Source: an uncultured Actinomycetes bacterium
GTDB lineage: Bacteria > Actinomycetota > Coriobacteriia > Coriobacteriales > Atopobiaceae
DNA: 64,000 nucleotides
Reading direction: 5' to 3'
Assembly (NCBI GenBank): GCA_900314685.1
Contig: OMWE01000005.1
Span: forward strand, 25,315-89,314
This document shows, one piece after another, positions 1 through 64,000 of this stretch. Within the stretch, counting starts at the first letter, position 1; each line of letters begins with the position of its first letter. The notes below the pieces were generated by a model that did not search any database, had not been told where the DNA came from, and was given only the letters and a program-made list of their open reading frames with translations. The position numbers and the translations under genes are program-made.

Positions 1-249
1 ATCCCACTCGTCCGAGTAGAAGAGGTCGCCGTAGGGCGTGTTCACCGCGACCTTGCCGGACTCAAGCGGCTCTTGCGCCGAATCCGCCTGCGCTGAACCA
101 GCGCCGGACTCGGCGCTGCCATTCGCCGCCGGCTTGCCGGAAGCGCTGCACCCCGCGAGCAAGAGGGCTGCGGCAAGGGCAATGGCCGGAAGCCCCACCG
201 CTTGCCTGCGCAGCATCTCGCGCATCGTATGCTTGACTATACGTGCCAT
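1..249 (-). CDS. Lipoprotein, N-terminal part (runs off window start)
   Basis: Hand translation from ATG at 249: MARIVKH...ALAAALLLAGCSASGK...; basic N-region, hydrophobic stretch and LAGC lipobox; open to base 1; overlaps the upstream gene stop. Confidence 0.7.
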   Translation of the reverse strand, partial: MARIVKHTMREMLRRQAVGLPAIALAAALLLAGCSASGKPAANGSAESGAGSAQADSAQEPLESGKVAVNTPYGDLFYSDEWD

Positions 250-1598
250 CCGTCCCTATCCAATCCCTTATGATCGATGGAGGCGGCTTCACGTAGAATG
301 CCGCCCATATTATTCAAATTGCATTCAGCATTATGACACCGTTGTACAAGTTTGTGCTCGTGTATCAACAAACTGGCAACGCTCGTCCCAGAGACGAGCG
401 CACTCCGTAGGAGAGCAGGTACCTCAGCCGGGTCCTCCGCCACCAGCGCGGCGTCGTTGTCTCGCAGATACTCGACCGAGGCGATGTCCGCGGGCCCGAC
501 GCAGACGACGACCGCGCCGCTCGCCAGGTACTCCCCTATCTTGGTCGAGCAGGAATAGCGTGTCCTCTCCTTGAAGGCCGGCTCCGAGGACTCCACCAGG
601 AGGAGGAACCGCGCAGAGGCTTGGACGCGCCCCACCCCCTCACGGTCCAGGGAGCCGCAATACCGGATGCCCGGCGCATCGCGCAGGCGACTCAACGTCT
701 TGGGGTTCTCGTCGCCCGTGTACACGTCCACATGCCCTAGACCGGCAATCCCGGCCTGAGCCAGGGCCCGCCCCGCGGCAAGAAGCACGTCGAGCCTTCC
801 CACGCCGAGCCCGCCCACATAGCAGATGCCTGCGCGTTCCTCCCACGGCAGCGGCGCGGCGGGCTCCCTGGCGCCGATTCGCAGCACGTGGATGGGCACA
901 TCGAACAGCGCAGCGTAGTCGCGCTGCATCTTCTCACTGATCGTGATGACCGACGCGATCTTGGGCTTGAGGGCGTCGAGACTTCGCATGAGCATTCGGC
1001 GTCCCAGCCCTCGCACGGAGTGCCCCAGGTAGTAATCGTCCATGCACCACAGAACCACCGGCAGGCCCAGCCGCTCCGACAAGAGGAGCGTCACATCATA
1101 GGCAAAGGCATAATCGCCGGCTGCGAAGAGTATGACGTCGGGTGCAAAGACGCGCGCCCAGCCGAGAAGGGCATCCTCATCGAGACGCCCCGCGCGCCAG
1201 AGGGTACCGCGAGCGGCATAGGTAAGACGCGTCCTTTTGCGGCCTAGCTGGTAGACGCGGGCAATGGCGCCCTTGTCAGTGCGAGAGCGGGCTTGGCCTA
1301 CGCGACGCTCGGAAGGCCCGATTGCCCGCCCCGCCTTGCCGCGGCCCGCCACGGAGTGCAGCATGTCCACGTCCGTCACCCGAAAGTACGTAGAGCAGCC
1401 ATCGCTCGTAGGCACTTCGGAGTGGAAATAGACCTGAGCCAGGCAGTCGGCGGGTATGCCCGCGAGCAGGCTCGCCATGGTCTTGCCCATCGCCGTGGAG
1501 CCGCCGAGCACGTTGTGGCTCACCACCAGCACGCGAGGGTATTGCTCCTCGCCACCGCGGGGATGCTGTTCAGCCGAGCTTTGACCCACGCCGCTCAT
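237..1598 (-). CDS. Glycosyltransferase (GT-B fold, family 4-like)
   Basis: 453 aa; N-terminal VLVVSH, C-terminal ICYVGGL...K(I)GEYLASG motif; ATGA overlap with licD. Confidence 0.75.
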   Translation of the reverse strand: MSGVGQSSAEQHPRGGEEQYPRVLVVSHNVLGGSTAMGKTMASLLAGIPADCLAQVYFHSEVPTSDGCSTYFRVTDVDMLHSVAGRGKAGRAIGPSERRVGQARSRTDKGAIARVYQLGRKRTRLTYAARGTLWRAGRLDEDALLGWARVFAPDVILFAAGDYAFAYDVTLLLSERLGLPVVLWCMDDYYLGHSVRGLGRRMLMRSLDALKPKIASVITISEKMQRDYAALFDVPIHVLRIGAREPAAPLPWEERAGICYVGGLGVGRLDVLLAAGRALAQAGIAGLGHVDVYTGDENPKTLSRLRDAPGIRYCGSLDREGVGRVQASARFLLLVESSEPAFKERTRYSCSTKIGEYLASGAVVVCVGPADIASVEYLRDNDAALVAEDPAEVPALLRSALVSGTSVASLLIHEHKLVQRCHNAECNLNNMGGILREAASIDHKGLDRDGWHV

Positions 1599-2476
1599 CG
1601 TATGCTCCTGGTGAGCACGTCGAACTCCATGGTGTCTTGGATGCCCACGTACCTCTCGTAGGAGTTGCTCAGGTCCACCAACACCGCGTGCACCTTCTGG
1701 GCTCGCTCTCCCTCGGGACTCGGCGTCATGTAGTCACCGTACAGGGTCCTCAGCAGCTCGTCGTAGTGGGCCGACACGGGGTAAAGCCCGTCTTCGAAGG
1801 GAACTCTCACGCTTTCCGACAACCACTCCCTGAGATAGATCGCATGCGAGAACCGCCGTGATGCGCCAAAGAAGGTATGCACCCGAGCCGACCCGGCGTC
1901 ATTCCCGCGCATAACGAGCTTACGGTTTGCCTCCATCGGAAGAATGCGGCAGGCCCCCATGAAGATCTTCTTGAGCGCGCTGTCCGTGAGATACCCGCGT
2001 GCTTCCAGACACTTGGCTATGACCACCTTGGACGCCAGGAATTGCAGACGTGCCACAAGGCCGCTATCCGCCAAGTTGTCGCACGGGAAGATGTCAATGT
2101 AGACCCCCTGGTGCGTCCTCGGGTCGCGGGGCCGGTACCGCTCGATGCAGGCGGTGCCGTTCTTGCGGAGCTTGGAGAACTGCATGGGCCAGTGCTCCGA
2201 GAACTCCGCCTGCACATAGTAGGTCTCGGGGTCGAGCTCGCGCGGAGCCACCGCGAGGAAACGGTCGTAGTCCTCCCGCAGCATGACCACATCGAGGTCA
2301 TCGTCCCAGGGGATGAAGCCCCGGTGGCGCACCGCCCCCAGGGCACTGCCTGCAAAGAGCTGGTAGGCGATACCGTTTCTCTGGCACACGGCGTCCAGGT
2401 CCCGTAGCATGCCCAGGAGGCAGAGCTGGTGCTCCCTGAGGGTGGCGGTCTGTATGGCGTTGGCGTCTACCTGCAC
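1595..2476 (-). CDS. licD: LicD family phosphotransferase
   Basis: GSALGAVRHRGFIPWDDDLDV and YIDIFPCD motifs typical of LicD. Confidence 0.9.
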   Translation of the reverse strand: MQVDANAIQTATLREHQLCLLGMLRDLDAVCQRNGIAYQLFAGSALGAVRHRGFIPWDDDLDVVMLREDYDRFLAVAPRELDPETYYVQAEFSEHWPMQFSKLRKNGTACIERYRPRDPRTHQGVYIDIFPCDNLADSGLVARLQFLASKVVIAKCLEARGYLTDSALKKIFMGACRILPMEANRKLVMRGNDAGSARVHTFFGASRRFSHAIYLREWLSESVRVPFEDGLYPVSAHYDELLRTLYGDYMTPSPEGERAQKVHAVLVDLSNSYERYVGIQDTMEFDVLTRSIR

Positions 2477-3111
2477 GTAGGGACCCTCCCCACCACGGGC
2501 TTGCCAAGAAGCTCCTCTACCTCACGTCCGCTCTCCACCTTGCCCTGCGCCATCTCCCTGGCGACGAGCCACACGAGGACCAGGGCGAACGTCGCCGCAA
2601 ACGCAACGGCGCAGTATATCTTCCGGGGAGGCCCGCTCGTATGCTCTGGCGGGAGGGCTGCGCTGACGACCGAGACGCCGCCCCTCCCCAAGAGCATCTC
2701 TGCCTGCCGGTTGAACGTCTCTGTCAGGGCATTGGCAATGTCAGCCACAACGTCCGGGTCGACTCCCGTGACCGACACCATGATGATCCGCGTGTTGTCG
2801 ACTATCTGCACGCGGACCACGTACCCGTCGAGATCGGGCATCCCCAGGGAATGTGCGACCTTCAGCTGCGTCTGCGGGTCTTCCGCCATGGCGGCGAAGT
2901 CGTCCGCCATGAGGCTGGCGGCGCGGAGCTCCGAGGCGGTGAGCGAAGTGCCGTCAGCTTCGGCGGTGGCGATAAGCGTTGCCGTCGCTGTATACCAGTT
3001 CGGCAAGGCGTAATTGCTCCCTACCCACACGACAGCAGCGACCACAAGCGAGGGAAGAAGAACAAGCGCAATGTTCCTCCGCGCGAGGCGAATGACGTCG
3101 GCGAGGCTCAT
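2467..3111 (-). CDS. Polysaccharide chain-length determinant (Wzz/CpsC-like)
   Basis: Two terminal TM segments, YTATATL after TM1, P-x-x-P-S-G-P before TM2. Confidence 0.8.
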   Translation of the reverse strand: MSLADVIRLARRNIALVLLPSLVVAAVVWVGSNYALPNWYTATATLIATAEADGTSLTASELRAASLMADDFAAMAEDPQTQLKVAHSLGMPDLDGYVVRVQIVDNTRIIMVSVTGVDPDVVADIANALTETFNRQAEMLLGRGGVSVVSAALPPEHTSGPPRKIYCAVAFAATFALVLVWLVAREMAQGKVESGREVEELLGKPVVGRVPTCR

Positions 3112-3878
3112 CGGGCGTCAGGCCTCCTGCGGTACTTGTGCGCCCCAAAGGCGGCGTACTTACCTATGGCACGGACGCTCTGGCTCCAAGGGAGGCCCAG
3201 ATAGTCCCTCAGCACGCGCCATCTGCCCAGGGCGCTTCCAAGCTTGTTGGATGCTCGCGAGCCTGAAACCTGTCGGTAGCAGGCCAGGACTTCAGCTGTC
3301 CCGTACGCCGTGCACCCGTCTCTCAGCATGGCGAGCCAAAGGGCCAGGTCCTCGTGCTGCACTCCTGTGGGAAAAGGGCCCTCCGGCAGGGAAGATGCCC
3401 TCAACAGGGCAGTCGAGCAGCTGATAACGCTCTGGGAGAGCATGGAATCGAAGGTAGTTCGTTTCGGCACTAGGAAGTCGGCACACACCGGTATTCCGTC
3501 CTCGCCCACAATCGAGTATGAGCAGTAGACCATGTCGGCATGGGTCCGTTCGGCAAGTTCGACCTGAGTCGCAAGCTTGCCGGGGAGCCAGTAGTCATCG
3601 GCATCGAGAAGAGCCACGTAGCGCCCGTTCGCCAGAGAGATTCCCCGATTGCGCGTGCGTGCCACACCGAGGTTCTCCCTGTTCGAGACCAGCCTTGCGC
3701 GGGGTTCGCCGGCGATGGCCTCGCTCGCCACCTCGCAGGTAGCATCGGCAGAGGAGTCGTCCACGACGATGAGCTCCCAGTCGCCATAGGCCTGAGACAG
3801 GACGGAGACAATAGCCTCCCCGACGAAACGCTCAGCATTGTATGCGGGCATCACTACACTGACCATGGGCGTCTTCAT
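3108..3878 (-). CDS. Glycosyltransferase family 2 (TuaG-like)
   Basis: VSVVMPAYN, VVDDSS, LDADD and HED motifs. Confidence 0.9.
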   Translation of the reverse strand: MKTPMVSVVMPAYNAERFVGEAIVSVLSQAYGDWELIVVDDSSADATCEVASEAIAGEPRARLVSNRENLGVARTRNRGISLANGRYVALLDADDYWLPGKLATQVELAERTHADMVYCSYSIVGEDGIPVCADFLVPKRTTFDSMLSQSVISCSTALLRASSLPEGPFPTGVQHEDLALWLAMLRDGCTAYGTAEVLACYRQVSGSRASNKLGSALGRWRVLRDYLGLPWSQSVRAIGKYAAFGAHKYRRRPDAR

Positions 3879-3879
3879 G

Positions 3880-4602
3880 CTAGCGCGCTCCCCGCGAGGA
3901 GCCGCCGAAGACCACGCCCACGGTCTGGACCATGATCTTGAGGTCCAGGCTGACGCTCGCTCTCTTTATGTAGTCCAGGTCGTACACGATCTTCTTCTCG
4001 GGCAAGAGATCGTAGCCGCCATTGACCTGGGCAAGGCCCGTGATACCCGGGCGCGCCATGAGCCGCTGCTCGAAGCCGTGTATGTACTTGTCGAACTCGC
4101 GGTAGAACACCGCGCGTTCGGGACGCGGGCCCACGATGCTGAGGTCGCCCTTGATGACTCCCCAAAATTGCGGCGTCTCGTCGAAGCGGGATCGCCTGAG
4201 CCTGCGACCGAAAGGCGTCACCCTGGGGTCATCGTTCATGGCCCACTGCGCCCCATCGGCCTCGGCGTCTATCCGCATGGTGCGAAACTTCACCAGCTTG
4301 AACGGTTTGCCATCCTTCCCCAGCCGCTCCTGCACGTAGAAGACCGGCCCCGGAGAGTCCGCCTTGATCCTTATCGCGACAACAACCATGGGGATGAAGA
4401 GCAGTATCAGCGCCACGATACTTGCGACCACATCGAACAGGCGCTTGACTACCAGGTAACTCGTCCGTTTCCTCACTTGCTGGGGGTCGAGACGCTCGAC
4501 CTCGACGATGCGGGAGCGGTCCACCAGGCCGCTGCTCGCCTCGGCAATGAACTCGTCGGAGTCGGGGTTGACCAACTTTGTGCGCTGCGGGGATGCGATC
4601 AT
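3880..4602 (-). CDS. Priming sugar transferase (Bac_transf, CpsE/WcaJ C-terminal type)
   Basis: KRLFD, KFRTM, DETPQFW, SIVGPRPE, PGITGLAQV motifs; start reassigned to ATG 4602 just after the epimerase stop. Confidence 0.9.
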   Translation of the reverse strand: MIASPQRTKLVNPDSDEFIAEASSGLVDRSRIVEVERLDPQQVRKRTSYLVVKRLFDVVASIVALILLFIPMVVVAIRIKADSPGPVFYVQERLGKDGKPFKLVKFRTMRIDAEADGAQWAMNDDPRVTPFGRRLRRSRFDETPQFWGVIKGDLSIVGPRPERAVFYREFDKYIHGFEQRLMARPGITGLAQVNGGYDLLPEKKIVYDLDYIKRASVSLDLKIMVQTVGVVFGGSSRGAR

Positions 4603-4604
4603 CT

Positions 4605-5780
4605 TCAGCGCTTTCTCCACACGAACCGGTCCACGACACCGGTGTAACTCTGGATGATCTTGACGACTTTGGTGCTCACGTTCTGGTCTGCGTAGTCCGG
4701 CACCACAGAGGGCAGCTCGCCCTGGCGCACCATGTCGACCGCCAGGTCCACAGACTGCAGGAGGCCCCGCTCGTCGTTGCCCGCCAGCACAAAGACGCCC
4801 CGCTCCATGGCTTCTGGGCGCTCTGTGGAGGTCCGCACGCACACGGCCGGAAAAGGACGGCCGATGCTTGCGAAATAGGCGGCCTCCTCGGGCAGGGTGC
4901 CGCTGTCGCTCACCACGCAATAGGCGTTGGCCTGCAGGCAGTTGTAGTCGTGGAAGCCGAGGGGCTCGTGGCGCACCACCAGCGGGTCCAGCTCAAAGCC
5001 GGACTCCTCCAGGCGTTTCTTGCTTCTAGGGTGGCAGCTGTAGAGCACAGGCATCCGGTAGGTGCGGGCTATAGCGTTGATAGCGCCGAAGAGGCTCTCG
5101 AAGTTCTCCCGGGTGTCTATGTTCTCCTCGCGGTGGGCGGAAAGCAGGATGTAGCGGCCCTTCTCCAGGCCAAGGCGCCGATGCACGTCGCTGGTGTCTA
5201 TCTGCGGCAGGTTGTGCTGCAGCACCTCCGCCATGGGGCTCCCTGTGACGAAGGTGCGCTCGGGCGCGCAGCCCGTTGCAGCCAGCCAGCGGCGCGCCGC
5301 TTCCGAGTAGGCCAGGTTGACGTCCGAGATCACGTCCACGATGCGCCGGTTGGTCTCCTCCGGCAGGCACTCGTCCTTGCAACGGTTACCCGCCTCCATG
5401 TGGAAGATGGGTATATGCAGCCGCTTGGCGCCGATGACGGCAAGGCAGCTATTGGTGTCCCCCAGCACGAGGACCGCATCGGGCTCGATCTGCGCCATGA
5501 GCTCGTAACCGAGCGAGATGATATTACCCATGGTCTGGCCCAGGTCCTCGCCCACCGCGTCCAGATAGACGTCCGGCGCGTCCAGGCCCAGATCCTCGAA
5601 GAAAACCCCGTTGAGGTTGTAGTCCCAGTTTTGCCCCGTGTGGCAGAGCAGGCAGTCGAAGTGCCTGCGGCAGGCCTTTATGACCTCGGAGAGACGGATG
5701 ATCTCCGGCCGGGTGCCCACGATGATGAGCAGGCGCAGGCGACCGTCCTGCTTGAAGGCCACATCAAACGCGCGTGTCAT
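4605..5780 (-). CDS. wecB: UDP-N-acetylhexosamine 2-epimerase, FnlC/Cap5G-type
   Basis: GTRPEIIRL, HTGQN, HMEAGNRC, PEETNRR, SDSGTLPEE motifs; adjacent to fnlA/fnlB homologues. Confidence 0.9.
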   Translation of the reverse strand: MTRAFDVAFKQDGRLRLLIIVGTRPEIIRLSEVIKACRRHFDCLLCHTGQNWDYNLNGVFFEDLGLDAPDVYLDAVGEDLGQTMGNIISLGYELMAQIEPDAVLVLGDTNSCLAVIGAKRLHIPIFHMEAGNRCKDECLPEETNRRIVDVISDVNLAYSEAARRWLAATGCAPERTFVTGSPMAEVLQHNLPQIDTSDVHRRLGLEKGRYILLSAHREENIDTRENFESLFGAINAIARTYRMPVLYSCHPRSKKRLEESGFELDPLVVRHEPLGFHDYNCLQANAYCVVSDSGTLPEEAAYFASIGRPFPAVCVRTSTERPEAMERGVFVLAGNDERGLLQSVDLAVDMVRQGELPSVVPDYADQNVSTKVVKIIQSYTGVVDRFVWRKR

Positions 5781-7004
5781 CTAGACCTCCTCGTGGAACG
5801 TGTCCGGCCTTGTGGGATCAAAGCACTCGCTCGCCCACATGAGGGTGACGAGATCCTGCGTGGCAGAGGTATTGGTGATGCTGTGGGTGTAGCCCGGAGC
5901 CATCTCGACCACCGTGGGGCGGTCCCCCGTCACGCGCCATTCCACTATAGGATAAGCGTGCCCTTCCCCGTCACGCCCCACACGACGCTCACGGATGAGG
6001 CCCTCGCCCGACACGACGACGAACTTCTCCCATTTGGTGTGATGCCAGTGCTGACCCTTGGTGACGCCCGGCTTGATCACGTTGACCGAGACTTGGCCTC
6101 GATCCGCTGTGCGAATGAGCTCGGTGAAGCTTCCGCGGGCGTCGACGTGAGACTCTGGCACGTAGGCGAGATTCTCCGGTTCCAAGTAGCTCAGGTATGT
6201 GGCATAGAGCTTCTTCTCGAATGAACCGTCGGTGCAATCCGGCACCTCAAGGCCATCACGCATACGAGAAAAGCACCGCAGCATGTCGGCCAACTCTCCC
6301 ACTGTGATGCGGTCTGTGGTAGGCACATAGCAGAAGGGCCCGTCTGGCCTGGATACGGGCTCGACGCCCGCATAATCACAGCGGTGGACGCGACCGCAGA
6401 GCGCGTCGAGCACCGCCCCTACCAGGTCGTCGATATAGGTGAGCTCCAGGAGCACCGACGGGTCGTTGACCTGCAGGGGCAACCCATGAGCCATGTTGTA
6501 GCAGAAGGTGGCAACCACGGAATTGTAGTTGGGTCGGCACCACTTGCCATACGTATTGGAGAAGCGGAACACGTACGTAAGCGCACCGGTCTTCTTGCCG
6601 TATCGACACAAGCGCTTCTCTGCCGCGAGTTTGCTTTTACCATAGGCGCTCCCGGTATAGCGCCCCACAAGAGACGCCTGGATAGAGCTGGAGAAGACGA
6701 CCGGACAAGGATTCCCCGCCGCCTCGAGAGCACACAGCACCGCCTCGAGCGAGCCGAGGTTGCCCGTCTCAAACTCCGCATCATTCTCAGGCCGGTTGAC
6801 ACCCGCAAGATGCACCACGGCATCGGCTCTGGCGCACATGCCGAGCAGCTGGTCAGGGGGTGTATCCACGTCGCTCGTCATGACCTCGAGCGGCAGGAGC
6901 TGCTGGTACTGGGGCCTGCGGTCCTTGCCGTCGCGTATGGCCTCGAGCGAGGCGACCAGATTCTGCCCCATGAAGCCTCTTGCGCCTGTGACGAGCACCC
7001 TCAT
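5781..7004 (-). CDS. FnlB/CapF/WbjC-type SDR reductase with C-terminal cupin domain
   Basis: TGARGFMG Rossmann motif, YGKSK, GKWCRPNYNSVVATFC, cupin GQHWHHTKWEKF. Confidence 0.9.
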   Translation of the reverse strand: MRVLVTGARGFMGQNLVASLEAIRDGKDRRPQYQQLLPLEVMTSDVDTPPDQLLGMCARADAVVHLAGVNRPENDAEFETGNLGSLEAVLCALEAAGNPCPVVFSSSIQASLVGRYTGSAYGKSKLAAEKRLCRYGKKTGALTYVFRFSNTYGKWCRPNYNSVVATFCYNMAHGLPLQVNDPSVLLELTYIDDLVGAVLDALCGRVHRCDYAGVEPVSRPDGPFCYVPTTDRITVGELADMLRCFSRMRDGLEVPDCTDGSFEKKLYATYLSYLEPENLAYVPESHVDARGSFTELIRTADRGQVSVNVIKPGVTKGQHWHHTKWEKFVVVSGEGLIRERRVGRDGEGHAYPIVEWRVTGDRPTVVEMAPGYTHSITNTSATQDLVTLMWASECFDPTRPDTFHEEV

Positions 7005-8059
7005 CGGCCGGCCTCCGCGAGGGCCCGCTGCACGTACTCGGCCGTCTTTATCTTCTCGATGGTGCCTGCGACATCCAGGCGCGTAGTGTTGTCGCTGGTA
7101 TAGCTCTCGTCTGCCATGGTGCGCACCTCGCCCTGCACCACGAACTTATCGTAGTTGAGGTCGCGGGAGTCGGCGTGCACCCGGAAGTACCGACCCATGT
7201 CCTCGGAGCGCAGGCGCTCCTCACGGGTCATGAGGGTCTCGTTGAGCTTCTCGCCGTGGCGTGAGCCGATGACCTTGACGCCCGTGTGGCCGAAGAGGCA
7301 CTGCACGGCCTCGGCAAGGTCGCCGATCGTGGACGCCGGGGACTTCTGGATGAAGAGGTCGCCGGGGTTGGCGTGCTCGAAGGCAAAGCTCACCAGGTCC
7401 ACGGCCTCATCGAGGTTCATCAGGAACCGCGTCATATTGGGGTCTGTGACAGTAACCGGTTCACCTGCGCGAATCTGCTCGATGAAGAGGGGAATCACGC
7501 TGCCGCGCGAGCACATCACGTTGCCATAACGGGTGCAGCAGATGGTAGTGCGACCCGCGCCAAGACGGGCGTTGGCATAGACAATCTTTTCCATCATGGC
7601 CTTGGAGGTGCCCATGGCGTTGATTGGGTAGGCGGCTTTGTCCGTGGAGAGGCAGACAACCTTTTGCACACCCTCGTCGATTGCCGCGTGGAGCACGTTG
7701 TCGGTACCGATGACATTGGTGCGCACGGCCTCCATGGGGAAAAACTCGCAACTAGGCACCTGTTTGAGGGCCGCCGCGTGGAAGATGTAGTCCACGCCGT
7801 GCATGGCATCGCGCACCGACTGCGGATTGCGGACATCGCCGATATAAAAACGAACCTTGCCCGCCTCTGCGGGATGCTCCTGCTGCAGAAGGTGACGCAT
7901 GTCGTCCTGCTTCTTCTCGTCGCGCGAGAAGATACGGATTTCGGCAAGATCCGATTCGAGGAAGTGTTTGAGCACGGTCGAGCCAAAAGAGCCGGTCCCG
8001 CCGGTGATCATCAAGGTCTTGCCGTCAAGAATTGAATCGCTCGTCATTTTGTCGGACAT
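7001..8059 (-). CDS. FnlA/CapE/WbjB-type UDP-GlcNAc 4,6-dehydratase/5-epimerase
   Basis: TGGTGSFG, FSRDEKKQDDMR, HAAALKQVPSCEF, STDKAAYPINAMG, RYGNVMCSRGSVIP; start placed at ATG 8059 behind GAGGGGAG. Confidence 0.92.
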   Translation of the reverse strand: MSDKMTSDSILDGKTLMITGGTGSFGSTVLKHFLESDLAEIRIFSRDEKKQDDMRHLLQQEHPAEAGKVRFYIGDVRNPQSVRDAMHGVDYIFHAAALKQVPSCEFFPMEAVRTNVIGTDNVLHAAIDEGVQKVVCLSTDKAAYPINAMGTSKAMMEKIVYANARLGAGRTTICCTRYGNVMCSRGSVIPLFIEQIRAGEPVTVTDPNMTRFLMNLDEAVDLVSFAFEHANPGDLFIQKSPASTIGDLAEAVQCLFGHTGVKVIGSRHGEKLNETLMTREERLRSEDMGRYFRVHADSRDLNYDKFVVQGEVRTMADESYTSDNTTRLDVAGTIEKIKTAEYVQRALAEAGR

Positions 8060-8352
8060 CTCCCCTCTCGCGCCGTCACCATATGGACCGCCCTCTTGCG
8101 CGATCCGCCGCCTGATTCCCCATAGTAAACCGAATACCCCAATGTGCTGTACAAGCCAGCCCATGCGCACATAAATTTAGGCACTTCTTCCGCAACTCTG
8201 AAGCGCCTATCGCAGTGCCGCACGTTATGCTCATCGCCAGCAAGGCGAGACGGCGGTCAAGCGACAGCGGATATTTTATCGTGTAGTCAACTCCTGGTAC
8301 GAAGGGAATCCACCGTACGCGCCAGGCGGCGCTGACGGCACGTCAGCTGCGC

Positions 8353-9048
8353 TTAGTCCCACACATGCCGGGGAAGCCTTTTACCGTATTTTTTGGCAGC
8401 CCGGGCAAGAAGGTCGTAGTGATGCGGGTTGTGTGCATCGCTTGCGATGTGCGTGTAGAGACCACGGCGGAATAACTCACGGGCGGGTTTCTTCTCTCTG
8501 CCGAGGCGGCCACCCTCGATGAAATCCGCGCTCGCCTGCAAATCGCAACCCATGTTCACGAGCTCTTCCGCCAAGCCGAGATCCTGCTGAATCGCACGGT
8601 AGCGTTCGGGGTGCGCGACTATTATGTGGTAGCCCTCCCCCTGCAACCGAAATACCAGGCGCTCGTAATCATCGTAACGCGAGGGTGACGCACCCACAGA
8701 GAGTTCCAGAAGCAGATCCCGGCTGCGCTCCGTGCAGAGACGGGGCAACCAGTCCAGACCCAGCTCCTCGAGCTTGCGGACATTGACCTCAAATCCCATG
8801 GTCACCGGCACCGGGGGCAGGCCCTTCTTGGCCAGCCAAGAGGCGGACTCCTGGGCGAAGGCTTCGTAGGCGCGGAAATCGCGCTTGTAGTCTTCGATCC
8901 CATCGAAGTACGGGTCACGCACATGCGGGGTACAGGTAATGGCCGATACGCCTGCACGCAACGCCGCTTGCAGCATCGCAAGTGAATCTGCCATTGTCTG
9001 CGCGCCGTCATCGACGCCAGGCAGAATGTGGCAGTGAATGTCGTGCAT
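8353..9048 (-). CDS. CpsB/CapC PHP-family protein tyrosine phosphatase
   Basis: DIHCHILPGVDDGA, TPH, AHPERY, ASDAH motifs. Confidence 0.9.
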   Translation of the reverse strand: MHDIHCHILPGVDDGAQTMADSLAMLQAALRAGVSAITCTPHVRDPYFDGIEDYKRDFRAYEAFAQESASWLAKKGLPPVPVTMGFEVNVRKLEELGLDWLPRLCTERSRDLLLELSVGASPSRYDDYERLVFRLQGEGYHIIVAHPERYRAIQQDLGLAEELVNMGCDLQASADFIEGGRLGREKKPARELFRRGLYTHIASDAHNPHHYDLLARAAKKYGKRLPRHVWD

Positions 9049-9332
9049 GAATGCCTCCCAATCCCGCAGAGTCAGATGTCAGTAATCTCCCCCGTCGACG
9101 CCGGCGAGGTTCGTGGGCTAGCCTCGCAACACGCGGCTTGATTCGCGCCTGACTAATTAGCTTGAGGTCTGCAGACGGGGATGCGAACGGCACAAGTATA
9201 CGCAGTGCGAAGTATCCTCCCAAACCCGTCCCAGCAATCACCGGAATGGCGCGCATCTCGGAATCCGCCACCGGAAAGCGTCCGGTCTATTCCCACGCCA
9301 TCGGACACGAGGTCAAACACGGATGAGGCGCA

Positions 9333-10847
9333 CTAGGCGGGGTCGCACACCGAGTCGGCGAGCAGACCGATCATGAAACGTACGCCCTGCAGGTACGCGC
9401 GCCGGGTAATGCGCTCGTCCGTACCATGGACGCCACGGGCGCATTCGTCCGCATCGACCACAAAGGCGGAAAACCGCAGGCAGGAATCGCAGATGGGCTC
9501 GTAGGAGCGCGCGTCAGTCGCACCGACCTGCAGCTCGGGGACCAGGCGGACGGCCTCCCCCGTCACGGGGTCACGGAAATAGCGCGCCGCCACGCGCGCG
9601 AGCGCCGCGAAGCCCTCGCTGTCGGCGCGCGAGACCGCGGACGGCTCGTTGTCGCCGCCGAGCAGGCGCACCTCCACGGGCAGGTCGGCGACCAGCTCCT
9701 GGCAGCGCGCGAGCACGTCACCCACCGAGAGCCCCTCGAGGATACGGAAGTTGATCACGGCGCGCATGTCCTGGGGCAGGACGTTATTGGCCTGGGAAGA
9801 CCCCTCGATCACTGTCGGGGCCACGGTCGTCACGACAAAGGCATTGAGGTCGCGGTCGGCAAGACACACCTGCGCAATCTCGTCCGCATGGGCCGCGATC
9901 GTCTCGGCACCACCCGCAACCAGCGGGGCAAGACGCGGGTCGGTCACGGCATCGGCAACGGCTGCGAAGGTAGCCTGGCCGAGTCCCGTGAGCGCCACGG
10001 GCCAGGGGGCTTTGGCGATACGCGTGATCGCCTCGGCCAGGATACCCAGCGAGGTGCCGCCGAAGGGAGTCGAGGAGTGGCCGCCGGCAGAACGGACCGT
10101 CAGCTCGATATCGGCATAGCCCTTCTCGGCGAGCCCGACGCCCATGATCGGCAAGCCGGGCGCGCCGTAGCCAGCGGCGTCTTCGACGAGGTAGGTGCCC
10201 TCGTCCACCACAAAGGCCAGATGCACGCCCCGCTCCCGGAGCACGCGACTCAGGCCCGCGGCGCCGGACTGCAGGTCTTCCTCGTCTTGCCCAAAGGCGA
10301 GGATGAGCGGGCGACGCAGACGCCAGCCGTGCGCGAGCGCATATTCGACAGCCTCGAGCTCGCCTGCGACCTGGTCTTTCATATCGACGGAGCCGCGACC
10401 CCAGACATAGGTCTCGTCCACATGGCCTGAGTAGGCGTCGTACGTCCAGTCGGCTTCGGTGCCCTCGACGACAGGGACGACGTCCATGTGGCCCATGAAG
10501 AGCACGGGGTCGAGGCCTTGGGCGGAGGAGGACGCGGCGATATCTGGGCTAGGCGCGGAAGTAGAACCGGGCGTGTCGGCAGGCGCGAAGCCAACGGCGC
10601 AATCGGGCACCAGGGTCAACAGCAGCGAGTGGTCCACGAGCTCGACCTGCGCCGCGGAGAAGACATGCGGCCACGTAGCACGCATATACGCTTGAAGACG
10701 ATCGAACTCGCCCCAATCCGTGAGGGTCGGGTCGAGATGGCTGACCGTACGGAAACGCAGCAAGCCAGCCATGCGCTCGACAACCGCCGCCTCGTCGAGG
10801 TCGGGATAGTCGTCCTCGTGTGCGAAGTACTTCCAGACGTCGGCCAT
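9333..10847 (-). CDS. M20/M25/M40 metallopeptidase (carboxypeptidase S-like)
   Basis: GHMDVVP, GRGSVDMK, DEE, VDEG, GGHSS, GATD, HGTDER motifs. Confidence 0.88.
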   Translation of the reverse strand: MADVWKYFAHEDDYPDLDEAAVVERMAGLLRFRTVSHLDPTLTDWGEFDRLQAYMRATWPHVFSAAQVELVDHSLLLTLVPDCAVGFAPADTPGSTSAPSPDIAASSSAQGLDPVLFMGHMDVVPVVEGTEADWTYDAYSGHVDETYVWGRGSVDMKDQVAGELEAVEYALAHGWRLRRPLILAFGQDEEDLQSGAAGLSRVLRERGVHLAFVVDEGTYLVEDAAGYGAPGLPIMGVGLAEKGYADIELTVRSAGGHSSTPFGGTSLGILAEAITRIAKAPWPVALTGLGQATFAAVADAVTDPRLAPLVAGGAETIAAHADEIAQVCLADRDLNAFVVTTVAPTVIEGSSQANNVLPQDMRAVINFRILEGLSVGDVLARCQELVADLPVEVRLLGGDNEPSAVSRADSEGFAALARVAARYFRDPVTGEAVRLVPELQVGATDARSYEPICDSCLRFSAFVVDADECARGVHGTDERITRRAYLQGVRFMIGLLADSVCDPA

Positions 10848-10856
10848 GGGGTGCGC

Positions 10857-11687
10857 CTAAACGGTGGTGTCAGCCGGTGCGGCAGGTGCAGGCGCGGCGG
10901 TAGCCGGTGCGGCGTACGCGGGCGCGACGCCGGCCTCGTCCGCGGGCTCGTCCAGATAGCGCGCCAGGAACTCGCGGGTACGGGCCTCGCGCGGGCGCGA
11001 GAAGATATCGGCCGGCGCACCCTGCTCCAGGATGATGCCCTTATCCATAAAGACCACGCGGTCCGAGACGCCCTTGGCAAAGGCCATCTCGTGCGTGACC
11101 ACGACCATGGTCATACCGTTCTCGGCCAGGCTGCGCATGACGCTCAAGACCTCGCCGACGATCTCGGGGTCCAGGGCGGAGGTCGGCTCGTCGAAGAGCA
11201 TGATCTCGGGATTCATGCAGAGGGCACGCGCGATGGCCACGCGCTGCTTCTGGCCGCCCGAAAGCGAGGTCACGGGCGCCTTGGCAAAGGAGGCCAGTCC
11301 CACGGACTCCAGGTGCTTCATCGCGACCTTCTCGGCCTCGGCCTTGCCCATCTTCTTGAGCGCGACCGGGGCGAGCGTGCAATTGTCCAGCACGTTCTTA
11401 TTGGCAAAGAGGTTGAAGCCCTGGAAGACCATGCCGATCGACTGGCGGAGCGTGTCCACGTCCGTCTTGGGGCCGGTGAGGTCCTCGCCGTGGTACCAGA
11501 CGTGGCCGGCATCGGGGGTCTCAAGCAGGTTGATGCAGCGCAGCAGCGTGGACTTGCCGGAGCCCGACGCGCCGATGATGGTGACGACCTCGCCGGGATT
11601 GACCTCGAAATTGATGTCCTTGAGCACCTCGAGCGACCCGAAAGACTTGCGCAGGCCCTCGACGCGGATGAGCGGTTCTTGTGACAT
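10857..11687 (-). CDS. Polar amino-acid ABC transporter ATP-binding subunit (GlnQ-like)
   Basis: [32 protein letters not shown]. Confidence 0.95.
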
Positions 11688-11723
11688 GGGATTGCCTCCT
11701 CGTACGTCCGGTGTGGGCTGCGT

Positions 11724-12929
11724 CTAGTTGGAGCTCGGGACCGACTCGGGCGCCTTGGCGGTCAGCGCGATCGAGAGACGGGCGAGCAGGCGCGTCGCGA
11801 CATAGGTGAGCAGCAGGTAGATGAGGGCCGCGAGCACGTAGGCGGGCATCTGGTTGTAGTAGATGCCGACCACGGACGTCGTGGCAAACATCAGGTCAAA
11901 CACGCCGACGACCGACAGCACGGAGGAGTCCTTGATGTTGATGACGACCTCGTTGGAGAGGGCGGGGATGGCGTTGCGCACGCCCTGGGGGAAGACGACC
12001 TTGGTCATCGCCTGCCACTGCGAGAGGCCCAGCGACCGGGCCGCCTCGGTCTGGCCGGGGTCGACGGCCTCGATGCCGCCGCGCAGTGCCTCCATGATGT
12101 AGGCGGTGGAGTTGAGCGAGATGATCACGAGACCCGCGATGAAGGTGGTCCAGACGTGCGTGACCTCCGTCGTCGTCATGCCCGTGGATTTGAAGGCGAG
12201 GAAGCCGCCTGTGTAGATGATGAGGCCCTGCACCATCATCGGGGTGCCGCGGACCACGGTGCTGTAGAGCGAGGCAAAACCGGAGCCCACAATCTTGAGG
12301 AACTTGACGAAGTCGTTGTCCTTGCGGTTGGGTGTCTGGATGCGCAGGAAGACCATGAGCAGCGCGAGGAAGAAGGCGATCACGGTGCCGAAGACCGCGA
12401 GCTCGATGGTGGTGGAGATGCCGCGCACGTACATGGACTGCGAGGCGGCCATCATGTAGATCGCGCTCTCGACGAAGCCATCGGGCACCGTGGGCGCGGC
12501 CGCCGCGTCCTGCGCCATCGCGACAAAGCCAAAGACGGCTCGATCGAGCACCACGAGCGCGACGAGGGTCCACACGACGTAGGCGCAGATCTTCTCGATC
12601 CGCTTCATCTTGTCCGTACAGGCCCAGGTGGCGGCGTAACGCGCAGGATCCCAGTGCGTGAGCTTGGTGACCAGCGCCACAGCGGCAAAGACAAACCAGG
12701 CGCCGAGCACCGCCTTTGCCGCCAGGTCGAGCGCGGGCACCGCGAGGAAGCTGTAGCGCGAGGGCGCCCCCTGCAGCAAGGCGTAGGCGATGCAAGCCAG
12801 CACGCTCGTCCCCAAGAAGACATACCGGTGGTCGGTGCCCAGGAACTTCTTGACCCTGCGCGAGAAGGTTTTCTTCTCCGCTGCCGCAAAGTCGGCATTC
12901 ATGCCCGCTGGGCCTGTTTTCTGTGCCAT
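11724..12929 (-). CDS. Polar amino-acid ABC transporter permease with long N-terminal membrane extension
   Basis: RGTPMMVQ and EAARSLGLS (EAA loop); start placed at ATG 12929 behind GGGGAGAG. Confidence 0.9.
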   Translation of the reverse strand: MAQKTGPAGMNADFAAAEKKTFSRRVKKFLGTDHRYVFLGTSVLACIAYALLQGAPSRYSFLAVPALDLAAKAVLGAWFVFAAVALVTKLTHWDPARYAATWACTDKMKRIEKICAYVVWTLVALVVLDRAVFGFVAMAQDAAAAPTVPDGFVESAIYMMAASQSMYVRGISTTIELAVFGTVIAFFLALLMVFLRIQTPNRKDNDFVKFLKIVGSGFASLYSTVVRGTPMMVQGLIIYTGGFLAFKSTGMTTTEVTHVWTTFIAGLVIISLNSTAYIMEALRGGIEAVDPGQTEAARSLGLSQWQAMTKVVFPQGVRNAIPALSNEVVINIKDSSVLSVVGVFDLMFATTSVVGIYYNQMPAYVLAALIYLLLTYVATRLLARLSIALTAKAPESVPSSN

Positions 12930-13151
12930 CTCTCCCCATTTCCCTGGCAGGGACCGGAACGCGGCGTCCACGACACCGCAGACTCGAGTACCAAAACCAA
13001 TACTAATGCATGCGACGGACACCATGCTCTACCGCAAAAGCCTGACAGGGTCTCCCCTGCCAGGCTTCTCGCTCATGTGGCGCCCGAGCAACGGGCGCGG
13101 CAGCTCATCGGGCAGGCCGTGCGGCGTCCGGCCCGGTGGGCAACGTGTGTC

Positions 13152-14087
13152 TTACTTGGGCTGACGATCGACCGCGGCGTCGAACATCTCCTGACGCGTG
13201 TCGTCGTCGACCTCGGCGAGGATGTCGTTGATCTGGGCGAGCAGGTCGTCCTGGCCCTTCTTGAGGCCGACGTTGGCCGGCACCGTCTCCTGGAAGCCGT
13301 CGCCTTCGGCAAACTGCACCGCGACGAAATTGGGGTTGGCGTCCAGGAAGCCCTTGGTATTCTCGACGTTGTAGGTGATGGCGTCGCAGGTGCCGGCGTT
13401 GAGAGCGGAGACCTGGGCGGGAACGGAGTCGACCGGGGTCAGGTGGTTGACGCCGTCGATGTCCTCGATGATGTCGTCGAGCATGGTGCCCTTCTGCCCC
13501 AGGACCGCGGCGCCGGCAAAGTCCGCGAGCGACGTGGCGCTGGCGTAGTCGGAATCCTTGAGGACCAGCAGGCCGAAGCTGCCGACGAAGTACGGGTCGG
13601 AGAAGTCGATCTGCTTCTTGCGCTCGTCGGTGGCAGACATGCCGGCGATGATGCAGTCGATCGTACCATTGTTGACGGCGTTGATAAGGCCGTCCCATGC
13701 GAGCTTGACAGCGACCGGCGTGCGGCCCAGGCCCTCGCCGATCTTCTTTGCAAACTGGACGTCGTAGCCGTCGGCGTACTGGCCGTCCATGTCGGCGATG
13801 GGGATGGTGAACTCGGTCTCCTCGTCGGTCTGCCAGTTGTAGGGGGCGTAGGCGGCCTCCATGCCCACGCGCAGCGTGGACTCATCGGAAGACGGGCTCG
13901 CGGAGCCGGCAGACGAGCCGGCGCTCGTGGAGGAACCGGAGCCACCGCAGGCGGTCAGCAGCGTCATGCCGCCGATCGTGAGGACGGAAAGCCCAGAAGC
14001 CTTGAGGAAACCACGGCGTCCCAGCATACGGACCTTCGCCTCCGGAATAGATGACGACTCAGTACCGATATTGCGCTTCTCGCTCAT
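13152..14087 (-). CDS. Amino-acid ABC substrate-binding lipoprotein (SBP_bac_3) with Tat-like signal
   Basis: GRRGFLK twin-arginine motif, LTAC lipobox, LRVGMEAAYAPYNW, GMSATDERK. Confidence 0.9.
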   Translation of the reverse strand: MSEKRNIGTESSSIPEAKVRMLGRRGFLKASGLSVLTIGGMTLLTACGGSGSSTSAGSSAGSASPSSDESTLRVGMEAAYAPYNWQTDEETEFTIPIADMDGQYADGYDVQFAKKIGEGLGRTPVAVKLAWDGLINAVNNGTIDCIIAGMSATDERKKQIDFSDPYFVGSFGLLVLKDSDYASATSLADFAGAAVLGQKGTMLDDIIEDIDGVNHLTPVDSVPAQVSALNAGTCDAITYNVENTKGFLDANPNFVAVQFAEGDGFQETVPANVGLKKGQDDLLAQINDILAEVDDDTRQEMFDAAVDRQPK

Positions 14088-14376
14088 AGTGCACCTCTTC
14101 TTTCTGGCTTTTGCCCTCTGGCTTGCGCCGGACCCCTTTCACACGCGCGACCGGTTGGGCCCCATGCCCAACCCCCTTGCAACTCAATGCGTGAAAGTCT
14201 CGCGTAGTTTGCAGTATAGGCACCGCGGGTCAGACGGACGGACCATCCACCGACTGGAAACGGTAAGGCAACAATACCTATAAAGGTTGATATATGGGCC
14301 GTGACGGCGGGACGAGCCTCAGGCGCGGCGGCTGGTCTCAGGCGCGCCCGTCAGCAACAGGCTGCAGGCTCGCTCG

Positions 14377-15453
14377 TCAGCAGCGGGCCTCGAGGGGCGT
14401 GAGCTCCTGGGCGTCGCGCTGCCCGACGTAGGAGATGAAGCGCCCCTCCGCCATGGTCATCGTCACGTTTTTGCTGCGTATGGGCGAGAGCATGATGGCC
14501 ATCATGCGGCTGCGCGGACGCGCCACCTGCGCGGCGAGCTGGGCGCGGTCGGAGCTAATCATGGTCTGTACGCGGGCGCGCTTCTCCGCATCCGACAGGT
14601 CGCAGGCGGGGTCGCACACGTTCCGGATGCAGCCGAGCAGGCGCTCGATATAGCGGCGCTGCACCATCTCCATGCTGGCCGGGTCGCCGTCGAGGCCCCA
14701 ATGCCGGTAGAGGTCGAGCAGCAGGCCATGTTCTTCTTCTCGCCGCTCGTACAGATCGGGATACCAACCGGCTGCCTTGGCCCCGCCACTCCGATAGGTG
14801 AAGTGATAGTACGGGTGCGAGAGCACACCGACGCGCTCGACGTCGCGGATGAAGTCCAGCACAAAGGGGAACCCGGCTCGCGGCGCGGGGGCGAAACGCA
14901 GGCCCAGCCCCTCGATGCGGGAGCGGAGGAAAAGCTTGCCCCAGGGCTGATAGAGCTGGTTGGCCTCGAAAATCTGCCAGGCAGCCGCGCGAAAATCGGC
15001 CTGCGTGTCGTAGACGGCGTCCGGGCACGCCCTGACTTCGGCGCGATAGTCGCCTCTGTCGCCCACATAGGTGTCGATGTAAAAGCCTGAGACGGCGAGC
15101 TCCAGACGGTTGGCGTCGGAGAGTGAAACAAGGCCGGCGAGCATATGCGGCTCGGCCCAGTCATGGGCGTCCATGAACATCACGTACTCGCCGCGGGCGT
15201 GGTCGAGCGCCAGATTGCGCGCCGCTGAGGTGCCGGGCTCGACGCGATGAAAGACGTCAATCCGCAGGTCGCGGTCGGCCAGACGGTCGAGGATGTCGCC
15301 CGTATGGTCCGTCGAGCCGTCGTCCACCACGAGGAGCTCGAAATCCTCCATCGTCTGCCGCTGCAGGCTCTCGACGGCACGCGTCACATACGCATCGACA
15401 TTATGGGCGGGCATCACTACCGAGACCCGCGGCTTGTCGATCGAATGTATCAT
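14377..15453 (-). CDS. Glycosyltransferase family 2
   Basis: VSVVMPAHN, VVDDGSTD, ARNLAL; start uncertain (15453 or 15513). Confidence 0.85.
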   Translation of the reverse strand: MIHSIDKPRVSVVMPAHNVDAYVTRAVESLQRQTMEDFELLVVDDGSTDHTGDILDRLADRDLRIDVFHRVEPGTSAARNLALDHARGEYVMFMDAHDWAEPHMLAGLVSLSDANRLELAVSGFYIDTYVGDRGDYRAEVRACPDAVYDTQADFRAAAWQIFEANQLYQPWGKLFLRSRIEGLGLRFAPAPRAGFPFVLDFIRDVERVGVLSHPYYHFTYRSGGAKAAGWYPDLYERREEEHGLLLDLYRHWGLDGDPASMEMVQRRYIERLLGCIRNVCDPACDLSDAEKRARVQTMISSDRAQLAAQVARPRSRMMAIMLSPIRSKNVTMTMAEGRFISYVGQRDAQELTPLEARC

Positions 15454-15707
15454 CCCCGGACGCGCTCCATCCACATGTATGCTGCTATACCAAACATGTC
15501 CAGTGTGTTTCATGCAAGCTCGATTATCGCGCCTCGGGCACCGCCGCCCCGCCGCGCGCTGCCGCTCTCACGGAGTCAACAAACATGTGTTGGCATTGCG
15601 AAGACGGACACTCCCGTTGTGCCGCTTACCGAGAAACTCAGGCCATTCCCCGCCTGTTTGTGCACCCGCCCATGGAAGAGGTCCTTACCGAAGCGCGGCG
15701 CCCAGGC

Positions 15708-16490
15708 TTACGCGGCGACGAGCGTCCCGATCTGCGCGTCGAGCTGCGTCGCATCAATGACCGAGGTAGCGGTGCCGTCGTCGAGGCTACCGGCGGAAAC
15801 CGGCGCGTCGGCGCGCGTCCAATTCGCGACGCCGGTGGACTGCACGAGCTCGGCCACGTCCATGAGCTGGTCGTTGTCCATGTCCGTCTTGATGGAGGAA
15901 ATGAGATCGGAGTCGGAGCCGAGGATCGCATGCACACCTGACCCCTTGTAGCTCGCGAGCTTGTCCCAGATCTCGCTCGTGGCGACGATCGCGTGGCTGA
16001 GCTGCGTGTTTGTAGCGGCGGCGACAGGCGCGATGCAGGCGGAGGCACCCGAGCTTGCAAAGAGGGCCGCAAGTGTGGTGTTGCCCGCCTCTGTCGTGAG
16101 CTGGGTGTCGAGCGGGAGGCTGACGAGCGTGCCCGTACCTGCGGAAACGTTGATGGAGAGGAGCTGCGCCGAGGTGAGCGTCGGGCTTTCGGCGTCGAGG
16201 TCGTCGACGGTGAGCAGCAGTACGTTGGTGAAGGTGTCGGTCGATGCGGTGTAGCCGTCGCCCGGGCCAGCGACCGCAGCCTGAGACGCAACGGCCGAGC
16301 TCAGGTCGGCGTCCGAGAGCCTGCTGTCGATGCCGGAGCGCGACCGCGCCCATGCGAAACCGATGGCCAGGCCCACTACCAGGAAGACGAGCACGCCGAC
16401 CGCCAGCGCGGTACCGCCGGCCATAGACTTCGACACATCGCTGCGCTCGAAGCGCTCCCTCTTGTGCAGCATCGTGGCCCCTCTCGACAT
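15708..16490 (-). CDS. Single-pass membrane protein with degenerate LytR-CpsA-Psr (LCP)-like domain
   Basis: TM helix then NVLLLTVD...LLSIN...LVSLPLDT and C-terminal IKTDM, following the LCP scaffold but lacking the catalytic Arg residues. Confidence 0.55.
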   Translation of the reverse strand: MSRGATMLHKRERFERSDVSKSMAGGTALAVGVLVFLVVGLAIGFAWARSRSGIDSRLSDADLSSAVASQAAVAGPGDGYTASTDTFTNVLLLTVDDLDAESPTLTSAQLLSINVSAGTGTLVSLPLDTQLTTEAGNTTLAALFASSGASACIAPVAAATNTQLSHAIVATSEIWDKLASYKGSGVHAILGSDSDLISSIKTDMDNDQLMDVAELVQSTGVANWTRADAPVSAGSLDDGTATSVIDATQLDAQIGTLVAA

Positions 16491-16643
16491 GCGGACACCC
16501 CCGGCAATCGGCCCGTACGACCATAGGCCCCTGGGCCCTTACGACCATGCAGCACTCCACAGTGCATTCACGCGCCCCACCATACGGATCCGCGCGCTGC
16601 GCTGGCGTGAGCGCCCTCTCTATCCGCTTGCGCCTATGAACAA

Positions 16644-17645
16644 CTACAGCAGTATACCTGAGGCGCCCACGGCAAGACCTGCGACAACGCCGACGGCATA
16701 GATGAAGGCTGTGATGAGGAGGTTCTGGCGCAGGTGGTCGTTGGTCCGGAAGAGGACAAGCAGGCCGACGCCGCCCGAGACGAGCAGGCCGGCGATCATC
16801 TGGCCGCACGGCAGGGTACCGTCGAGATAGAGCTCGGTCAGGGCGACCGATGCGCCGCAATTGGGGATGAGACCGATCAGGGCAGCCAGCAGGGTACCGC
16901 GCACGGGATGGACGGCGAGCGCCGCGCCGATGGCGTCGCTCCCGATCACCTCGATGAGCAGGCCGAACGCAAAGGTCACAAGGAAGATAAAGGCGGTCAC
17001 CTGCACGGTATGGGCTAGCGCGCTGTGGGCGATGTGCGCGAGACGGCTACCGTGGTGGTGGGCGTGAGCGTGGCCGTGACCGTGGCCGTGGTGATCATCG
17101 GCGCCTTCTCCCGTATCGGCCGCGCGTGTCACTCCCCGTGCCGCTCCTCCGTCACCTGTCACGTCCTCCTCGTCCTCCACCTCGTCGCAGTCGCAATGTT
17201 CGCGTTCGCAGAGCTCGGCGATGTGGAGCTTGCCGTCGCCCGTGCGATGCAAGGCGCGCAGGACGGCATCCACGGCAAAGCCGACCACGATGCCTACGAG
17301 GACCTTGATGCCGATAATCGCGAGCAGACGGCCGACCGGCTCATGGTGCGCGATAAAGACGGGCACCATTTCGTCGGACGTCGAGAGGATCACTGCGACC
17401 AACGTGCCTACGGTCACGACGCGTCCGGCGTAGAGCGTCGCCGCCATGGCCGAAAACCCGCACTGCGGCAGGGCGCCGAGCAGGGCCCCGACCAGTGGGC
17501 CCGTTTTACCCGCACGCGCGACGATGCGCTCGGCGCGGCCCTCCATGCTGTGCTCGAGCGCCTCCATCGCGAGATAGGTCATGAAAAGGAAGGGGATGAG
17601 CTCGAGCGTGTCTTTCACACTATCCAGCAATACATCAAGAAACAT
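16644..17645 (-). CDS. Putative manganese transporter-family membrane protein with His-rich loop
   Basis: Multiple TMs, LPQCGFS / STSDE / IPNCGAS motifs, HHGHGHGHAHAHHH loop. Confidence 0.7.
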   Translation of the reverse strand: MFLDVLLDSVKDTLELIPFLFMTYLAMEALEHSMEGRAERIVARAGKTGPLVGALLGALPQCGFSAMAATLYAGRVVTVGTLVAVILSTSDEMVPVFIAHHEPVGRLLAIIGIKVLVGIVVGFAVDAVLRALHRTGDGKLHIAELCEREHCDCDEVEDEEDVTGDGGAARGVTRAADTGEGADDHHGHGHGHAHAHHHGSRLAHIAHSALAHTVQVTAFIFLVTFAFGLLIEVIGSDAIGAALAVHPVRGTLLAALIGLIPNCGASVALTELYLDGTLPCGQMIAGLLVSGGVGLLVLFRTNDHLRQNLLITAFIYAVGVVAGLAVGASGILL

Positions 17646-17818
17646 GGGAAAGCCTCCAGGGTCATTATTTGCCTGTAGCACTATACCCTACCTTCTAGCT
17701 GGGATTTCATGAATTTGTATTCATATGAATGCCTGCTCAGCGGCGCAATTGTTCATGTGCACGGGCGCGCCCGCTTGCGCCGACCCCAAACGTGCCCTCG
17801 CACCAAAGCCGACGGAAG

Positions 17819-18043
17819 CCCCTATTCGAAAATATGACCCTTTTGAGTCATTGGCGCGATTCCGAGGAGATTTCTATCAGGCCGTCTACTGTTCTTAAGC
17901 CGTTCACCTGCGAATATGCATTTTTTAATTATCGACATAGTCTCGTGTTTTACCGAGCAGAGACGACACCTCATCTACCTGCATTTTTTCAAGCGGTCAC
18001 GACCCTGCAGATGACTCATAAGGGTCATATTTTCGAATGGGGG
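17819..18043. repeat. Long inverted repeat pair (MITE/REP-like element)
   Basis: 17824-17851 is the reverse complement of 18011-18038 with 1 mismatch in 28 bp (extends to 33 bp with 2 mismatches); AT-richer interior with no credible gene. Confidence 0.8.
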
Positions 18044-18120
18044 GTCCGATGGGCGAACGTTTGCTGTCCTTCGTTCGGCCGCAATGCCCAACCTTTGCGC
18101 ACTTTCGCATCGATACAACG

Positions 18121-18972
18121 CTACAACCAAGGAGTCAGTACGCCTGAAGGATAATCCACGCACTCGAGGACGAGGCCCTGGGCGGGCGCGGTGGGTCCTG
18201 CGGCGCAGCGGTCACGTGCGGCGAGCACGTCGGCGACCCAGCCGACGGGACGATGGCCGCGGCCGACTTCGACCAGCGTACCGACGATCGCACGGACCAT
18301 ATTGTGCAGGAAGGCATTTCCGGCAACATCGAAGACAATCAGGCGCTCCCCCGCCTCGACCGTCACGTCCACGGACACATCCGAGAGGTTGCGCGAGGTA
18401 GACCGTCCGTCAGCTATAAGTAGCTCGGCTGACGATGCCTTGCAGAAACTACGGAAATCATGCTCGCCCACGAGGGGGCGTGCGGCGGCATTCATCGCGT
18501 CGACGTCGAGCTCGGGCACTGTGCGCAGCCACCAAGTATGGTCCCAGCCCATCACGGGGCGGGTCGGACCGCAGGCGACACGGTAGCGGTAGTGGCGCGC
18601 CTCGGCATCGAAGCGAGCGGAGAAGCCGGCAGGCGCCCGGTGGAGCGCACGGATGGAGATGTCGTCCGGCGTGAGCGCAACCAGCGACGACATGAGCCGG
18701 CGTGCGGGCATCGAGAGCTCAGCTGCGGTCGCAGGAAAGCTGACGTATTGTGCCAGGGCATGCACGCCGGCATCGGTGCGGCCAGCACAATCCATCTCGA
18801 TCGGGCGGCGAAGCACGGTCTCGAGCGCCCGCCGCATCTCGCCGGCGACGGTACGCTGGCCAGGCTGTTCGGCATAACCGGCGAAGTGGGCACCGCGATA
18901 ACCGAGTTCTACCGCTATCGCCTCTGTGAACGTAAGCTCTTCCGTCAGGGCGCCCGCTGTCTCTTCCGCCAT
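18121..18972 (-). CDS. truA: tRNA pseudouridine(38-40) synthase
   Basis: AGRTDAGVHA catalytic motif, HDFRSF, AFLHNMVRAIVG, APAQGL; follows rplQ. Confidence 0.93.
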   Translation of the reverse strand: MAEETAGALTEELTFTEAIAVELGYRGAHFAGYAEQPGQRTVAGEMRRALETVLRRPIEMDCAGRTDAGVHALAQYVSFPATAAELSMPARRLMSSLVALTPDDISIRALHRAPAGFSARFDAEARHYRYRVACGPTRPVMGWDHTWWLRTVPELDVDAMNAAARPLVGEHDFRSFCKASSAELLIADGRSTSRNLSDVSVDVTVEAGERLIVFDVAGNAFLHNMVRAIVGTLVEVGRGHRPVGWVADVLAARDRCAAGPTAPAQGLVLECVDYPSGVLTPWL

Positions 18973-19036
18973 GCCAACCTCCTCCGTCGCTAGCCTACCG
19001 CATCTCGCCAGCCTAGGGTCCGTCAAGCGCCCGTAC

Positions 19037-19065
19037 AAAAAGAGGCCCGGACGAACCGGGCCTCT
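19037..19065 (-). terminator. Intrinsic terminator after rplQ
   Basis: 10-bp stem AGAGGCCCGG/CCGGGCCTCT, 5-nt loop, T-tract on minus strand. Confidence 0.8.
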
Positions 19066-19089
19066 GACTCGCTATGTGCGATTGCGGGG

Positions 19090-19590
19090 TTACTCCGCGG
19101 GGGTCTCCTCAGCCTCGGCCGCGGGCTCCTCGGCGGGAGCCTCCTCGACCACGGCCTCCTCGACGACCGGCTCGGCCTTGGGGGTCTCCTCGACCTTGGT
19201 GACCTTGCTGACCGGCTTCTTGGCCACCGGCTCGGTCACGAGCTCGATGATGACGACCTCGGCTCCGTCGCCCTTGCGGGGACCGAGCTTCATGATGCGG
19301 GTGTAACCGCCGTTGCGGTCGTCCCACTGACCCTGGGCGGCGCGGTCAAAGACCTCGCGCACGACTTCCTTGTCGCCCACCTTGGCGATGGCGAGACGGC
19401 GGGAAGCCACGTCGCCCTTCTTGGCCCAGGTGATGACCTTGTCGACGTCGGGGCGAATCGCCTTGGCGCGCTGGTCGAGGGTCTTGATGCGGTCGTTGGC
19501 AAGAAGCGCGCAGATCAGGCTCTTCTTCATTGCCTTGGTATGGCTGGCATCGGTGCCGAGCTTCATACCCCTCTTCTTGTTGTGTCTCAT
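19090..19590 (-). CDS. rplQ: 50S ribosomal protein L17 with acidic C-terminal tail
   Basis: MRHNKKRGMKLG..., RNGGYTRIMKLGPRKGD. Confidence 0.97.
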   Translation of the reverse strand: MRHNKKRGMKLGTDASHTKAMKKSLICALLANDRIKTLDQRAKAIRPDVDKVITWAKKGDVASRRLAIAKVGDKEVVREVFDRAAQGQWDDRNGGYTRIMKLGPRKGDGAEVVIIELVTEPVAKKPVSKVTKVEETPKAEPVVEEAVVEEAPAEEPAAEAEETPAE

Positions 19591-19632
19591 GGTCTAGCCA
19601 CTCCTCTAAGTGCTGATGTTGGTGATGGTCCG

Positions 19633-20577
19633 CTAGGCCTTGAGCCCAAGACCCATATCCTCGAGCTTGTCCTTGACTTCCTCGATGGACTTGACGCCAA
19701 AGTTGCGGATGTTGAGCAGGTCGTTCTCGGAGAACTCGACGAGCTGACGGACGGTGTGGATGCCGGCGCGCTTGAGGCAGTTGTAGGAGCGCACAGAGAG
19801 CTGCAGCCCCTCGATTGCCTTGTCGAGGTCGGTGTTGTCCTCCTCCTCGACGCCCGTCGAGAAGATGGAGGCATCCTCCTGCGGCTCCTCCTCGTCGGCC
19901 AGCGTCATGAAGGCGCTCATGTGCTGGTTGACGATGTTGGCCGCCTCGACCACCGCGTCGCGCGGGGTAATCGAGCCGTCGGTCTCGACCTCGAGGACGA
20001 GACGATCGTAGTTGGTGCGCTGGCCGACGCGGCAGGGCTCGACGACCTTGGCGCAGCGGCGCACGGGCGAGTAGAGCGAGTCGACGTTGATGATGCCGAT
20101 GGGGTCACCCTCGCGCTCGTTGTCGTCGCCAGACACGTAACCGCGGCCGACGCCGATGCGCATCTGCATAGTCAGACGCTCACCCTCGGCGAGGTGGCAG
20201 ATGACCTGGTTCTTGTTGACGAGCTCAAACTCGGCAGGAACCTCGAAGTCGCCGCCGGTGACCGTCATCGGGCCCTCGACGTTGAGCGTGGCCGTAGCCT
20301 CGTCGCCGGTACCCATGGAACGGAAGACGAGCCCCTTGACGTTGAGGACGATATCGGTGACGTCCTCATAGACACCCGGTACGGTGGTGAACTCATGCTG
20401 CACGCCATCAATCTTGATGGCCTCCACTGCCGCACCCGAGAGGGACGACAGGAGCACGCGGCGCAGAGAGTTGCCCAGCGTGTCGCCGTAGCCCTGCTCG
20501 AGCGGCTCTGCGCTGATGCGGGCGACGGTATCGCTGATCTCTTCCACCGACACCTGCGGTCGGATGAATTCGGACAT
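19633..20577 (-). CDS. rpoA: RNA polymerase alpha subunit
   Basis: EPLEQGYGDTLGNSLRRVLLSS, LSVRSYNCLKRAGI, RNFGVKS. Confidence 0.98.
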   Translation of the reverse strand: MSEFIRPQVSVEEISDTVARISAEPLEQGYGDTLGNSLRRVLLSSLSGAAVEAIKIDGVQHEFTTVPGVYEDVTDIVLNVKGLVFRSMGTGDEATATLNVEGPMTVTGGDFEVPAEFELVNKNQVICHLAEGERLTMQMRIGVGRGYVSGDDNEREGDPIGIINVDSLYSPVRRCAKVVEPCRVGQRTNYDRLVLEVETDGSITPRDAVVEAANIVNQHMSAFMTLADEEEPQEDASIFSTGVEEEDNTDLDKAIEGLQLSVRSYNCLKRAGIHTVRQLVEFSENDLLNIRNFGVKSIEEVKDKLEDMGLGLKA

Positions 20578-20607
20578 GTAATCCTCCTGGCTCTGTGATT
20601 CCGTTTA

Positions 20608-21213
20608 TTAACGGGAGTACAGGTTGACGATGGCCTGCGGGTCGACGGTCTCGTCGGTGACGATGTCGATCTGGTCGCGGGTCGGGACCTGCAGGACAGA
20701 GCCCGACAGCTTCTCGATGTCAACCTCGAGCCAAGCGGGGACGGTCATGTGCTCGCTAGCGACGACGGCCTCCTTGATGGGAAGCAGGTCCTTGTACTTG
20801 GGGGCCACGGCGATGACGTCGCCGGTCTTGACCTGGTACGAAGGGATGTCGACGCGATGGCCGTTCACGGTGATGTGACCGTGGCGGACGGTCTGACGGG
20901 CCTCACGACGGGTGCGGGCAAAGCCCAGACGGAAGACGACGTTGTCGAGGCGGGTCTCGAGGAGAGCCATCAGGTTGTCGCCGGTAATGCCCTCGATCTT
21001 GAGCGCGCGCTTGTAGTAAGCCTCGAACTGCTTCTCGAGCACGCCGTAGATGAACTTGGCCTTCTGCTTCTCGCGGAGCTGCTGGCCGTACTCGGACGGC
21101 TGGCGACGATGCTGCTTGCCCTCGCGGTTGGACTTCTTGTTGTAGCCCATGACCGCCGGGTCGATGTCGAGAGCGCGGCACCTCTTGAGGACAGGAGTCC
21201 TATCAACTGCCAT
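20608..21213 (-). CDS. rpsD: 30S ribosomal protein S4
   Basis: QLREKQK, LETRLDNVVFRLGF, HITVNG; lies between rpsK and rpoA. Confidence 0.97.
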   Translation of the reverse strand: MAVDRTPVLKRCRALDIDPAVMGYNKKSNREGKQHRRQPSEYGQQLREKQKAKFIYGVLEKQFEAYYKRALKIEGITGDNLMALLETRLDNVVFRLGFARTRREARQTVRHGHITVNGHRVDIPSYQVKTGDVIAVAPKYKDLLPIKEAVVASEHMTVPAWLEVDIEKLSGSVLQVPTRDQIDIVTDETVDPQAIVNLYSR

Positions 21214-21231
21214 TGTTTCTGTCCTTCCTTA

Positions 21232-21633
21232 CTACACGCGACGACGCTTGCACGGACGGCAACCGTTGTGCGGAATGGGGGTCTTATCCTGGATGCCGGA
21301 AACCTCGAGGCCGGCGGCCTGGAGGCTGCGGATGGCCGTCTCGCGACCCGAGCCCGGGCCCTTGACAAAGACGGACACCTTGCGCAGACCGTGCTCCATG
21401 GCGGCCTTTGCTGCGGCCTCGGCGGCGATCTGAGCGGCGAACGGCGTGGACTTACGGGAGCCCTTGAAGCCGACGGTGCCGCCGGACTGCCAAGAGATCA
21501 CGTTGCCCTGGGCGTCGGTGATCGAGATGATCGTGTTGTTGAACGTAGACTTGATGTGGGCCTGACCCACGGCGATGTTCTTGCGGTCAGCACGGCGGAC
21601 ACGGGTGCTGCGGACGTTCTTCTTCTGAGCCAT
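21232..21633 (-). CDS. rpsK: 30S ribosomal protein S11
   Basis: [23 protein letters not shown]. Confidence 0.98.
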
Positions 21634-21636
21634 GTT

Positions 21637-22005
21637 TTACTTCTTCCTTCCGCCGACCTGACGACGCGGGCCCTTGCGGGTGCGCGCGTTGGTGTGGGTA
21701 CGCTGGCCGTGGACAGGCAGGCCCTTGCGGTGACGCAGGCCGCGGTAGCAGCCGATCTCCATCAGGCGGGCGATGTTCTGACGGCGCTCGCGACGGAGGT
21801 CGCCCTCGGTCGTGTAGTTCGCGTCGATGTAATCGCGGATCTTGGTGACCTCGTCTTCGGTGAGGTCCTTGACGCGCGTGTCCTTATTGATGCCGGTGGC
21901 CTCGCAAATCTTGGTTGCGCTGGTCTGACCGATGCCGTAGAGATACGTAAGGCCGACTTCAACGCGCTTGTCGCGCGGGAGGTCGACGCCGTTGATACGT
22001 GCCAA
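21637..22005 (-). CDS. rpsM: 30S ribosomal protein S13
   Basis: [26 protein letters not shown]. Confidence 0.98.
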
Positions 22006-22017
22006 CTTGTTCCCCCT

Positions 22018-22131
22018 TTAGCCCTGACGCTGCTTGTGACGCGGATTCTCGCAGATCACATACACCTTGCCGTGGCGACGAATGATCTTGCATTTGTCGC
22101 ACATCTTCTTGACAGAAGGACGTACCTTCAT
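22018..22131 (-). CDS. rpmJ: 50S ribosomal protein L36 (zinc-binding form)
   Basis: Hand translation [37 protein letters not shown]; too short for the ORF track. Confidence 0.97.
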
Positions 22132-22303
22132 GATGCTTTCCTTTCGAAAGTACCTGCCGAACTATATACTCGCCCAGCCGCTGGCGTGAATTCCTGAGGC
22201 TGTTGTTGCTCGCGGCAAGCGCCGCTGTGCTGCCGATCACCGACCGTGCGACCGCAACTCGCCGCGTTTCGACCCCGCGCTCTCGCGCAGGCAGGCACAT
22301 CGC

Positions 22304-22522
22304 CTACTTGTAGCGGTAGGTGATGCGACCCTTGGTGAGGTCGTACGGGCTCATCTCCACGACGACCTTGTCACCGGGAAGGATGCGGATGTAGTTCATC
22401 CTGATCTTGCCCGAAATCGTGCAGAGGATCGTCTTGCCGTTCTCCAGCTCGACGTTGAACATGGCGTTGGGCAGGGGCTCGACGACGCGACCCTCCAGCT
22501 CGATTCCGCTCTGCTTGCTCAC
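22304..22522 (-). CDS. infA: Translation initiation factor IF-1
   Basis: 72 aa from GTG 22522: [16 protein letters not shown]...[18 protein letters not shown]...[13 protein letters not shown]. Confidence 0.97.
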
Positions 22523-22670
22523 GCGACCCACCTTTCGGCTCTTGACCTTGGATATCGGTGTCCGTCGGCATCGAATACCCATAGTGACAGCAACGTTAAA
22601 TAATAGTGCCCCGCACACAGGTTGTCGAGGGTTCGCCGTCTCTCGTCCAAAAAACATGCAAATCTAAGGC

Positions 22671-22752
22671 GTGACAGGGGACGGGGGCTGTCAGGTGACA
22701 GGGGACGGGGCGACTATCACGCGTGCCGTGACAGGTGACGGGGCGGAGTCAC
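22671..22752. repeat. Three REP-like imperfect palindromic repeats GTGACAGG(G/T)GACGGGG
   Basis: Copies at 22671, 22695 and 22728, each followed by a TGTCAG/TATCAC/AGTCAC partner of the GTGACA arm. Confidence 0.7.
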
Positions 22753-22852
22753 GCGGACAAAGATGCGCCGGGCCCGTCGCGAAGACGAACCCGGCGCTCG
22801 CGTGCTCTTTGTGCGCGCCTCTAATAGTGCGAGTCTCTTCTTGTGCGCTGTA

Positions 22853-23638
22853 CTACTCCCCGCCCTGCATCGGGCACCAGGGACCGCGCTCGTCCGAGGT
22901 CAGTATCACGGGGCCGTCGGCCGTGATGGCCACCGTGTTCTCATAGTGGGCGGCTGCCTTGCCGTCGACCGTCTGCACGGTCCAGCCGTTGGGCCACGTG
23001 CGCGTCTCGTACGAACCGAGCGTGATCATCGGCTCGATGGCGATGACCATGCCTTTTTGCAGGCGGACGCCGCGACCGCGCTTGCCGTAGTTGGGGACGG
23101 CCGGGTCCTCGTGCATCACGCGGCCCACGCCGTGCCCGGTGTAACCGCGCACCACGCCGTAACCGTTGTTCTCGGCGAGCGTCTGGATGGCGTAGCCGAT
23201 GTCGCCCAGGGTGTTGCCCGGCACCGCCTCGCGTATGCCCGCCTCCAGGCAGTCGCGCGTGACCTCGCACAGGCCCTTGACCTCGTCGGATACGGTGCCC
23301 ACAAAGAAGGTCCACGCGTTGTCGCCGACCCAGCCGCCATACGTGGCACCCGTGTCGATCGAGATGATGTCGCCGTCGGCAAGCACCGCCTCGGAGGACG
23401 GGATGCCGTGCACGACCTGGGCGTTGATCGAGGAGCAGATGCTTGCGGGAAAACCGCTGTACCCCTTGAAGGTCGGCTTGCCTCCCCCGTCGCGGATCAG
23501 CTGCTCGACCGCCGCGTCGATCTGCGCTGTCGTCGCGCCGGGCACCGCCAGCGTGCCGGCCAGTCGCAGCGCCGCCTTGGAGAGCGCACCGGCCCCCTTC
23601 ATCTGCTGTATCTCTGAGGCTGACTTGATCTGAAGCAT
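22853..23638 (-). CDS. map: Methionine aminopeptidase type I
   Basis: VVHGIP, ISIDTG, GDNA, GHGVG, AIEPMI, AHYENTV metal ligands. Confidence 0.96.
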   Translation of the reverse strand: MLQIKSASEIQQMKGAGALSKAALRLAGTLAVPGATTAQIDAAVEQLIRDGGGKPTFKGYSGFPASICSSINAQVVHGIPSSEAVLADGDIISIDTGATYGGWVGDNAWTFFVGTVSDEVKGLCEVTRDCLEAGIREAVPGNTLGDIGYAIQTLAENNGYGVVRGYTGHGVGRVMHEDPAVPNYGKRGRGVRLQKGMVIAIEPMITLGSYETRTWPNGWTVQTVDGKAAAHYENTVAITADGPVILTSDERGPWCPMQGGE

Positions 23639-23648
23639 GGCTTTGTCT

Positions 23649-24275
23649 CTACAGGCCGAGGAGCTTCTTGACGTCGGCGTAGACCTCGTCGACCGGGCGG
23701 TCGCCGTCGACCTCCAGCAGCTTGCCCTGCTCCTTGTAGTAACCGATCAGCGGAGCGGTCTGGTTCTGGTAGGTGTCCAGACGCTTCTGGATAGTCTCGG
23801 GCTTGTCGTCGTCGCGCTGGTACATCTCGCCGCCGCAGCGCGGGCAGACCTCAACCTCGGGGCCCGCGGTGTAACCGCAGCTCTTGCAGGTACGGCGGGA
23901 GGACAGGCGATTGATGATGACGCCGAACTCCACGACCACGGCCAGGGCGGCGTCGAGCTTGATGCCCTCCGCGTCCAGCATCTGGTCGAGGACCTCGGCC
24001 TGCGCGGTGTTGCGCGGGAAGCCGTCGAGGATCCAACCCTTCTGCGCGTCGGGCTCGGCAAGGCGCTCCTTCACGAGGTCGACGACCAAGCTGTCGGGCA
24101 CGAGCTGTCCGGCATCCATGTAGCTCTTGGCCTGCTTGCCGAGCTCGGACTGGGCCTTGACCGCGTTGCGCAGCAGGTCACCGGTCGAGATGTGGGCGAC
24201 GCCGTACTCGGCGACGAGCTTCTGCGCCTGGGTGCCCTTGCCTGCGCCGGGGGCGCCGAGCAGTACGATGTTCAT
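23649..24275 (-). CDS. adk: Adenylate kinase (zinc-lid type)
   Basis: GAPGAGKGTQA, HISTGDLLR, LDGFPR, CKSC...CPRC lid; start at ATG 24275. Confidence 0.97.
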   Translation of the reverse strand: MNIVLLGAPGAGKGTQAQKLVAEYGVAHISTGDLLRNAVKAQSELGKQAKSYMDAGQLVPDSLVVDLVKERLAEPDAQKGWILDGFPRNTAQAEVLDQMLDAEGIKLDAALAVVVEFGVIINRLSSRRTCKSCGYTAGPEVEVCPRCGGEMYQRDDDKPETIQKRLDTYQNQTAPLIGYYKEQGKLLEVDGDRPVDEVYADVKKLLGL

Positions 24276-24883
24276 GGGGACTCCTTCCGTAGGATGTGCA
24301 CGAAGATGCATCTCTTGGCTGTTCCGGCCAAACTCTGAATCCATGATACACGTGCTGGGTGCCGCAAGCACCAATGCCTCCGCGAGCGATGCGCAAGCGA
24401 TGCGCGCGAGACATTCCCGTGAGTATTTAGCCGGCGAGGCCACAGATTCACGTGAGGGTATCCGGATCATTCCCTCCCACCCAGGGTTTTCCGCAATTCC
24501 GTGCAAAACACCACCTCAGAGGGTAATTTGCCGCAAACACGTGGTTTCGATTCACCCCCTCACCCACAGTTTTCCGCAAATCCGCGCAGAAACCTGCCCA
24601 GGAGGGGCGATTGCCGCTAGCGGCGTTCCGCAGTTTACCCCCTTGCGCGCGATTATCCGTAAATCCGTGCAGCTACCTACCCAGGAGGGGTAATCAAACT
24701 CAACCATGCGTCTTGGCAAAGACGAGCAAGGGGTGCATGCGGAAGCACGTGAGGCGCACAGTTGCACACGGACGCGCGGTAGCACACGAGGCGTGCGAAG
24801 TATCACGCGGGGCGCGCGGCAGCTCGCGGGATGCACGCGTAAAAGTACTGGTAGCCTTGTGTATACGGATGACGTGTAATACA

Positions 24884-24918
24884 TAAAAAGCCCACCCCGG
24901 CTTTTCCGGGGCGGGCTT
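24884..24918 (-). terminator. Intrinsic terminator after secY
   Basis: 13-bp stem with one G-U pair, followed by a T-tract on the minus strand. Confidence 0.75.
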
Positions 24919-24991
24919 GTGTTCTTTCTACGCGCAGAGCGCGCTAGTTAAGCTGCACGTACGGTGGTGCGGCGCGCGGCTCGTACGCCGG

Positions 24992-26268
<1,277 letters not shown>

Positions 26269-26275
<7 letters not shown>

Positions 26276-26718
26276 GCTGCCTCGACCTTTCCTCCAGCCG
26301 CCTCGATCTTTGCCTTGGCGGAAGCGGAGACCTTGTCCACCTTGACCGTGAGCTGCTTGGTGAGCTCGCCGTCGCCGAGGACCTTGACGGGGATGTAGTC
26401 GTGCTTGATGACGCCCTTGGCCATGAGGGACTCGGCGTCGACGGTCTCACCGTCGGCAAAGAGGGCCTCGAGGCGAGCGACGTTCACCGGAGCGTACTCG
26501 ACGCGATTGTGGTTCTTGAAACCGGGGAGCTTGGGCAGGCGCATGGCGAGCGGCTGCTGGCCGCCCTCGAAGCCTGCGCCCTTGCCGCCGCCGGCACGGG
26601 AGAGCTGGCCATTGAGGCCGCGGCCCGAGTAGGTGCCGTGACCGGAGCTGTTGCCGCGGCCGACGCGCTTGCGCGCCTTCTTGGAGCCCTCCGCGGGACG
26701 GAGATCGTTGAGCTGCAT
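26269..26718 (-). CDS. rplO: 50S ribosomal protein L15
   Basis: [24 protein letters not shown]. Confidence 0.97.
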
Positions 26719-26726
26719 GATGACTC

Positions 26727-26915
26727 CTAGTTCTCTTCAACGGTCACGAGGTGCTTGACCTTGAAGATCATGCCTCGGACGGACGGATTGTCGGGCAGGA
26801 CCGCGACGTCACCGATCTTGCGCAGGCCCATGGCCTTGCACGTAGCGGTCTGATCGTGCTTGACGGAAGCGACGGCGCTGCGGACGAGCGTCACCTTGAG
26901 TGTCTTGTCGGCCAT
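26727..26915 (-). CDS. rpmD: 50S ribosomal protein L30
   Basis: [23 protein letters not shown]; between rpsE and rplO. Confidence 0.95.
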
Positions 26916-26918
26916 TGC

Positions 26919-27446
26919 TTACGCCTCCTTCCCGACGAACATCTCCTTGACGGAGAGACCGCGACGCTCCGCGGAATCCTCGACGGAGGAGAGCTCCTTC
27001 AGACCCTCGGCAGCGGCCTTGATGATGTTCAGGGCGTTGTCAGTGCCGAGAGACTTGGCGATGACGTTGGTGATGCCGGCTGCCTCAAAGAGGGGACGGA
27101 CCGGGCCGCCGGCGATGACGCCGGTACCGGGGATAGCCGGCTTGATCAGCACGCGGCCGGCGCCAAAGTGGCCCAGCACCTCGTGCGGAATGGTGCCCTC
27201 GTCGGTGACGGGGACCTTGAACATGTGCTTCTTGGCGTCCTCGACGCCCTTGCTGATCGCCAGAGGCACCTCGGTGGAGCGACCCTGACCGAGACCGACG
27301 TTGCCCTTGCCGTCGCCCACGACCACGAGAGCGACGAGCGTCATGCGACGGCCGCCCTTCACGGTCTTGGACACGCGGTGGATATAGACGACGCGCTCCT
27401 GAAGGTCGGAGTCCTGGCGCCTGCGATCGCGCTGTTCACGTGCCAT
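26919..27446 (-). CDS. rpsE: 30S ribosomal protein S5
   Basis: [19 protein letters not shown]. Confidence 0.97.
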
Positions 27447-27456
27447 TAATTTCCTC

Positions 27457-27825
27457 CTAGAACTTCAGGCCCGCTTCGCGGGCACCATCTGCGAGAGCCT
27501 TGATGCGGCCGTGATAGATGTGGCCGCCACGGTCGAACTTGACCGCGGTGACGCCGGCGGCAAGCGCGCGCTCGCCGACCAGCTTGCCGACGAACTCGGC
27601 GGCCTCCTTGTTGGAGCCGACCTTGCCCGTGGCGCGGAACTCCGGCGACAGCGTCGAAGCAGAGCAGATGGTCTTGCCATCGGCATCGTCGATGACCTGA
27701 GCGTAGATGTTGGCATTCGTGCGATGCACGGTCAGACGAGGGGCCTCGGCGGTGCCGAAGATCTTGGAGCGGACGCGACGCTCGCGGCGCTTCTGATTCG
27801 CCCTCTTCTTCTGATACTTGTTCAT
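27457..27825 (-). CDS. rplR: 50S ribosomal protein L18
   Basis: [36 protein letters not shown]. Confidence 0.97.
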
Positions 27826-27889
27826 TCCTTCTCCTTTGCCGTGCCACCACCTGACGGGGTGATGGTCTTATCTACAAGGCAGGGTGGTT

Positions 27890-28459
27890 TTACTTGGCCG
27901 CCTTGCCGAGCTTCCTACGGATGTGCTCGCCCGCGTAGTGGATACCCTTGCCCTTGTACGGCTCGGGCGGACGCTTGGCGCGGATCTCGGCCGCGACCTG
28001 ACCGACCTGCTCCTTGGAGATGCCCTTGACGGTGATGTGCGTATTGTCGGGCACCTCGAAGCTGATGTTCTCCGGGGCCTTGTAGATCACGGGGTGGGAG
28101 TAGCCCAGGGAGAGATCGAGGTCCTTGCCCTTGAGCGCGGCACGGTAGCCGACGCCCGTGAGCTCGAGCTTCTTCTCAAAACCGGTGGACACGCCGATGA
28201 CCATGTTGTGGAGCAGCGTGCGGGAGAGGCCCTGCTGGGCGTTGGACTCCTGAGTGTCGTCGTTGCGGGTGACGGTGAGCTCCAGGGCGTTGGGGTCGCT
28301 GGAGAGCTTGGCCTCGGCGGCGACCTCCTCGATGCTGATCAGGCTGGAGAACTCGCGGTCGAGCTCGCCCTTGGGCCCCTTGACGTGGACGTGGTTGCCA
28401 TCGACTGTCACGGTGACTCCAGCGGGAATCAGGACAGGCTGCTTACCAATACGAGACAT
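27890..28459 (-). CDS. rplF: 50S ribosomal protein L6
   Basis: [28 protein letters not shown]. Confidence 0.97.
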
Positions 28460-28484
28460 GGTTTCCTCCTATCGATTCTCGCGA

Positions 28485-28883
28485 CTACCAAATGTAGGCG
28501 ATGACCTCGCCGCCGAGACCCGCCTTGCGGGCGTCGCGGTCGCACATCATGCCCTTGGAAGTGGAAATGACGGCAGTGCCGAGGCCGCCGCGGACGCGGG
28601 GCAGGTCGGCTGCCTTGCTATAGATGCGCAGGCCCAGCTTGGACACGCGCTTGATGCCATGGATGACACGGGCGCGCCTGGCACCGTACTTCAGGGTGAC
28701 GTGCAGGGTCTTCTGAGGCTTGGTGTCCTCGACGGAGTAGCCCTCGACGTAGCCCTCTTCGGTGATGACGCGCGCGATCTCGACGAGCACCTTGCTCGAC
28801 GGCATGGACACCTCGTCCTTGCCGGCGTTGCTCGCGTTGCGGATACGCGTGAGCATATCTGCAATGGGATCGGTAATCTTCAT
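28485..28883 (-). CDS. rpsH: 30S ribosomal protein S8
   Basis: [31 protein letters not shown]. Confidence 0.97.
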
Positions 28884-28983
28884 TGATCCTTCTCCTTAGT
28901 TCGTGATGAATCTGCACGTGCGGTTCGTTCGCTCCCGTGGGGCGAACGCCTCCACGCCAGTGCCCCGACTCCGCAGGCCTTGT

Positions 28984-29169
28984 TTACCAGCTAGCCTTGC
29001 GAACGCCGGGCAGCTCGCCCTTGAGCGCCAGCTCGCGGAAGCACTCACGGCACAGGCCGAACTTGCGATACACGGAGTGGGGACGCCCACAACGCTGGCA
29101 ACGGTTCTGCGTGCGCGTAGAAAACTTCGGCGTGCGATTCGCCTTGACGATCATCGATGTCTTAGCCAC
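28984..29169 (-). CDS. rpsN: 30S ribosomal protein S14, zinc-binding (type Z), 61 aa
   Basis: From GTG 29169: AKTSMIVK...RCQRCGRP...[10 protein letters not shown]...GVRKASW. Confidence 0.96.
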
Positions 29170-29236
29170 AAATCCTCCTCTACGAAAAAACTCTCTCGGT
29201 CGCCCGCCTCTCGGGCAATCCGAGTCGATGCCTTTT

Positions 29237-29827
29237 TTACTCGGCCTTGAACGGGAAGTGGAAGGCGGAGAGCAGCGCCTTGGCCTCCTCGTTGGTCGGC
29301 GCGGTGGTGACGATGGTGATGTCCATGCCACGGGTGTGGTCGATCTTGTCGAAGTCGATCTCCGGGAAGATCAGCTGCTCGGTGACGCCCATGGAGTAGT
29401 TGCCGTGGCCGTCGAAGGAGTTGGGGTTGAGGCCGCGGAAGTCGCGGATACGGGGGATCGCGACGGCGATCAGGCGGTCCAGGAACTCCCACATACGGTC
29501 GCCGCGCAGGGTGACCTTGGCACCGATGGCCTGGCCCTCACGCAGGTGGAAGGTAGCGATGGACTTGCGGGCGTGCGTGACGAGCGGCTGCTGGCCGGTG
29601 ATGGCGCGCAGGTCGGAGACAGCGCCGTCGATGGCCTTGGAGTCGGTAGCGGCCTCGCCGACGCCCATGTTGACCACGATCTTCTCGATCTTGGGGATCT
29701 GCATGACGTTCTTGTACTGGAACTGCTTCTGCAGCTCGTCGCGGACGACCTCGACGTACTGCTTCTTGAGGCGCGGGGTCTCGGGGGCCTTGGCCACGGC
29801 GACCGCCGCTGCTTCCTTCTTTGCCAT
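29237..29827 (-). CDS. rplE: 50S ribosomal protein L5
   Basis: [31 protein letters not shown]; ATG 29827 behind AAGGAG. Confidence 0.97.
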
Positions 29828-30031
29828 TGTCGTGCTCCTTCTGTCGATCATGGAGGGTGTTATGCGCGGGGTCCGCCTCGCGCCTCCCAGGTCGGCAACC
29901 CGGGAGCCTATACGCGCTGCGTTCGAGGCAGAATACACCCCTGGCACAGTCACGCAAACAGTAAGGATACGTGTTTCGCCACAAAGATTCCAGTGTCAAA
30001 GGCGCTTTTTTCGGGCGGCACACAATCGGGA

Positions 30032-30061
30032 CACACGGGCACACGGGCACACGGGCACACG
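30032..30061. repeat. Short tandem repeat (CACACGGG) x3.75
   Basis: Direct reading of 30032-30061. Confidence 0.8.
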
Positions 30062-30140
30062 CAAAGACGAACGCGGCGGCGGCATGCCTCACGATTTGGC
30101 CCCAGATATCCGGCCGGTCGGGCAGCCTCGGGATACCCCG

Positions 30141-31157
30141 CTACAGCGCAGCGCGGACCGCGTCCAGCATCTGCGCCACACGGACCGTCGCCGCCAGCGG
30201 CATCACCGGGGACTCCGCAGCGCCCGTACGCGCAAGTTCCGCGAAGTGCGCGATCTCGCCGTAGAAGTCGTCGACCGCATACGGCGTGTCGATCGCGAGC
30301 GGCATCTGTCCGTCTTCGTGAAGCACCGCGTGCTGGCTGCGGTGGAGCTCGTCGAGGGTGAGGCGCCCGCTCGTGCCGATGATCGTCACTTGGCGCGGCT
30401 TGCGCTCGTCGGCCGCACACTGGAGCCAGCCCGTCTTGCCCCCGGCAAAGACGAGCTCGGCGTCCGCAAAGGAATTGACCTCCCCGATGGACCGCGCGGT
30501 GCAGCGCCGCACCGTGAAGTCGCCCGGGAGCAGCGCGTCCAGCCAGCTTGCACAGTAGGTGCCGCAGTCGTAGAGCACGCCGCCGCAGGCCGGGTCGCTC
30601 ATATAACTGTGTGGGTCGCGGATGGCGGCGCTCATCTCGTTGCACAGCGAGGTCTCCACAGTCATGACCTCCCCCACCGCGCCGCGGGCGATGAGGTCCA
30701 TGACCTCGGCATAGAGGGGCACGAAACGGGATTTCTGCGCCTCCATGAAGAGCGTGCCCGTCTCGCGTGCGACCGCCGCGATATCCGCGGCCTCCTCGGC
30801 GGTCATGGCAGCGGGTTTCTCGCAGAGCACGGCCTTGCCCGCACGCAGGGCACGGACCGCCCACTCGTGGTGCAGGTTGTGGGGCAGGCTGAGGTAGACC
30901 GCGTCGACCGCGGGGTCGGCGAGAAGGTCCTCGTGGGAGAGGTAGGCGTGCGAGGCAGGGACGCCGAACTCCTCAGCGAACGTCCGCACGTGCGCAGGCG
31001 TGCGGCCGGAGATCGCCACGAGCCGGCTGCCCGGCTCGTGCGCCAGACTCGCCGCGAAGCGGTGTGCGATCGTTCCCGCGCCGAGGATGCCCCAGCGGAC
31101 CGGGTCTGCCTGCGCGCCGCTTACCTGCGCGCCGTTTGTCTTCTGCATGTCAGCCAT
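30141..31157 (-). CDS. Gfo/Idh/MocA family oxidoreductase
   Basis: WGILGAGTIA Rossmann motif, VLCEKP, GGVLYDCGTY. Confidence 0.9.
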   Translation of the reverse strand: MADMQKTNGAQVSGAQADPVRWGILGAGTIAHRFAASLAHEPGSRLVAISGRTPAHVRTFAEEFGVPASHAYLSHEDLLADPAVDAVYLSLPHNLHHEWAVRALRAGKAVLCEKPAAMTAEEAADIAAVARETGTLFMEAQKSRFVPLYAEVMDLIARGAVGEVMTVETSLCNEMSAAIRDPHSYMSDPACGGVLYDCGTYCASWLDALLPGDFTVRRCTARSIGEVNSFADAELVFAGGKTGWLQCAADERKPRQVTIIGTSGRLTLDELHRSQHAVLHEDGQMPLAIDTPYAVDDFYGEIAHFAELARTGAAESPVMPLAATVRVAQMLDAVRAAL

Positions 31158-31199
31158 TGCGCCTGCCTCCGCATCGTTTGTCTAAGCGGTGCCCGCCCT

Positions 31200-31679
31200 C
31201 TAGAGGATGTGCTCCATGCCCACCTTGTAGGGCTTGAGGCCCATGGCCTCGTAAAAGCCCTGCGCCCGCGGGTTGCAGGACCAGACGTTGAGCGTGACAT
31301 TGTAAAAGCCGTGGTCGGCGGCCCAATCGCACACGTGGTGGTAGAGCGCGGAGCCCACGTGCTGGCCCCGTGCCGCCTCGTCCACGCAGAGGTCATCGAT
31401 GTAGAGGGTCTTGATGGGCTGCATGTTGTTGGAGTGCGTGAAGTCCTGCACGACGCAGAAGGCGTAACCGTAGATTTCGCCGGCCGGTGCGTCGTCGGCC
31501 ACGGCGACCCAGATGGGGCGGTCGTCGTCGGCGATGATCTCGGCAAGCTCGGCGTCGGTGTATTTGCGGGTGTTGGGGCGGAAGAGGTCGGGGCGGCCCT
31601 CGTAGTGCACCATCAGCACCTGGTCGAGGAGCTTGACGAGGCCCGGCGTGTCGGCAGTGGTTGCGCGGCGGATGTGCAT
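31200..31679 (-). CDS. GNAT family N-acetyltransferase
   Basis: YIDDLCVDEAARGQHVGSAL acetyl-CoA motif A, NPRAQGFYEAMG. Confidence 0.9.
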   Translation of the reverse strand: MHIRRATTADTPGLVKLLDQVLMVHYEGRPDLFRPNTRKYTDAELAEIIADDDRPIWVAVADDAPAGEIYGYAFCVVQDFTHSNNMQPIKTLYIDDLCVDEAARGQHVGSALYHHVCDWAADHGFYNVTLNVWSCNPRAQGFYEAMGLKPYKVGMEHIL

Positions 31680-31709
31680 GTGTTCCTCCTGACTAACGAT
31701 GATTCACTT

Positions 31710-31722
31710 GGGTATAATACCC
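31710..31722. promoter_or_regulatory. Possible overlapping divergent -10 elements (ssrA / GNAT gene)
   Basis: GGGTATAATACCC palindrome gives TATAAT on + and TATTAT on -; no matching -35 confirmed. Confidence 0.35.
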
Positions 31723-31825
31723 GCTACCGAGCGACGGCAGGACCGCGGCTCGGGCGTAACTTGACACTCGCATGGTGGCCCTGTGGCCCCACGACGGCAC
31801 GGATTGTGTGTCCGTCTTATCGTAT

Positions 31826-32195
31826 GGGGGCGACTGGTTTCGACAGGGTGGTTCTGAGATGGGCAGCAGGCCGTGGTCTCCTCGCCACGTAAAACAGGGG
31901 TACCGTCAAATTGAATTGACGACAACGTTTATTCTTTCGAGCCTTCCATGGCTCTCGCCGCTTAATTTAAGCCTGGCGCGTCAATCCGGGGAGTGCTCCC
32001 GGCCCCGGTGCGACGTCATCTAGGGAGACGCTCGTGCGCACGTGACTGGTATGGCGCACGCTAAGACCGAACCAGCTGGGGCGCGCGGTGTTTGTCGCTG
32101 GACATAGCGCGCCCGAGATCGACCAGTGACTGAGCCTGGAGACACCTGTCAGGGGATTGCTTTGGACCGGAGTTCGATTCTCCGCGCCTCCACCA
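31826..32195 (+). ncRNA. ssrA: tmRNA
   Basis: 5' GGGGGCGACTGGTTTCGAC pairs with 3' CGCCTCC-ACCA with the G3-U alanine wobble; T-arm GAGTTCGATTCTC; internal tag ORF. Confidence 0.97.
31918..31965 (+). other. tmRNA tag reading frame (A)DDNVYSFEPSMALAA*
   Basis: Open frame ending in ALAA-stop inside the tmRNA; resume codon inferred. Confidence 0.8.
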
Positions 32196-33639
32196 TAGGA
32201 GAAATACACGAACTAGCCCGTTTCTGGGCTAGTTCGTGTCTATGCTTTGGCGGTGTGAAATCATCGCCGTAGTAATCGAAGGCAAAAAACAGCCTTATAA
32301 CGTCACCGTCGATTTCGGCGGCGCGAATGAACATCTTCAAAATTTCTTGTGGCGTCAGATGTTCCGCCATTTCGTCAAGCCAACGCATTAGATCATCGTA
32401 GCTAGGTTTAGCCGATTCGTTGGCTTTCGCTATTTGGTACTGGGTTTCAAGGTCAGTCTTGCGTTCGCGCAATTCCTCAACCCTTTCTTTGCCACCCGGC
32501 GGCGCTATGCCGTCTTCTATGGCTTGCCAGATTCTTTCAAAGGCGTTGTCTATGCGCCGAATTTCCCCTTTTATCATTTCGCTTTCAAGCGGCGTATCGT
32601 CTTCTTGCGACGCTTCATATTGCGCCATTCCGTAGGCGATGTTTTCTCTAATTTCGGGCTGCTTCACCGCTTGGCAGACCACATCGACAATGGCATCTTC
32701 CAAAATGTCGCGCCTGAAGGTACGCCCGCACTTGTTGCACTTGTAATAGGCGTATGTCTTGCCCGTGGCGCTTGTTCCGCTGGTTCCCGACAACGTGGCA
32801 TCGCAGCAAGCGCACCAAAGCTTGCCGGTCAGCGGCCATTCTTGCGAACTGTCTATACGCCTATGCGGTTTATGGCGGCGCTTCAATATAGATATGATCA
32901 TGTCTTGTTCGGTCTTTGACCAGAGCGCCGGCATTCCGCCTTCAACGACAATGCCCGCATAAGAGTACGTTCCGCCGTTCTGTACCCTACGAAGAAGCTT
33001 GGTAGCCGTGTCTTGGTTCAGCTTCTTGCCATTGCGCGTGCGCATGGCAGAGACGCCGCGCACGACTTCCGCCATTGTTGACCCGCTAAGCAACATGTTC
33101 TTCATCTTGCGCAGCCAATAGGCTTCACGTTCGTTGATTTGGTAATAGCCGTCTACAATGTTCCAACCGTAGAGCGTGCGCCCGTTCGCCATGCACCTTT
33201 CAGCGTTCTTCTTTATGCCGTCCCTGATGCGTTCGCTATCAATGGCGCTTTCGTATTCGGCAAGAACTTCCAACATACCGAGCTGAAGAACGCCGCTGGA
33301 ACCGTCGGCGATTTCCTCACCCGCATAGAGGATTTCAACGCCCGCCTTTCGCAGCATGATACGGGCAAGCGCCATTTCGTCACGGTTGCGCATGATTCTG
33401 GTCACCTTGTATATGACCACATAATCAAACAAGCCCGTGCGGGCATCTGCCATCATGCGTTGAAATTCGGCACGATCAGCGTTGCGCCCGGTCTTGGCAT
33501 AATCCGCATAGGTGCGCACGACTTCAAGCCCGTTTTCCTTGCAATACCGTGTCGAGTTCTCAACTTGGATTTCGATTGATTCCGAGCGCTGGTTGTGCGA
33601 CGAGAAGCGGGCATATATAGCCGCGCGGTTCTTACTCAT
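32149..33639 (-). CDS. Large serine recombinase (resolvase + recombinase + zinc ribbon)
   Basis: IYARFSS nucleophile motif, YADYAKTG, CACC...CNKC zinc ribbon, coiled coil; last 15 codons overlap the tmRNA antisense. Confidence 0.93.
   Translation of the reverse strand: MSKNRAAIYARFSSHNQRSESIEIQVENSTRYCKENGLEVVRTYADYAKTGRNADRAEFQRMMADARTGLFDYVVIYKVTRIMRNRDEMALARIMLRKAGVEILYAGEEIADGSSGVLQLGMLEVLAEYESAIDSERIRDGIKKNAERCMANGRTLYGWNIVDGYYQINEREAYWLRKMKNMLLSGSTMAEVVRGVSAMRTRNGKKLNQDTATKLLRRVQNGGTYSYAGIVVEGGMPALWSKTEQDMIISILKRRHKPHRRIDSSQEWPLTGKLWCACCDATLSGTSGTSATGKTYAYYKCNKCGRTFRRDILEDAIVDVVCQAVKQPEIRENIAYGMAQYEASQEDDTPLESEMIKGEIRRIDNAFERIWQAIEDGIAPPGGKERVEELRERKTDLETQYQIAKANESAKPSYDDLMRWLDEMAEHLTPQEILKMFIRAAEIDGDVIRLFFAFDYYGDDFTPPKHRHELAQKRASSCISPMVEARRIELRSKAIP
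32206..32239 (+). terminator. 14-bp perfect hairpin immediately downstream of tmRNA (inside the recombinase CDS)
   Basis: ACACGAACTAGCCC-gtttct-GGGCTAGTTCGTGT; weak U-tract, so terminator versus att-associated role is uncertain. Confidence 0.6.
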
Positions 33640-33679
33640 GCTAAAATCACCTTACTTTGTCTGTGCGACGGACAAACAA

Positions 33680-33720
33680 GCCCTGCAACGGTTGCGCCCG
33701 TTGTGGGGCGTTTTTTATTT
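33680..33720 (+). terminator. Plus-strand intrinsic terminator between recombinase and repressor
   Basis: 12-bp stem with two G-U pairs that form only on +, followed by GTTTTTTATTT. Confidence 0.65.
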
Positions 33721-33957
33721 CTTGCTTACCTTCAACGTGTCGGTTAATCCAAGGATGAAATCAGCCGAACAACCTAACAGCTCAACCAACAAACGTATTT
33801 CCTCACCGTTTGGCGAGCGCCCGCCGCGTTCCCATCGTGAAATCGTTTGCTTGTGAACACCTATTGCCGCCGCAACTTGTTCTTGGCTCATATCAGCCGC
33901 CTTGCGTGCTATGGCGATGCGTTGCCCAATAAGGCGCTTTAGATTCTCAGATTCCAT
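33715..33957 (-). CDS. Phage repressor (XRE HTH, no S24 peptidase domain)
   Basis: MSQEQVAAAIGVHKQTISRWERG HTH; divergent from cro-like gene. Confidence 0.88.
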   Translation of the reverse strand: MESENLKRLIGQRIAIARKAADMSQEQVAAAIGVHKQTISRWERGGRSPNGEEIRLLVELLGCSADFILGLTDTLKVSKK

Positions 33958-34009
33958 AGCCGAACCCCTTTTGTGGTAACCGTTACGGATAATTGTATAC
34001 AAATAATTG

Positions 34010-34067
34010 TTGACGCGCTAGACCGTTCGGCTTAGTATCTAAACCGTAAAATAAACCAAACGGCTTA
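34010..34067 (+). promoter_or_regulatory. Early lytic promoter with two operator-like sites
   Basis: TTGACG (34010-15), 17 bp, TAGTAT (34033-38); semi-palindromes TAGACCGTTCGGCTTA (34019-34) and TAAACCAAACGGCTTA (34052-67). Confidence 0.7.
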
Positions 34068-34114
34068 CTAATGATGTAAGACGGATTACATGCCCGTGCA
34101 AAGGGGGTGAGCAT

Positions 34115-34318
34115 ATGAACAACTATCGCAAGGCGCGTGAGCAAAAGGGATACACGGCACAGGAAGCCGCAACATCACTTGGCATCTCCATTACAACGCT
34201 TTGTTCATGGGAGAACGGAAAGACCTACCCAACAGCGCAAAGGCTGATTCAGCTTTGCAAGCTTTATGAGTGCTCAGCGGATGAGTTGTTGGGAGTGCAG
34301 CAACTTAAACACGCATAA
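34115..34318 (+). CDS. Cro-like XRE HTH protein
   Basis: YTAQEAATSLGISITTLCSWENGKTYP HTH; first gene of the rightward operon. Confidence 0.88.
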   Translation: MNNYRKAREQKGYTAQEAATSLGISITTLCSWENGKTYPTAQRLIQLCKLYECSADELLGVQQLKHA

Positions 34319-34389
34319 GGCTTGCCGGTCTAGCGCGTAACCAGTGCTTAAACCACAGCTTTTCAGGAAGGAAGGAAAGGAGACGTTGA

Positions 34390-34797
34390 ATGAAAACCGC
34401 TACGAAAACCATTGGTATAAGCAGAGGTTTAACCAATGATTATAACGTTCGACGTAGACCGACGCCGCGAACATCAAGACGCGACGCAGAAGGCTTTCTT
34501 TCACAGCCTTACGGACGCTATGAATTGCGGGAAAAAAGAAGCAAGCGCACGGCTGCAACCCGCACGCTTGCACGTCAAAAACGCGCCACGCGATTTGACG
34601 AACCCATTATAACGCGGCAAAACCTGAAGAAGTGTGCCTTGTACCTTCTTGCCGCGCTTACCTTGTCTGGAATTCTGCCTATGGCTGTTGCTGGGTTCCA
34701 AACATGGCTAATGGACGTTTACGGCAACTTGGCGTTCCTCGCGTGCCTAGGCGCTGATGCGGCTGTGATTTACGGGCTGGTGCACCATGACCGATAA
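34390..34797 (+). CDS. Phage hypothetical membrane protein
   Basis: RBS AGGAG; two C-terminal hydrophobic segments; coupled to next gene. Confidence 0.6.
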   Translation: MKTATKTIGISRGLTNDYNVRRRPTPRTSRRDAEGFLSQPYGRYELREKRSKRTAATRTLARQKRATRFDEPIITRQNLKKCALYLLAALTLSGILPMAVAGFQTWLMDVYGNLAFLACLGADAAVIYGLVHHDR

Positions 34798-35242
34798 GGA
34801 GACCGACGCGCCCGCAATCAACGTCGATGACTTCACGCAGCCGATAGAAGCTGTTGTGGCGCAGGAACGTACCGCCACGTATCCGGTACCGCTCAAAGCC
34901 AAAAGCTACGTTGGTCTGTTCATGTCATGGCTCAAAGCCAACCCGAAGGCGGCGCATGAGATTGAAATAGTGGCGCTTGGAATCGACGCACGCGGGCTGA
35001 CCGTATCGACCAAGTACCTAATCGAGCGGCAACGCTACGAAGGGCGCTCAAAGCTTGTTGCAGTGCCTTACGTAGACCAATACGGCGTTGAACACGACTA
35101 CTGCATCAACAACACCGTAACGCCGCTATTGGCACGTTGGCTGCTTTCGCTGCACCCAAAGATGCGGATTGAAAAGCGCAAGTCAATGTTTGATGACCTC
35201 GAACAGGAGATAGCAGAATGCCTAGGAAATCAGAAGAGATAG
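34787..35242 (+). CDS. Phage hypothetical protein
   Basis: Overlapping start/stop in a co-oriented operon. Confidence 0.6.
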   Translation: MTDKETDAPAINVDDFTQPIEAVVAQERTATYPVPLKAKSYVGLFMSWLKANPKAAHEIEIVALGIDARGLTVSTKYLIERQRYEGRSKLVAVPYVDQYGVEHDYCINNTVTPLLARWLLSLHPKMRIEKRKSMFDDLEQEIAECLGNQKR

Positions 35243-35517
35243 CACGCCGAATCGATGTTCTTTTCGACTTTGCGGACGGTGTCGAATGCACTATCGAGCT
35301 AAGGAACATGGGCACCGGCGAGACTGTTACGCCGGATGCTAAGGCCGTAAAGGCTGGACTTCTCGCGGGCTTAGCCGCTGCAAGCATCATTGCATATGAC
35401 GTTATGAACGGCGAAGAGACGCCGATTGAAGAGACGTACAAGTCCACGGTGGGCTTGGCTGGCAAGTCCTACATCGAAATGATGTTGCAAGAATCGTGCG
35501 TGGTGGATCATGGCTAG
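35218..35517 (+). CDS. Phage hypothetical protein
   Basis: RBS AGGAG; overlaps neighbours. Confidence 0.55.
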   Translation: MPRKSEEIARRIDVLFDFADGVECTIELRNMGTGETVTPDAKAVKAGLLAGLAAASIIAYDVMNGEETPIEETYKSTVGLAGKSYIEMMLQESCVVDHG

Positions 35518-35953
35518 CGCAGCGACCGACGCCGTGGCGGCGCTTGCCGAAAAGCCAATGAAGTTCTTTCCCCACGATTCCAACGCTTCAGCAGACATTA
35601 AATGCCAACGCCTTATTCGGCGCATGGGTTATGAGGGCTACGGGCGTTGGTGGCGATTGTGCGAGCACCTAGCGGCTATCGACGGGCACGCGGTGCCCTT
35701 CAAGACGGACGAAGACAAGCTGATTCTAGGCGGCGTCTTGGGGTTCGACCACAACAGCTTCGAAGAAATGATAACCATCGAGGAAACCACAGCTTTTATT
35801 AACGGTTTGCTCGAAATCGGACTGGTTCAGCAGTCAGACGCCGGCGAAATCTACAGCGAACGCATGTTTGAAAACTCACGCTACTTTGGGCGCAAACGCG
35901 CAGCTGGGCGCATGGGCGGAAGACCTAGGAAGAGCGACGGACAAGAAGAGTAG
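35510..35953 (+). CDS. DUF4373/Lin1244-like replication-initiator N-terminal domain protein
   Basis: FFPHDSNASADIK...GYEGYGRWWRLCEHL and RAAGRMGGRPRK, typical of phage replisome-organizer N-termini. Confidence 0.7.
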   Translation: MASAATDAVAALAEKPMKFFPHDSNASADIKCQRLIRRMGYEGYGRWWRLCEHLAAIDGHAVPFKTDEDKLILGGVLGFDHNSFEEMITIEETTAFINGLLEIGLVQQSDAGEIYSERMFENSRYFGRKRAAGRMGGRPRKSDGQEE

Positions 35954-36027
35954 ACGAACCGAGAGCAAGGGAGAAAGCGCCATGAAAACCATTGCTAAAG
36001 CTTTGGTATCCGGTCTGTTTAAGCAAT

Positions 36028-36180
36028 TAAACAAAACAAAACAAGACTAGACGCTTTGGTTTGGTTCATAAACCAAACCAAACCAAAGCGTCGTGCTTGT
36101 TAGTCAACGTAACAAGCAAGTCTTTCTTCCTTGCTTCTTCCTTCTTTGGATTCCACAGAGTTTTCAACAGGTTTTCAACA
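36028..36180. other. Candidate phage replication origin
   Basis: AAAAC repeats, perfect 17-bp IR (36050-66/36076-92), 9-bp IR (36094-102/36110-118), tandem GTTTTCAACA; directly after the initiator-like gene. Confidence 0.5.
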
Positions 36181-36199
36181 ATCGCAAAGGAGCGATGAA

Positions 36200-36652
36200 A
36201 TGATTGATTCAACCAAGCTGACGCGCGACCAATGCCGCAAAGCCTTTGGCGACAACCTCACCTATCGAGACGTGACGCCAAACGACGTTCGAGCGCTTCA
36301 GGGCTTCTTGTGCATCGAGTACGCACGGCATGAGCGCAACGGCAATCACATGGAGATGCAGCCTTCCTACCGCAAGAAGACCGAGCCGCAAATCACCGTA
36401 TCGGAGAAGACGGGCAGAAGCATTCAAAGCGCCTTCTTGTTCGTGTCCGGCTTCTACTTCCACGGAAGGGAAGCAATCAGCTTCAACGAAGACGGCTATA
36501 TCGGCTTTGCCGGCTGGGCTGATGACACGAACATACAGCCATTCTTGCGTGCCTTTATGCGGTGGCTTGTCGAGTGGATGGGCATCAGGCGCGTTGCCTA
36601 TCGTTCGGCTTCCGCAAACGCCCTTGCTTCCGGTCTTGCGCCGGCTTGCTAG
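36200..36652 (+). CDS. Phage hypothetical protein
   Basis: ATG 36200 behind AAGGAG. Confidence 0.65.
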   Translation: MIDSTKLTRDQCRKAFGDNLTYRDVTPNDVRALQGFLCIEYARHERNGNHMEMQPSYRKKTEPQITVSEKTGRSIQSAFLFVSGFYFHGREAISFNEDGYIGFAGWADDTNIQPFLRAFMRWLVEWMGIRRVAYRSASANALASGLAPAC

Positions 36653-36664
36653 GGGGCGGACGCG

Positions 36665-36970
36665 ATGACTGCTGATTTCAGGATGCCGAACTACCAGACG
36701 CGCGAGGGCTTCATCGAGACGATCAGGCAAGCGGGCGAGTACATCGCAGACCATGCCGAGAACCTTCTTGGGGAGTACCCATCGCTTCTAAGCGAGATGG
36801 ATATAACGGCGCGGTTCCGCTTTGACGAAGTGCCGACTATCGAGGTTCGCCGCAAACATCTCACTTGCACGAAAGAGCAATACGCGGATTTGACTAGACG
36901 CAATGAGAAGCCTTTAGAGCGCCGCAATTCGCAAAACGGGACAGATGCCCACAAAGGGGTGGAAAAGTAG
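36665..36970 (+). CDS. Phage hypothetical protein
   Basis: RBS-like GGGGCGG; co-oriented. Confidence 0.55.
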   Translation: MTADFRMPNYQTREGFIETIRQAGEYIADHAENLLGEYPSLLSEMDITARFRFDEVPTIEVRRKHLTCTKEQYADLTRRNEKPLERRNSQNGTDAHKGVEK

Positions 36971-37030
36971 CGCAGAAACGAATCTGGGCGGCAATGCGGG
37001 CATTTCTGACACTTAAGGAGTGAGCGTAAT

Positions 37031-37444
37031 TTGAAGAACAAAAGTGACTATCGCGACGTGTGCGGAATCATGGAGAGCAGGGACGGAACGAGCATCGAAG
37101 AGATAGTGGGCGAATGGCTGAGGGCTAACCACTATGACGGGCTTTGCAACCCTGATGCCGAATGCGGCTGTTCGCTTGATGACCTGATGCCGTGCTGCGA
37201 GCCTAACCCGTCGGGGTGCTTGTGCGGCTATGAGGTTCCGGCACACGATGGCACCGATGACCAATGGTTCAGCGTGAGCAGCGACGAGCAGAACGAGCCT
37301 TCAGACACGTTGGAGAACGCCACACGCGACCTTTACGCGTTTGCTGACGAAGCAATCAACACGGGACACCATACCAAGCCGAAAGCGGCGCTAGAGGGCT
37401 TCAGAATCCGCCTTGCCGCGTTGGGAGTGAACGTCGATGAATGA
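37031..37444 (+). CDS. Phage hypothetical protein with Cys-rich motif
   Basis: RBS AAGGAG; CNPDAECGCSLDDLMPCCEPNPSGCLCG. Confidence 0.6.
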   Translation: MKNKSDYRDVCGIMESRDGTSIEEIVGEWLRANHYDGLCNPDAECGCSLDDLMPCCEPNPSGCLCGYEVPAHDGTDDQWFSVSSDEQNEPSDTLENATRDLYAFADEAINTGHHTKPKAALEGFRIRLAALGVNVDE

Positions 37445-37666
37445 TGCGGAAGACGCCCTGAAGCTGTTTGAGTTCGTGCTCCTCACTCTTGCCGGTACGC
37501 CTTTCGTTTCGCTGTGGGTGATGACCGATGAACGCCCATGACGAAGCGACACCGCAAGAGCTGTTCAAAAGCTGGGGCGGAAGCGTCGAGCTGAAAGTCA
37601 CGTTCGTTAACAAACCATTGCTAAAAGCACTGGTTAAAGAGAGCAAGAGAAGGAAGGAACAAGCAA

Positions 37667-37960
37667 ATGAGCGGACAAGAGAATCAGAGTACGAACGTTA
37701 TTTCTCACCCAAGCCATTACGCAAGCGGCGGCATTGAGTGCAAGGACGCCATGAAGGCGGCAATGAGCTATAGCAAATTTTTATTTGTAGATCCTGACAT
37801 GGCGACTTCAGCGAAACGTTTTATATCGCCGGCGGCGTTCTACTGGTGGGGTTGCGCCTTCAAATACCTTTGGCGCTGGGACAAGAAGAACGGCGTCGAG
37901 GACTTGCAGAAGTGCAAGCAGTGCATCGACTTTCTTATCGAAGAAATAGGCAAGGAATGA
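37667..37960 (+). CDS. DUF3310 family phage protein
   Basis: VISHPSHYASGGIECKDAM...GCAFKYLWRWDKKNGVEDLQKCKQCIDFLI pattern. Confidence 0.85.
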   Translation: MSGQENQSTNVISHPSHYASGGIECKDAMKAAMSYSKFLFVDPDMATSAKRFISPAAFYWWGCAFKYLWRWDKKNGVEDLQKCKQCIDFLIEEIGKE

Positions 37961-38091
37961 GCCGCAAAGGAGCAATCGCGGTTGTGATTGCCTCCGCATT
38001 TGCCTTGCTTCTTGTCTGGTTGGCAATCGAGCAATTAAGGCTATTCGTTTTCGCAATCGCTTTCGCGGTTGCAGCCGTCACAACGTTTTAG
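37957..38091 (+). CDS. Small hydrophobic phage protein
   Basis: ATGA overlap with DUF3310 gene; 44 aa, almost all hydrophobic. Confidence 0.5.
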   Translation: MSRKGAIAVVIASAFALLLVWLAIEQLRLFVFAIAFAVAAVTTF

Positions 38092-38100
38092 GGGTGTTCC

Positions 38101-38322
38101 ATGAACTCGAAGAGCATTAACAACAACTTGTCATACCACGCGCCAAGCCAAGACCAAATCGAGCTTTACGAGGAAATCAGGTCACAAGCCAAGGGCTTTG
38201 CGCTAACCATCCTGAAGGATTGCCCGGAAAGCCGCGAGCGTTCGTTGGCGAACACGAAGCTTGAAGAATGCGTCATGTGGGCTAACGCGGCGATAGCACG
38301 CAACAACGGTGATCAGAAATGA
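38101..38322 (+). CDS. Acb2/Tad1-like hairpin-domain protein (candidate anti-defence sponge)
   Basis: YHAP...YEEIR...CPESRERSLANTKLEECVMWANAAIAR; the helix resembles the Tad1-family RE-x-x-x-A-x-TKLEE-x-x-x-W motif. Confidence 0.6.
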   Translation: MNSKSINNNLSYHAPSQDQIELYEEIRSQAKGFALTILKDCPESRERSLANTKLEECVMWANAAIARNNGDQK

Positions 38323-38501
38323 ACCGTGGGTGCTTAGCAATCGTGCTGCTTTTCGTTGCAGTTCCTATCGGCGTTGGAATCGGCGTCGGCATCTTCAACG
38401 GCGTTTGGTTTGGGCTGCTTGCCTATGTGCTGACGTGCCTTGTCTCGTTCCTTGTGACGGCATACGCAATCGGGAAGGCTGTTAAAAATGGCTGGCGTTA
38501 A
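38319..38501 (+). CDS. Small membrane protein
   Basis: Two hydrophobic segments; ATGA overlap. Confidence 0.55.
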   Translation: MNRGCLAIVLLFVAVPIGVGIGVGIFNGVWFGLLAYVLTCLVSFLVTAYAIGKAVKNGWR

Positions 38502-39705
38502 GGTCAAGTGGGACGCAAGGCGCGGCGTCTGGGTTGCGCGTCTGTTCATCGGGCGAACCGATGACGGAAAGAAGGTCGAGAAGCAACGAGACCTTCCGAC
38601 AGCAGAGACGGAAGAACAGGCTATCAAGCTTGCGGAAGCGTGGAAGTCTGACCTAACCGCCAACGGTCTTCTCGATAGCGCCTTGCTTGCCGACCTGCTT
38701 AACGGGTTCATAGACATGCGTTTCCGTAACGGCTATTCGCCAAACAGCGTTCGTGCCTACAGAAGGTTTGCAAGATACGTTGCCAAATACCTTCCGAGCG
38801 TCAACGCACGCGACGTAAGCAGCTTTGATTTATCGCGATTTGAGCAAAGGTTGCTCACGCCGAAGGACGCCGGCGGGCAAGGCTTGTCGCAAAACAGCGT
38901 GCGCGGCGTGCATGACTTCCTTAACGCCGCATTCACCTTCTTTGTGAGGATGAAGGTTTGCGATTCAAACCCGCTGCTAAGCGTCGATAAGCCGAAGCTT
39001 GTTCACCACGAAGCGCAAGCGCTGAACATAGGCGATTTCAGGGCGATTGAAGCACAGCTTAAAGCATTGCTTAAACCTTCAACTATAGACGCGCACACGT
39101 ACAGAAATGCAATGAACGCGTTTGCCGCTTGGATGGCGCTTGCAACCGGGATGCGTTGCGGCGAGGTATGCGCCGTGCGCAACCGCGACTATTCCAAGGA
39201 GAAGCAAGAGAACAAGAAGCCGCAAATCCTTGTCGGCGGCACCGTGATTGAAGAGACGGGCAAGAAGCCGTATAGGCGCGACGTTACGAAGGGACGCAGA
39301 TCAAGACCGGTAAGCCTTAGCAAATCGGACATCGAGACGATAGACGGCTTCATAAGGCTTAGAACGTCGTTCTGTGGCGAGCTTCCGCAAGACGCGCCGC
39401 TTGTGACGTTCGACGGCGGCTATTGCAGACCGACAGCCATTTCAAAGGCATTCAAGCGCCTTGCCACTAACACAGCCATGCCGAAGGGCTTCACGTTCCA
39501 CGATCTGAGACATACGCACGCGACATGGCTACTAACGCATGGCGTTGATATTCAAACCGTTTCCGAGCGCTTGGGGCATAGGGACGTGGCAACCACGTTG
39601 CGAATCTATGCGCACGTGTTGCCGGGGCGCGACGAGTACGCCGCGACGGTGTTTGAAAAAGCCGTCAACGATGCGATGGCAAGCGCTGAAAGTGTGTCGG
39701 AATGA
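38488..39705 (+). CDS. Tyrosine recombinase/integrase
   Basis: TGMRCGEV (R), FHDLRH (HxxR), LGH, IYAH (Y); SAM-like core and N-terminal arm-binding-like domain. Confidence 0.93.
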   Translation: MAGVKVKWDARRGVWVARLFIGRTDDGKKVEKQRDLPTAETEEQAIKLAEAWKSDLTANGLLDSALLADLLNGFIDMRFRNGYSPNSVRAYRRFARYVAKYLPSVNARDVSSFDLSRFEQRLLTPKDAGGQGLSQNSVRGVHDFLNAAFTFFVRMKVCDSNPLLSVDKPKLVHHEAQALNIGDFRAIEAQLKALLKPSTIDAHTYRNAMNAFAAWMALATGMRCGEVCAVRNRDYSKEKQENKKPQILVGGTVIEETGKKPYRRDVTKGRRSRPVSLSKSDIETIDGFIRLRTSFCGELPQDAPLVTFDGGYCRPTAISKAFKRLATNTAMPKGFTFHDLRHTHATWLLTHGVDIQTVSERLGHRDVATTLRIYAHVLPGRDEYAATVFEKAVNDAMASAESVSE

Positions 39706-39824
39706 AGTCGTTATGGCGCTTTTCAGCGCATGGCAGGGAGCCACCGTTAACGCGCAGGTGCGACACGGAAAACGCGCCGCCATAAAAGGGCTAGTGGCAG
39801 ATAAGAAGTAATTATCAGGAAGAC

Positions 39825-40094
39825 GTGAAAAAGGGCGGTGAAATGGATCAGACCGAGGGCGAAATCAGACCGAGCGAAACGCACCTTTCAAAGGAAATGC
39901 AAGCGCTCATGGAGAAGACCCACGAAGCCCTGAAGAAGAAGTGGGCGACCGAGAAGCAGCAAGCGCAAACGGTCTATGAGACTGCCATTCCCTCGCAAAC
40001 GCTAACCATCGTCGGCAAGGAGAATGCCGAATACACAATCAACCACCTGAAGGCTTTGAAGCTGAATGGCACGTATCGAATCACCAAACGATAG
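39825..40094 (+). CDS. Phage hypothetical protein
   Basis: Co-oriented ORF; start may be ATG 39843. Confidence 0.55.
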   Translation: MKKGGEMDQTEGEIRPSETHLSKEMQALMEKTHEALKKKWATEKQQAQTVYETAIPSQTLTIVGKENAEYTINHLKALKLNGTYRITKR

Positions 40095-40108
40095 AAAGGA
40101 TTTTGAGC

Positions 40109-40432
40109 ATGGTACCGGAACTGACCAAGGAACAAAGGCTTGCCAACCTCGATAAGAGCATGGAGCTACGCAGGGCACGCGCCGGAATCCGCAACCAGCT
40201 TAAAGCCGGCGCGACAAGCGCGAGCGACGTTATCAGCCGTGCCGAGCGCGGCGACAAGGCGGCAAAGGGTATGCGCGTGAAGCAGCTTATAAGCGCAATG
40301 CCCGGATATGGCTTCAGCAAGACGCAAGCGCTCATGCGCGAGCTGCACATTTCGGAAAGCCGCCGCGTCGGAGGGCTTGGAGCCAACCAGACCAAGGCGC
40401 TTATCGAGAAGCTGGATGGGGTGGAAGCATGA
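40109..40432 (+). CDS. Actinobacterial integration host factor (mIHF/sIHF, S13-like H2TH) homologue
   Basis: PELTKEQRLANLDKSMELRRARA...MRVKQLISAMPGYG...HISESRRVGGLGANQTKAL parallels the mIHF pattern LPQLTPEQR...KMKVSALL..LP.VG...IA..RR..GLG..Q..AL. Confidence 0.88.
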   Translation: MVPELTKEQRLANLDKSMELRRARAGIRNQLKAGATSASDVISRAERGDKAAKGMRVKQLISAMPGYGFSKTQALMRELHISESRRVGGLGANQTKALIEKLDGVEA

Positions 40433-40827
40433 GCCTTAACGCAGTAGCCATATCCGGCAACCTTGGCAAGGATGCCGAGTTGCGCGTAACCACGGGCGGC
40501 ACATCCGTTCTCGCCTTTTCCGTTGCCGTCAACGAGCGCCGCCGACAGTCTGACGGCACCTATAAGGACAAGGCGAACTGGATTGATTGCGTGATGTTCG
40601 GCAAGCGTGCCGAGGGCATACAGCCTTACTTACGCCGTGGCTCGAAGCTTTCATTGACCGGGCGGCTTAGTCAAAACAAGTACGAGCACGACGGCAAGAC
40701 CTACAGCCGAATTGAAGTGATCGTGGACGAAGTAGAGCTGATGAACACGCGCCGTGAATCGCAGCAGAGCGAACCGGCACCGGCACAGCAAAGCGCCGAC
40801 GTTGCCGACGCAGACATTCCGTTCTAA
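40429..40827 (+). CDS. ssb: Single-stranded DNA-binding protein
   Basis: NAVAISGNLGKDAELR, WIDCVMFGKRAE, C-terminal DIPF. Confidence 0.95.
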   Translation: MSLNAVAISGNLGKDAELRVTTGGTSVLAFSVAVNERRRQSDGTYKDKANWIDCVMFGKRAEGIQPYLRRGSKLSLTGRLSQNKYEHDGKTYSRIEVIVDEVELMNTRRESQQSEPAPAQQSADVADADIPF

Positions 40828-40838
40828 GGGGGGTGGCA

Positions 40839-41222
40839 ATGCATTGTTTCGTTAGCGGAAGACGTACAGGCAAGACGTGGAACCTAATCAACCTTTCGCA
40901 TGACACAGGCTTAACAATCGTAGCGCGTAATGAGATGGCGGCAAGGGCAATCGAGCATCAGGCACGCGAGATGGGCAAGCCGATTCCAAAGCCCATTTCC
41001 TACGTGAGCCTGGCGGCACGACCTATCCCAAATCAACGTGTTCTTGTTGACGAAGCGCAAGGCGTGCTTGATGACGCGTTGCGGGCGCACGTGGTTGCCG
41101 CTTCCATTGACGGCGATGTGCTCACAAGCGCAAACCATGCAATAGGTCGAATGGGTCTTCTAGAACTGATGCGCACATGGCGCAAGGCGCGAAAGCTAGT
41201 AAAAGAGCGCGTCGATGATTGA
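40839..41222 (+). CDS. Small phage protein with P-loop-like GRRTGKT and VLVDEA motifs
   Basis: Walker A/B-like words in about 128 aa. Confidence 0.55.
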   Translation: MHCFVSGRRTGKTWNLINLSHDTGLTIVARNEMAARAIEHQAREMGKPIPKPISYVSLAARPIPNQRVLVDEAQGVLDDALRAHVVAASIDGDVLTSANHAIGRMGLLELMRTWRKARKLVKERVDD

Positions 41223-41406
41223 TGATTGCGAAAACAGGGGCGTGGTTGTCGGCGGCAAGAAATGCTTCTGCAAGCCGTGGAAGCTTTGGACGAACTGCCT
41301 TGAAGTTGGCTATTGCGTGATGGAAAAGCTGAAGCACGATGACCAGCCGACCGGCCAACCAACGCTATTCGATTTGGAGGAAGAGGAATGCAGGGAAGAA
41401 GATTGA
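41215..41406 (+). CDS. Phage hypothetical protein (Cys-rich)
   Basis: Overlaps both neighbours; several Cys. Confidence 0.45.
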   Translation: MIDDCENRGVVVGGKKCFCKPWKLWTNCLEVGYCVMEKLKHDDQPTGQPTLFDLEEEECREED

Positions 41407-41825
41407 ACGTGCGCATGAACGATGGCATGGAAGCGCCGGCATACGCGCACAAGGGCGACGCGGGGCTAGACCTGAGAATCACCGAAGCCGTTACCCTCGA
41501 ATCGCTCGAACGCAAGACGGTTGGTTGCGGCATCGCCGTTGAGATTCCCGAGGGATGCGTTGGGCTTCTGTTCCCTCGAAGCGGGCTTGCGAGCAAGCAG
41601 GGTATCGCGCTTGCAAACGGCGTCGGCGTGATTGATAGCGGATACCGTGGAGAGATCGGCGTATCGCTCATTAACGGTGGATACAAAGCCGTCACGCTCG
41701 AATCGGGCACCCGTGTTTGTCAGCTTGTCGTTATGCCGTATGTTCCTTGCACCGTTGTTCAGGTGGACGAGCTGGAAGAGACGGAGCGCGGCTTTGGCGG
41801 CTTTGGCAGCACCGGCGTTAGGTAG
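41388..41825 (+). CDS. dut: Trimeric dUTPase
   Basis: All five motifs: AGLDL, PRSGLA, GVIDSGYRGEI, RVCQLV, RGFGGFGSTG. Confidence 0.95.
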   Translation: MQGRRLNVRMNDGMEAPAYAHKGDAGLDLRITEAVTLESLERKTVGCGIAVEIPEGCVGLLFPRSGLASKQGIALANGVGVIDSGYRGEIGVSLINGGYKAVTLESGTRVCQLVVMPYVPCTVVQVDELEETERGFGGFGSTGVR

Positions 41826-41830
41826 CGGCT

Positions 41831-42280
41831 ATGTTGGCGCAAGAGTATTTCGAGCAGATACGCGACACGGTAAACGAGATAGCACGCACAGAAGAAATGC
41901 TTGCAGCGCTGAAGGCAAGGGAAGGCGTGAAGGGCATCAGCTATGAACCGCACTACGGCGGCGGTTGTGCGGGAGATGCCATGGACGCAATCAACCGCCG
42001 CATTGATTTGCAAGAGAGATTGGCAATGCGCGTCGATGATGCCACAAAGGTTCTGGACGAAGCGACCGCGCTACTGTACGGCGATGACAACCACGGCGGG
42101 TTAGCCAAGCTGAAGGGCAACCGATATGCCGACGTTCTTTGCATGGCATATCTTCAGGCGATGCCATGGAAGGAAGTTGCGGACGTTATGAGCTGTTCGC
42201 CCAAGTGGTGCCATGAGTTGGCGGGCGCGGCATTCCGCTACATCGACAAGGAAGGATTCGCCAAAGTGCGCACCGCATGA
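41831..42280 (+). CDS. Putative late-gene transcriptional activator (RinA/ArpU/DUF1492-like)
   Basis: C-terminal sigma-4-like HTH (YLQAMPWKEVADVMSCSPKWC); last early gene before packaging module. Confidence 0.7.
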   Translation: MLAQEYFEQIRDTVNEIARTEEMLAALKAREGVKGISYEPHYGGGCAGDAMDAINRRIDLQERLAMRVDDATKVLDEATALLYGDDNHGGLAKLKGNRYADVLCMAYLQAMPWKEVADVMSCSPKWCHELAGAAFRYIDKEGFAKVRTA

Positions 42281-42311
42281 AAATTGGTACTTCCCTTCAG
42301 TTCCGCTTCTG

Positions 42312-42320
42312 TGCTAAAGT
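42312..42320 (+). promoter_or_regulatory. Putative late promoter, extended -10 TGCTAAAGT
   Basis: TGn-TAAAGT just downstream of the activator gene; position typical of siphovirus late promoters. Confidence 0.4.
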
Positions 42321-42347
42321 TCGCTACGGTGGCATAGGTCACAAGAG

Positions 42348-42377
42348 GGCACACGGATTGAAACCGTGTGCCTTTTT
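42348..42377 (+). terminator. Intrinsic terminator upstream of HNH gene
   Basis: GGCACACGG-attgaaa-CCGTGTGCC followed by TTTTT. Confidence 0.7.
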
Positions 42378-42395
42378 CTTTAGGCGGTGTGCATC

Positions 42396-42713
42396 ATGGC
42401 TAAGCCTTTCAGCTATGCGTTCTACCATTCGAGCGCATGGGCACAAGCCCGCGAATCGGCATTGATCAGAGACAACCACCTTTGCCAACGCTGCTTAGCC
42501 AACGGAGACATAACGCCGGCGACAATGGTTCACCATATCCAAGAGCTGACGCCGGACAACATCAACGACCCAAACATAACGTGCGGGCTTGATAACTTGG
42601 TAAGCCTTTGCGATAGGTGCCACAAGATAACGCACGGCTGGGCGCGAAACGGAGCAACAAGGCAAGGTCTTGCGTTTGACAGCGACGGCAATTTAATTTG
42701 CCTGAGCGAGTGA
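42396..42713 (+). CDS. HNH endonuclease (terminase-associated)
   Basis: LCQRC...MVHHI...NLVSLCDRCHKITH; precedes terminase small subunit. Confidence 0.92.
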   Translation: MAKPFSYAFYHSSAWAQARESALIRDNHLCQRCLANGDITPATMVHHIQELTPDNINDPNITCGLDNLVSLCDRCHKITHGWARNGATRQGLAFDSDGNLICLSE

Positions 42714-42715
42714 GA

Positions 42716-42745
42716 CAACGCAACATAACACAACACAACACAAAA
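42716..42745 (+). repeat. Six 5-bp CAACA-type repeats in the presumptive cos region
   Basis: CAACG CAACA TAACA CAACA CAACA CAAAA. Confidence 0.7.
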
Positions 42746-42877
42746 ATTTCTGACACAAAACCGCAGGTAAACGCAACGCAGCATCCCCCCGATTTAGAAA
42801 AAACGCTTGATGCCTAGGGCACCAACGCCGGGAGGTAAATTCTTGCGCGTGCTGGATTTTCAAAGGGGGGTGGTCTT

Positions 42878-43303
42878 GTGAAATCAAAGAAAGTGTGCGA
42901 TAGTTCGCAAATTTCGGCAGAAATCGGCACAAGTTCAAAAAAGCGCAAGCCGCCCGCCACGCAAGCGCGTGTCGATTCGGAGTTGCGCAAGCTTCAGCGC
43001 ATCACGAAAGACGCCATACCGGACGAGAAGCGCAACGTCGTGCTAAGTATGTTGCCTAATCTGGCATTTATGAAAGTGAAGCTGGACGAAGCCCGCAAAG
43101 AACTGATGAATGAGCATATCGTCTGCGAGTACGACAACGGCGGCGGGCAAACGGGATTGCGCGAGCATCCGGGCTTTGTCGCCTACAACAAGCTATTCAC
43201 GACCTTCCAAAGGGGCATCAAGCAGCTTTGCGATCTAATGCCAGCGGGCGCAAGCGCCGCCGATGCCCTGACGGAATACCTAGCAAATACGCGGTATGAC
43301 TAA
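42878..43303 (+). CDS. Terminase small subunit
   Basis: YDNGGGQTGLREHP motif; position before terL. Confidence 0.85.
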   Translation: MKSKKVCDSSQISAEIGTSSKKRKPPATQARVDSELRKLQRITKDAIPDEKRNVVLSMLPNLAFMKVKLDEARKELMNEHIVCEYDNGGGQTGLREHPGFVAYNKLFTTFQRGIKQLCDLMPAGASAADALTEYLANTRYD

Positions 43304-45014
43304 GCCGCGCAAGGATGGGCGTTGCGAACGTGCCATAAGGTCTTATTTCGGCGGAATCAAAGACGGATCAATCACGGCTTGCCGCAAGATGAAGCAGGTT
43401 GCCGAAATCGTCTTGCGCGACATGGACAACAAAGACTCGCTTTATCCGTATCACTTCCGCGAGGAATACGCGGAGAAGCACGTCGGCTTCATCGAACGGT
43501 TTTGCCGTCTACCTTCCGGCAAGCTTGGGCACGCCTTCAACCTAGAGCTATTCCAACTTGCCATTCTTTCAGTGATTTTCGGGTTCGTGGATGCCGAGGG
43601 CTTACGGCAATACCGTGAAGTGCTGTGGATCATGGGAAGGAAGAACGGCAAGACGGCGCTTGCGTCTGCAATCGAGCTTGATTTGCTAGTCAACGATGAC
43701 GAGGGCGCACCGGAAATCTACAACGTGGCAACCGCCCATGACCAAGCGGCAAAGGGATTCAACAACGCCTTGCGAATGGTCAAGACTTCACCGGCGCTGG
43801 CAAAGCACGTGCGAAAGCGCGTTACCGATTTGTACTGTGATTTGAACATGGGCGTCATTCGCGCCCTTGCGGCTAACACCAACTACCTAGACGGCTTGGA
43901 CGTGTCTGGCGCAATCATTGACGAGCTAGGCGCGATGCGCAACCGTGACCTTTACGACCTGACAATTCAAGGCACATCGGCACGACGTCAACCTCTGGTT
44001 CTAGAGATCACGACCAACGGCTTTGTCCGTGCGGGCATCTTTGACGCGCAATACAAATACGCGGCAAATTGGCTGGACGGCAAGGCAACCGGCGTCGATG
44101 CAGAGCACTTTATTGCGTTTGTGTACGAGCTGGACGAACGGGAGGAATGGGAAAATGAAGCGGCTTGGTACAAAGCCAACCCCGGCTTAGGGAAAATCAA
44201 GTCTCTGGCGGCGCTGAAGAAGAACGTTGCAAAGGCAAAGAACGACCCTACGTTCTTGCCGACGCTGCTTGTGAAAGACTTCAACCTAATTGAGAACCAA
44301 AGCCAAGCATGGCTAACGTGGTCTGAGATTCACAACGCCGCGACGTTCGACCCGGCGGACGGCTTCAAATACGGCGTTCTTGGCGTGGACGCATCGGACA
44401 CGACCGATCTAACGGCGGCGTGCATGTTGATGAAGCGCCCGCACGACGAGAATATCTATGCAATGCATATGGCATGGATACCAGAACGCGCGTTGGAGCA
44501 AGCAGAGCGCGAGGGGCGACGCGGCGGGCGTGACGGCGTGCCTTACGATGCTTGGATTGCGAACGGCTACCTACGCACGTGCGCAACGCCAATCATCGAC
44601 AAGCGCGTTGTTCTCGAATGGGTGCAAGAGATTCAAGACAAGTACGGTATCTATGCCGCCGCGTGCGGCTATGACCCGTGGCACATGCGAGACGTTCCGA
44701 CCGTCGAAGCATACGAAGGCTATTTCGGTGCCGACTACTTCAGGCGCGTTGTTCAGGGCGCACAGACCCTATCAATGCCGATGAAGGAACTTAGGGCGCT
44801 TTACCGCGAAAACAAGATTGTCGATAACGCGAACCCTATTGCGGAATGGTGCCGCTCGAACGTTGCCGTTCGTAGCGACGCAAACGGCAACATTGCGCCC
44901 GACAAGAAGAACCAAGACCCGCGCAACCGCATTGACGCTTGGGCGGCTGAGTGTGACGCGTTCGTTGTCCTAAAGGACATAGCGGACGAATACCAATCAA
45001 TGATAGGGGGTTAG
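43296..45014 (+). CDS. Terminase large subunit
   Basis: MGRKNGKT Walker A, IIDEL Walker B, LGVDASDTTD nuclease motif. Confidence 0.96.
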   Translation: MTKPRKDGRCERAIRSYFGGIKDGSITACRKMKQVAEIVLRDMDNKDSLYPYHFREEYAEKHVGFIERFCRLPSGKLGHAFNLELFQLAILSVIFGFVDAEGLRQYREVLWIMGRKNGKTALASAIELDLLVNDDEGAPEIYNVATAHDQAAKGFNNALRMVKTSPALAKHVRKRVTDLYCDLNMGVIRALAANTNYLDGLDVSGAIIDELGAMRNRDLYDLTIQGTSARRQPLVLEITTNGFVRAGIFDAQYKYAANWLDGKATGVDAEHFIAFVYELDEREEWENEAAWYKANPGLGKIKSLAALKKNVAKAKNDPTFLPTLLVKDFNLIENQSQAWLTWSEIHNAATFDPADGFKYGVLGVDASDTTDLTAACMLMKRPHDENIYAMHMAWIPERALEQAEREGRRGGRDGVPYDAWIANGYLRTCATPIIDKRVVLEWVQEIQDKYGIYAAACGYDPWHMRDVPTVEAYEGYFGADYFRRVVQGAQTLSMPMKELRALYRENKIVDNANPIAEWCRSNVAVRSDANGNIAPDKKNQDPRNRIDAWAAECDAFVVLKDIADEYQSMIGG

Positions 45015-45016
45015 AC

Positions 45017-46294
45017 GTGGCAAGAGTGAAAAGGCGTCGGCGCTTGCGCTCCATGTTCGACGCAGTGTTTCACCGCCCACAGGTCAAGGCGGTTAACGGC
45101 TACTTTTCGACGTTCACCGCCTACCAGCCGAGCTTCACGACGTGGACGGGCGGAATCTACGAAGCAGAGCTTACGCGTTCAATCATCGAGAGCGGCGCGA
45201 ACCACGCTTCAAAGCTGAAGCCGGAAATCCAAGGCGTGGCGCAAAGCCAAGCCACGGCGTCTTTGAGGTACCAGCCCAACCCATGGATGACAACACCGCA
45301 ATTCATCAAGCGCATCTATACGATGCTGCAAGTAAACGATACGGCGCTGATCATCCCGATTTTTGCGGAAGACAACATCACGCAGGTTGGCTATTACCCC
45401 GTGTTGCCGACCAGCTGCACGGCGTATGACGTGGACGGCGAGTTGTGGCTAGGGCTTGACTTCCCGACCGGTCAAACCGTCTATGTCGAGTGGTCAAGGT
45501 GCGGCGTGATGACGCGACACCAATACCGCGATGACCTGTTCGGCGACGGCACGAACGTTCTTAACCCGACGCTGGAACTGCTGCAAGCGCAGAACGAGGG
45601 CGAGCAGGAAGCAATCAAGCAGGGCGCTTCTATACGCTTTATTGGCAAGCTTTCGCAGAACCGCAACGAGGAAGACCAAGAGGAAGCCCGAAAGCGCTTC
45701 AACCGGCAGCTTGCGCCTGAGAATTCAGGCGGCATCGCCGTTTACGACCGTCTGTTTGACGAGGTAACGCAGATTACGCCGTCGAGCTACACCGTTGACG
45801 CCGAGCAGATGGAGCGCATAGAGAAGGCGGCATACCGCTTCTTTGGCATGTCTGAAGACGTGGTGCTAAACCGTGCCGACGAAGAGACTTACAACGCCTT
45901 TTACGAGGGCAATATTGAGACGTTCGCCGTGCAGCTTGGTTTTGTGCTAACGACGATGACCTTCTCAAAGACCGAGATTGCCCACGGAAACGAAATAATG
46001 TTTTCGGCAAACCGGTTGGAGTTCGCAAGTAACGCAACCAAGCTGAACGTTGCGACGGCGATGTTCGACCGTGGAGTTTTCAGCGGCAACCAAGTAGCCG
46101 ACATATTCCAATCGCCGCACTATGACGGCGGAGAGCGCCACGTGATACGCGGCGAGTACATCGACCTTGACTTGATCAGCGAGCACACGGCGGAAGCGGC
46201 GGCGGAAGCAGCCGAGACGAACGCCAAAATTGCCATTTCAGACCAGCTAGGCAACACGAACGAGGGGGCAGACGATGCCAGCGAAACCGAATGA
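45017..46294 (+). CDS. Portal protein (HK97 family)
   Basis: 425 aa after terL; QPNPWMT, KAAYRFFG. Confidence 0.93.
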   Translation: MARVKRRRRLRSMFDAVFHRPQVKAVNGYFSTFTAYQPSFTTWTGGIYEAELTRSIIESGANHASKLKPEIQGVAQSQATASLRYQPNPWMTTPQFIKRIYTMLQVNDTALIIPIFAEDNITQVGYYPVLPTSCTAYDVDGELWLGLDFPTGQTVYVEWSRCGVMTRHQYRDDLFGDGTNVLNPTLELLQAQNEGEQEAIKQGASIRFIGKLSQNRNEEDQEEARKRFNRQLAPENSGGIAVYDRLFDEVTQITPSSYTVDAEQMERIEKAAYRFFGMSEDVVLNRADEETYNAFYEGNIETFAVQLGFVLTTMTFSKTEIAHGNEIMFSANRLEFASNATKLNVATAMFDRGVFSGNQVADIFQSPHYDGGERHVIRGEYIDLDLISEHTAEAAAEAAETNAKIAISDQLGNTNEGADDASETE

Positions 46295-46922
46295 AAGGCA
46301 GTATCGAGCGCTAACGACGGCGCTTGCGCCGGTCAAGCGTGCCGAGGGCACGACCGAGGATCCGAAGAAGCGGTTTGATTCCGATTACTACGTAGAGGGC
46401 TACGCATCGACCTTCAACGACCCTTATGTGCTGTTCGAGGATTGGGACGGCAACAAATACAGCGAGGTTATCAGCCCCGATGCCTTCCGCGATGCCGACA
46501 TGTCCGACGTGATCATGCAGTTCGACCATGAGGGGCGCGTATACGCCCGCATGAGCAACGGCACGTTGATTGTAGAGCCTGACGAACACGGCTTGTTCAT
46601 CGCCGCCGACCTTTCGCGCAGCCAAGCGGCACGCGACCTTTACGAGGAAATCGACGCAGGACTTATAACGCGCATGTCATGGGCTTTCACCGTGGCTGCT
46701 GACGAGTACGACCGTGAGACGCGCACGGACACAATCACGCGCATCAAGAAGGTTTTCGACGTGTCGGCGGTGAGCCTTCCGGCTGACCCCAACACCGAGA
46801 TAAGCGCACGCAACCTGCTTAACGGAGAGATTGAGCGGACGCGCAAGGAGATTGCGCGGCGGCGCATGACGCACGCGAGGGCGTGCGCCGTAATGGCAAT
46901 TGCGAACGCAAAGAGAGGTTAG
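46275..46922 (+). CDS. HK97-family prohead protease
   Basis: VEGYASTFN, FDHEG, MSWAF, DVSAVSLPA. Confidence 0.93.
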   Translation: MPAKPNERQYRALTTALAPVKRAEGTTEDPKKRFDSDYYVEGYASTFNDPYVLFEDWDGNKYSEVISPDAFRDADMSDVIMQFDHEGRVYARMSNGTLIVEPDEHGLFIAADLSRSQAARDLYEEIDAGLITRMSWAFTVAADEYDRETRTDTITRIKKVFDVSAVSLPADPNTEISARNLLNGEIERTRKEIARRRMTHARACAVMAIANAKRG

Positions 46923-46925
46923 AAA

Positions 46926-48161
46926 ATGAATCTGGACGATCTGCTTACCGAGCTTCAGACACTCGTTGACAAGTACGCCAACGGCACGCCCGAGGGCACC
47001 ACGGATGACGAGGCGCAGCAGGACGAAGAGCGCATGGCTACGCTCACGCAGGAGATTAAGCGCATCACCACCGAGAATGAGAACGCCCGCACCGCCCGCG
47101 CTGCCGCGCTGACGAACGCACGTTCTGCCATTGAGAGCGGCAAGGCCGCTGTTGTATCCAACGTCCCGCTTGCACGCAGCGCGAGCGCCACGGGCGGCGT
47201 GGTCATCGACAAGACCGATTACAAGGCGGCTTACCGCCGCGCTTGGGTGAAGAACGTTGCGACGCGCGGCGGCATTCAGCTTGCCGACGGCAACGAGCTG
47301 AATGCCGTTGAGCGTGCGGCATTCACCCACACGACCGGCAACACCGACAGCGTTGTGCCCAAGGAGATTCAGGACGAGATTATCAGCCTGATTGACAACA
47401 CGGCAGTTCTGTTCGGCGACGCTTCACGCTCGAACCTGAAGAACCAGTTTGAGATTGTGCGCCACAAGGCTATTGCCGCCGGCGACGCCGGAAAGACCGA
47501 CGAGGGCGCTGCACCCGACTACGAGCAGAACAGCTTTGACACCATTTCCCTTGTGGGCGAGGAGATCAAGAAGACCGTCAAAATGTCCCGCAAGATGGCT
47601 GTTCAGTCCATGGACGGTTTCGAGCAGTACATCATCAACGAGGTTGCTGCCCGCCTTTCCGTTGCGGCTAACGCCTTCTGCCATGAGCGCTTGGCAGACG
47701 AAACGCTTGGCATCGACACGGCGAACAAGATTGCCAGTGCGGGCGTTAAGAAGCTTTCCAAGGCTGACATTACCAAGGCGCTTTCCCTGCTGAAGACCTT
47801 TGGCAACCCCGCCGCGAAGGGCGCTATCTTCTATGGCAATTCCGACATGATCTGGAACTACCTTGCCATGATCGAGGACGGCAACAACCGTTCCTATTTC
47901 GTGGACGAGAAGACCGACGACCCTGAGGTGCAGGGACGCATTTTCGGCAAGCTTGTGAAGCAAGACGATTCTATGGCGGACGGGACGCTTCTTGTCGGCT
48001 ATCCCGACCTGCTGAAGGGCAACGTCTTTGATGGCGTCGACGTTCAGGGCTACGTAGCAACAGACGGTTCGCAGAAACATTGCTTTGACGGCTATCTGCT
48101 TTACGATTGCGGGCTTGTCGTTCCCAAGGGATTCGTTCAGCTCACCGTCAAGCAGTCCTAA
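46926..48161 (+). CDS. Major capsid protein (HK97 fold with delta domain)
   Basis: Coiled-coil N-terminus, VVPKEIQDEII, capsid-like core. Confidence 0.92.
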   Translation: MNLDDLLTELQTLVDKYANGTPEGTTDDEAQQDEERMATLTQEIKRITTENENARTARAAALTNARSAIESGKAAVVSNVPLARSASATGGVVIDKTDYKAAYRRAWVKNVATRGGIQLADGNELNAVERAAFTHTTGNTDSVVPKEIQDEIISLIDNTAVLFGDASRSNLKNQFEIVRHKAIAAGDAGKTDEGAAPDYEQNSFDTISLVGEEIKKTVKMSRKMAVQSMDGFEQYIINEVAARLSVAANAFCHERLADETLGIDTANKIASAGVKKLSKADITKALSLLKTFGNPAAKGAIFYGNSDMIWNYLAMIEDGNNRSYFVDEKTDDPEVQGRIFGKLVKQDDSMADGTLLVGYPDLLKGNVFDGVDVQGYVATDGSQKHCFDGYLLYDCGLVVPKGFVQLTVKQS

Positions 48162-48178
48162 TCTCACGGGGGCGCATC

Positions 48179-48502
48179 ATGGCTGGTAGCAAGAAAGCAG
48201 ACCTTATAGCGTCTTGCCGCGCCGCGTTGCGCATCCCCGCCGACTGCCTTATCTATGACGATGAAATAGCCGACCTTATCAGCGCCGCCCGTTCCGCCTT
48301 GCGGGCTGGCGGCGTCTCTGAAGCCATGGCGACAAGCGACGATGACGCGAGCGTGCGCGTTGCCGTGAAGGTCTACGTAAAGGCTAATTTCGGCATGGAT
48401 AACCCAGACGCCGAAAGGCTGATGCAGTCATTCCGCGACATGCTTTGCCGCATGGCTGGGAGCACCGAGCACGGCGAGCCTGAGAAAGCGGGGGCGCAAT
48501 GA
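48179..48502 (+). CDS. Head-tail connector (gp6-like)
   Basis: YDDEIADLISAAR...AVKVYVKANFG; position. Confidence 0.8.
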   Translation: MAGSKKADLIASCRAALRIPADCLIYDDEIADLISAARSALRAGGVSEAMATSDDDASVRVAVKVYVKANFGMDNPDAERLMQSFRDMLCRMAGSTEHGEPEKAGAQ

Positions 48503-48807
48503 GCATGTGGGCTGGAATGTGCCAGCTGATCATAGAGACGCAGAAGCGCGACAAGCGCGGCGTCGTGTCAACCGTGACGGCTGAACGACAGGTGCCTTGC
48601 AACGTCTACAGCATAAGCGCAGCAGCCTATTACGCCGCAAGCGCCGCCGGAATCCGACCGCAAGCGGTTATCGAGCTGAGGGCGTGCGCCTACCGCGACG
48701 AATCGCTAGTCAGGTTCCGTGGCACCGTGTACGCCGTTGAGCGCGTGGAGCGCACGCCGGACAACGTGCGGCTGACGCTTGTTGAAAGGGTGGGCAATCG
48801 TGAGTAG
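48499..48807 (+). CDS. Head closure protein
   Basis: Position; GIRPQAVIELR...YAVERV. Confidence 0.75.
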   Translation: MSMWAGMCQLIIETQKRDKRGVVSTVTAERQVPCNVYSISAAAYYAASAAGIRPQAVIELRACAYRDESLVRFRGTVYAVERVERTPDNVRLTLVERVGNRE

Positions 48808-49180
48808 AGGCACAAGCAACGACATTGAGCGCACCATCAACGCTTACATGCGCGAGTGCATAGACGAGAACGAAGAAGTCTTGGAGCAACGCGCAATCGA
48901 CGCCGGCAAAGATGCCGTTAAAGAGCTGAAGAAGGAAAGCCGCAAGCGTTCGGGACAGTACGCCAAAGGCTGGAAGTATAGCGTTGACAGCGGGGAAGCC
49001 GGCGTCGAAGTCACCGTGCATAACAAGCAGTACCAGCTAACGCACCTGCTTGAAAACGACCACCTCATAAAGAACCAGACCGGCAAGACATACGGAACAG
49101 CGCACGGCGACAAGGTCATTTCGTCCGTTGCTGAGCGGATAGGCGAGCAGTTCGCCAACGGCGGCGGCGATGCAAAGTGA
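48800..49180 (+). CDS. HK97 gp10-like neck protein
   Basis: SGQYAKGW, LTHLLEN motifs. Confidence 0.8.
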   Translation: MSRGTSNDIERTINAYMRECIDENEEVLEQRAIDAGKDAVKELKKESRKRSGQYAKGWKYSVDSGEAGVEVTVHNKQYQLTHLLENDHLIKNQTGKTYGTAHGDKVISSVAERIGEQFANGGGDAK

Positions 49181-49503
49181 TGAAGATAGATGACCTTTGC
49201 AAGCTGCTTGACGGCTTGGGAATCCCTTGGACTAACGAGGGCTACACGGACGAAGACCGACCAGAGCCGCCATACATAAGCCTTGAAGCCGACTTGGGCG
49301 GTACGTCCTACGCCGACAACAAGGCGTGGGCAAGCTGGATGAACTACGAAATCCTGCTTTACACGGCGCATCGCGCCTATGAGCTGGAAGACAAAATCGA
49401 ATCGGCGCTTGATGCCGAGGGATGCGCCTATAGCGAATCCGTCACGCACGTAGTCGGCGAACGCCTTGTTGTCGCTTCCTTCTATGTCAGCGTGCAAGAG
49501 TAA
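49177..49503 (+). CDS. Tail terminator/completion protein
   Basis: Position before major tail protein; PPYI, EILLYT. Confidence 0.7.
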   Translation: MMKIDDLCKLLDGLGIPWTNEGYTDEDRPEPPYISLEADLGGTSYADNKAWASWMNYEILLYTAHRAYELEDKIESALDAEGCAYSESVTHVVGERLVVASFYVSVQE

Positions 49504-49516
49504 AGGAGAAACAGAA

Positions 49517-50140
49517 ATGCGTAACGGTTATTTTGGCGTGCGCAATTCGCACGTCGCGATTTGCAACGACGAAGAGAAGCTTACCTATGAGAAGCCTGTT
49601 CACATTGCTGGCACCGTCGAGATTTCAATGGAGCCAAGCGTCGAGAGCGGCACGAGCCACGCCGACAATGACGTTTGGCTTGACGAGCAGCAGGACAACG
49701 GCGGGTCCGGAACCATGAGCTTCTATGACACCGAGAGCACGCCAGAGCTTAGGCAGCTTATCGCCGACCTTGTGGGATACGAGATCACCAAGGACGGGCG
49801 CACCAACATGAAGGCGAACAAGAAGCCGAAGCCCTTTGCATTCATGTGCGAGCAGCCGGGGCACGTGTCCGGGCGGCGTCGTTGCCTTCTCATGTGCCAG
49901 CTTTCCAAGCCGTCACTTGACATGAAGACAACCGAGGATTCCCCGGAGATCACGCAGCTTGACTATCCCTTCAAGTGGAAACCGATTGTCCCGCCCGGTG
50001 GCACCGCCGATGACCGCACGAGCGGCTATGACAGTTTCACCGGCGTTACGGGCTATGACACGTTCTTTGATGCTGTCAACATCGAAGGTCTGCTTGCCAA
50101 GGCGGACAGCACCGCCAGCACGTCTAATACGGGCAAGTAG
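49517..50140 (+). CDS. Major tail protein (phi13-like)
   Basis: YFGVRNSH...YEKPVHIAG...ADN; strong RBS. Confidence 0.88.
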   Translation: MRNGYFGVRNSHVAICNDEEKLTYEKPVHIAGTVEISMEPSVESGTSHADNDVWLDEQQDNGGSGTMSFYDTESTPELRQLIADLVGYEITKDGRTNMKANKKPKPFAFMCEQPGHVSGRRRCLLMCQLSKPSLDMKTTEDSPEITQLDYPFKWKPIVPPGGTADDRTSGYDSFTGVTGYDTFFDAVNIEGLLAKADSTASTSNTGK

Positions 50141-50154
50141 GGAGCTGGCGGAGA

Positions 50155-50595
50155 ATGGTAATCAAGATTGGTGAAACCGAGTACGAAGCGGCGTTCAACG
50201 GCTTCACGCCGATTATCTTCTCGCGCTGCTTCACGGTGCAGAAGCCTGACGCCAGCGAGAAGCCTAGGAAGCCTACGATAATCTATCGCCCGAAGGACAT
50301 TAACGAATCAGTTGGGCAGCTTGCCGATTCCTTGCAGACCTACGGAGTGCCGGCAATTGCACCGCTGCTTGAAATCCTTTATGCGTGCATCAAGACGGCG
50401 ACGCCAAAGTTTGACGTTCCGTTTAGCGATTGGGTCAAGGCTTTGCCAGCCGGCACGTTCGACCTTCAGAAGGGGGACGGTTGGGCGGCTGACGTGATCA
50501 AGATTGTTGAAGATAACTTTTTTCCTTCTGCATCCAATGGAGTGGCACCCAAGACCGCCGAAAAGACCCGCACCGCCGCTTCCGAGCAGTCTTAG
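50155..50595 (+). CDS. Tail assembly chaperone (gpG-like)
   Basis: Between MTP and tape measure. Confidence 0.75.
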   Translation: MVIKIGETEYEAAFNGFTPIIFSRCFTVQKPDASEKPRKPTIIYRPKDINESVGQLADSLQTYGVPAIAPLLEILYACIKTATPKFDVPFSDWVKALPAGTFDLQKGDGWAADVIKIVEDNFFPSASNGVAPKTAEKTRTAASEQS

Positions 50596-50782
50596 CGACG
50601 CGTGCGACGCCAGATATCTGTACGACTGCCAGCAATGCGGGCTGACCGTCACAGACCTTCAGCAGCTTAGCTATAGGCAGGTGAAAGACCTGCTGGAAAT
50701 ACACGCGTACTACGCGGACGCGGCGGCTAACTACGAGGATGACGAGAAGGCACGCAAGGCAGAAGCGGCGTTCTGGGGCTGA
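50504..50782 (+). CDS. Tail chaperone extension (gpT-like), probably reached by frameshift
   Basis: YLYDCQQCGLTVTDLQQLSYRQVKDLL resembles gpT segments; no clear RBS; lies in the +1 frame of gpG. Confidence 0.55.
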   Translation: MLKITFFLLHPMEWHPRPPKRPAPPLPSSLSDACDARYLYDCQQCGLTVTDLQQLSYRQVKDLLEIHAYYADAAANYEDDEKARKAEAAFWG

Positions 50783-50873
50783 TCATGAACGCTTCACAAC
50801 ACCGCACCCTCCGGAAGGCGGGCGCGGTGCTTGAAACGCTCACGTAATTTGACAACCGAAGAGGGGTGAAGGC

Positions 50874-53621
50874 ATGGCGGTTAGCTACAAGGGTCTTGTT
50901 ATCAAGTTCGGCGGCGACACGACCGAGCTTCAAGGCGCCTTGAAGAAGGTTCAGAAGGCATCGCGCGACACGCAAAGCGACCTGAGAGAGATTACCAAGG
51001 CGCTGAAGTTCAACCCCGGCAACACTGAGCTGCTGGCGCAGAAGGTGAAGACGCTCAACGCGGCTTACCAAGAGACGGAACAAAGGCTTGATGCCTACAA
51101 GCAAGCCTTATCGACGCTAGAGGAAAGGAAGCAGAGCGGCGCAAAGCTCACCGAAGAAGAAGAAAGGCAATACGATTCGCTAAAGCGCTCAATCATCGAG
51201 TGCGAATCACAGCTTGATTCCTACGGCGACAAGATAAAGGCGACAAGCACCGAGCTTGACGCATCGCAAACGAAAATCTACCAGCTTGGGCAATCGCTGA
51301 AGGACAACGCCGACAAGTGGGAAGAGCACGGCAAGCGCGTTGAAACCGTGGGCAATACCATCATGGGCGCAAGCACCGCCGTTGCCGGCGGCGCGATTGC
51401 TGCCTTCAACGAGGTAGACGCCGGCGCTGATACCGTCATTCAGAAGACGGGCGCGACGGGGGAAGCCGCCGAACAGCTCAACCAGTCTTTCGAGAACGTA
51501 GCCAAGCAGTCTTCCGCATCCATGGAAGAGATCGGCACGGCTGTTGGCGAGGTCTCAACGCGGTTCGGTCTTACCGGCGAGCAGCTGGAAGACACATCGC
51601 TTCAGTTCTTGCGCTTCTCCGAGAACACCGGCGTTGACGTGACAACCGCTTGCGAAGACGCGTCAATGGCTATGCAAGCGTTCGGCGTTGACAGCTCACA
51701 AGCCGGCGACGTGCTGGGCATGTTCCAAACCGTTTCACAGCAGACCGGCATAGACGTGCAAACGCTCATGTCGGACGTGAACGCCAATGGCGCGACCTTC
51801 CGAGACATGGGGCTTAGCATTCAGGATTCGGCGGCGCTGCTTGGCAGTTTCGAAGCCGCCGGCATTCCCGCCGACCAGATGTTGACGGGCTTAAAGAAGG
51901 CTTCCGCCAATTGCGCCGCGAGCGGAAAAGACCTAGGCACGACCCTTCAAGACCTTACTAAGCGGCTGCAAGACCCGGCGACGCAGGCGCAAGCTACGCA
52001 GGACGCGATAGACCTTTTCGGGTCTAAGTCAGCAATGGCGTTCGTTGACGCCGCCGAATCGGGGCGCGTGAACCTAGACGCGCTGGGCGGCTCATTGGAT
52101 GACTACGCAACCGCTGTCGATGACACGTTCGAGGGCACGGAAGACGCGCCCGACAAGATGAAAGAAAGCCTTCACGCGCTGCAAATTTCGGGCGCAGAGC
52201 TTGGCGCGGACATTCTGGACACGCTGTTGCCGGCGGTTCAGAAGGCGGCTGAGGTTGCCGACAAACTTAAAGAGGTTTGGGACGGGCTTTCACCTGCGCA
52301 ACAGCAGCTTGCATCAGATGTTGTGCTTGGCGGTATCGCCTTTGGCGGCCTTACAAGCGGCATCGGCAAGGCGATGCAAGCCGCCGACAACATAGGCACA
52401 ACGTTTCAGAACGTGGCAAAGTTCGGCACGACATTAACGGGCGCGGCGGGCAAGGTTAGCGGCGCGTTCAGCGGGCTAACGTCTGTTCTCATGGATAACC
52501 CATGGGCGCTTGTCGTTGCCGGAATAGCCGCCGTTGTCGCCGGTCTAGTGTGGTTCTTCACGCAGACCGAGACCGGCAAGCAAATGTGGGCTGACTTCAC
52601 GGGCTGGATTTCCGAGAAGTGGCAAGCCGTGCAAGATTTCTTTGCCGGCGTGCCGGCTTTCTGGCAAGGCATCTGGGATAGCGTCACGGGTGCCGTGCAA
52701 GGCTTTGTCGATGGCGTGGGCGAGAAGTGGGACGCGCTGGAGCAAGGGGCATCGGACACGTGGACTGCCGTTCAGGACGGCGCTTCTTCCGCGTGGCAGG
52801 GCATCCAAGACACCGTAAGCGGATTGGCGCAAGGTGCCGTCGATGCCGTCTCCACATGGTGGGGAAACCTGACCACCAACACGCAGACGGCGTTTGACGC
52901 AATCGGTCAGACCGTGCAAGGCGACATGTCAACCGCGCAGACCGTCGGAAGTTCAGCGGCGAGCGCCCTTCAAGCCGCCATGAACGGCGATTGGTCAACG
53001 GCGCTGAGCGAAGCGCAGAACGCCTTTGGCGCTATCAGGGACAACGTAAAAGACAAGATGGACGCGGCGCGGCAAGCGGCTATCAACATCGCCGACAACA
53101 TCGGCGCAAAGCTAGGCTTCCCCGGTCTTGGCACCAAGGTTGCGGGCGTCTTTGACGGCGTGAGAAACGCCATTACGAGCAAGATCCAGGACGCTTGGAA
53201 CTTCATCAGCGGCATACCAAGCAAGATCATGAATGCCTTCGGCAGCATTCACATAAGCTTGCCGCACATCAACTTGCCGCACTTCAAGGTAAGCGGGAGT
53301 TTCAACCTAGACCCCGCCAACTTCAGCGTTCCTTCAATCGGCGTTGACTGGTACGCGAAAGGCGGCTATTTCGACAAGCCTTCAATCATCGGCATTGGCG
53401 AGGGCGGCGGCGAGTTCGCCGCGCCTGAAAAGCAGCTTTGGAACTTCATCGAACGCGCCGTCAACAGGGCGTTCGACAACCAAGCAGGGCAGCAGGTCAA
53501 CGTTGCAGTCGAGGTCAACGCAACGGTTGCGGGCAGCATGGACGCATACCAGACCGGGCAGCAAATCGGATTGGGCATCGCAAGCAAGCTAAAGCAAAGG
53601 GGTGTGAGAGTTGCAACGTAG
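50874..53621 (+). CDS. Tape measure protein
   Basis: 915 aa, helical, YKGLVIKFGGDTT N-terminus, W-periodic repeats, WYAKGG tail. Confidence 0.95.
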   Translation: MAVSYKGLVIKFGGDTTELQGALKKVQKASRDTQSDLREITKALKFNPGNTELLAQKVKTLNAAYQETEQRLDAYKQALSTLEERKQSGAKLTEEEERQYDSLKRSIIECESQLDSYGDKIKATSTELDASQTKIYQLGQSLKDNADKWEEHGKRVETVGNTIMGASTAVAGGAIAAFNEVDAGADTVIQKTGATGEAAEQLNQSFENVAKQSSASMEEIGTAVGEVSTRFGLTGEQLEDTSLQFLRFSENTGVDVTTACEDASMAMQAFGVDSSQAGDVLGMFQTVSQQTGIDVQTLMSDVNANGATFRDMGLSIQDSAALLGSFEAAGIPADQMLTGLKKASANCAASGKDLGTTLQDLTKRLQDPATQAQATQDAIDLFGSKSAMAFVDAAESGRVNLDALGGSLDDYATAVDDTFEGTEDAPDKMKESLHALQISGAELGADILDTLLPAVQKAAEVADKLKEVWDGLSPAQQQLASDVVLGGIAFGGLTSGIGKAMQAADNIGTTFQNVAKFGTTLTGAAGKVSGAFSGLTSVLMDNPWALVVAGIAAVVAGLVWFFTQTETGKQMWADFTGWISEKWQAVQDFFAGVPAFWQGIWDSVTGAVQGFVDGVGEKWDALEQGASDTWTAVQDGASSAWQGIQDTVSGLAQGAVDAVSTWWGNLTTNTQTAFDAIGQTVQGDMSTAQTVGSSAASALQAAMNGDWSTALSEAQNAFGAIRDNVKDKMDAARQAAINIADNIGAKLGFPGLGTKVAGVFDGVRNAITSKIQDAWNFISGIPSKIMNAFGSIHISLPHINLPHFKVSGSFNLDPANFSVPSIGVDWYAKGGYFDKPSIIGIGEGGGEFAAPEKQLWNFIERAVNRAFDNQAGQQVNVAVEVNATVAGSMDAYQTGQQIGLGIASKLKQRGVRVAT

Positions 53622-54348
53622 ACAGCAGAGGGCACAGACCGACCGCCTGAAGTTCAACGGAAACGACCTAAGCGCCCTTGTGTCGTGCAAGGTGAACCGT
53701 CCGATAATGCCGCCCGTTAATGCAAAGTTCGAGAGCGTCAGCGGGCGAGACGGCGAGCTTTTCAAGAGCGCATATTTCGACGGCTACGACTTGCCCGTTG
53801 ACATTTGGCTTAGGAGCGATGACAGAAGGGACGCGGCAACGGTTCGGCACGCGTTGGCACAGATGCTTTACACGACTGAACCCGCACCGCTTTACCTTCC
53901 TGATGACCCGACCCGCTACCTTCTCGCAATCGTCACCGGCGACACAGACCTTGGCGAAATCACGGACAGCAGCCCTTCAACGACAATCAAGTTCCATGTC
54001 GGCGACCCGTTCTATTACGGTCAGAAGCGGCGCGCCGATGCTTCAGCGGGCACGTTCACGATAAACGCGGGCGGAGACATACCAACGCACTTGCGCATCA
54101 CGGCAAAGCCCGCGTCTAGCGCCGCTTGGTACATCCAAAACGTAGACACGGGCGAGCAAGTCAAGCTTTCATCTAGCGTGACGAGTTCAAGCACCGTGCG
54201 CGTCGATATGGCGCAAGAGCACGCGACCGTCAACAACAGCCTTGCAGCCGTCACCCTCGATTCTGACTTCTTCACCGTCGAGGGGCGCACGAAGTTGCGG
54301 CTTAGCAGCGGCACGGCTGTACTGGAATGGTGGGAACGATGGCTTTAG
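53611..54348 (+). CDS. Distal tail protein (Dit)
   Basis: LKFNG, SVSGRDG, LYLPDDP, DPFYYG; follows TMP. Confidence 0.85.
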   Translation: MQRRQQRAQTDRLKFNGNDLSALVSCKVNRPIMPPVNAKFESVSGRDGELFKSAYFDGYDLPVDIWLRSDDRRDAATVRHALAQMLYTTEPAPLYLPDDPTRYLLAIVTGDTDLGEITDSSPSTTIKFHVGDPFYYGQKRRADASAGTFTINAGGDIPTHLRITAKPASSAAWYIQNVDTGEQVKLSSSVTSSSTVRVDMAQEHATVNNSLAAVTLDSDFFTVEGRTKLRLSSGTAVLEWWERWL

Positions 54349-56855
54349 TTAGGCGAATCGGCTTTACGCGCTTCTCGCGTTTCGGTGCGAACCTTGGGCG
54401 ATTGCACGCCATGGGCGCAACGCATACCGAAGCGCTGGACGGCACGGACGAGCTGAAAATCACATGCAGCGATGACGTGAACAAGGGCGATTACATCGTT
54501 TGGATTGACAACCAAGGCGTGCCGCATGAGCACATCGTTGATGACGTGGATCGCGAGCATGGCGAGGATGGCACGATAGAAACGACCTTCACCGGCGTTA
54601 ACTCCATCGCTGAGCTGTGGGACGATTGGACGGATGACAAGCGCCCGTCTGGTCAAGTTGCCACGGCGCTTCAAAGCGTGCTCAATGGCACGCGCTGGAC
54701 GGTTGGCACGTGCGACGTTACGACTAGCGCAAGCGTGGTTCTCTACCATCAGAGCGCCCGCGAATCCATATCCGACATTCTGGACGCATGGGGCGGCGAG
54801 CTAGAGACAACCATTGCGACCAACGGTTCTGAGGTCACGGGGCGCAGCGTCGGCGTGCGCCGGTTGCGTGGCAACCAGCAAAGTCCAAAGCGCTTCACGT
54901 GGACGAAAGACATTAAGACGATCAAGCGCAAGGTTTCGAGCGACAACCCCAAAACGCGCGTCTACGGTTACGGCAAGGGAGTTGAGACCGAAAGCGGCGG
55001 ATATGGACGGCGCTTGACGTTCGCTAGCATCAACGGGGGCAAGTCCTATGTCGAGGATGCGGCGGCAACGAGGATATGGGGGCATCCCGGCGCTGACGGG
55101 GCAATACTGCCGGCTTGCACAAGCTACGTTAACGAGCAATGCGAGGATGCCGCGCAACTGCTTGCAGAAAGTAATGCGTACCTTGCGGAGGTTTCGGAAC
55201 CCAAAGTCAGCTATGAAGCCAGCGTCATAGACCTTTACGCGTTCGGGCGCGAGTGGGAGGGCGTAGGCATCGGCGACCGCGTTGCTATCATCGACAAGGG
55301 CTTCAGCGAATCGGGTGTGCGCCTTGCTGGGCGCGTGTCTAAGCTTGAACGCGACCTTTTGACCGGCGATGCAGTAGTTACGTTCGGAAACCTGCAAGAC
55401 AGCATGGCGGACATGTGGCAATCGGTGAGCCAGACGCTAAGGACGCACAGCCGCACGGCGGCGACCTATGACGCCGTTGCCAGCGCGTCTTCAGGGTGGC
55501 TAACGAGGCTTCAAGACGCGCTTAACGACCAATTCAACGCCACTGGAACGTACAAGGTAGAGACGTTCGAGCTTGGCACGATCTACAGCAACGTACCGCT
55601 GAACCCGCAAACCGGATTGCCCACAAAGAGCGTTGCCGACATGTGGGCGGTGAACATTTCCGGGCGCGGAATCCGCCTTGCGTCGAGCCTTACCAGTTCC
55701 GGGCAATGGGACTGGCAGACCTTCATAACCGGCGCGAGCGTCACGGCAGACCTTATCAACGCCGGGACGATGAAGGCTGACCGAATCCGCGCCGGACTGC
55801 TGACGGACGAGACTGGCACCAACTATTGGGACCTGACAACGGGTGAATTCAAGCTTGCGACAAATGCCAAAGTTGGAGACGTTGACATGGCGCACACCGT
55901 CTATAGCGCAGACGTAGAATATGGCAACAGTGCGAGCGCCACGGAGAAGCCCACAGAGTGGGCTACAGACGCCCATTGGCAGCAAGGCAAATACCTTTGG
56001 ACGCGTGTAAAGATGCGCCTACTTGACGGGACGTTGATATATTCGGCGGCGCGGCTTGTTTCGAACGGTCAAGGAATCGGCATCGCTTCAGTTGAAGATC
56101 AATACTATCTGAGCACTAGCAAAACGTCACCGTCCGGTGGCTATTGGTACTCGCAGCAACCAACTTGGGTCAAGGGGTGCTCATACTGGACGCGAAGTAA
56201 AATAACGTGGTCTGATGGGTCAACCACGTTCACGAACCCGGTATTGGCATCGGCGCTCACAAGCGGCAACCAGTCAACCAACGACCTTGACGATACGTTG
56301 AACCAACGCGAGGTGTTCAACCGCCTTACCAACAACGGCAAGACGCAAGGCGTCTACCTAAGCAACGGTCTTCTGTACATCAACGCCACGTACATTTCGA
56401 CCGGGATAATAAGCGATAAGCTGGGGCGCAACACTTGGAACCTGAGCACCGGCGCGCTGACAACAAACTACATGACCGCGAACAATATAAACGCCAACGG
56501 CACTATGACTTCTGGGACAACCACAGGTTATATGGCGAAGCTTACAGGCGGTTCAATGCGGTTCTACTACAACGACAACCCGACAATTGAAGTCGTGTCG
56601 ATACCTTCATACACCGGCGGTTCCAAGGGTGGATACATACAGGCTTGCGATGGAGCAACGTATCTTGGCTTGCGAGCACCGCATCTATATACGGCAACGA
56701 ATACGTCATCCGCAGGGACTACCGGTTCGACCGGTGATCATCAATTCACGCTCATAACAAAGATTGATGACTTAGGGGAAGGACGTATCCAATGGTGGAC
56801 TGGAACAAGAAACATCGACTTCATTAACGGCATCTGTACGGTATGCAACTTGTAG
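54339..56855 (+). CDS. Tail-associated (Tal/endopeptidase-like) tail tip protein
   Basis: TRVYGYGKG, IGDRVAIID; C-terminal beta-rich extension; follows Dit. Confidence 0.85.
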   Translation: MALVRRIGFTRFSRFGANLGRLHAMGATHTEALDGTDELKITCSDDVNKGDYIVWIDNQGVPHEHIVDDVDREHGEDGTIETTFTGVNSIAELWDDWTDDKRPSGQVATALQSVLNGTRWTVGTCDVTTSASVVLYHQSARESISDILDAWGGELETTIATNGSEVTGRSVGVRRLRGNQQSPKRFTWTKDIKTIKRKVSSDNPKTRVYGYGKGVETESGGYGRRLTFASINGGKSYVEDAAATRIWGHPGADGAILPACTSYVNEQCEDAAQLLAESNAYLAEVSEPKVSYEASVIDLYAFGREWEGVGIGDRVAIIDKGFSESGVRLAGRVSKLERDLLTGDAVVTFGNLQDSMADMWQSVSQTLRTHSRTAATYDAVASASSGWLTRLQDALNDQFNATGTYKVETFELGTIYSNVPLNPQTGLPTKSVADMWAVNISGRGIRLASSLTSSGQWDWQTFITGASVTADLINAGTMKADRIRAGLLTDETGTNYWDLTTGEFKLATNAKVGDVDMAHTVYSADVEYGNSASATEKPTEWATDAHWQQGKYLWTRVKMRLLDGTLIYSAARLVSNGQGIGIASVEDQYYLSTSKTSPSGGYWYSQQPTWVKGCSYWTRSKITWSDGSTTFTNPVLASALTSGNQSTNDLDDTLNQREVFNRLTNNGKTQGVYLSNGLLYINATYISTGIISDKLGRNTWNLSTGALTTNYMTANNINANGTMTSGTTTGYMAKLTGGSMRFYYNDNPTIEVVSIPSYTGGSKGGYIQACDGATYLGLRAPHLYTATNTSSAGTTGSTGDHQFTLITKIDDLGEGRIQWWTGTRNIDFINGICTVCNL

Positions 56856-56868
56856 GTTTGGAGCACAT

Positions 56869-57276
56869 ATGGCACGCATCATGTATTACATGGCGCACGA
56901 CCCAATTAGCAACACAGAGGGCGTAATCACTGAGTATGACCAAGACACCATTAAAAGCGCTGCTGATAGCGGAATCGTATTCATAGCCGTTGATTCTGAC
57001 GGCGCAAGGTCAATCGTCAGCGCCGAAGAGGTCAAAGAGCCTGAGAGCAAAGACAGCAACTTTGTTATTGTTCAGCCGCAATACGTAGATGACCGCATGA
57101 AGGCGGCAATCAGCGTGTTTGACGCGCTGGGTAGCGCCGTATTCCCATCAGCGGACGCAGAGACGCAGAGCGCAAACGGCGTTCGCAAGGCGGCACGCGC
57201 AATCACGCCAGAAGCGGCGTTCGAAAGCGCCCTTGAAGCGCTCAAAAAGATTGTGTTCGGCGGTGATGACGAGTGA
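56869..57276 (+). CDS. Phage tail-region hypothetical protein
   Basis: RBS GGAG; co-oriented. Confidence 0.65.
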   Translation: MARIMYYMAHDPISNTEGVITEYDQDTIKSAADSGIVFIAVDSDGARSIVSAEEVKEPESKDSNFVIVQPQYVDDRMKAAISVFDALGSAVFPSADAETQSANGVRKAARAITPEAAFESALEALKKIVFGGDDE

Positions 57277-58274
57277 ACACGCAGACGATAGAACTTGACC
57301 TAAACAAATACTGTTTGGGAACAAACCTTGTACGTTTGGGGCAAGGCGACAAGGGCGGAACGACGATCAAGGCGCTAGTCTACGATTCGGGCGCAGAAGC
57401 CGAGCTTTCAGGCTATACGGCTTACCTAGAAGTGCTGTTGCCGAACAAGACGAACTATTACCGTGCAGTTGCTACCGTATCTGGCAATGCCGTGACGATC
57501 ACGGTTGACGAGAGCAAGCTTTGCGGAATCGCAGGATACACCGACGAAGCCTATTTCACGTTCGAGAAGAACGGTACACGCTATTCGACCGAACGTTTCG
57601 CAATCGAGATTCTTAGAAGCGCCACGGCTGGGCAGCAGCCGGCAAAGAGCTATGACGATGCCCTAGAAAGCCTTATCACGCGCGCTAACACAGCGATTGG
57701 CGCGGCAAATTCAGCGGAGAGCGCTGCAAATTCAGCCGCACGCACTGCGAACAACGCCGCTAGTTCAGCCGGAAGCGCCGCAAGCGCGGCAAGTTCGGCG
57801 GCTACGGCGGCAAACAACGCAGCTTCTAGCGCGAACACCGCCAAAGACGGTGCGAACAATGCAGCAAGCGCAGCCAACGGCGCGGCGTCAACCGCGAACA
57901 AGGCGGCACAGAATGCCGACACAGCTACCGCAAAGGCAGACGCCGCCACATCGGCGGCGAACGCATCCGCTTCAAACGCCCGCACCGCCGCATCTTCAGC
58001 CAATGGCGCGGCTGAGGAAGCTACAGCAGCGGCAAGCAACGCGCTTCAGATTGCCAACAGCATTGCGGCATCGGCACCGCCAACAGATAAGACGGTTGCA
58101 GAGCTTCAGGACGCCAACCGCGTTCTTGCTACGGCGCTTGCCGACGCACAGGACAAATACATTGTGCTTGGGTCAACGGCTTATATGCCCACAAGCCGCA
58201 ATTCCGGGCTTACCGGCGAAACGATCACCGTTGCGAAAGCAATCGCGAGCACGGATATAGCAACGCTCAACTAG
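57273..58274 (+). CDS. BppU-like upper baseplate protein with Ala/Asn/Ser heptad stalk
   Basis: RLGQGDKG...LEVLLP...AYFTF N-terminal domain, then AANSA/ANNAA repeats. Confidence 0.75.
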   Translation: MNTQTIELDLNKYCLGTNLVRLGQGDKGGTTIKALVYDSGAEAELSGYTAYLEVLLPNKTNYYRAVATVSGNAVTITVDESKLCGIAGYTDEAYFTFEKNGTRYSTERFAIEILRSATAGQQPAKSYDDALESLITRANTAIGAANSAESAANSAARTANNAASSAGSAASAASSAATAANNAASSANTAKDGANNAASAANGAASTANKAAQNADTATAKADAATSAANASASNARTAASSANGAAEEATAAASNALQIANSIAASAPPTDKTVAELQDANRVLATALADAQDKYIVLGSTAYMPTSRNSGLTGETITVAKAIASTDIATLN

Positions 58275-58284
58275 AGGGGGAACC

Positions 58285-59187
58285 ATGGCAGACATTGCAA
58301 AGCTTTCAATCAATGGAACCGCTTACGACCTGAAGGACAATTCAGCACGCAACACAGCAAATGCGGCTGTGTCAGAAGCGAACTACAACAGGCAGCAGAG
58401 CGGAAACGTTTATGCCGGACGTTCGATTGCTGCAACCTTCCAAGGAGAGATTGGAAGCACGGGCATCTATAAGTGGCTGCAAAGCCGCGTGAGAAACGCG
58501 AACTTTGAGGGGTTGCGCATCGGCGACTACATCGACGTGCCTATTACCGAGGGCGCGAACGTGCCCGCGCAGACGGTGCGCTATATGATCGGCGCAATCG
58601 ACCAGTATTATCAGTGCGGAGACCAAGCAACGGGGCATCACGTTATCATGGTTCCGCGTGCGCCCGTGTCCGTTAAGGGCGACAAGGCTTCCAACGGAAG
58701 CTATCTGCAATGGCGCGAGACGAACGACAACAATGGAACCGCCGACGAAAAGCACCCATACTTGGTTTCAAAGCTGCACGATTGGGAGATTAACGACTTC
58801 TTGCAAGCGCTTCCCGCCGACCTGCAAGCCGTGCTGATGACCCGACGGGCGCTTCTGGAAGAGCGCTATTCTTCAACGACAAAGCTTAGCGAATCTGGCA
58901 GTTGGTCTTGGGCTGAGCTTGGCAAGGTTTGGTCACCTTCTGAGATGGAGGTATACGGCTGCGTCATATGGGGCACGAAGGGCTATTCCGTCGGCTTTGA
59001 CTCACAGTTCCCCATCTTCAGCGACACGGCACACCGAATCATGGGAACGCGCATCACTTGGTGGCTCCGTTCCGTCTCCGGCGTTTCGTCCGTCAACGCG
59101 TGCTTTGTCAACAACAGCGGCGCTGCCAGCTACAGCGTGCCGTCGGGCGACTGGATACGCCCGCGCCCGTGCTTCCTGATAGGCTAA
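58285..59187 (+). CDS. DGR target protein (DUF6273/CLec-like putative receptor-binding protein)
   Basis: SPSEMEVYG, QFPIF, WWLRS...RPCF C-terminus; contains VR. Confidence 0.88.
   Translation: MADIAKLSINGTAYDLKDNSARNTANAAVSEANYNRQQSGNVYAGRSIAATFQGEIGSTGIYKWLQSRVRNANFEGLRIGDYIDVPITEGANVPAQTVRYMIGAIDQYYQCGDQATGHHVIMVPRAPVSVKGDKASNGSYLQWRETNDNNGTADEKHPYLVSKLHDWEINDFLQALPADLQAVLMTRRALLEERYSSTTKLSESGSWSWAELGKVWSPSEMEVYGCVIWGTKGYSVGFDSQFPIFSDTAHRIMGTRITWWLRSVSGVSSVNACFVNNSGAASYSVPSGDWIRPRPCFLIG
59048..59177 (+). repeat. DGR variable repeat (VR) including GC element and IMH
   Basis: Aligns to 59686-59815 at offset 638 with 11 mismatches, all opposite TR adenines. Confidence 0.97.
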
Positions 59188-59209
59188 AAGCCGTGCTAAT
59201 CGCTTCAGC

Positions 59210-59232
59210 AGCGCCCGCCTTGTGCGGGCGCT
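59210..59232 (+). other. DGR post-VR hairpin/cruciform
   Basis: AGCGCCCGC-cttgt-GCGGGCGCT, 9-bp stem about 22 bp after the target stop. Confidence 0.8.
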
Positions 59233-59252
59233 TTCACTAAGAAGGGCTTCCA

Positions 59253-59660
59253 TTGAGTACCGTATTAGCGCGTTATCGCAGCATCAGCAACTATGAGTAC
59301 TTCAACACGGCGCTACGGATTCGCAGGGACGTGACGGCGCTTGTAACGTCGTCGGCAATGCCGAAATCGTACCGCTTCATTCTCGCGGTTCCCATGGCAC
59401 AGGCGGCGCGTGAGATCGTGGGCGACATTGTGACGGCTAGCGCGTTCTACCCAAACGACGAGTACAACGTATCGCAGCGAAGGCACTATCTGACGCTTGC
59501 CGTTGCCGCTTGCGAGCTGCTTTTGCAGGACGTGCAATGCCTTGCAGACCTTGGCGTTGTGAAGGTCAGCAGGTGCGAGCGCTTGGCGGATGACATTGAG
59601 AAGGAAGTGAAGCTAATAAAGGGCGCTCGAAAGGGTGTGAAGCTGATTGGTTCGAGGTAA
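59253..59660 (+). CDS. avd: Accessory variability determinant (Avd-like four-helix bundle)
   Basis: 135 aa helical protein between VR and TR; PKSYRFIL and RRHYL...A motifs. Confidence 0.85.
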   Translation: MSTVLARYRSISNYEYFNTALRIRRDVTALVTSSAMPKSYRFILAVPMAQAAREIVGDIVTASAFYPNDEYNVSQRRHYLTLAVAACELLLQDVQCLADLGVVKVSRCERLADDIEKEVKLIKGARKGVKLIGSR

Positions 59661-59685
59661 AATATTCATGCGTTGCGTCTTGTTT

Positions 59686-59815
59686 CGCGCATCAATTGGT
59701 GGCTCCGTTCCGTCTCCGGCGTTTCGTCCGTCAACGCGTGCTATGTCAACAACAACGGCAATGCCAACAACAACGTGCCGTCGAACGACTGGATACGCCC
59801 GCGCCCGTGATTCCT
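59686..59815 (+). repeat. DGR template repeat (TR)
   Basis: 26 adenines, 10 AAY codons in VR frame; intergenic between avd and RT. Confidence 0.97.
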
Positions 59816-60020
59816 TTGCATTGCCAGTCATTGCGGATACGTCCGCAATCCGAGCGCACAAGGAAGGAAGACGCAACGTTCGGCGCTTGCGCCGTAAATA
59901 TGCGCCCCGTGGGCACCGCAGACCGCTTCTTGCATGGCGCAGGTTCCGGCGTTCGCCTACGTTTCATTGCTGGTGCCTAAGCGGCTATGGAATGCCGACT
60001 AGAAGCCGTGCGGGGTGCCT

Positions 60021-61130
60021 ATGAAATCAGAAGAACGGCGGGCGGCTAGACGCGCCCGCCGCGATGCGACGAGAGCTGCAAACCGGGCGAAGCGTCTTGA
60101 ATCATGCACTATGGATCAGGTCATGGACGTTGACCGGCTTTATAAGTGCGCCCACGCTTGCAGCAGCGGCGTTGGCTGGAAGTCAGCCGTTCAACGATAC
60201 ATGGCGCGGTGCGTTACCAACGTTCGCAGGGCACGGTCTGACGTGCTTTCAGGAAAGGACATTAGGCGCGGTTTCGTTGAGTTCGACATATGCGAGCGCG
60301 GGAAGCTGCGCCATATCACGTCGGTTCACTTTTCCGAGCGCGTAATACACAAGGCATTGGCTAGGTATGCGCTTGCACCCGCCATATGGTCTACGCTGAC
60401 AGCCGGTTGTTCCGCGAACATCAAGGGACGTGGCACGGAATACGCGCTAAAGCGGCTCAAACAGCAGCTTGCAAAGCACTATCAGAAGCACGGCAAAGAA
60501 GGTTACGTGCTTCTGGTGGACTTCTCGAACTACTTTGGGAACATCGACCATGACGCGTGCAAGCGCCTTGTCGATAGGTGCCTTGACGATCCGCGCGTGA
60601 AAGAACTTGTCTACGCTCAAATTGATTCCCACGGCTCACGTGGTCTTGGGCTTGGCAGCGAACCGAACCAAGTTTTGGCAGTAGCGTTGCCAAGCCCTAT
60701 TGATCACATGCTATTGCGCACGCCTTGCGTTCTGGCAAGCGGGCGTTACATGGATGACCTTTATTGCATCGCGCTTCACAAGTCAGACCTTCACGCCGTC
60801 ATGGCTGACATTCGGCGAGAGTGCGCAAAGCTTGGAATCATCGTCAACGAGAAGAAAACCCGCATAGTCAAGCTATCGCGCGGCTTTACCTATCTGAAGA
60901 AGAGGTTTGAATATGGCGAAACTGGCAAAGTCATTGTTCGCCCTTGCCGCGCCGCCGTGACACGCGAGCGGCGAAAGCTGAAGAAGCTTGCCGTCTTTGT
61001 CGAGCGTGGGGAGATGACGCGAAAACAGGCCATGCAGAGCTATCAATCTTGGCGCGGTTTGATGCTGAAACTAGACGCGCACAGGACGGTTAAGAGCATG
61101 GACGCGTTGTTTTCGCAACTTTTCGGCTGA
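60021..61130 (+). CDS. DGR reverse transcriptase
   Basis: ERGKLRHI, FSERVIHK, VDFSNYFGNIDH, LGLGSEPNQ, RYMDD, GFTYL; adjacent to TR. Confidence 0.96.
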   Translation: MKSEERRAARRARRDATRAANRAKRLESCTMDQVMDVDRLYKCAHACSSGVGWKSAVQRYMARCVTNVRRARSDVLSGKDIRRGFVEFDICERGKLRHITSVHFSERVIHKALARYALAPAIWSTLTAGCSANIKGRGTEYALKRLKQQLAKHYQKHGKEGYVLLVDFSNYFGNIDHDACKRLVDRCLDDPRVKELVYAQIDSHGSRGLGLGSEPNQVLAVALPSPIDHMLLRTPCVLASGRYMDDLYCIALHKSDLHAVMADIRRECAKLGIIVNEKKTRIVKLSRGFTYLKKRFEYGETGKVIVRPCRAAVTRERRKLKKLAVFVERGEMTRKQAMQSYQSWRGLMLKLDAHRTVKSMDALFSQLFG

Positions 61131-61200
61131 CCGCAAACGCAAACCAACCAAAAGCCACAAGACCGCACACGCTGGCTTTCTTATTGCGAAAGGGGCAAAA

Positions 61201-61647
61201 ATGTCATTTACAGAAGAGGAAGAGGCGGCATTGCGCGGCATCCTCGCAATCTACCGGACGAAAGCGCCCGCGCTTTCCGATGACTTGGCAGAGATCGCGC
61301 CAGCCATCTATCCGGCTTGGACGGGAGATGCGCATGCATACGCACAGGGAGAGCGCGTTTACTACGCAGGGACGCTTTACGTCTGCCTTCAGGCGCACAC
61401 TTCACAGGCTGATTGGTCACCTACGGCGGCGGTGAGCCTTTGGGCTAAGACGCTTGCCGCCGGAAACGCAGACACGCCGGCGGGCGATGTTCCCGAATGG
61501 GTTCAGCCCGATTCAACGAACCCTTACGCGCAAGGCGCACGCGTAAGACACGGCGGGAAGGTCTGGGAGTCAATCGTTGCTAACAACGTTTGGGAACCGG
61601 GCGCGACCGGAACAGAAGCGCTTTGGCGCGAAGTTACAGAAGGCTAG
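61201..61647 (+). CDS. Protein with two CBM5/12 (ChtBD3-like) carbohydrate-binding modules
   Basis: AW..YAQGERVYY.G.LY.C.QAHTS..W.P and PEW..YAQGARVRHGGKVWES..NVWEPG. Confidence 0.8.
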   Translation: MSFTEEEEAALRGILAIYRTKAPALSDDLAEIAPAIYPAWTGDAHAYAQGERVYYAGTLYVCLQAHTSQADWSPTAAVSLWAKTLAAGNADTPAGDVPEWVQPDSTNPYAQGARVRHGGKVWESIVANNVWEPGATGTEALWREVTEG

Positions 61648-61649
61648 CC

Positions 61650-61985
61650 GTGACAATCGCAGATATATTTCTTTCGGTGTTCAGCATCGTAATGACAGCC
61701 GTTGTCGGTGCGCTTAGCGCAACCATCCGCGCACAGCGCGAGAAGGCACGCGCTTTCGATGACCGTTACAAGGCTGAACATGCGCTTTTGCTCAAAGGTA
61801 TGCAAGTGCTCATGCGTGCAGAGCTTTTCAAGCTGCACGAAGAATACGTGCAGACCGGCAAGCCGGTACCGCTAGACATTAAAGAACAGGCAAACAGCGT
61901 GCATGAGGTCTACGCAGGTCTTGGGGGCAACGGGGTTGGCACCCACCTTTGGCAAGAACTGATAGACGCCAACGCAGCAAACTAG
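61650..61985 (+). CDS. Small membrane protein of the lysis module
   Basis: N-terminal TM, then LMRAEL...YAGLGGNG pattern common before holins. Confidence 0.7.
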   Translation: MTIADIFLSVFSIVMTAVVGALSATIRAQREKARAFDDRYKAEHALLLKGMQVLMRAELFKLHEEYVQTGKPVPLDIKEQANSVHEVYAGLGGNGVGTHLWQELIDANAAN

Positions 61986-62003
61986 CTTTAGAAGGTGTTT
62001 TAG

Positions 62004-62273
62004 ATGATTAACTTCACCGCACGAATCAAGAACAAGACGTTTTGGCTAACACTTATCCCGGCGGTTCTGCTGCTGATTCAGGTTGTCGCCGCGCCGTTCG
62101 GCTATAACTGGGATTTCGGCGTACTTGGCGAGCAGCTTACCGCCATTGTAAACGCGCTGTTCGCGGTGCTTTCCATCCTTGGCATCGTAGCCGACCCGAC
62201 AACCGCCGGCATCGGCGACAGCAAGCAGGCTTTGACCTACACCGAGCCCAAGCGCGACGATGCGACCGATTAG
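62004..62273 (+). CDS. Holin (phiLC3/LL-H-like)
   Basis: INFTARIKNKTFWLTLIPA...GIVADPTTAGIGDS. Confidence 0.9.
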   Translation: MINFTARIKNKTFWLTLIPAVLLLIQVVAAPFGYNWDFGVLGEQLTAIVNALFAVLSILGIVADPTTAGIGDSKQALTYTEPKRDDATD

Positions 62274-62973
62274 ACACCACGTGCCCTTGCCTTTGGTGGC
62301 GGCGTTCCTTTGCGGCGTCTTGGCGGCTTTATCAATCAGGCTTGCGTTCATGATCGCCGCCGCCAACACGCAGCAGCCCGCACCGCACCCACAGACAGAG
62401 CAATCAGAAACGGCAAATGACGTGCCCGCCGACCCGAAACCGGCGGGCACTTTCATGCCGCTGTACCTTCAGACAGAACCGCAATGGGCAAGCGTGCCAT
62501 ATGCCGGCGGCACCATCTGCGACAGCGGTTGCGGGCTTACGTGCGCCGCTATGGCAGTCACTTACCTTACGGGGCAAGAAGTAACGCCGCCCGACCTTGC
62601 CGCCGCCGTCGGCGATTCGTGCCTTACGGACGGCGTGAACGACCCTGAGAAGTTCGGTAAATGGATTGTCGAGACGTACCACGATTCAGGCATCACAAGC
62701 ACCGGTAAGCTTTACCGCCTTGATGACGCGCTGGAACAGGTGGACGCGGGCGCTATCGCATTCGCGGGCATCCATAACGGCACTCTTGGCGATGCAGCCT
62801 ATACGGGGCACGTTGTCATGATTTGGCGGCACGATGACGACGGCTATTGGGTGCGCGACCCGGATAGCGGTGTCAATTCGACGCGTGCCTTCTCGCGTGA
62901 AGAGCTGGAACAAGCAAACCTAGTCTATTTCGTATGTATGAAAGGCGGAACCAATGGCGATGCAGGGAATTGA
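62260..62973 (+). CDS. C39-like peptidase with N-terminal membrane anchor
   Basis: [18 protein letters not shown] (Cys), GHVV (His), RDP (Asp). Confidence 0.82.
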
Positions 62974-64000
62974 CATTAGCAACTATCAGAACGGAATCAA
63001 CCTAAACGTTCTGCCAATCGACTTTGCCATCTGCAAGGCTACGCAGAACACGTGCTATATTTCGCCCGACTTCTACCGGCAAGCCGAACAGGCGGTTACA
63101 CGCGGGCTTTGCTTGGGCGTGTATCACTACATCGGAGGCGGCGGCGTCGATGCAGAAGCAAATCATTTCGTGTCACACATCAAGGCGTATATTGGCAAAG
63201 CCGTTATCGCGCTTGACTGGGAGGAATACCAGAACAGCGCGTGGGGCAATACGTCATACCTTGACGCCATCGCGGCAAAGGTCAAAGAGCTTACGGGCGT
63301 AACGCCCATGATCTACGCAAGTAAGGCTTTCTTCCCTTGGGGCGTTGCCGACAAACGCGGCTGCTCGAAGTGGGTTGCACAGTATGCAAACATGAACCGA
63401 ACCGGCTTGCAGAACAACCCTTGGAATGAGGGCGCATACAAGTGCGACATTCGCCAATATTCGAGCTGTGGGCGCATCAGCGGTTGGAGTGCCAATCTTG
63501 ATTTGAACAAGTCCTATATCGACGCGGCAGCATGGCAGAGCCTTGCAGCCGTCAACGGCAACGCACAGCCCGCGCCGACACCTTCAGCGCCCGCAACCGG
63601 CATCGAGAACATGGACGTTCTAGACCTCGTGGCGGGCGTCTTCAGGGATGATTACGGAAAGGGCGAGACGCGCAAGCAGAAGTTAGGCAACCGCTACAGC
63701 GAAGTTCAAGCCATGGTCAACCACATTTGCAGCGCGTCGGCTGAAGAGCTTGCAAAGGAAACGTGGTCGGGCAAGTACCGCAACGGTGAAGAGCGCAAGG
63801 CTATTCTTTCGTTCCGCTATGATGACGTGATGAAGGTTATCAACGGTCACGTCAAGAGCGGCAAGACCTATACCGTCAAATTGGGCGACACGCTTTCTGG
63901 CATTGCGTCGAAGTTCGGCACGACCTATCAGAAGCTTGCCGCAAAGAACGGCATTGCAAACCCGAATATCATCTATCCTGGTCAAGTTCTCAAAATCTAG
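62954..64000 (+). CDS. Endolysin: GH25 muramidase + two CW_7-like repeats + LysM
   Basis: [22 protein letters not shown]; [14 protein letters not shown] repeats; [13 protein letters not shown] LysM. Confidence 0.95.

Follow-up and report, generated by a model that had tools for sequence, protein, structure and literature searches.

An intact diversity-generating retroelement of BPP-1 architecture very probably diversifies a DUF6273 tail protein in an Atopobiaceae prophage

The locus described here is very probably an intact, phage-encoded diversity-generating retroelement (DGR) that has the architecture of phage BPP-1 and diversifies a tail protein with a DUF6273 domain. It sits at the tail-module end of a siphovirus-type prophage in the window, that is, the whole 64,000-nucleotide stretch of DNA that was analysed, within the genome of a member of the Coriobacteriia, a placement already predicted and one that SecY narrows to the family Atopobiaceae. 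As originally proposed, its parts follow one another as in BPP-1, with the DUF6273 target and its VR, a GC hairpin, avd, the TR, a spacer RNA, and the reverse transcriptase (RT) gene in that order (Table 1). All open reading frames (ORFs) were intact, again as predicted: a target of 300 aa, the 135-aa ORF, and an RT with its RVT_1 domain and YMDD.

Table 1. Features of the DGR and of the adjoining tail module, in positions of the window
Feature	Positions	Strand	Description
Dit	53611-54348		Upstream of BppU-like gene
Tal	54327-56855		Between Dit and BppU-like gene
Baseplate upper protein-like gene	57273..58274	+	BppU_N domain and Ala/Ser/Asn-rich repeat region; directly 5' of target
DGR target gene	58285..59187	+	300 aa; VR at C-terminus; Pfam DUF6273
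VR	59048..59177	+	130-nt repeat with TR; adenine-mutable part ~59053-59157, encoding residues 255-298
IMH-like VR 3' end	59158..59177	+	GC-rich 14-mer CGCCCGCGCCCGTG, fixed C 59172, then TTCCT
GC-rich inverted repeat	59210..59232	+	9-bp stem, loop CTTGT; 3' of IMH; from sequence and MFE fold
avd candidate	59253..59660	+	135 aa, TTG start, pI 9.4; between VR and TR
Bracket-helix 5' arm	59670..59681	+	12 bp with 59868-59879, around TR
TR	59686..59815	+	26 A; 10 AAY codons in VR frame; IMH*-like end of GC 14-mer, A, and TTCCT
RT-2 RNA (Rfam RF03077)	59829..60038	+	cmscan 87.2 bits vs gathering score 40, E 3e-20
Spacer AAGGAA	59860-59865	+	Complementary to TR 3' end TTCCTT (59811-59816)
CUUG-loop hairpin	59881-59894	+
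UAAAU	59895-59899	+
DGR RT	60015..61130	+	Likely start ATG 60021, 369 aa; RVT_1 E 1.1e-11; YMDD

The repeat finder reported a single direct repeat of this kind, the 130-nt VR/TR pair (92% identity, spacing of 638 nt), and the pair is unique in the 2.35-Mb genome. Base-by-base comparison bore out that VR and TR mismatch at 11 of 130 positions, every one of them an A in TR (P = 2.7e-9 for 11 of 11, given 26 A in the 130-nt TR), with the codon changes from TR to VR being AAT>ACT, TAT>TTT, AAC>AGC (three times), AAT>GCT, AAC>TAC, AAC>GGC, and TGA>TGC. All 11 had been read as the signature of mutagenesis; ten of them keep that reading (P = 1.3e-8 for 10 of 10 at adenines), and TGA>TGC loses it. This eleventh mismatch, C at 59172 in VR against A at 59810 in TR, is invariant in 11 of 11 related loci, in all of which TR has GTGATTCCT and VR has GTGCTTCCT, and it is therefore a fixed IMH/IMH* marker rather than a mutagenesis event. 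An IMH is thus present together with a non-identical IMH* in TR, the 14-mer CGCCCGCGCCCGTG being followed by C in VR and A in TR in each of the 11 loci. VR and TR diverge 5 nt beyond the fixed C/A position, and the 59158..59177 region has the properties by which IMH and IMH* were defined by Wu et al. 2018. With the fixed TGA position left out, the theoretical repertoire amounts to ~1.8e14 peptides.

Six near-identical copies of the cassette from different metagenomes, ~100% identical over 2,846 nt, were compared column by column. Variable columns made up 27 of 130 in VR, 5 in TR, and 5 of 2,586 elsewhere (Fisher 2e-32). Among the columns variable in VR only, 19 of 22 fell at invariant TR adenines (Fisher 2e-16) and the other 3 at other TR bases (two C>T changes and one T>G), so that in these natural cassette copies VR variation is concentrated at TR adenines, as predicted, but not exclusively restricted to them. 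The position of the 19 changes indicates that the element has recently been active in the phage lineage, which is the level, rather than that of this particular lysogen, at which the comparison shows mutagenic retrohoming to be recent. Otherwise identical cassettes carried four VR alleles by DNA and at least six by peptide, and the proteins of the same 90% cluster were identical over residues ~1 to 240, bar one Q/K site, with at least six VR peptides. Copies with other VR alleles match this cassette exactly outside VR and TR, and VR turnover has therefore outpaced point mutation. The VR of one copy (L018) could not be templated by its own TR at four sites, for which recombination, a later change in TR, or an assembly chimera could be the source.

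The same pattern recurred at greater distance. In 11 related cassettes with RT identities of 79 to 84%, every VR/TR pair had mismatches at TR adenines, and in eight pairs they were found exclusively there. The exceptions were two pairs with 1 to 2 non-adenine changes and one (L004) with nine, in a rearranged VR 5' end. In addition, two TR alleles were observed on otherwise identical cassettes, differing at five sites, four of them derived A>G, and the "invariant" template may itself be eroded slowly at adenines. Rare self-homing of mutagenised cDNA, or VR-to-TR conversion, could cause such erosion, which, if true, would be a built-in ageing process for DGR templates.

The RT matched phrog_1423 (E 4e-62), and its top PDB relative was 8ub7_A, the Brt of BPP-1 (47.8 bits, E 1e-11), whereas group II and retron RTs reached at most 19 bits (E 0.005 or worse) in the PDB search. 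The closest phage RTs all came from DGR phages, namely, Shimadzu (45.6%), Pioen, Roos, and Taranis (~31%), and nd12. By similarity scores, the RT thus sides with DGR RTs and not with those of group II introns or retrons, a check on which the original prediction had depended. DGR RTs usually carry the signature [I/L/V]GxxxSQ plus YxDD. The motif reads LGSEPNQ, with N for S, in the window and in two related loci (L002 and L013), whereas Shimadzu, Pioen, and BPP-1 (IGSLTSQ) have SQ; the NQ clade keeps adenine-specific VR differences, and the Ser of the motif is therefore apparently not required. The avd candidate matched phrog_3206, "Avd protein of DGR" (E 1.3e-8), and, over its full length, the annotated Avd of Roseburia phage Shimadzu (BLASTP E 2e-9), and its N-terminus was conserved among 63 homologues. 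It scored 13.5 bits (E 0.066) against NCBIfam Avd, which has a cut-off of 80, and several comparisons detected no similarity to BPP-1 Avd. Its location, 135-aa size, and basic charge fit an Avd accessory protein, which these sequence matches indicate to be present.

The spacer RNA matched RT-2 in full, at model positions 1 to 222 of 222, and lies directly upstream of the RT start, which it overlaps. RT-2 was also found in the TR-RT spacers of Shimadzu (145 bits), Pioen (175 bits), and three related loci (L002, L009, and L013), whereas the BPP-1 spacer matches RF03022 (Phage_DGR) and not RT-2. A stretch that the RT-2 model has as "unpaired" pairs outside the model, upstream of TR. The bracket helix around TR was 100% paired in nine distinct sequences, against 46 to 61% in slid controls, with compensatory changes at 4 of its 12 pairs; at the same positions, two unrelated 12-nt stretches are complementary in Shimadzu, and the pairing spans 8 bp in Pioen. 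By analogy, this helix is the counterpart of the avd:Sp "cPRT Stop" duplex of BPP-1, which was solved by cryo-EM (10.1101/2023.10.23.563531). The TTCCTT:AAGGAA duplex between the TR 3' end and the spacer is backed by one compensatory change (TTCCAC:GTGGAA in Shimadzu), and the 3' strand of the closing helix of the RT-2 RNA covers the ribosome-binding site of the RT gene.

In the study of Weinberg et al. 2017, RT-10 was the sole RT motif linked to a DGR, and a DGR role for the others was no more than speculation. RT-2 has until now been an orphan "RT-associated" motif and may be a DGR RNA across Firmicutes and Coriobacteriia hosts. The broader joint claim that RT-2 is the DGR RNA of a large gut-phage clade and that the DGR template is slowly eroded at adenines is offered tentatively, as one that may well prove wrong. 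If it is true, RT-2 copies the whole cis-priming architecture of BPP-1 with unrelated sequence, its parts being a primer duplex, a GG linker, a TR-bracketing stop duplex, a tetraloop hairpin, and UAAAU as an A-minor candidate, and the closing helix over the ribosome-binding site could couple RNA folding to RT translation.

A GC-rich inverted repeat follows the IMH in ~34% of DGRs and is thus not universal. Here, the hairpin starts 38 nt past marker C 59172, 33 nt past the end of VR/TR homology at 59177, and 22 nt past the stop codon, and its stem is kept in 10 related loci in which loop and flanks vary. It is the counterpart of the BPP-1 cruciform/hairpin and may additionally act as a terminator; terminator prediction did not call it as an intrinsic terminator because of its poor T-run.

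Pfam placed DUF6273 in the target (E 6.5e-9, above the gathering score), the domain that had been assigned to it, and the claim that the target gene adjoins a baseplate gene held as well: the ORF immediately upstream, at 57273-58274, contains BppU_N (E 4.5e-6, 26.9 bits vs a cut-off of 23.1) and also matches PHROG tail and minor-tail families. Dit, Tal, and BppU_N lie upstream of the DGR and lysis genes downstream. A CBM5/12 protein is encoded directly 3' of the RT. DUF6273 has been described before as a target domain of DGRs, and the DUF6273 targets of other phages have been interpreted as receptor-binding proteins (RBPs) (PMC10743442, PMC11792537). The target protein shares 37% identity (E 5e-50) with a protein that is annotated as a tail fibre in Roseburia phage Shimadzu, and in two homologues of the target, P0062 and P0079, DUF6273 is fused to BppU_N. 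Its AF2 model (pLDDT 93.8) matched DUF6273, RBP, and tail-collar fibre proteins in BFVD, and a sole PDB entry, 9qa6, the IgAse of T. ramosa (E 1.2e-6, TMq 0.42), an IgA protease whose N-terminal domain is described as CTLD-like or lectin-like. Neither Mtd nor TvpA was matched in the fold search with this high-confidence model, and sequence searches with the target did not match Mtd either. Judging from its gene position, the BppU_N+DUF6273 fusions, and its homology to a protein annotated as a tail fibre, the DUF6273 protein is most likely an RBP that is attached to the BppU-like protein of the baseplate.

Three other readings were weighed against this one. It is exceedingly improbable that the locus is no DGR at all and that an ordinary repeat duplication, diverging by mutation or recombination, happens to lie beside an RT of unrelated origin, from a retron, a group II intron, or a defence system. 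In its favour, the best NCBIfam match of the RT by name is a group II intron RT/maturase (TIGR04416, E 6e-15), and there are weak matches to Drt and retron models, but these fall far short of their cut-offs (55 bits vs 300 for TIGR04416 and 23 vs 235 for retron St85), and BPP-1 Brt leads the solved relatives by 28 bits. The Rfam search at the locus returned RT-2 alone and no intron or retron RNA. With scores below the NCBIfam cut-offs and no intron or msr/msd RNA, identity as a group II intron RT or a retron RT was rejected. Moreover, the adenine-only asymmetry (P ~1e-9) recurs in 11 independent loci, and an AAY-rich TR, IMH/IMH*, Avd, and a DGR-type RNA are all present; the confinement of TR/VR differences to adenines, here and in related loci, together with the Brt-like RT, refutes the absence of a DGR.

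The two remaining readings accept the DGR and question its use. The target might be something other than a host-receptor binder, for instance, a decoration or accessory lectin for mucus glycans or other cells, or a protein acting in the lysogen, in keeping with the secreted IgA protease with a lectin-like domain as only fold match, the small size of the protein and its want of a fibre shaft, the very diverse architectures in which DUF6273 occurs (up to 1837 aa), and the CBM5/12 protein just after the RT, which could be a carbohydrate binder instead. We regard this as unlikely in view of the place of the gene after the BppU-like baseplate gene and before the DGR and lysis genes, the natural occurrence of BppU_N+DUF6273 fusions, the 37% identity to an annotated tail fibre, the BFVD relatives named RBP or tail-collar fibre, and the reading of DUF6273 targets in other phages as RBPs. 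Quite unlikely, too, is a fossil cassette, diversified in the past and now silent or defective in this lysogen with a frozen VR. Activity is seen at the lineage level only, one VR allele is widespread and stable (the exact target protein of the window is present on 63 contigs), relatives show decay, with targets frameshifted or truncated by VR duplications, and no sigma-70-like promoter was found in 58100-61300; against this, the ORFs, YMDD, TR adenines, IMH, hairpin, and RNA helices are all intact, and cassettes identical outside VR and TR show VR to have turned over faster than point mutation.

For the preferred reading, an intact DGR with an RBP as target, the following course can be proposed. 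Transcription would run from upstream of TR through the spacer. The RNA folds, as covariation shows, such that the 12-bp helix 59670-59681/59868-59879 brackets TR, and the TR 3' end (59811-59816) would pair with spacer AAGGAA (59860-59865), which one compensatory change relative to Shimadzu supports. By analogy with BPP-1, an RT-Avd complex would then cis-prime cDNA from a spacer nucleotide by this duplex, at about A59865, with copying starting at about G59809 or A59810 and stopping at the bracket helix. Adenines would be misread during copying, as the substitution pattern suggests, and the GC-rich IMH would guide the cDNA in replacing VR 59053-59157, with help from the GC hairpin downstream. 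Ten AAY and five other A-containing codons could thereby be rewritten, yielding up to ~1e14 variants of the last ~44 residues of the DUF6273 protein. If that protein is a baseplate-attached RBP, its diversification would allow the phage to alter or regain host adsorption.

The locus exemplifies well a DGR type that has been described before, and it leaves what is known of DGRs unchanged. For gut bacteria of the Atopobiaceae and Coriobacteriia, it contributes a prophage whose intact DGR is cleanly documented, and the cis-priming RNA elements of BPP-1 can be mapped here onto RT-2, an RNA of another family. A VR turnover that outpaces mutation in the rest of the cassette, together with the mapping of the BPP-1 elements onto RT-2, makes the locus a convenient second model for the generality of the BPP-1 mechanism. 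A practical use lies in typing or isolating phages of hard-to-grow gut anaerobes, because host-range predictions from the tail gene would be unstable.

Compared with the BPP-1 DGR (mtd-avd-TR-brt), the locus shares gene order, strand, and a C-terminal VR in a tail protein before the lysis genes, along with a VR/TR length of ~130 nt (134 in BPP-1), adenine-only differences, and AAY codons. In both, the IMH opens with a GC-rich 14-mer, fixed IMH/IMH* differences lie nearby, and a GC hairpin follows; Brt is the closest relative of the RT with a solved structure, and a duplex of the TR 3' end with the spacer stands beside one of upstream sequence with the spacer, with a short tetraloop hairpin and adenosines after them. 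Unlike in BPP-1, however, the RT (only 24% identical to Brt) has NQ in place of SQ, Avd lacks detectable similarity, the spacer RNA is RT-2 (199 nt) rather than Phage_DGR/RT-10 (144 nt), the target is a DUF6273 protein and not Mtd, the hairpin lies 22 nt past the stop codon instead of right after it, and the host is Gram-positive and high-GC.

The statement that the DGRs of this host group are little characterised was too strong: DUF6273 targets are known, and prophage DGRs of Eggerthella lenta (ert-mtd-avd, clades 3, 4, 7, and 10) were published in 2022, with VR substitutions observed experimentally for DSM2243phi4 (PMC8778435). By their stated architecture, these are likewise Coriobacteriia prophage elements with a target, an avd between VR and TR, and an RT, although their host family is Eggerthellaceae and not Atopobiaceae. 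The nearest relatives of the present locus in this analysis were loci from Adlercreutzia and Eggerthellaceae, at 79 to 80% RT identity. DUF6273 targets also occur in Firmicutes gut phages, namely, Shimadzu, the Faecalibacterium phages Pioen, Roos, and Taranis, and nd4 and nd12. These infect another host phylum, their targets are longer with N-terminal fibre or Ig domains, and the NQ variant of the RT motif belongs to the Coriobacteriia clade. Shimadzu nevertheless has the same order of tail fibre, Avd, TR, and RT, with a homologous DUF6273 target (37%) and Avd (E 2e-9); Shimadzu and Pioen share the RT-2 spacer RNA and a TR-bracketing helix, and the DUF6273 targets of Firmicutes phages carry VR at the DUF6273 C-terminus (PMC10743442), as does the target described here.

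One 130-nt direct repeat was found in the window, made up of the variable repeat (VR, 59048-59177) and the template repeat (TR, 59686-59815) at 92% identity. Compared base by base, the two differ at 11 positions, and all 11 fall on an A of the TR, as originally predicted; with 26 adenines among the 130 TR bases, the probability of this outcome by chance is 2.7e-9. At these sites the VR carries G (six), C (three), or T (two). Read in the frame of the VR, the TR holds ten AAY codons and five further A-containing codons, and, with the fixed last position left out, it encodes a repertoire of ~1.8e14 peptides in which no stop codon is possible. The original prediction attributed every difference to mutagenesis at TR adenines, which holds for ten of them, all at A, but not for TGA>TGC: 11 of 11 related cassettes have GTGATTCCT in the TR and GTGCTTCCT in the VR, so this is a fixed difference. 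It lies directly 3' of the GC-rich 14-mer CGCCCGCGCCCGTG, and the site right after this 14-mer is the expected place for IMH and IMH*, the GC-rich 3' segments of VR and TR, to diverge (Wu et al. 2018). As direct repeats spaced 638 nt apart, VR and TR could also recombine, with loss of avd and a VR-TR fusion as the result; with respect to this deletion the window cassette is in the intact state.

Activity was judged from natural copies of the cassette, namely, distant relatives, proteins of the same cassette, and DNA of the same cassette. The distant relatives (79-84% RT identity, including Adlercreutzia muris DSM 29508 and an Eggerthellaceae MAG) each show 10-16 VR/TR mismatches at TR adenines and 0-2 elsewhere, except for one copy whose VR is rearranged at its 5' end. 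Among the related cassettes L004, L005, L011, and L012 the TR is nearly alike and the VRs differ. Proteins in the 90% cluster of the window target are identical from residue 1 to ~240, bar one Q/K site, and display at least six VR peptides. Across 2,846 aligned nt from six copies of the same cassette, variable columns numbered 27/130 in the VR, 5/130 in the TR, and 5/2586 elsewhere (Fisher P 2e-32 for the VR). When these natural variants were tabulated by TR base, as the original prediction had proposed for VR reads, 19 of the 27 variable VR columns stood at invariant TR adenines, 5 tracked TR polymorphism, and 3 were non-A (C>T twice, T>G once). One copy (L017) has a TR identical to that of the window and a VR unlike the window VR at many adenine-templated sites. 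Since VR variation in these same-cassette copies lies far above that of the flanks, VR rewriting has outpaced ordinary mutation in the phage. This is the signature of an element active at the level of the lineage, which is not proof for the window lysogen itself.

The TR was itself polymorphic at 59733, 59782, 59788, 59793, and 59795 between otherwise identical cassettes (L014-L016 and L018 versus the window). Two alleles differ at these five sites, four A/G and one C/T, the window carrying A and the other allele G at each of the four; polymorphism exceeds that of the flanks (5/130 versus 5/2586, P 5e-5) and is enriched at A (at least four of five, P 0.006). The nearest outgroup TR (L007) has the window state, so the window allele is ancestral and the G allele derived, which suggests that TR adenines are occasionally lost, be it by self-homing, by conversion of the TR from the VR, or because selection freezes positions. 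In the near-identical copy L018 (VR 3264-3398, TR 3902-4036), the TR is the derived allele, yet the VR is identical to the window VR in its 3' half and therefore has four non-adenine mismatches to its own TR; its target gene is preceded by holin and lysin genes (L018:1-2500), not by a BppU-like gene. L018 could be a recombinant phage or a chimera of metagenome assembly, or its TR may have changed since the VR was last rewritten. In three related VRs, a piece of TR-derived sequence is duplicated in tandem, the two copies within each differing: 18 nt in frame (SVMGGC-SVMGGS) at L004:3036-3170, 25 nt at L012:3011-3170 with a frameshifted target C-terminus, and 33 nt plus a TAG stop at L005:898-1065, truncating the protein at 288 aa. 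The adenine-site bookkeeping of duplicated copies covered L012 only. Template jumping or retrohoming out of register would produce such duplications, although misassembly of a hypervariable repeat may also account for them; VR indels as such are already known (Wu et al. 2018).

The reverse transcriptase matched Pfam RVT_1 and phrog_1423 (E 4e-62). [quoted passage not shown] A group II intron or retron identity was also considered; PDB scores of such enzymes were 19 bits or less, against 47.8 bits for BPP-1 Brt, and by this ranking the RT falls on the DGR side, as predicted. Its nearest relatives among phage genomes all belong to DGR phages, namely, Roseburia phage Shimadzu (45.6%), the Faecalibacterium phages Pioen, Roos, and Taranis (31%), and nd12. 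A motif at 60651-60671 (residues ~213-219) is LGSEPNQ both here and in the Coriobacteriia-phage relatives, whereas Shimadzu (LGSETSQ), Pioen (LGVEPSQ), and BPP-1 (IGSLTSQ) have S before Q; adenine-specific VR changes are nonetheless present in the NQ-motif clade. The small ORF matched the PHROG 'Avd protein of DGR' (1.3e-8), aligned over its full length with the annotated Shimadzu Avd (E 2e-9), and encodes a basic product (pI 9.4); it scored below threshold against the NCBIfam Avd model, and no similarity to BPP-1 Avd was detected by BLASTP, hhalign, or PDB profile search.

The ORFs of the cassette are as originally described, all open, and the predicted GC hairpin (59210-59232, 9-bp stem) separates the target stop codon from the small ORF. 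For the RT, the internal ATG is the more likely start because gene callers picked it in identical copies and the Shimadzu RT aligns from there. The cassette is the end of the tail module of a siphovirus-type prophage.

Features of the prophage and its DGR cassette, in window positions
Feature	Position	Remarks
Serine recombinase	32149-33639	minus strand
Large terminase	43296	
Portal	45017	
Major capsid protein	46926	
Tape measure	50874	
Dit	53611	
Tal	54327-56855	
BppU_N protein	57273-58274	directly before target
Target	58285-59187	300 aa
Small ORF (avd candidate)	59253-59660	135 aa, TTG start
RT	60015-61130	ATG 60021 the more likely start
CBM5/12 protein	61201-61647	right after RT; lysis genes follow
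Lysis genes (C39-like peptidase, GH25-LysM)		downstream of CBM5/12 protein

The genome (2.35 Mb, 64.7% GC) yielded no second TR, VR, or RT in a genome-wide search, and cassette DNA had zero matches in the phage collection. RT was found in none of 40 related genomes, so the element is sporadic. The SecY of the window is 93% identical to that of an Olegusella MAG and 79% to those of Olsenella and Parafannyhessea, which places the host in the Atopobiaceae, class Coriobacteriia. Scanning the cassette for promoters returned no sigma-70-like site, a scan that is uninformative for a high-GC actinobacterial host. The 148-aa protein encoded after the RT has two CBM5/12 carbohydrate-binding modules, and all five cassette copies that reach past the RT (L014-L018) retain its gene, between DGR and holin/lysin genes; tail accessory and lysis helper are candidate roles. 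The BppU-like protein contains a long Ala/Ser/Asn-rich stretch of degenerate 21-nt (7-aa) repeats (57692-58012). Repeat number differs among relatives (10-11 copies in L004 and L011), and the stretch is therefore probably a coiled stalk of variable length.

Against Pfam DUF6273 the target scored higher than the gathering cut-off. Its close homologues number 621, mostly of 300 aa and named from Collinsella, Olsenella, and Adlercreutzia, and it matched 1035 representative clusters, in which the domain sits at or near the C-terminus of proteins of up to 1837 aa. Searches of PDB by sequence and profile gave chance matches to cytochrome oxidase only. An initial AF2 model, built on a shallow alignment (at least 55% identity), had pLDDT 72.7, with the VR region <50, and no PDB match. 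With more homologues aligned, a second model (mfbdd21ea0ed9) attained pLDDT 93.8 and pTM 0.89, and Foldseek matched it in PDB to 9qa6 alone, the IgA peptidase of Thomasclavelia ramosa (E 1.2e-6, TMq 0.42); Mtd and TvpA were not among these matches. The N-terminal domain of that peptidase, ~290 residues, is described as having a C-type lectin-like core, and as this is the sole solved likeness, an IgA protease of gut bacteria may begin with a DUF6273-like domain. [quoted passage not shown] Against viral models there were 27 significant matches, mostly gut-phage DUF6273 proteins, some named receptor-binding or tail-collar fibre protein. A role as a tail protein is inferred from synteny, the target gene coming directly after the Dit, Tal, and BppU-like genes, from the natural BppU_N+DUF6273 fusions among its homologues (P0062 and P0079), and from the 37% identity that it shares with the protein annotated as tail fibre in Shimadzu. 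In lactococcal baseplates BppU carries the receptor-binding protein, and by analogy the target may occupy that place.

The TR-RT spacer matched the whole Rfam RT-2 model (RF03077; 87 bits), which was also found in the TR-RT spacers of Shimadzu, Pioen, and three related cassettes (L002, L009, and L013). Match positions were 59829-60038 in the window, 184-406 in L009, 2682-2905 in L022, and 2700-2920 in L023. Among the RT motifs only RT-10 had been tied to a DGR, a DGR role of the others being speculative (Weinberg et al. 2017). A consensus fold of ten related cassettes predicted a 12-bp helix, here the bracket helix, whose arms are 59670-59681, just 5' of the TR, and 59868-59879, within the spacer. 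Every sequence forms it, with compensatory changes at four pairs, whereas slid controls pair at 46-61%. In Shimadzu both positions are taken by wholly different but again complementary 12-mers, GGGTTATTTGCT with AGCAAATAACCC, and Pioen has an 8-bp pair, read by eye and weak alone. Another candidate in Pioen, an 11-nt inverted repeat (2392 with 2756), was set aside: its 5' arm lies 156 nt upstream of the TR, and it may be due to chance. The helix was not found in L009, possibly because its contig ends near the TR.

The bracket helix corresponds to the avd:Sp 'cPRT Stop' duplex of BPP-1, which cryo-EM has visualised and which predictions extend to 207 further DGRs (10.1101/2023.10.23.563531). 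Directly 5' of its spacer arm stands GG, preceded by AAGGAA (59860-59865), to which TTCCTT at the TR 3' end (59811-59816) is perfectly complementary; Shimadzu has TTCCAC with GTGGAA here, a compensatory change. On its 3' side, a hairpin (59881-59894; 5-bp stem, CUUG loop) followed by UAAAU mirrors the BPP-1 stem-loop and A-minor adenosines. By analogy with BPP-1, a spacer nucleotide near A59865 would prime, cDNA copying would begin at about G59809 or A59810, and synthesis would stop at the bracket helix. Such a start would leave 59810/59172 and TTCCT outside the mutagenised tract, and such a stop would account for VR/TR homology ending at 59048/59686. A stretch left unpaired in the RT-2 model has its pairing partner 5' of the TR. 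In the closing helix, the 3' strand (~60010-60018) covers the Shine-Dalgarno-like GGGGTG of the RT, which hints that RNA folding may control RT translation.

Taken together, the original observation is confirmed and its interpretation supported, with small corrections. Prophage DGR clades of Eggerthella lenta have the same architecture and acquired VR substitutions after chemostat growth (PMC8778435), and DUF6273 has already been described as a DGR target (PMC10743442, PMC11792537); the window DGR therefore belongs to a known kind and is ordinary but exemplary. The cassette would work like a BPP-1-type DGR and passes the tests of one. It differs from BPP-1 in its spacer RNA family (the BPP-1 spacer matches RF03022 'Phage_DGR', not RT-2), in a DUF6273 target in place of Mtd, in an Avd from another sequence family, in a hairpin farther from the IMH, and in the Asn that replaces Ser of the RT 'SQ' motif across the Coriobacteriia-phage clade.

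Follow-up and report, generated by a model that had tools for sequence, protein, structure and literature searches.

The region between avd and the reverse transcriptase (RT) gene of a prophage DGR very probably yields the non-coding RNA core of an active element, which by analogy would fold on the BPP-1 model. The element lies in a 64-kb window (the whole stretch of DNA that was analysed, 64,000 nucleotides long). Its RNA is organised around an 11-bp long-range helix that encloses the whole template repeat (TR) and is conserved with compensatory changes, in line with the initial annotation's suggestion that the transcript could loop out the TR.

The architecture itself has already been published. 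New here are a further member, the recognition of the Rfam motif RT-2 as a DGR spacer, covariation in the Stop duplex and a possible promoter, and the understanding of how DGRs work is unchanged by the finding. The BPP-1 cPRT Stop architecture appears to hold in a distant lineage of gut-actinobacterial and phage DGRs, on the evidence of covariation and not of single-sequence folding.

A complete DGR in a prophage

The DGR is complete and lies in a prophage, in the order target gene with VR, avd, TR, spacer and RT (Table 1). The TR-RT spacer is 199 nt long, and the target gene adjoins a BppU-like tail gene. All 11 differences between TR and VR fall at TR adenines, spanning A59695 to A59810, and adenine-only differences of this kind are a signature of DGR activity. 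The assignment of the avd product comes solely from PHROG, as searches for Pfam and PDB sequence matches to it returned none.

The sole PDB sequence relative of the RT is the reverse transcriptase of entries 8ub7-8ube (E 1.1e-11), which we take to be the BPP-1 bRT structures. In the alignment of the two enzymes, the LGSEPNQ motif of the window's RT stands opposite IGSLTSQ. Given that this only PDB relative is matched at such an E-value, the label "distant DGR lineage" given to the element in the initial annotation is a fair one. Close relatives of the RT occur in Adlercreutzia and Eggerthellaceae genomes and on gut viral contigs. A DGR near-identical to the Adlercreutzia and Eggerthellaceae ones was also seen on a contig labelled Oscillibacter sp. 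(locus L012), which may reflect a binning error or a phage common to several phyla.

A GC-rich 9-bp hairpin, AGCGCCCGC-CTTGT-GCGGGCGCT, lies at 59210-59232, about 33 nt past the end of the VR and 23 nt past the target-gene stop. It could be a target-recognition hairpin or cruciform of the kind described for the BPP-1 VR, or a weak terminator.

Table 1. Features of the DGR and of its predicted RNA in the 64-kb window
Feature	Position	Strand	Evidence and remarks
DGR target gene	58285-59187	+	300 aa; Pfam DUF6273, E 6.5e-9
VR	~59048-59177	+	3′ end of target gene; 130-nt repeat with TR, 92% identity
avd (accessory variability determinant)	59253-59660	+	135 aa; PHROG phrog_3206 "Avd protein of DGR", E 1.3e-8
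TAAAAT, -10-like hexamer (hypothetical DGR RNA promoter)	59658-59663	+	7 nt upstream of helix
Long-range helix, 5′ strand, CGTTGCGTCTT	59671-59681	+	Exact complement of 59868-59878; covariation; RNAalifold
Template repeat (TR)	59686-59815	+	Repeat with VR
Template strand UUCCUU	59811-59816	+	Complementary to AAGGAA 59860-59865; RNAalifold
Rfam RF03077 (RT-2 RNA) match	59829-60038	+	87.2 bits, E 6e-20; covers TR-RT spacer and RT start
Stem-loop 1, 8-bp stem with UACG (UNCG-class) loop	59830-59849	+	Folds; position of the Avd-binding stem-loop
Primer strand AAGGAA (59860-59865) and GG linker (59866-59867)	59860-59867	+	Predicted priming adenosine A59865
Long-range helix, 3′ strand, AAGACGCAACG	59868-59878	+	Exact complement of 59671-59681; covariation; RNAalifold
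Stem-loop 2, 5-bp stem with 4-nt loop	59881-59894	+	Candidate equivalent of the cPRT Stop stem-loop; in Rfam RT-2 consensus
Unpaired UAAA after stem-loop 2	59895-59898	+	A59897 and A59898, candidate A-minor adenosines
DGR reverse transcriptase	60015-61130	+	371 aa; Pfam RVT_1; PHROG phrog_1423, E 4e-62

A long-range helix encloses the template repeat

Direct reading and an inverted-repeat search both confirmed that the two helix strands are exact reverse complements, as initially noted. The homology of TR to VR starts 5 nt past the end of the 5′ strand. When 59640-60020 was folded, the MFE and the centroid structure each included the long-range helix and the two spacer hairpins of the initial annotation, which are themselves present as it gave them: ATTGCGGA-TACG-TCCGCAAT (in RNA, ATTGCGGA-UACG-UCCGCAAU) for stem-loop 1 and CGGCG-CUUG-CGCCG for stem-loop 2.

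A perfect 11-bp helix between the 45 nt upstream of the TR and the 199-nt spacer was obtained in 0.14% of 5000 shuffles, and the folding stability of the whole region 59640-60020 was not above that of shuffles (z = +1.0). Because the window holds 15 perfect inverted repeats of at least 11 nt with a loop of at most 250 nt, the single sequence is only suggestive, and the decisive evidence is comparative.

Covariation of the helix among related DGRs

Loci for comparison were collected from RT homologues, from RT-2 matches (present in 45 of the 401 same-class genomes) and from 111 viral-contig stretches with a conserved spacer motif. The region from the end of avd through the TR and spacer was aligned with MAFFT, blind to pairing, for 49 non-identical family members (alignment A2). 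The two halves of the helix are paired in 93.9% and 99.0% of cells, counts that overstate the number of independent events because a single genus-level group supplies the majority of the 49 sequences. Both-side (compensatory) changes occur at 9 of the 11 pairs, as in the arms CGTTGCATCTT/AAGATGCAACG, GGTCGCGCCTT/AAGGCGCGACC and GGTTGCAGCTT/AAGCTGCAACC, while the pair G59672:C59877 is invariant (49/49). The covariation check on homologous DGRs that the initial annotation had proposed thus came out in favour of the helix.

Wobble pairs also identify the strand. Relatives have G-U and U-G pairs at six positions of the helix; these fit RNA of the + strand only, which argues against a role at the DNA level or in an antisense transcript. 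When all four helices (30 pairs) were taken together, no observed measure was equalled in any of 500 shuffles, and the pairing of 82% fell to 41-52% when the partner was slid by 1-3 columns. Run unguided on A2, RNAalifold recovered the helix, a template:primer duplex between TR and spacer, stem-loop 2 and the 3′ domain of RT-2.

An extension to 16 bp (59683-59686 with 59863-59866), present in the MFE fold and in the inverted-repeat search, was rejected: it contains an invariant G-G mismatch, it is not conserved (59686 and 59863 pair in just 7 of 49 sequences) and it would compete with the template:primer duplex. An extra G59670-U59879 pair is available in only 30 of the 49. Within the helix, 10 of the 49 relatives (L022, L028, L030, L031, L033, L038, L039, L122 and others) have GGTCCCGCCTT in the 5′ arm and an unchanged 3′ arm, which leaves an uncompensated C-C mismatch at helix position 5 (59675/59874, A2 columns 59/275). 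Perfect pairing is therefore not obligatory.

The same arrangement extends to more divergent phage DGRs. A wider set comprised 47 spacer types, at most 80% identical, from phage contigs. Arm pairing was scored by contiguous helix, as RNA.duplexfold on long arms allows large internal loops and was non-discriminating. Cognate 5′ and 3′ arms out-paired non-cognate arms (Mann-Whitney p = 2.6e-10). By eye, about 33 of the 47 types have, at the same position, complementary arms of unrelated sequence with a hairpin and an A-run after them.

Conserved elements around the helix

The putative template:primer duplex is separated from the helix by the GG linker. GGAAGG (59862-59867), which spans part of the primer strand and the linker next to the helix, is invariant in 49/49 sequences, as are U59811, U59812 and C59814 on the template side (n=49). 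In the wider phage set the two strands change together, with UUUUGCG:CGCAAAA, UUCCAUAA:UUAUGGAA and CUCUGCA:UGCAGAG as examples. The TR base A59810 is C in the VR and is the 3′-most TR adenine to differ there. By homology to BPP-1, A59865 is the predicted primer and A59810 the predicted first templated base.

Both hairpins flagged at the outset as stable tetraloops are conserved as structures, but their loop classes are not. Stem-loop 2, which starts 2 nt past the helix, is paired in 98% of cells, with compensatory changes at 2 of its 5 pairs (n=49). Its loop is always 4 nt long and takes 20 different sequences in the 49 relatives, CUUG appearing in 2. Stem-loop 1 begins 15 nt after the TR, at the 5′ end of the spacer, and shows both-side changes at 6 of its 8 pairs among relatives with the same form; the loop in the closest relatives is UACG, UGCG or CACG. 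Judged from these loop sequences, the tetraloop classes are not under selection. Downstream of stem-loop 2, A59897 and A59898 are invariant (49/49).

The plain UNCG-capped form of stem-loop 1 is limited to near relatives of the window. Most RT-2-type and related phage spacers (A2 columns ~215-250; loci L014-L062 and many viral loci) have a longer, differently built stem-loop 1, with conserved GAGUAG/CGAAAG (AGUA/GAA-like) internal-loop sequences that are reminiscent of the loop E/sarcin-ricin motif.

The spacer belongs to the Rfam family RT-2

A cmscan search matched the full-length RT-2 model (RF03077, positions 1-222) well above its gathering score of 40. The RT-2 consensus includes both hairpins and a multi-stem 3′ domain, and stem-loop 1 of the window is built without 11 of the model positions. 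In the same consensus neither the primer strand nor the helix's 3′ arm is paired. This follows from the extent of the model, which is confined to the spacer and does not reach upstream of the TR; the Rfam model thus misses both the upstream pairing partner and the template:primer pairing.

When the RT motifs were described, only RT-10 was assigned to a DGR, that of BPP-1, and a DGR role for the others was merely speculated (Weinberg et al., 2017; PMC5737381). We identify RT-2 as a DGR spacer RNA, which is a new point and gives an orphan Rfam motif a function.

Correspondence with the BPP-1 RNA

The cryo-EM structure of the BPP-1 RT-Avd-RNA complex provides a detailed reference for these elements (Handa et al., bioRxiv 10.1101/2023.10.23.563531). 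In the BPP-1 RNA, a tetraloop-capped Avd-binding stem-loop comes just after the TR, and a TR:Sp template:primer duplex ends at the priming adenosine Sp A56, which is followed by two linker nucleotides. Sp 59-70 then forms an 11-bp duplex with the last avd codons, after which come a short stem-loop of the UNCG type and unpaired A80/A81 in A-minor contact with G:C pairs of the duplex (Handa et al., 10.1101/2023.10.23.563531). The avd:Sp duplex, the UNCG stem-loop and A80/A81 together form the cPRT Stop, which is needed for initiation and sits just past the cDNA end; cis-primed synthesis depends on the duplex, which is in contact with the RT, and the cDNA terminates 4-8 nt before the duplex (Handa et al., 10.1101/2023.10.23.563531).

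The window's RNA has its elements in the same order. Directly after the TR stands a stem capped by a UNCG-class tetraloop, and an 11-bp duplex joins the sequence just upstream of the TR to the spacer. The predicted priming adenosine is followed by a 2-nt linker, in a geometry that matches Sp53-56, A56, G57 and C58. A short tetraloop hairpin comes right after the duplex and is itself followed by unpaired adenosines. The 5′ limit of the TR lies a few nucleotides from the duplex in BPP-1, and here the VR/TR homology ends 5 nt away. The work of Handa et al. is reported to have appeared later in Nature, in 2025.

These likenesses occur between sequences that are unrelated and RTs that are only distantly related (E 1e-11). 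The two RNAs also differ in several details. The 5′ strand of the helix lies just past the avd stop codon here, whereas in BPP-1 it lies inside avd. Stem-loop 2 has 5 bp in place of 2 and a loop that is not UNCG, the Avd-binding-like stem has 8 bp against 11, and the first templated base is a predicted adenine where BPP-1 has G117.

The structural model of a DGR RNA core put forward in the initial annotation was therefore right in its helix and both hairpins but was not new, since its elements are those already published as the Avd-binding stem-loop and cPRT Stop of BPP-1, and the spacer was already an Rfam family. Handa et al. moreover predicted the layout in 207 of 278 Avd-containing DGRs, from single-sequence MXfold2 folds of concatenates of 40 nt and 100 nt (10.1101/2023.10.23.563531); the helix described here is, in contrast, backed by covariation on full-length alignments. 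This support matters because compensatory mutations in the BPP-1 avd:Sp duplex did not restore cDNA synthesis (Handa et al., 10.1101/2023.10.23.563531). That failure indicates that pairing alone is insufficient there and that a simple "clamp" picture is incomplete.

A looser parallel is offered by the msr-msd RNA of retrons. Retrons prime in cis from the 2′-OH of an internal guanosine beside a duplex of template-flanking inverted repeats, and the RNA considered here would share cis-priming from the 2′-OH of an internal purine beside an inverted-repeat duplex that flanks the template. Retrons are not known to have an Avd or a TR/VR pair, or to mutagenise adenines, whereas the window encodes an Avd homologue and a bRT-like RT, and its TR and VR differ at TR adenines only.

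A model for cis-primed synthesis

By homology to BPP-1, the element would work as follows. In the + strand transcript, 59671-59681 would pair with spacer positions 59868-59878 and the TR would loop out between them. Within this loop, UUCCUU at the 3′ end of the TR (59811-59816) would pair with the spacer's AAGGAA (59860-59865), so placing A59865 across from the first template base A59810 as a cis-primer that, like its BPP-1 counterpart, acts through its 2′-OH. The two invariant guanosines 59866-59867 would form the link between this duplex and the long-range helix. Together with the hairpin at 59881-59894 and A59897-A59898, with presumed A-minor contacts, the helix would be the counterpart of the cPRT Stop, licensing initiation and blocking RT-Avd at the 5′ edge of the TR and hence confining mutagenic cDNA to the TR. 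Protein contacts may likewise be shared: the UACG-capped stem at 59830-59849 stands at the place of Avd binding in BPP-1, and the multi-stem 3′ part of the RT-2 motif at that of the RT-binding element.

For this element the model predicts A59865 as the primer, A59810 as the first template base and a stop at about 59682-59686. These predictions would be useful for reconstituting gut-bacterial DGRs as targeted-mutagenesis tools.

A possible promoter at the Stop duplex

The sequence just upstream of the helix is also conserved. A TAnAAT hexamer is at least 90% conserved in A2 (n=49), and it keeps the same spacing from the helix in relatives whose avd stop codon falls 5-9 nt upstream of the hexamer, within it or 9 nt downstream. 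With a spacing so independent of where avd ends, the hexamer may be a -10 box from which the DGR RNA is started at the helix. A strict sigma-70 scan found no promoter, and with 11/33 in the wider phage set the box is not a general feature there. If the hexamer is such a box, transcription in the Coriobacteriia-phage lineage would start at, or within 1-2 bases of, the 5′ strand of the Stop duplex.

Two further ideas can be raised, which we regard as possible but somewhat doubtful. One is that the DGR RNA is a dedicated transcript whose own 5′ end is the Stop. The other, separate from it, concerns the BPP-1 compensatory mutants: in natural covariation 9 of the 11 duplex positions tolerate swaps and G59672:C59877 does not, and a swap-intolerant pair of this kind could explain why those mutants failed.

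Alternative roles for the helix

It is improbable, in our judgement, that the helix, as a conserved structure of the DGR RNA, chiefly serves a purpose other than the stopping or licensing of reverse transcription. Such a structure might mark the ends of a processed TR RNA or shield them, and a helix that starts about 7 nt past a conserved -10-like box could indeed protect a 5′ end. It might also control the translation or stability of the RT message, and the RT start codon does fall inside the RT-2 motif; the helix, however, is more than 130 nt away from that codon. Against either variant, the invariant primer-linker motif directly adjoins the helix, and the RNA matches element for element the BPP-1 RNP, in which cis-primed synthesis needs the duplex and the RT is in contact with it (Handa et al., 10.1101/2023.10.23.563531).

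It is very unlikely, in our view, that the inverted repeat acts in DNA or through the other strand, say by forming a cruciform or by serving as a recombination signal that flanks the TR. DGR targets are reported to use a DNA hairpin or cruciform beside the VR (work of Guo et al. from 2011), and the GC-rich hairpin at 59210-59232 follows the VR here. The wobble pairs at six helix positions in relatives would nevertheless become C-A mismatches on the other strand or in DNA, and the 176-nt spacing is unsuited to cruciform extrusion.

Least credible of all is a functionless chance repeat in GC-rich DNA, which the 15 comparable inverted repeats in the window and the unexceptional folding energy of the region would allow. 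It is contradicted by the compensatory changes at 9 of 11 pairs in relatives, by the unguided RNAalifold prediction and by arms that differ completely in sequence among dozens of unrelated phage DGRs yet stay complementary at the same site; the local probability in shuffles is low as well (0.14%).

Features at the start and downstream of the RT gene

A GC-rich inverted repeat, CGGCGGGCG...CGCCCGCCG, occupies 60036-60061, just within the RT coding start, and resembles the GC-rich segment at the 3′ end of the TR. Directly 3′ of the RT gene, a 148-aa ORF (61201-61647) encodes two CBM_5_12 carbohydrate-binding modules (E 3.5e-15), and holin-like and lysis genes come after it.
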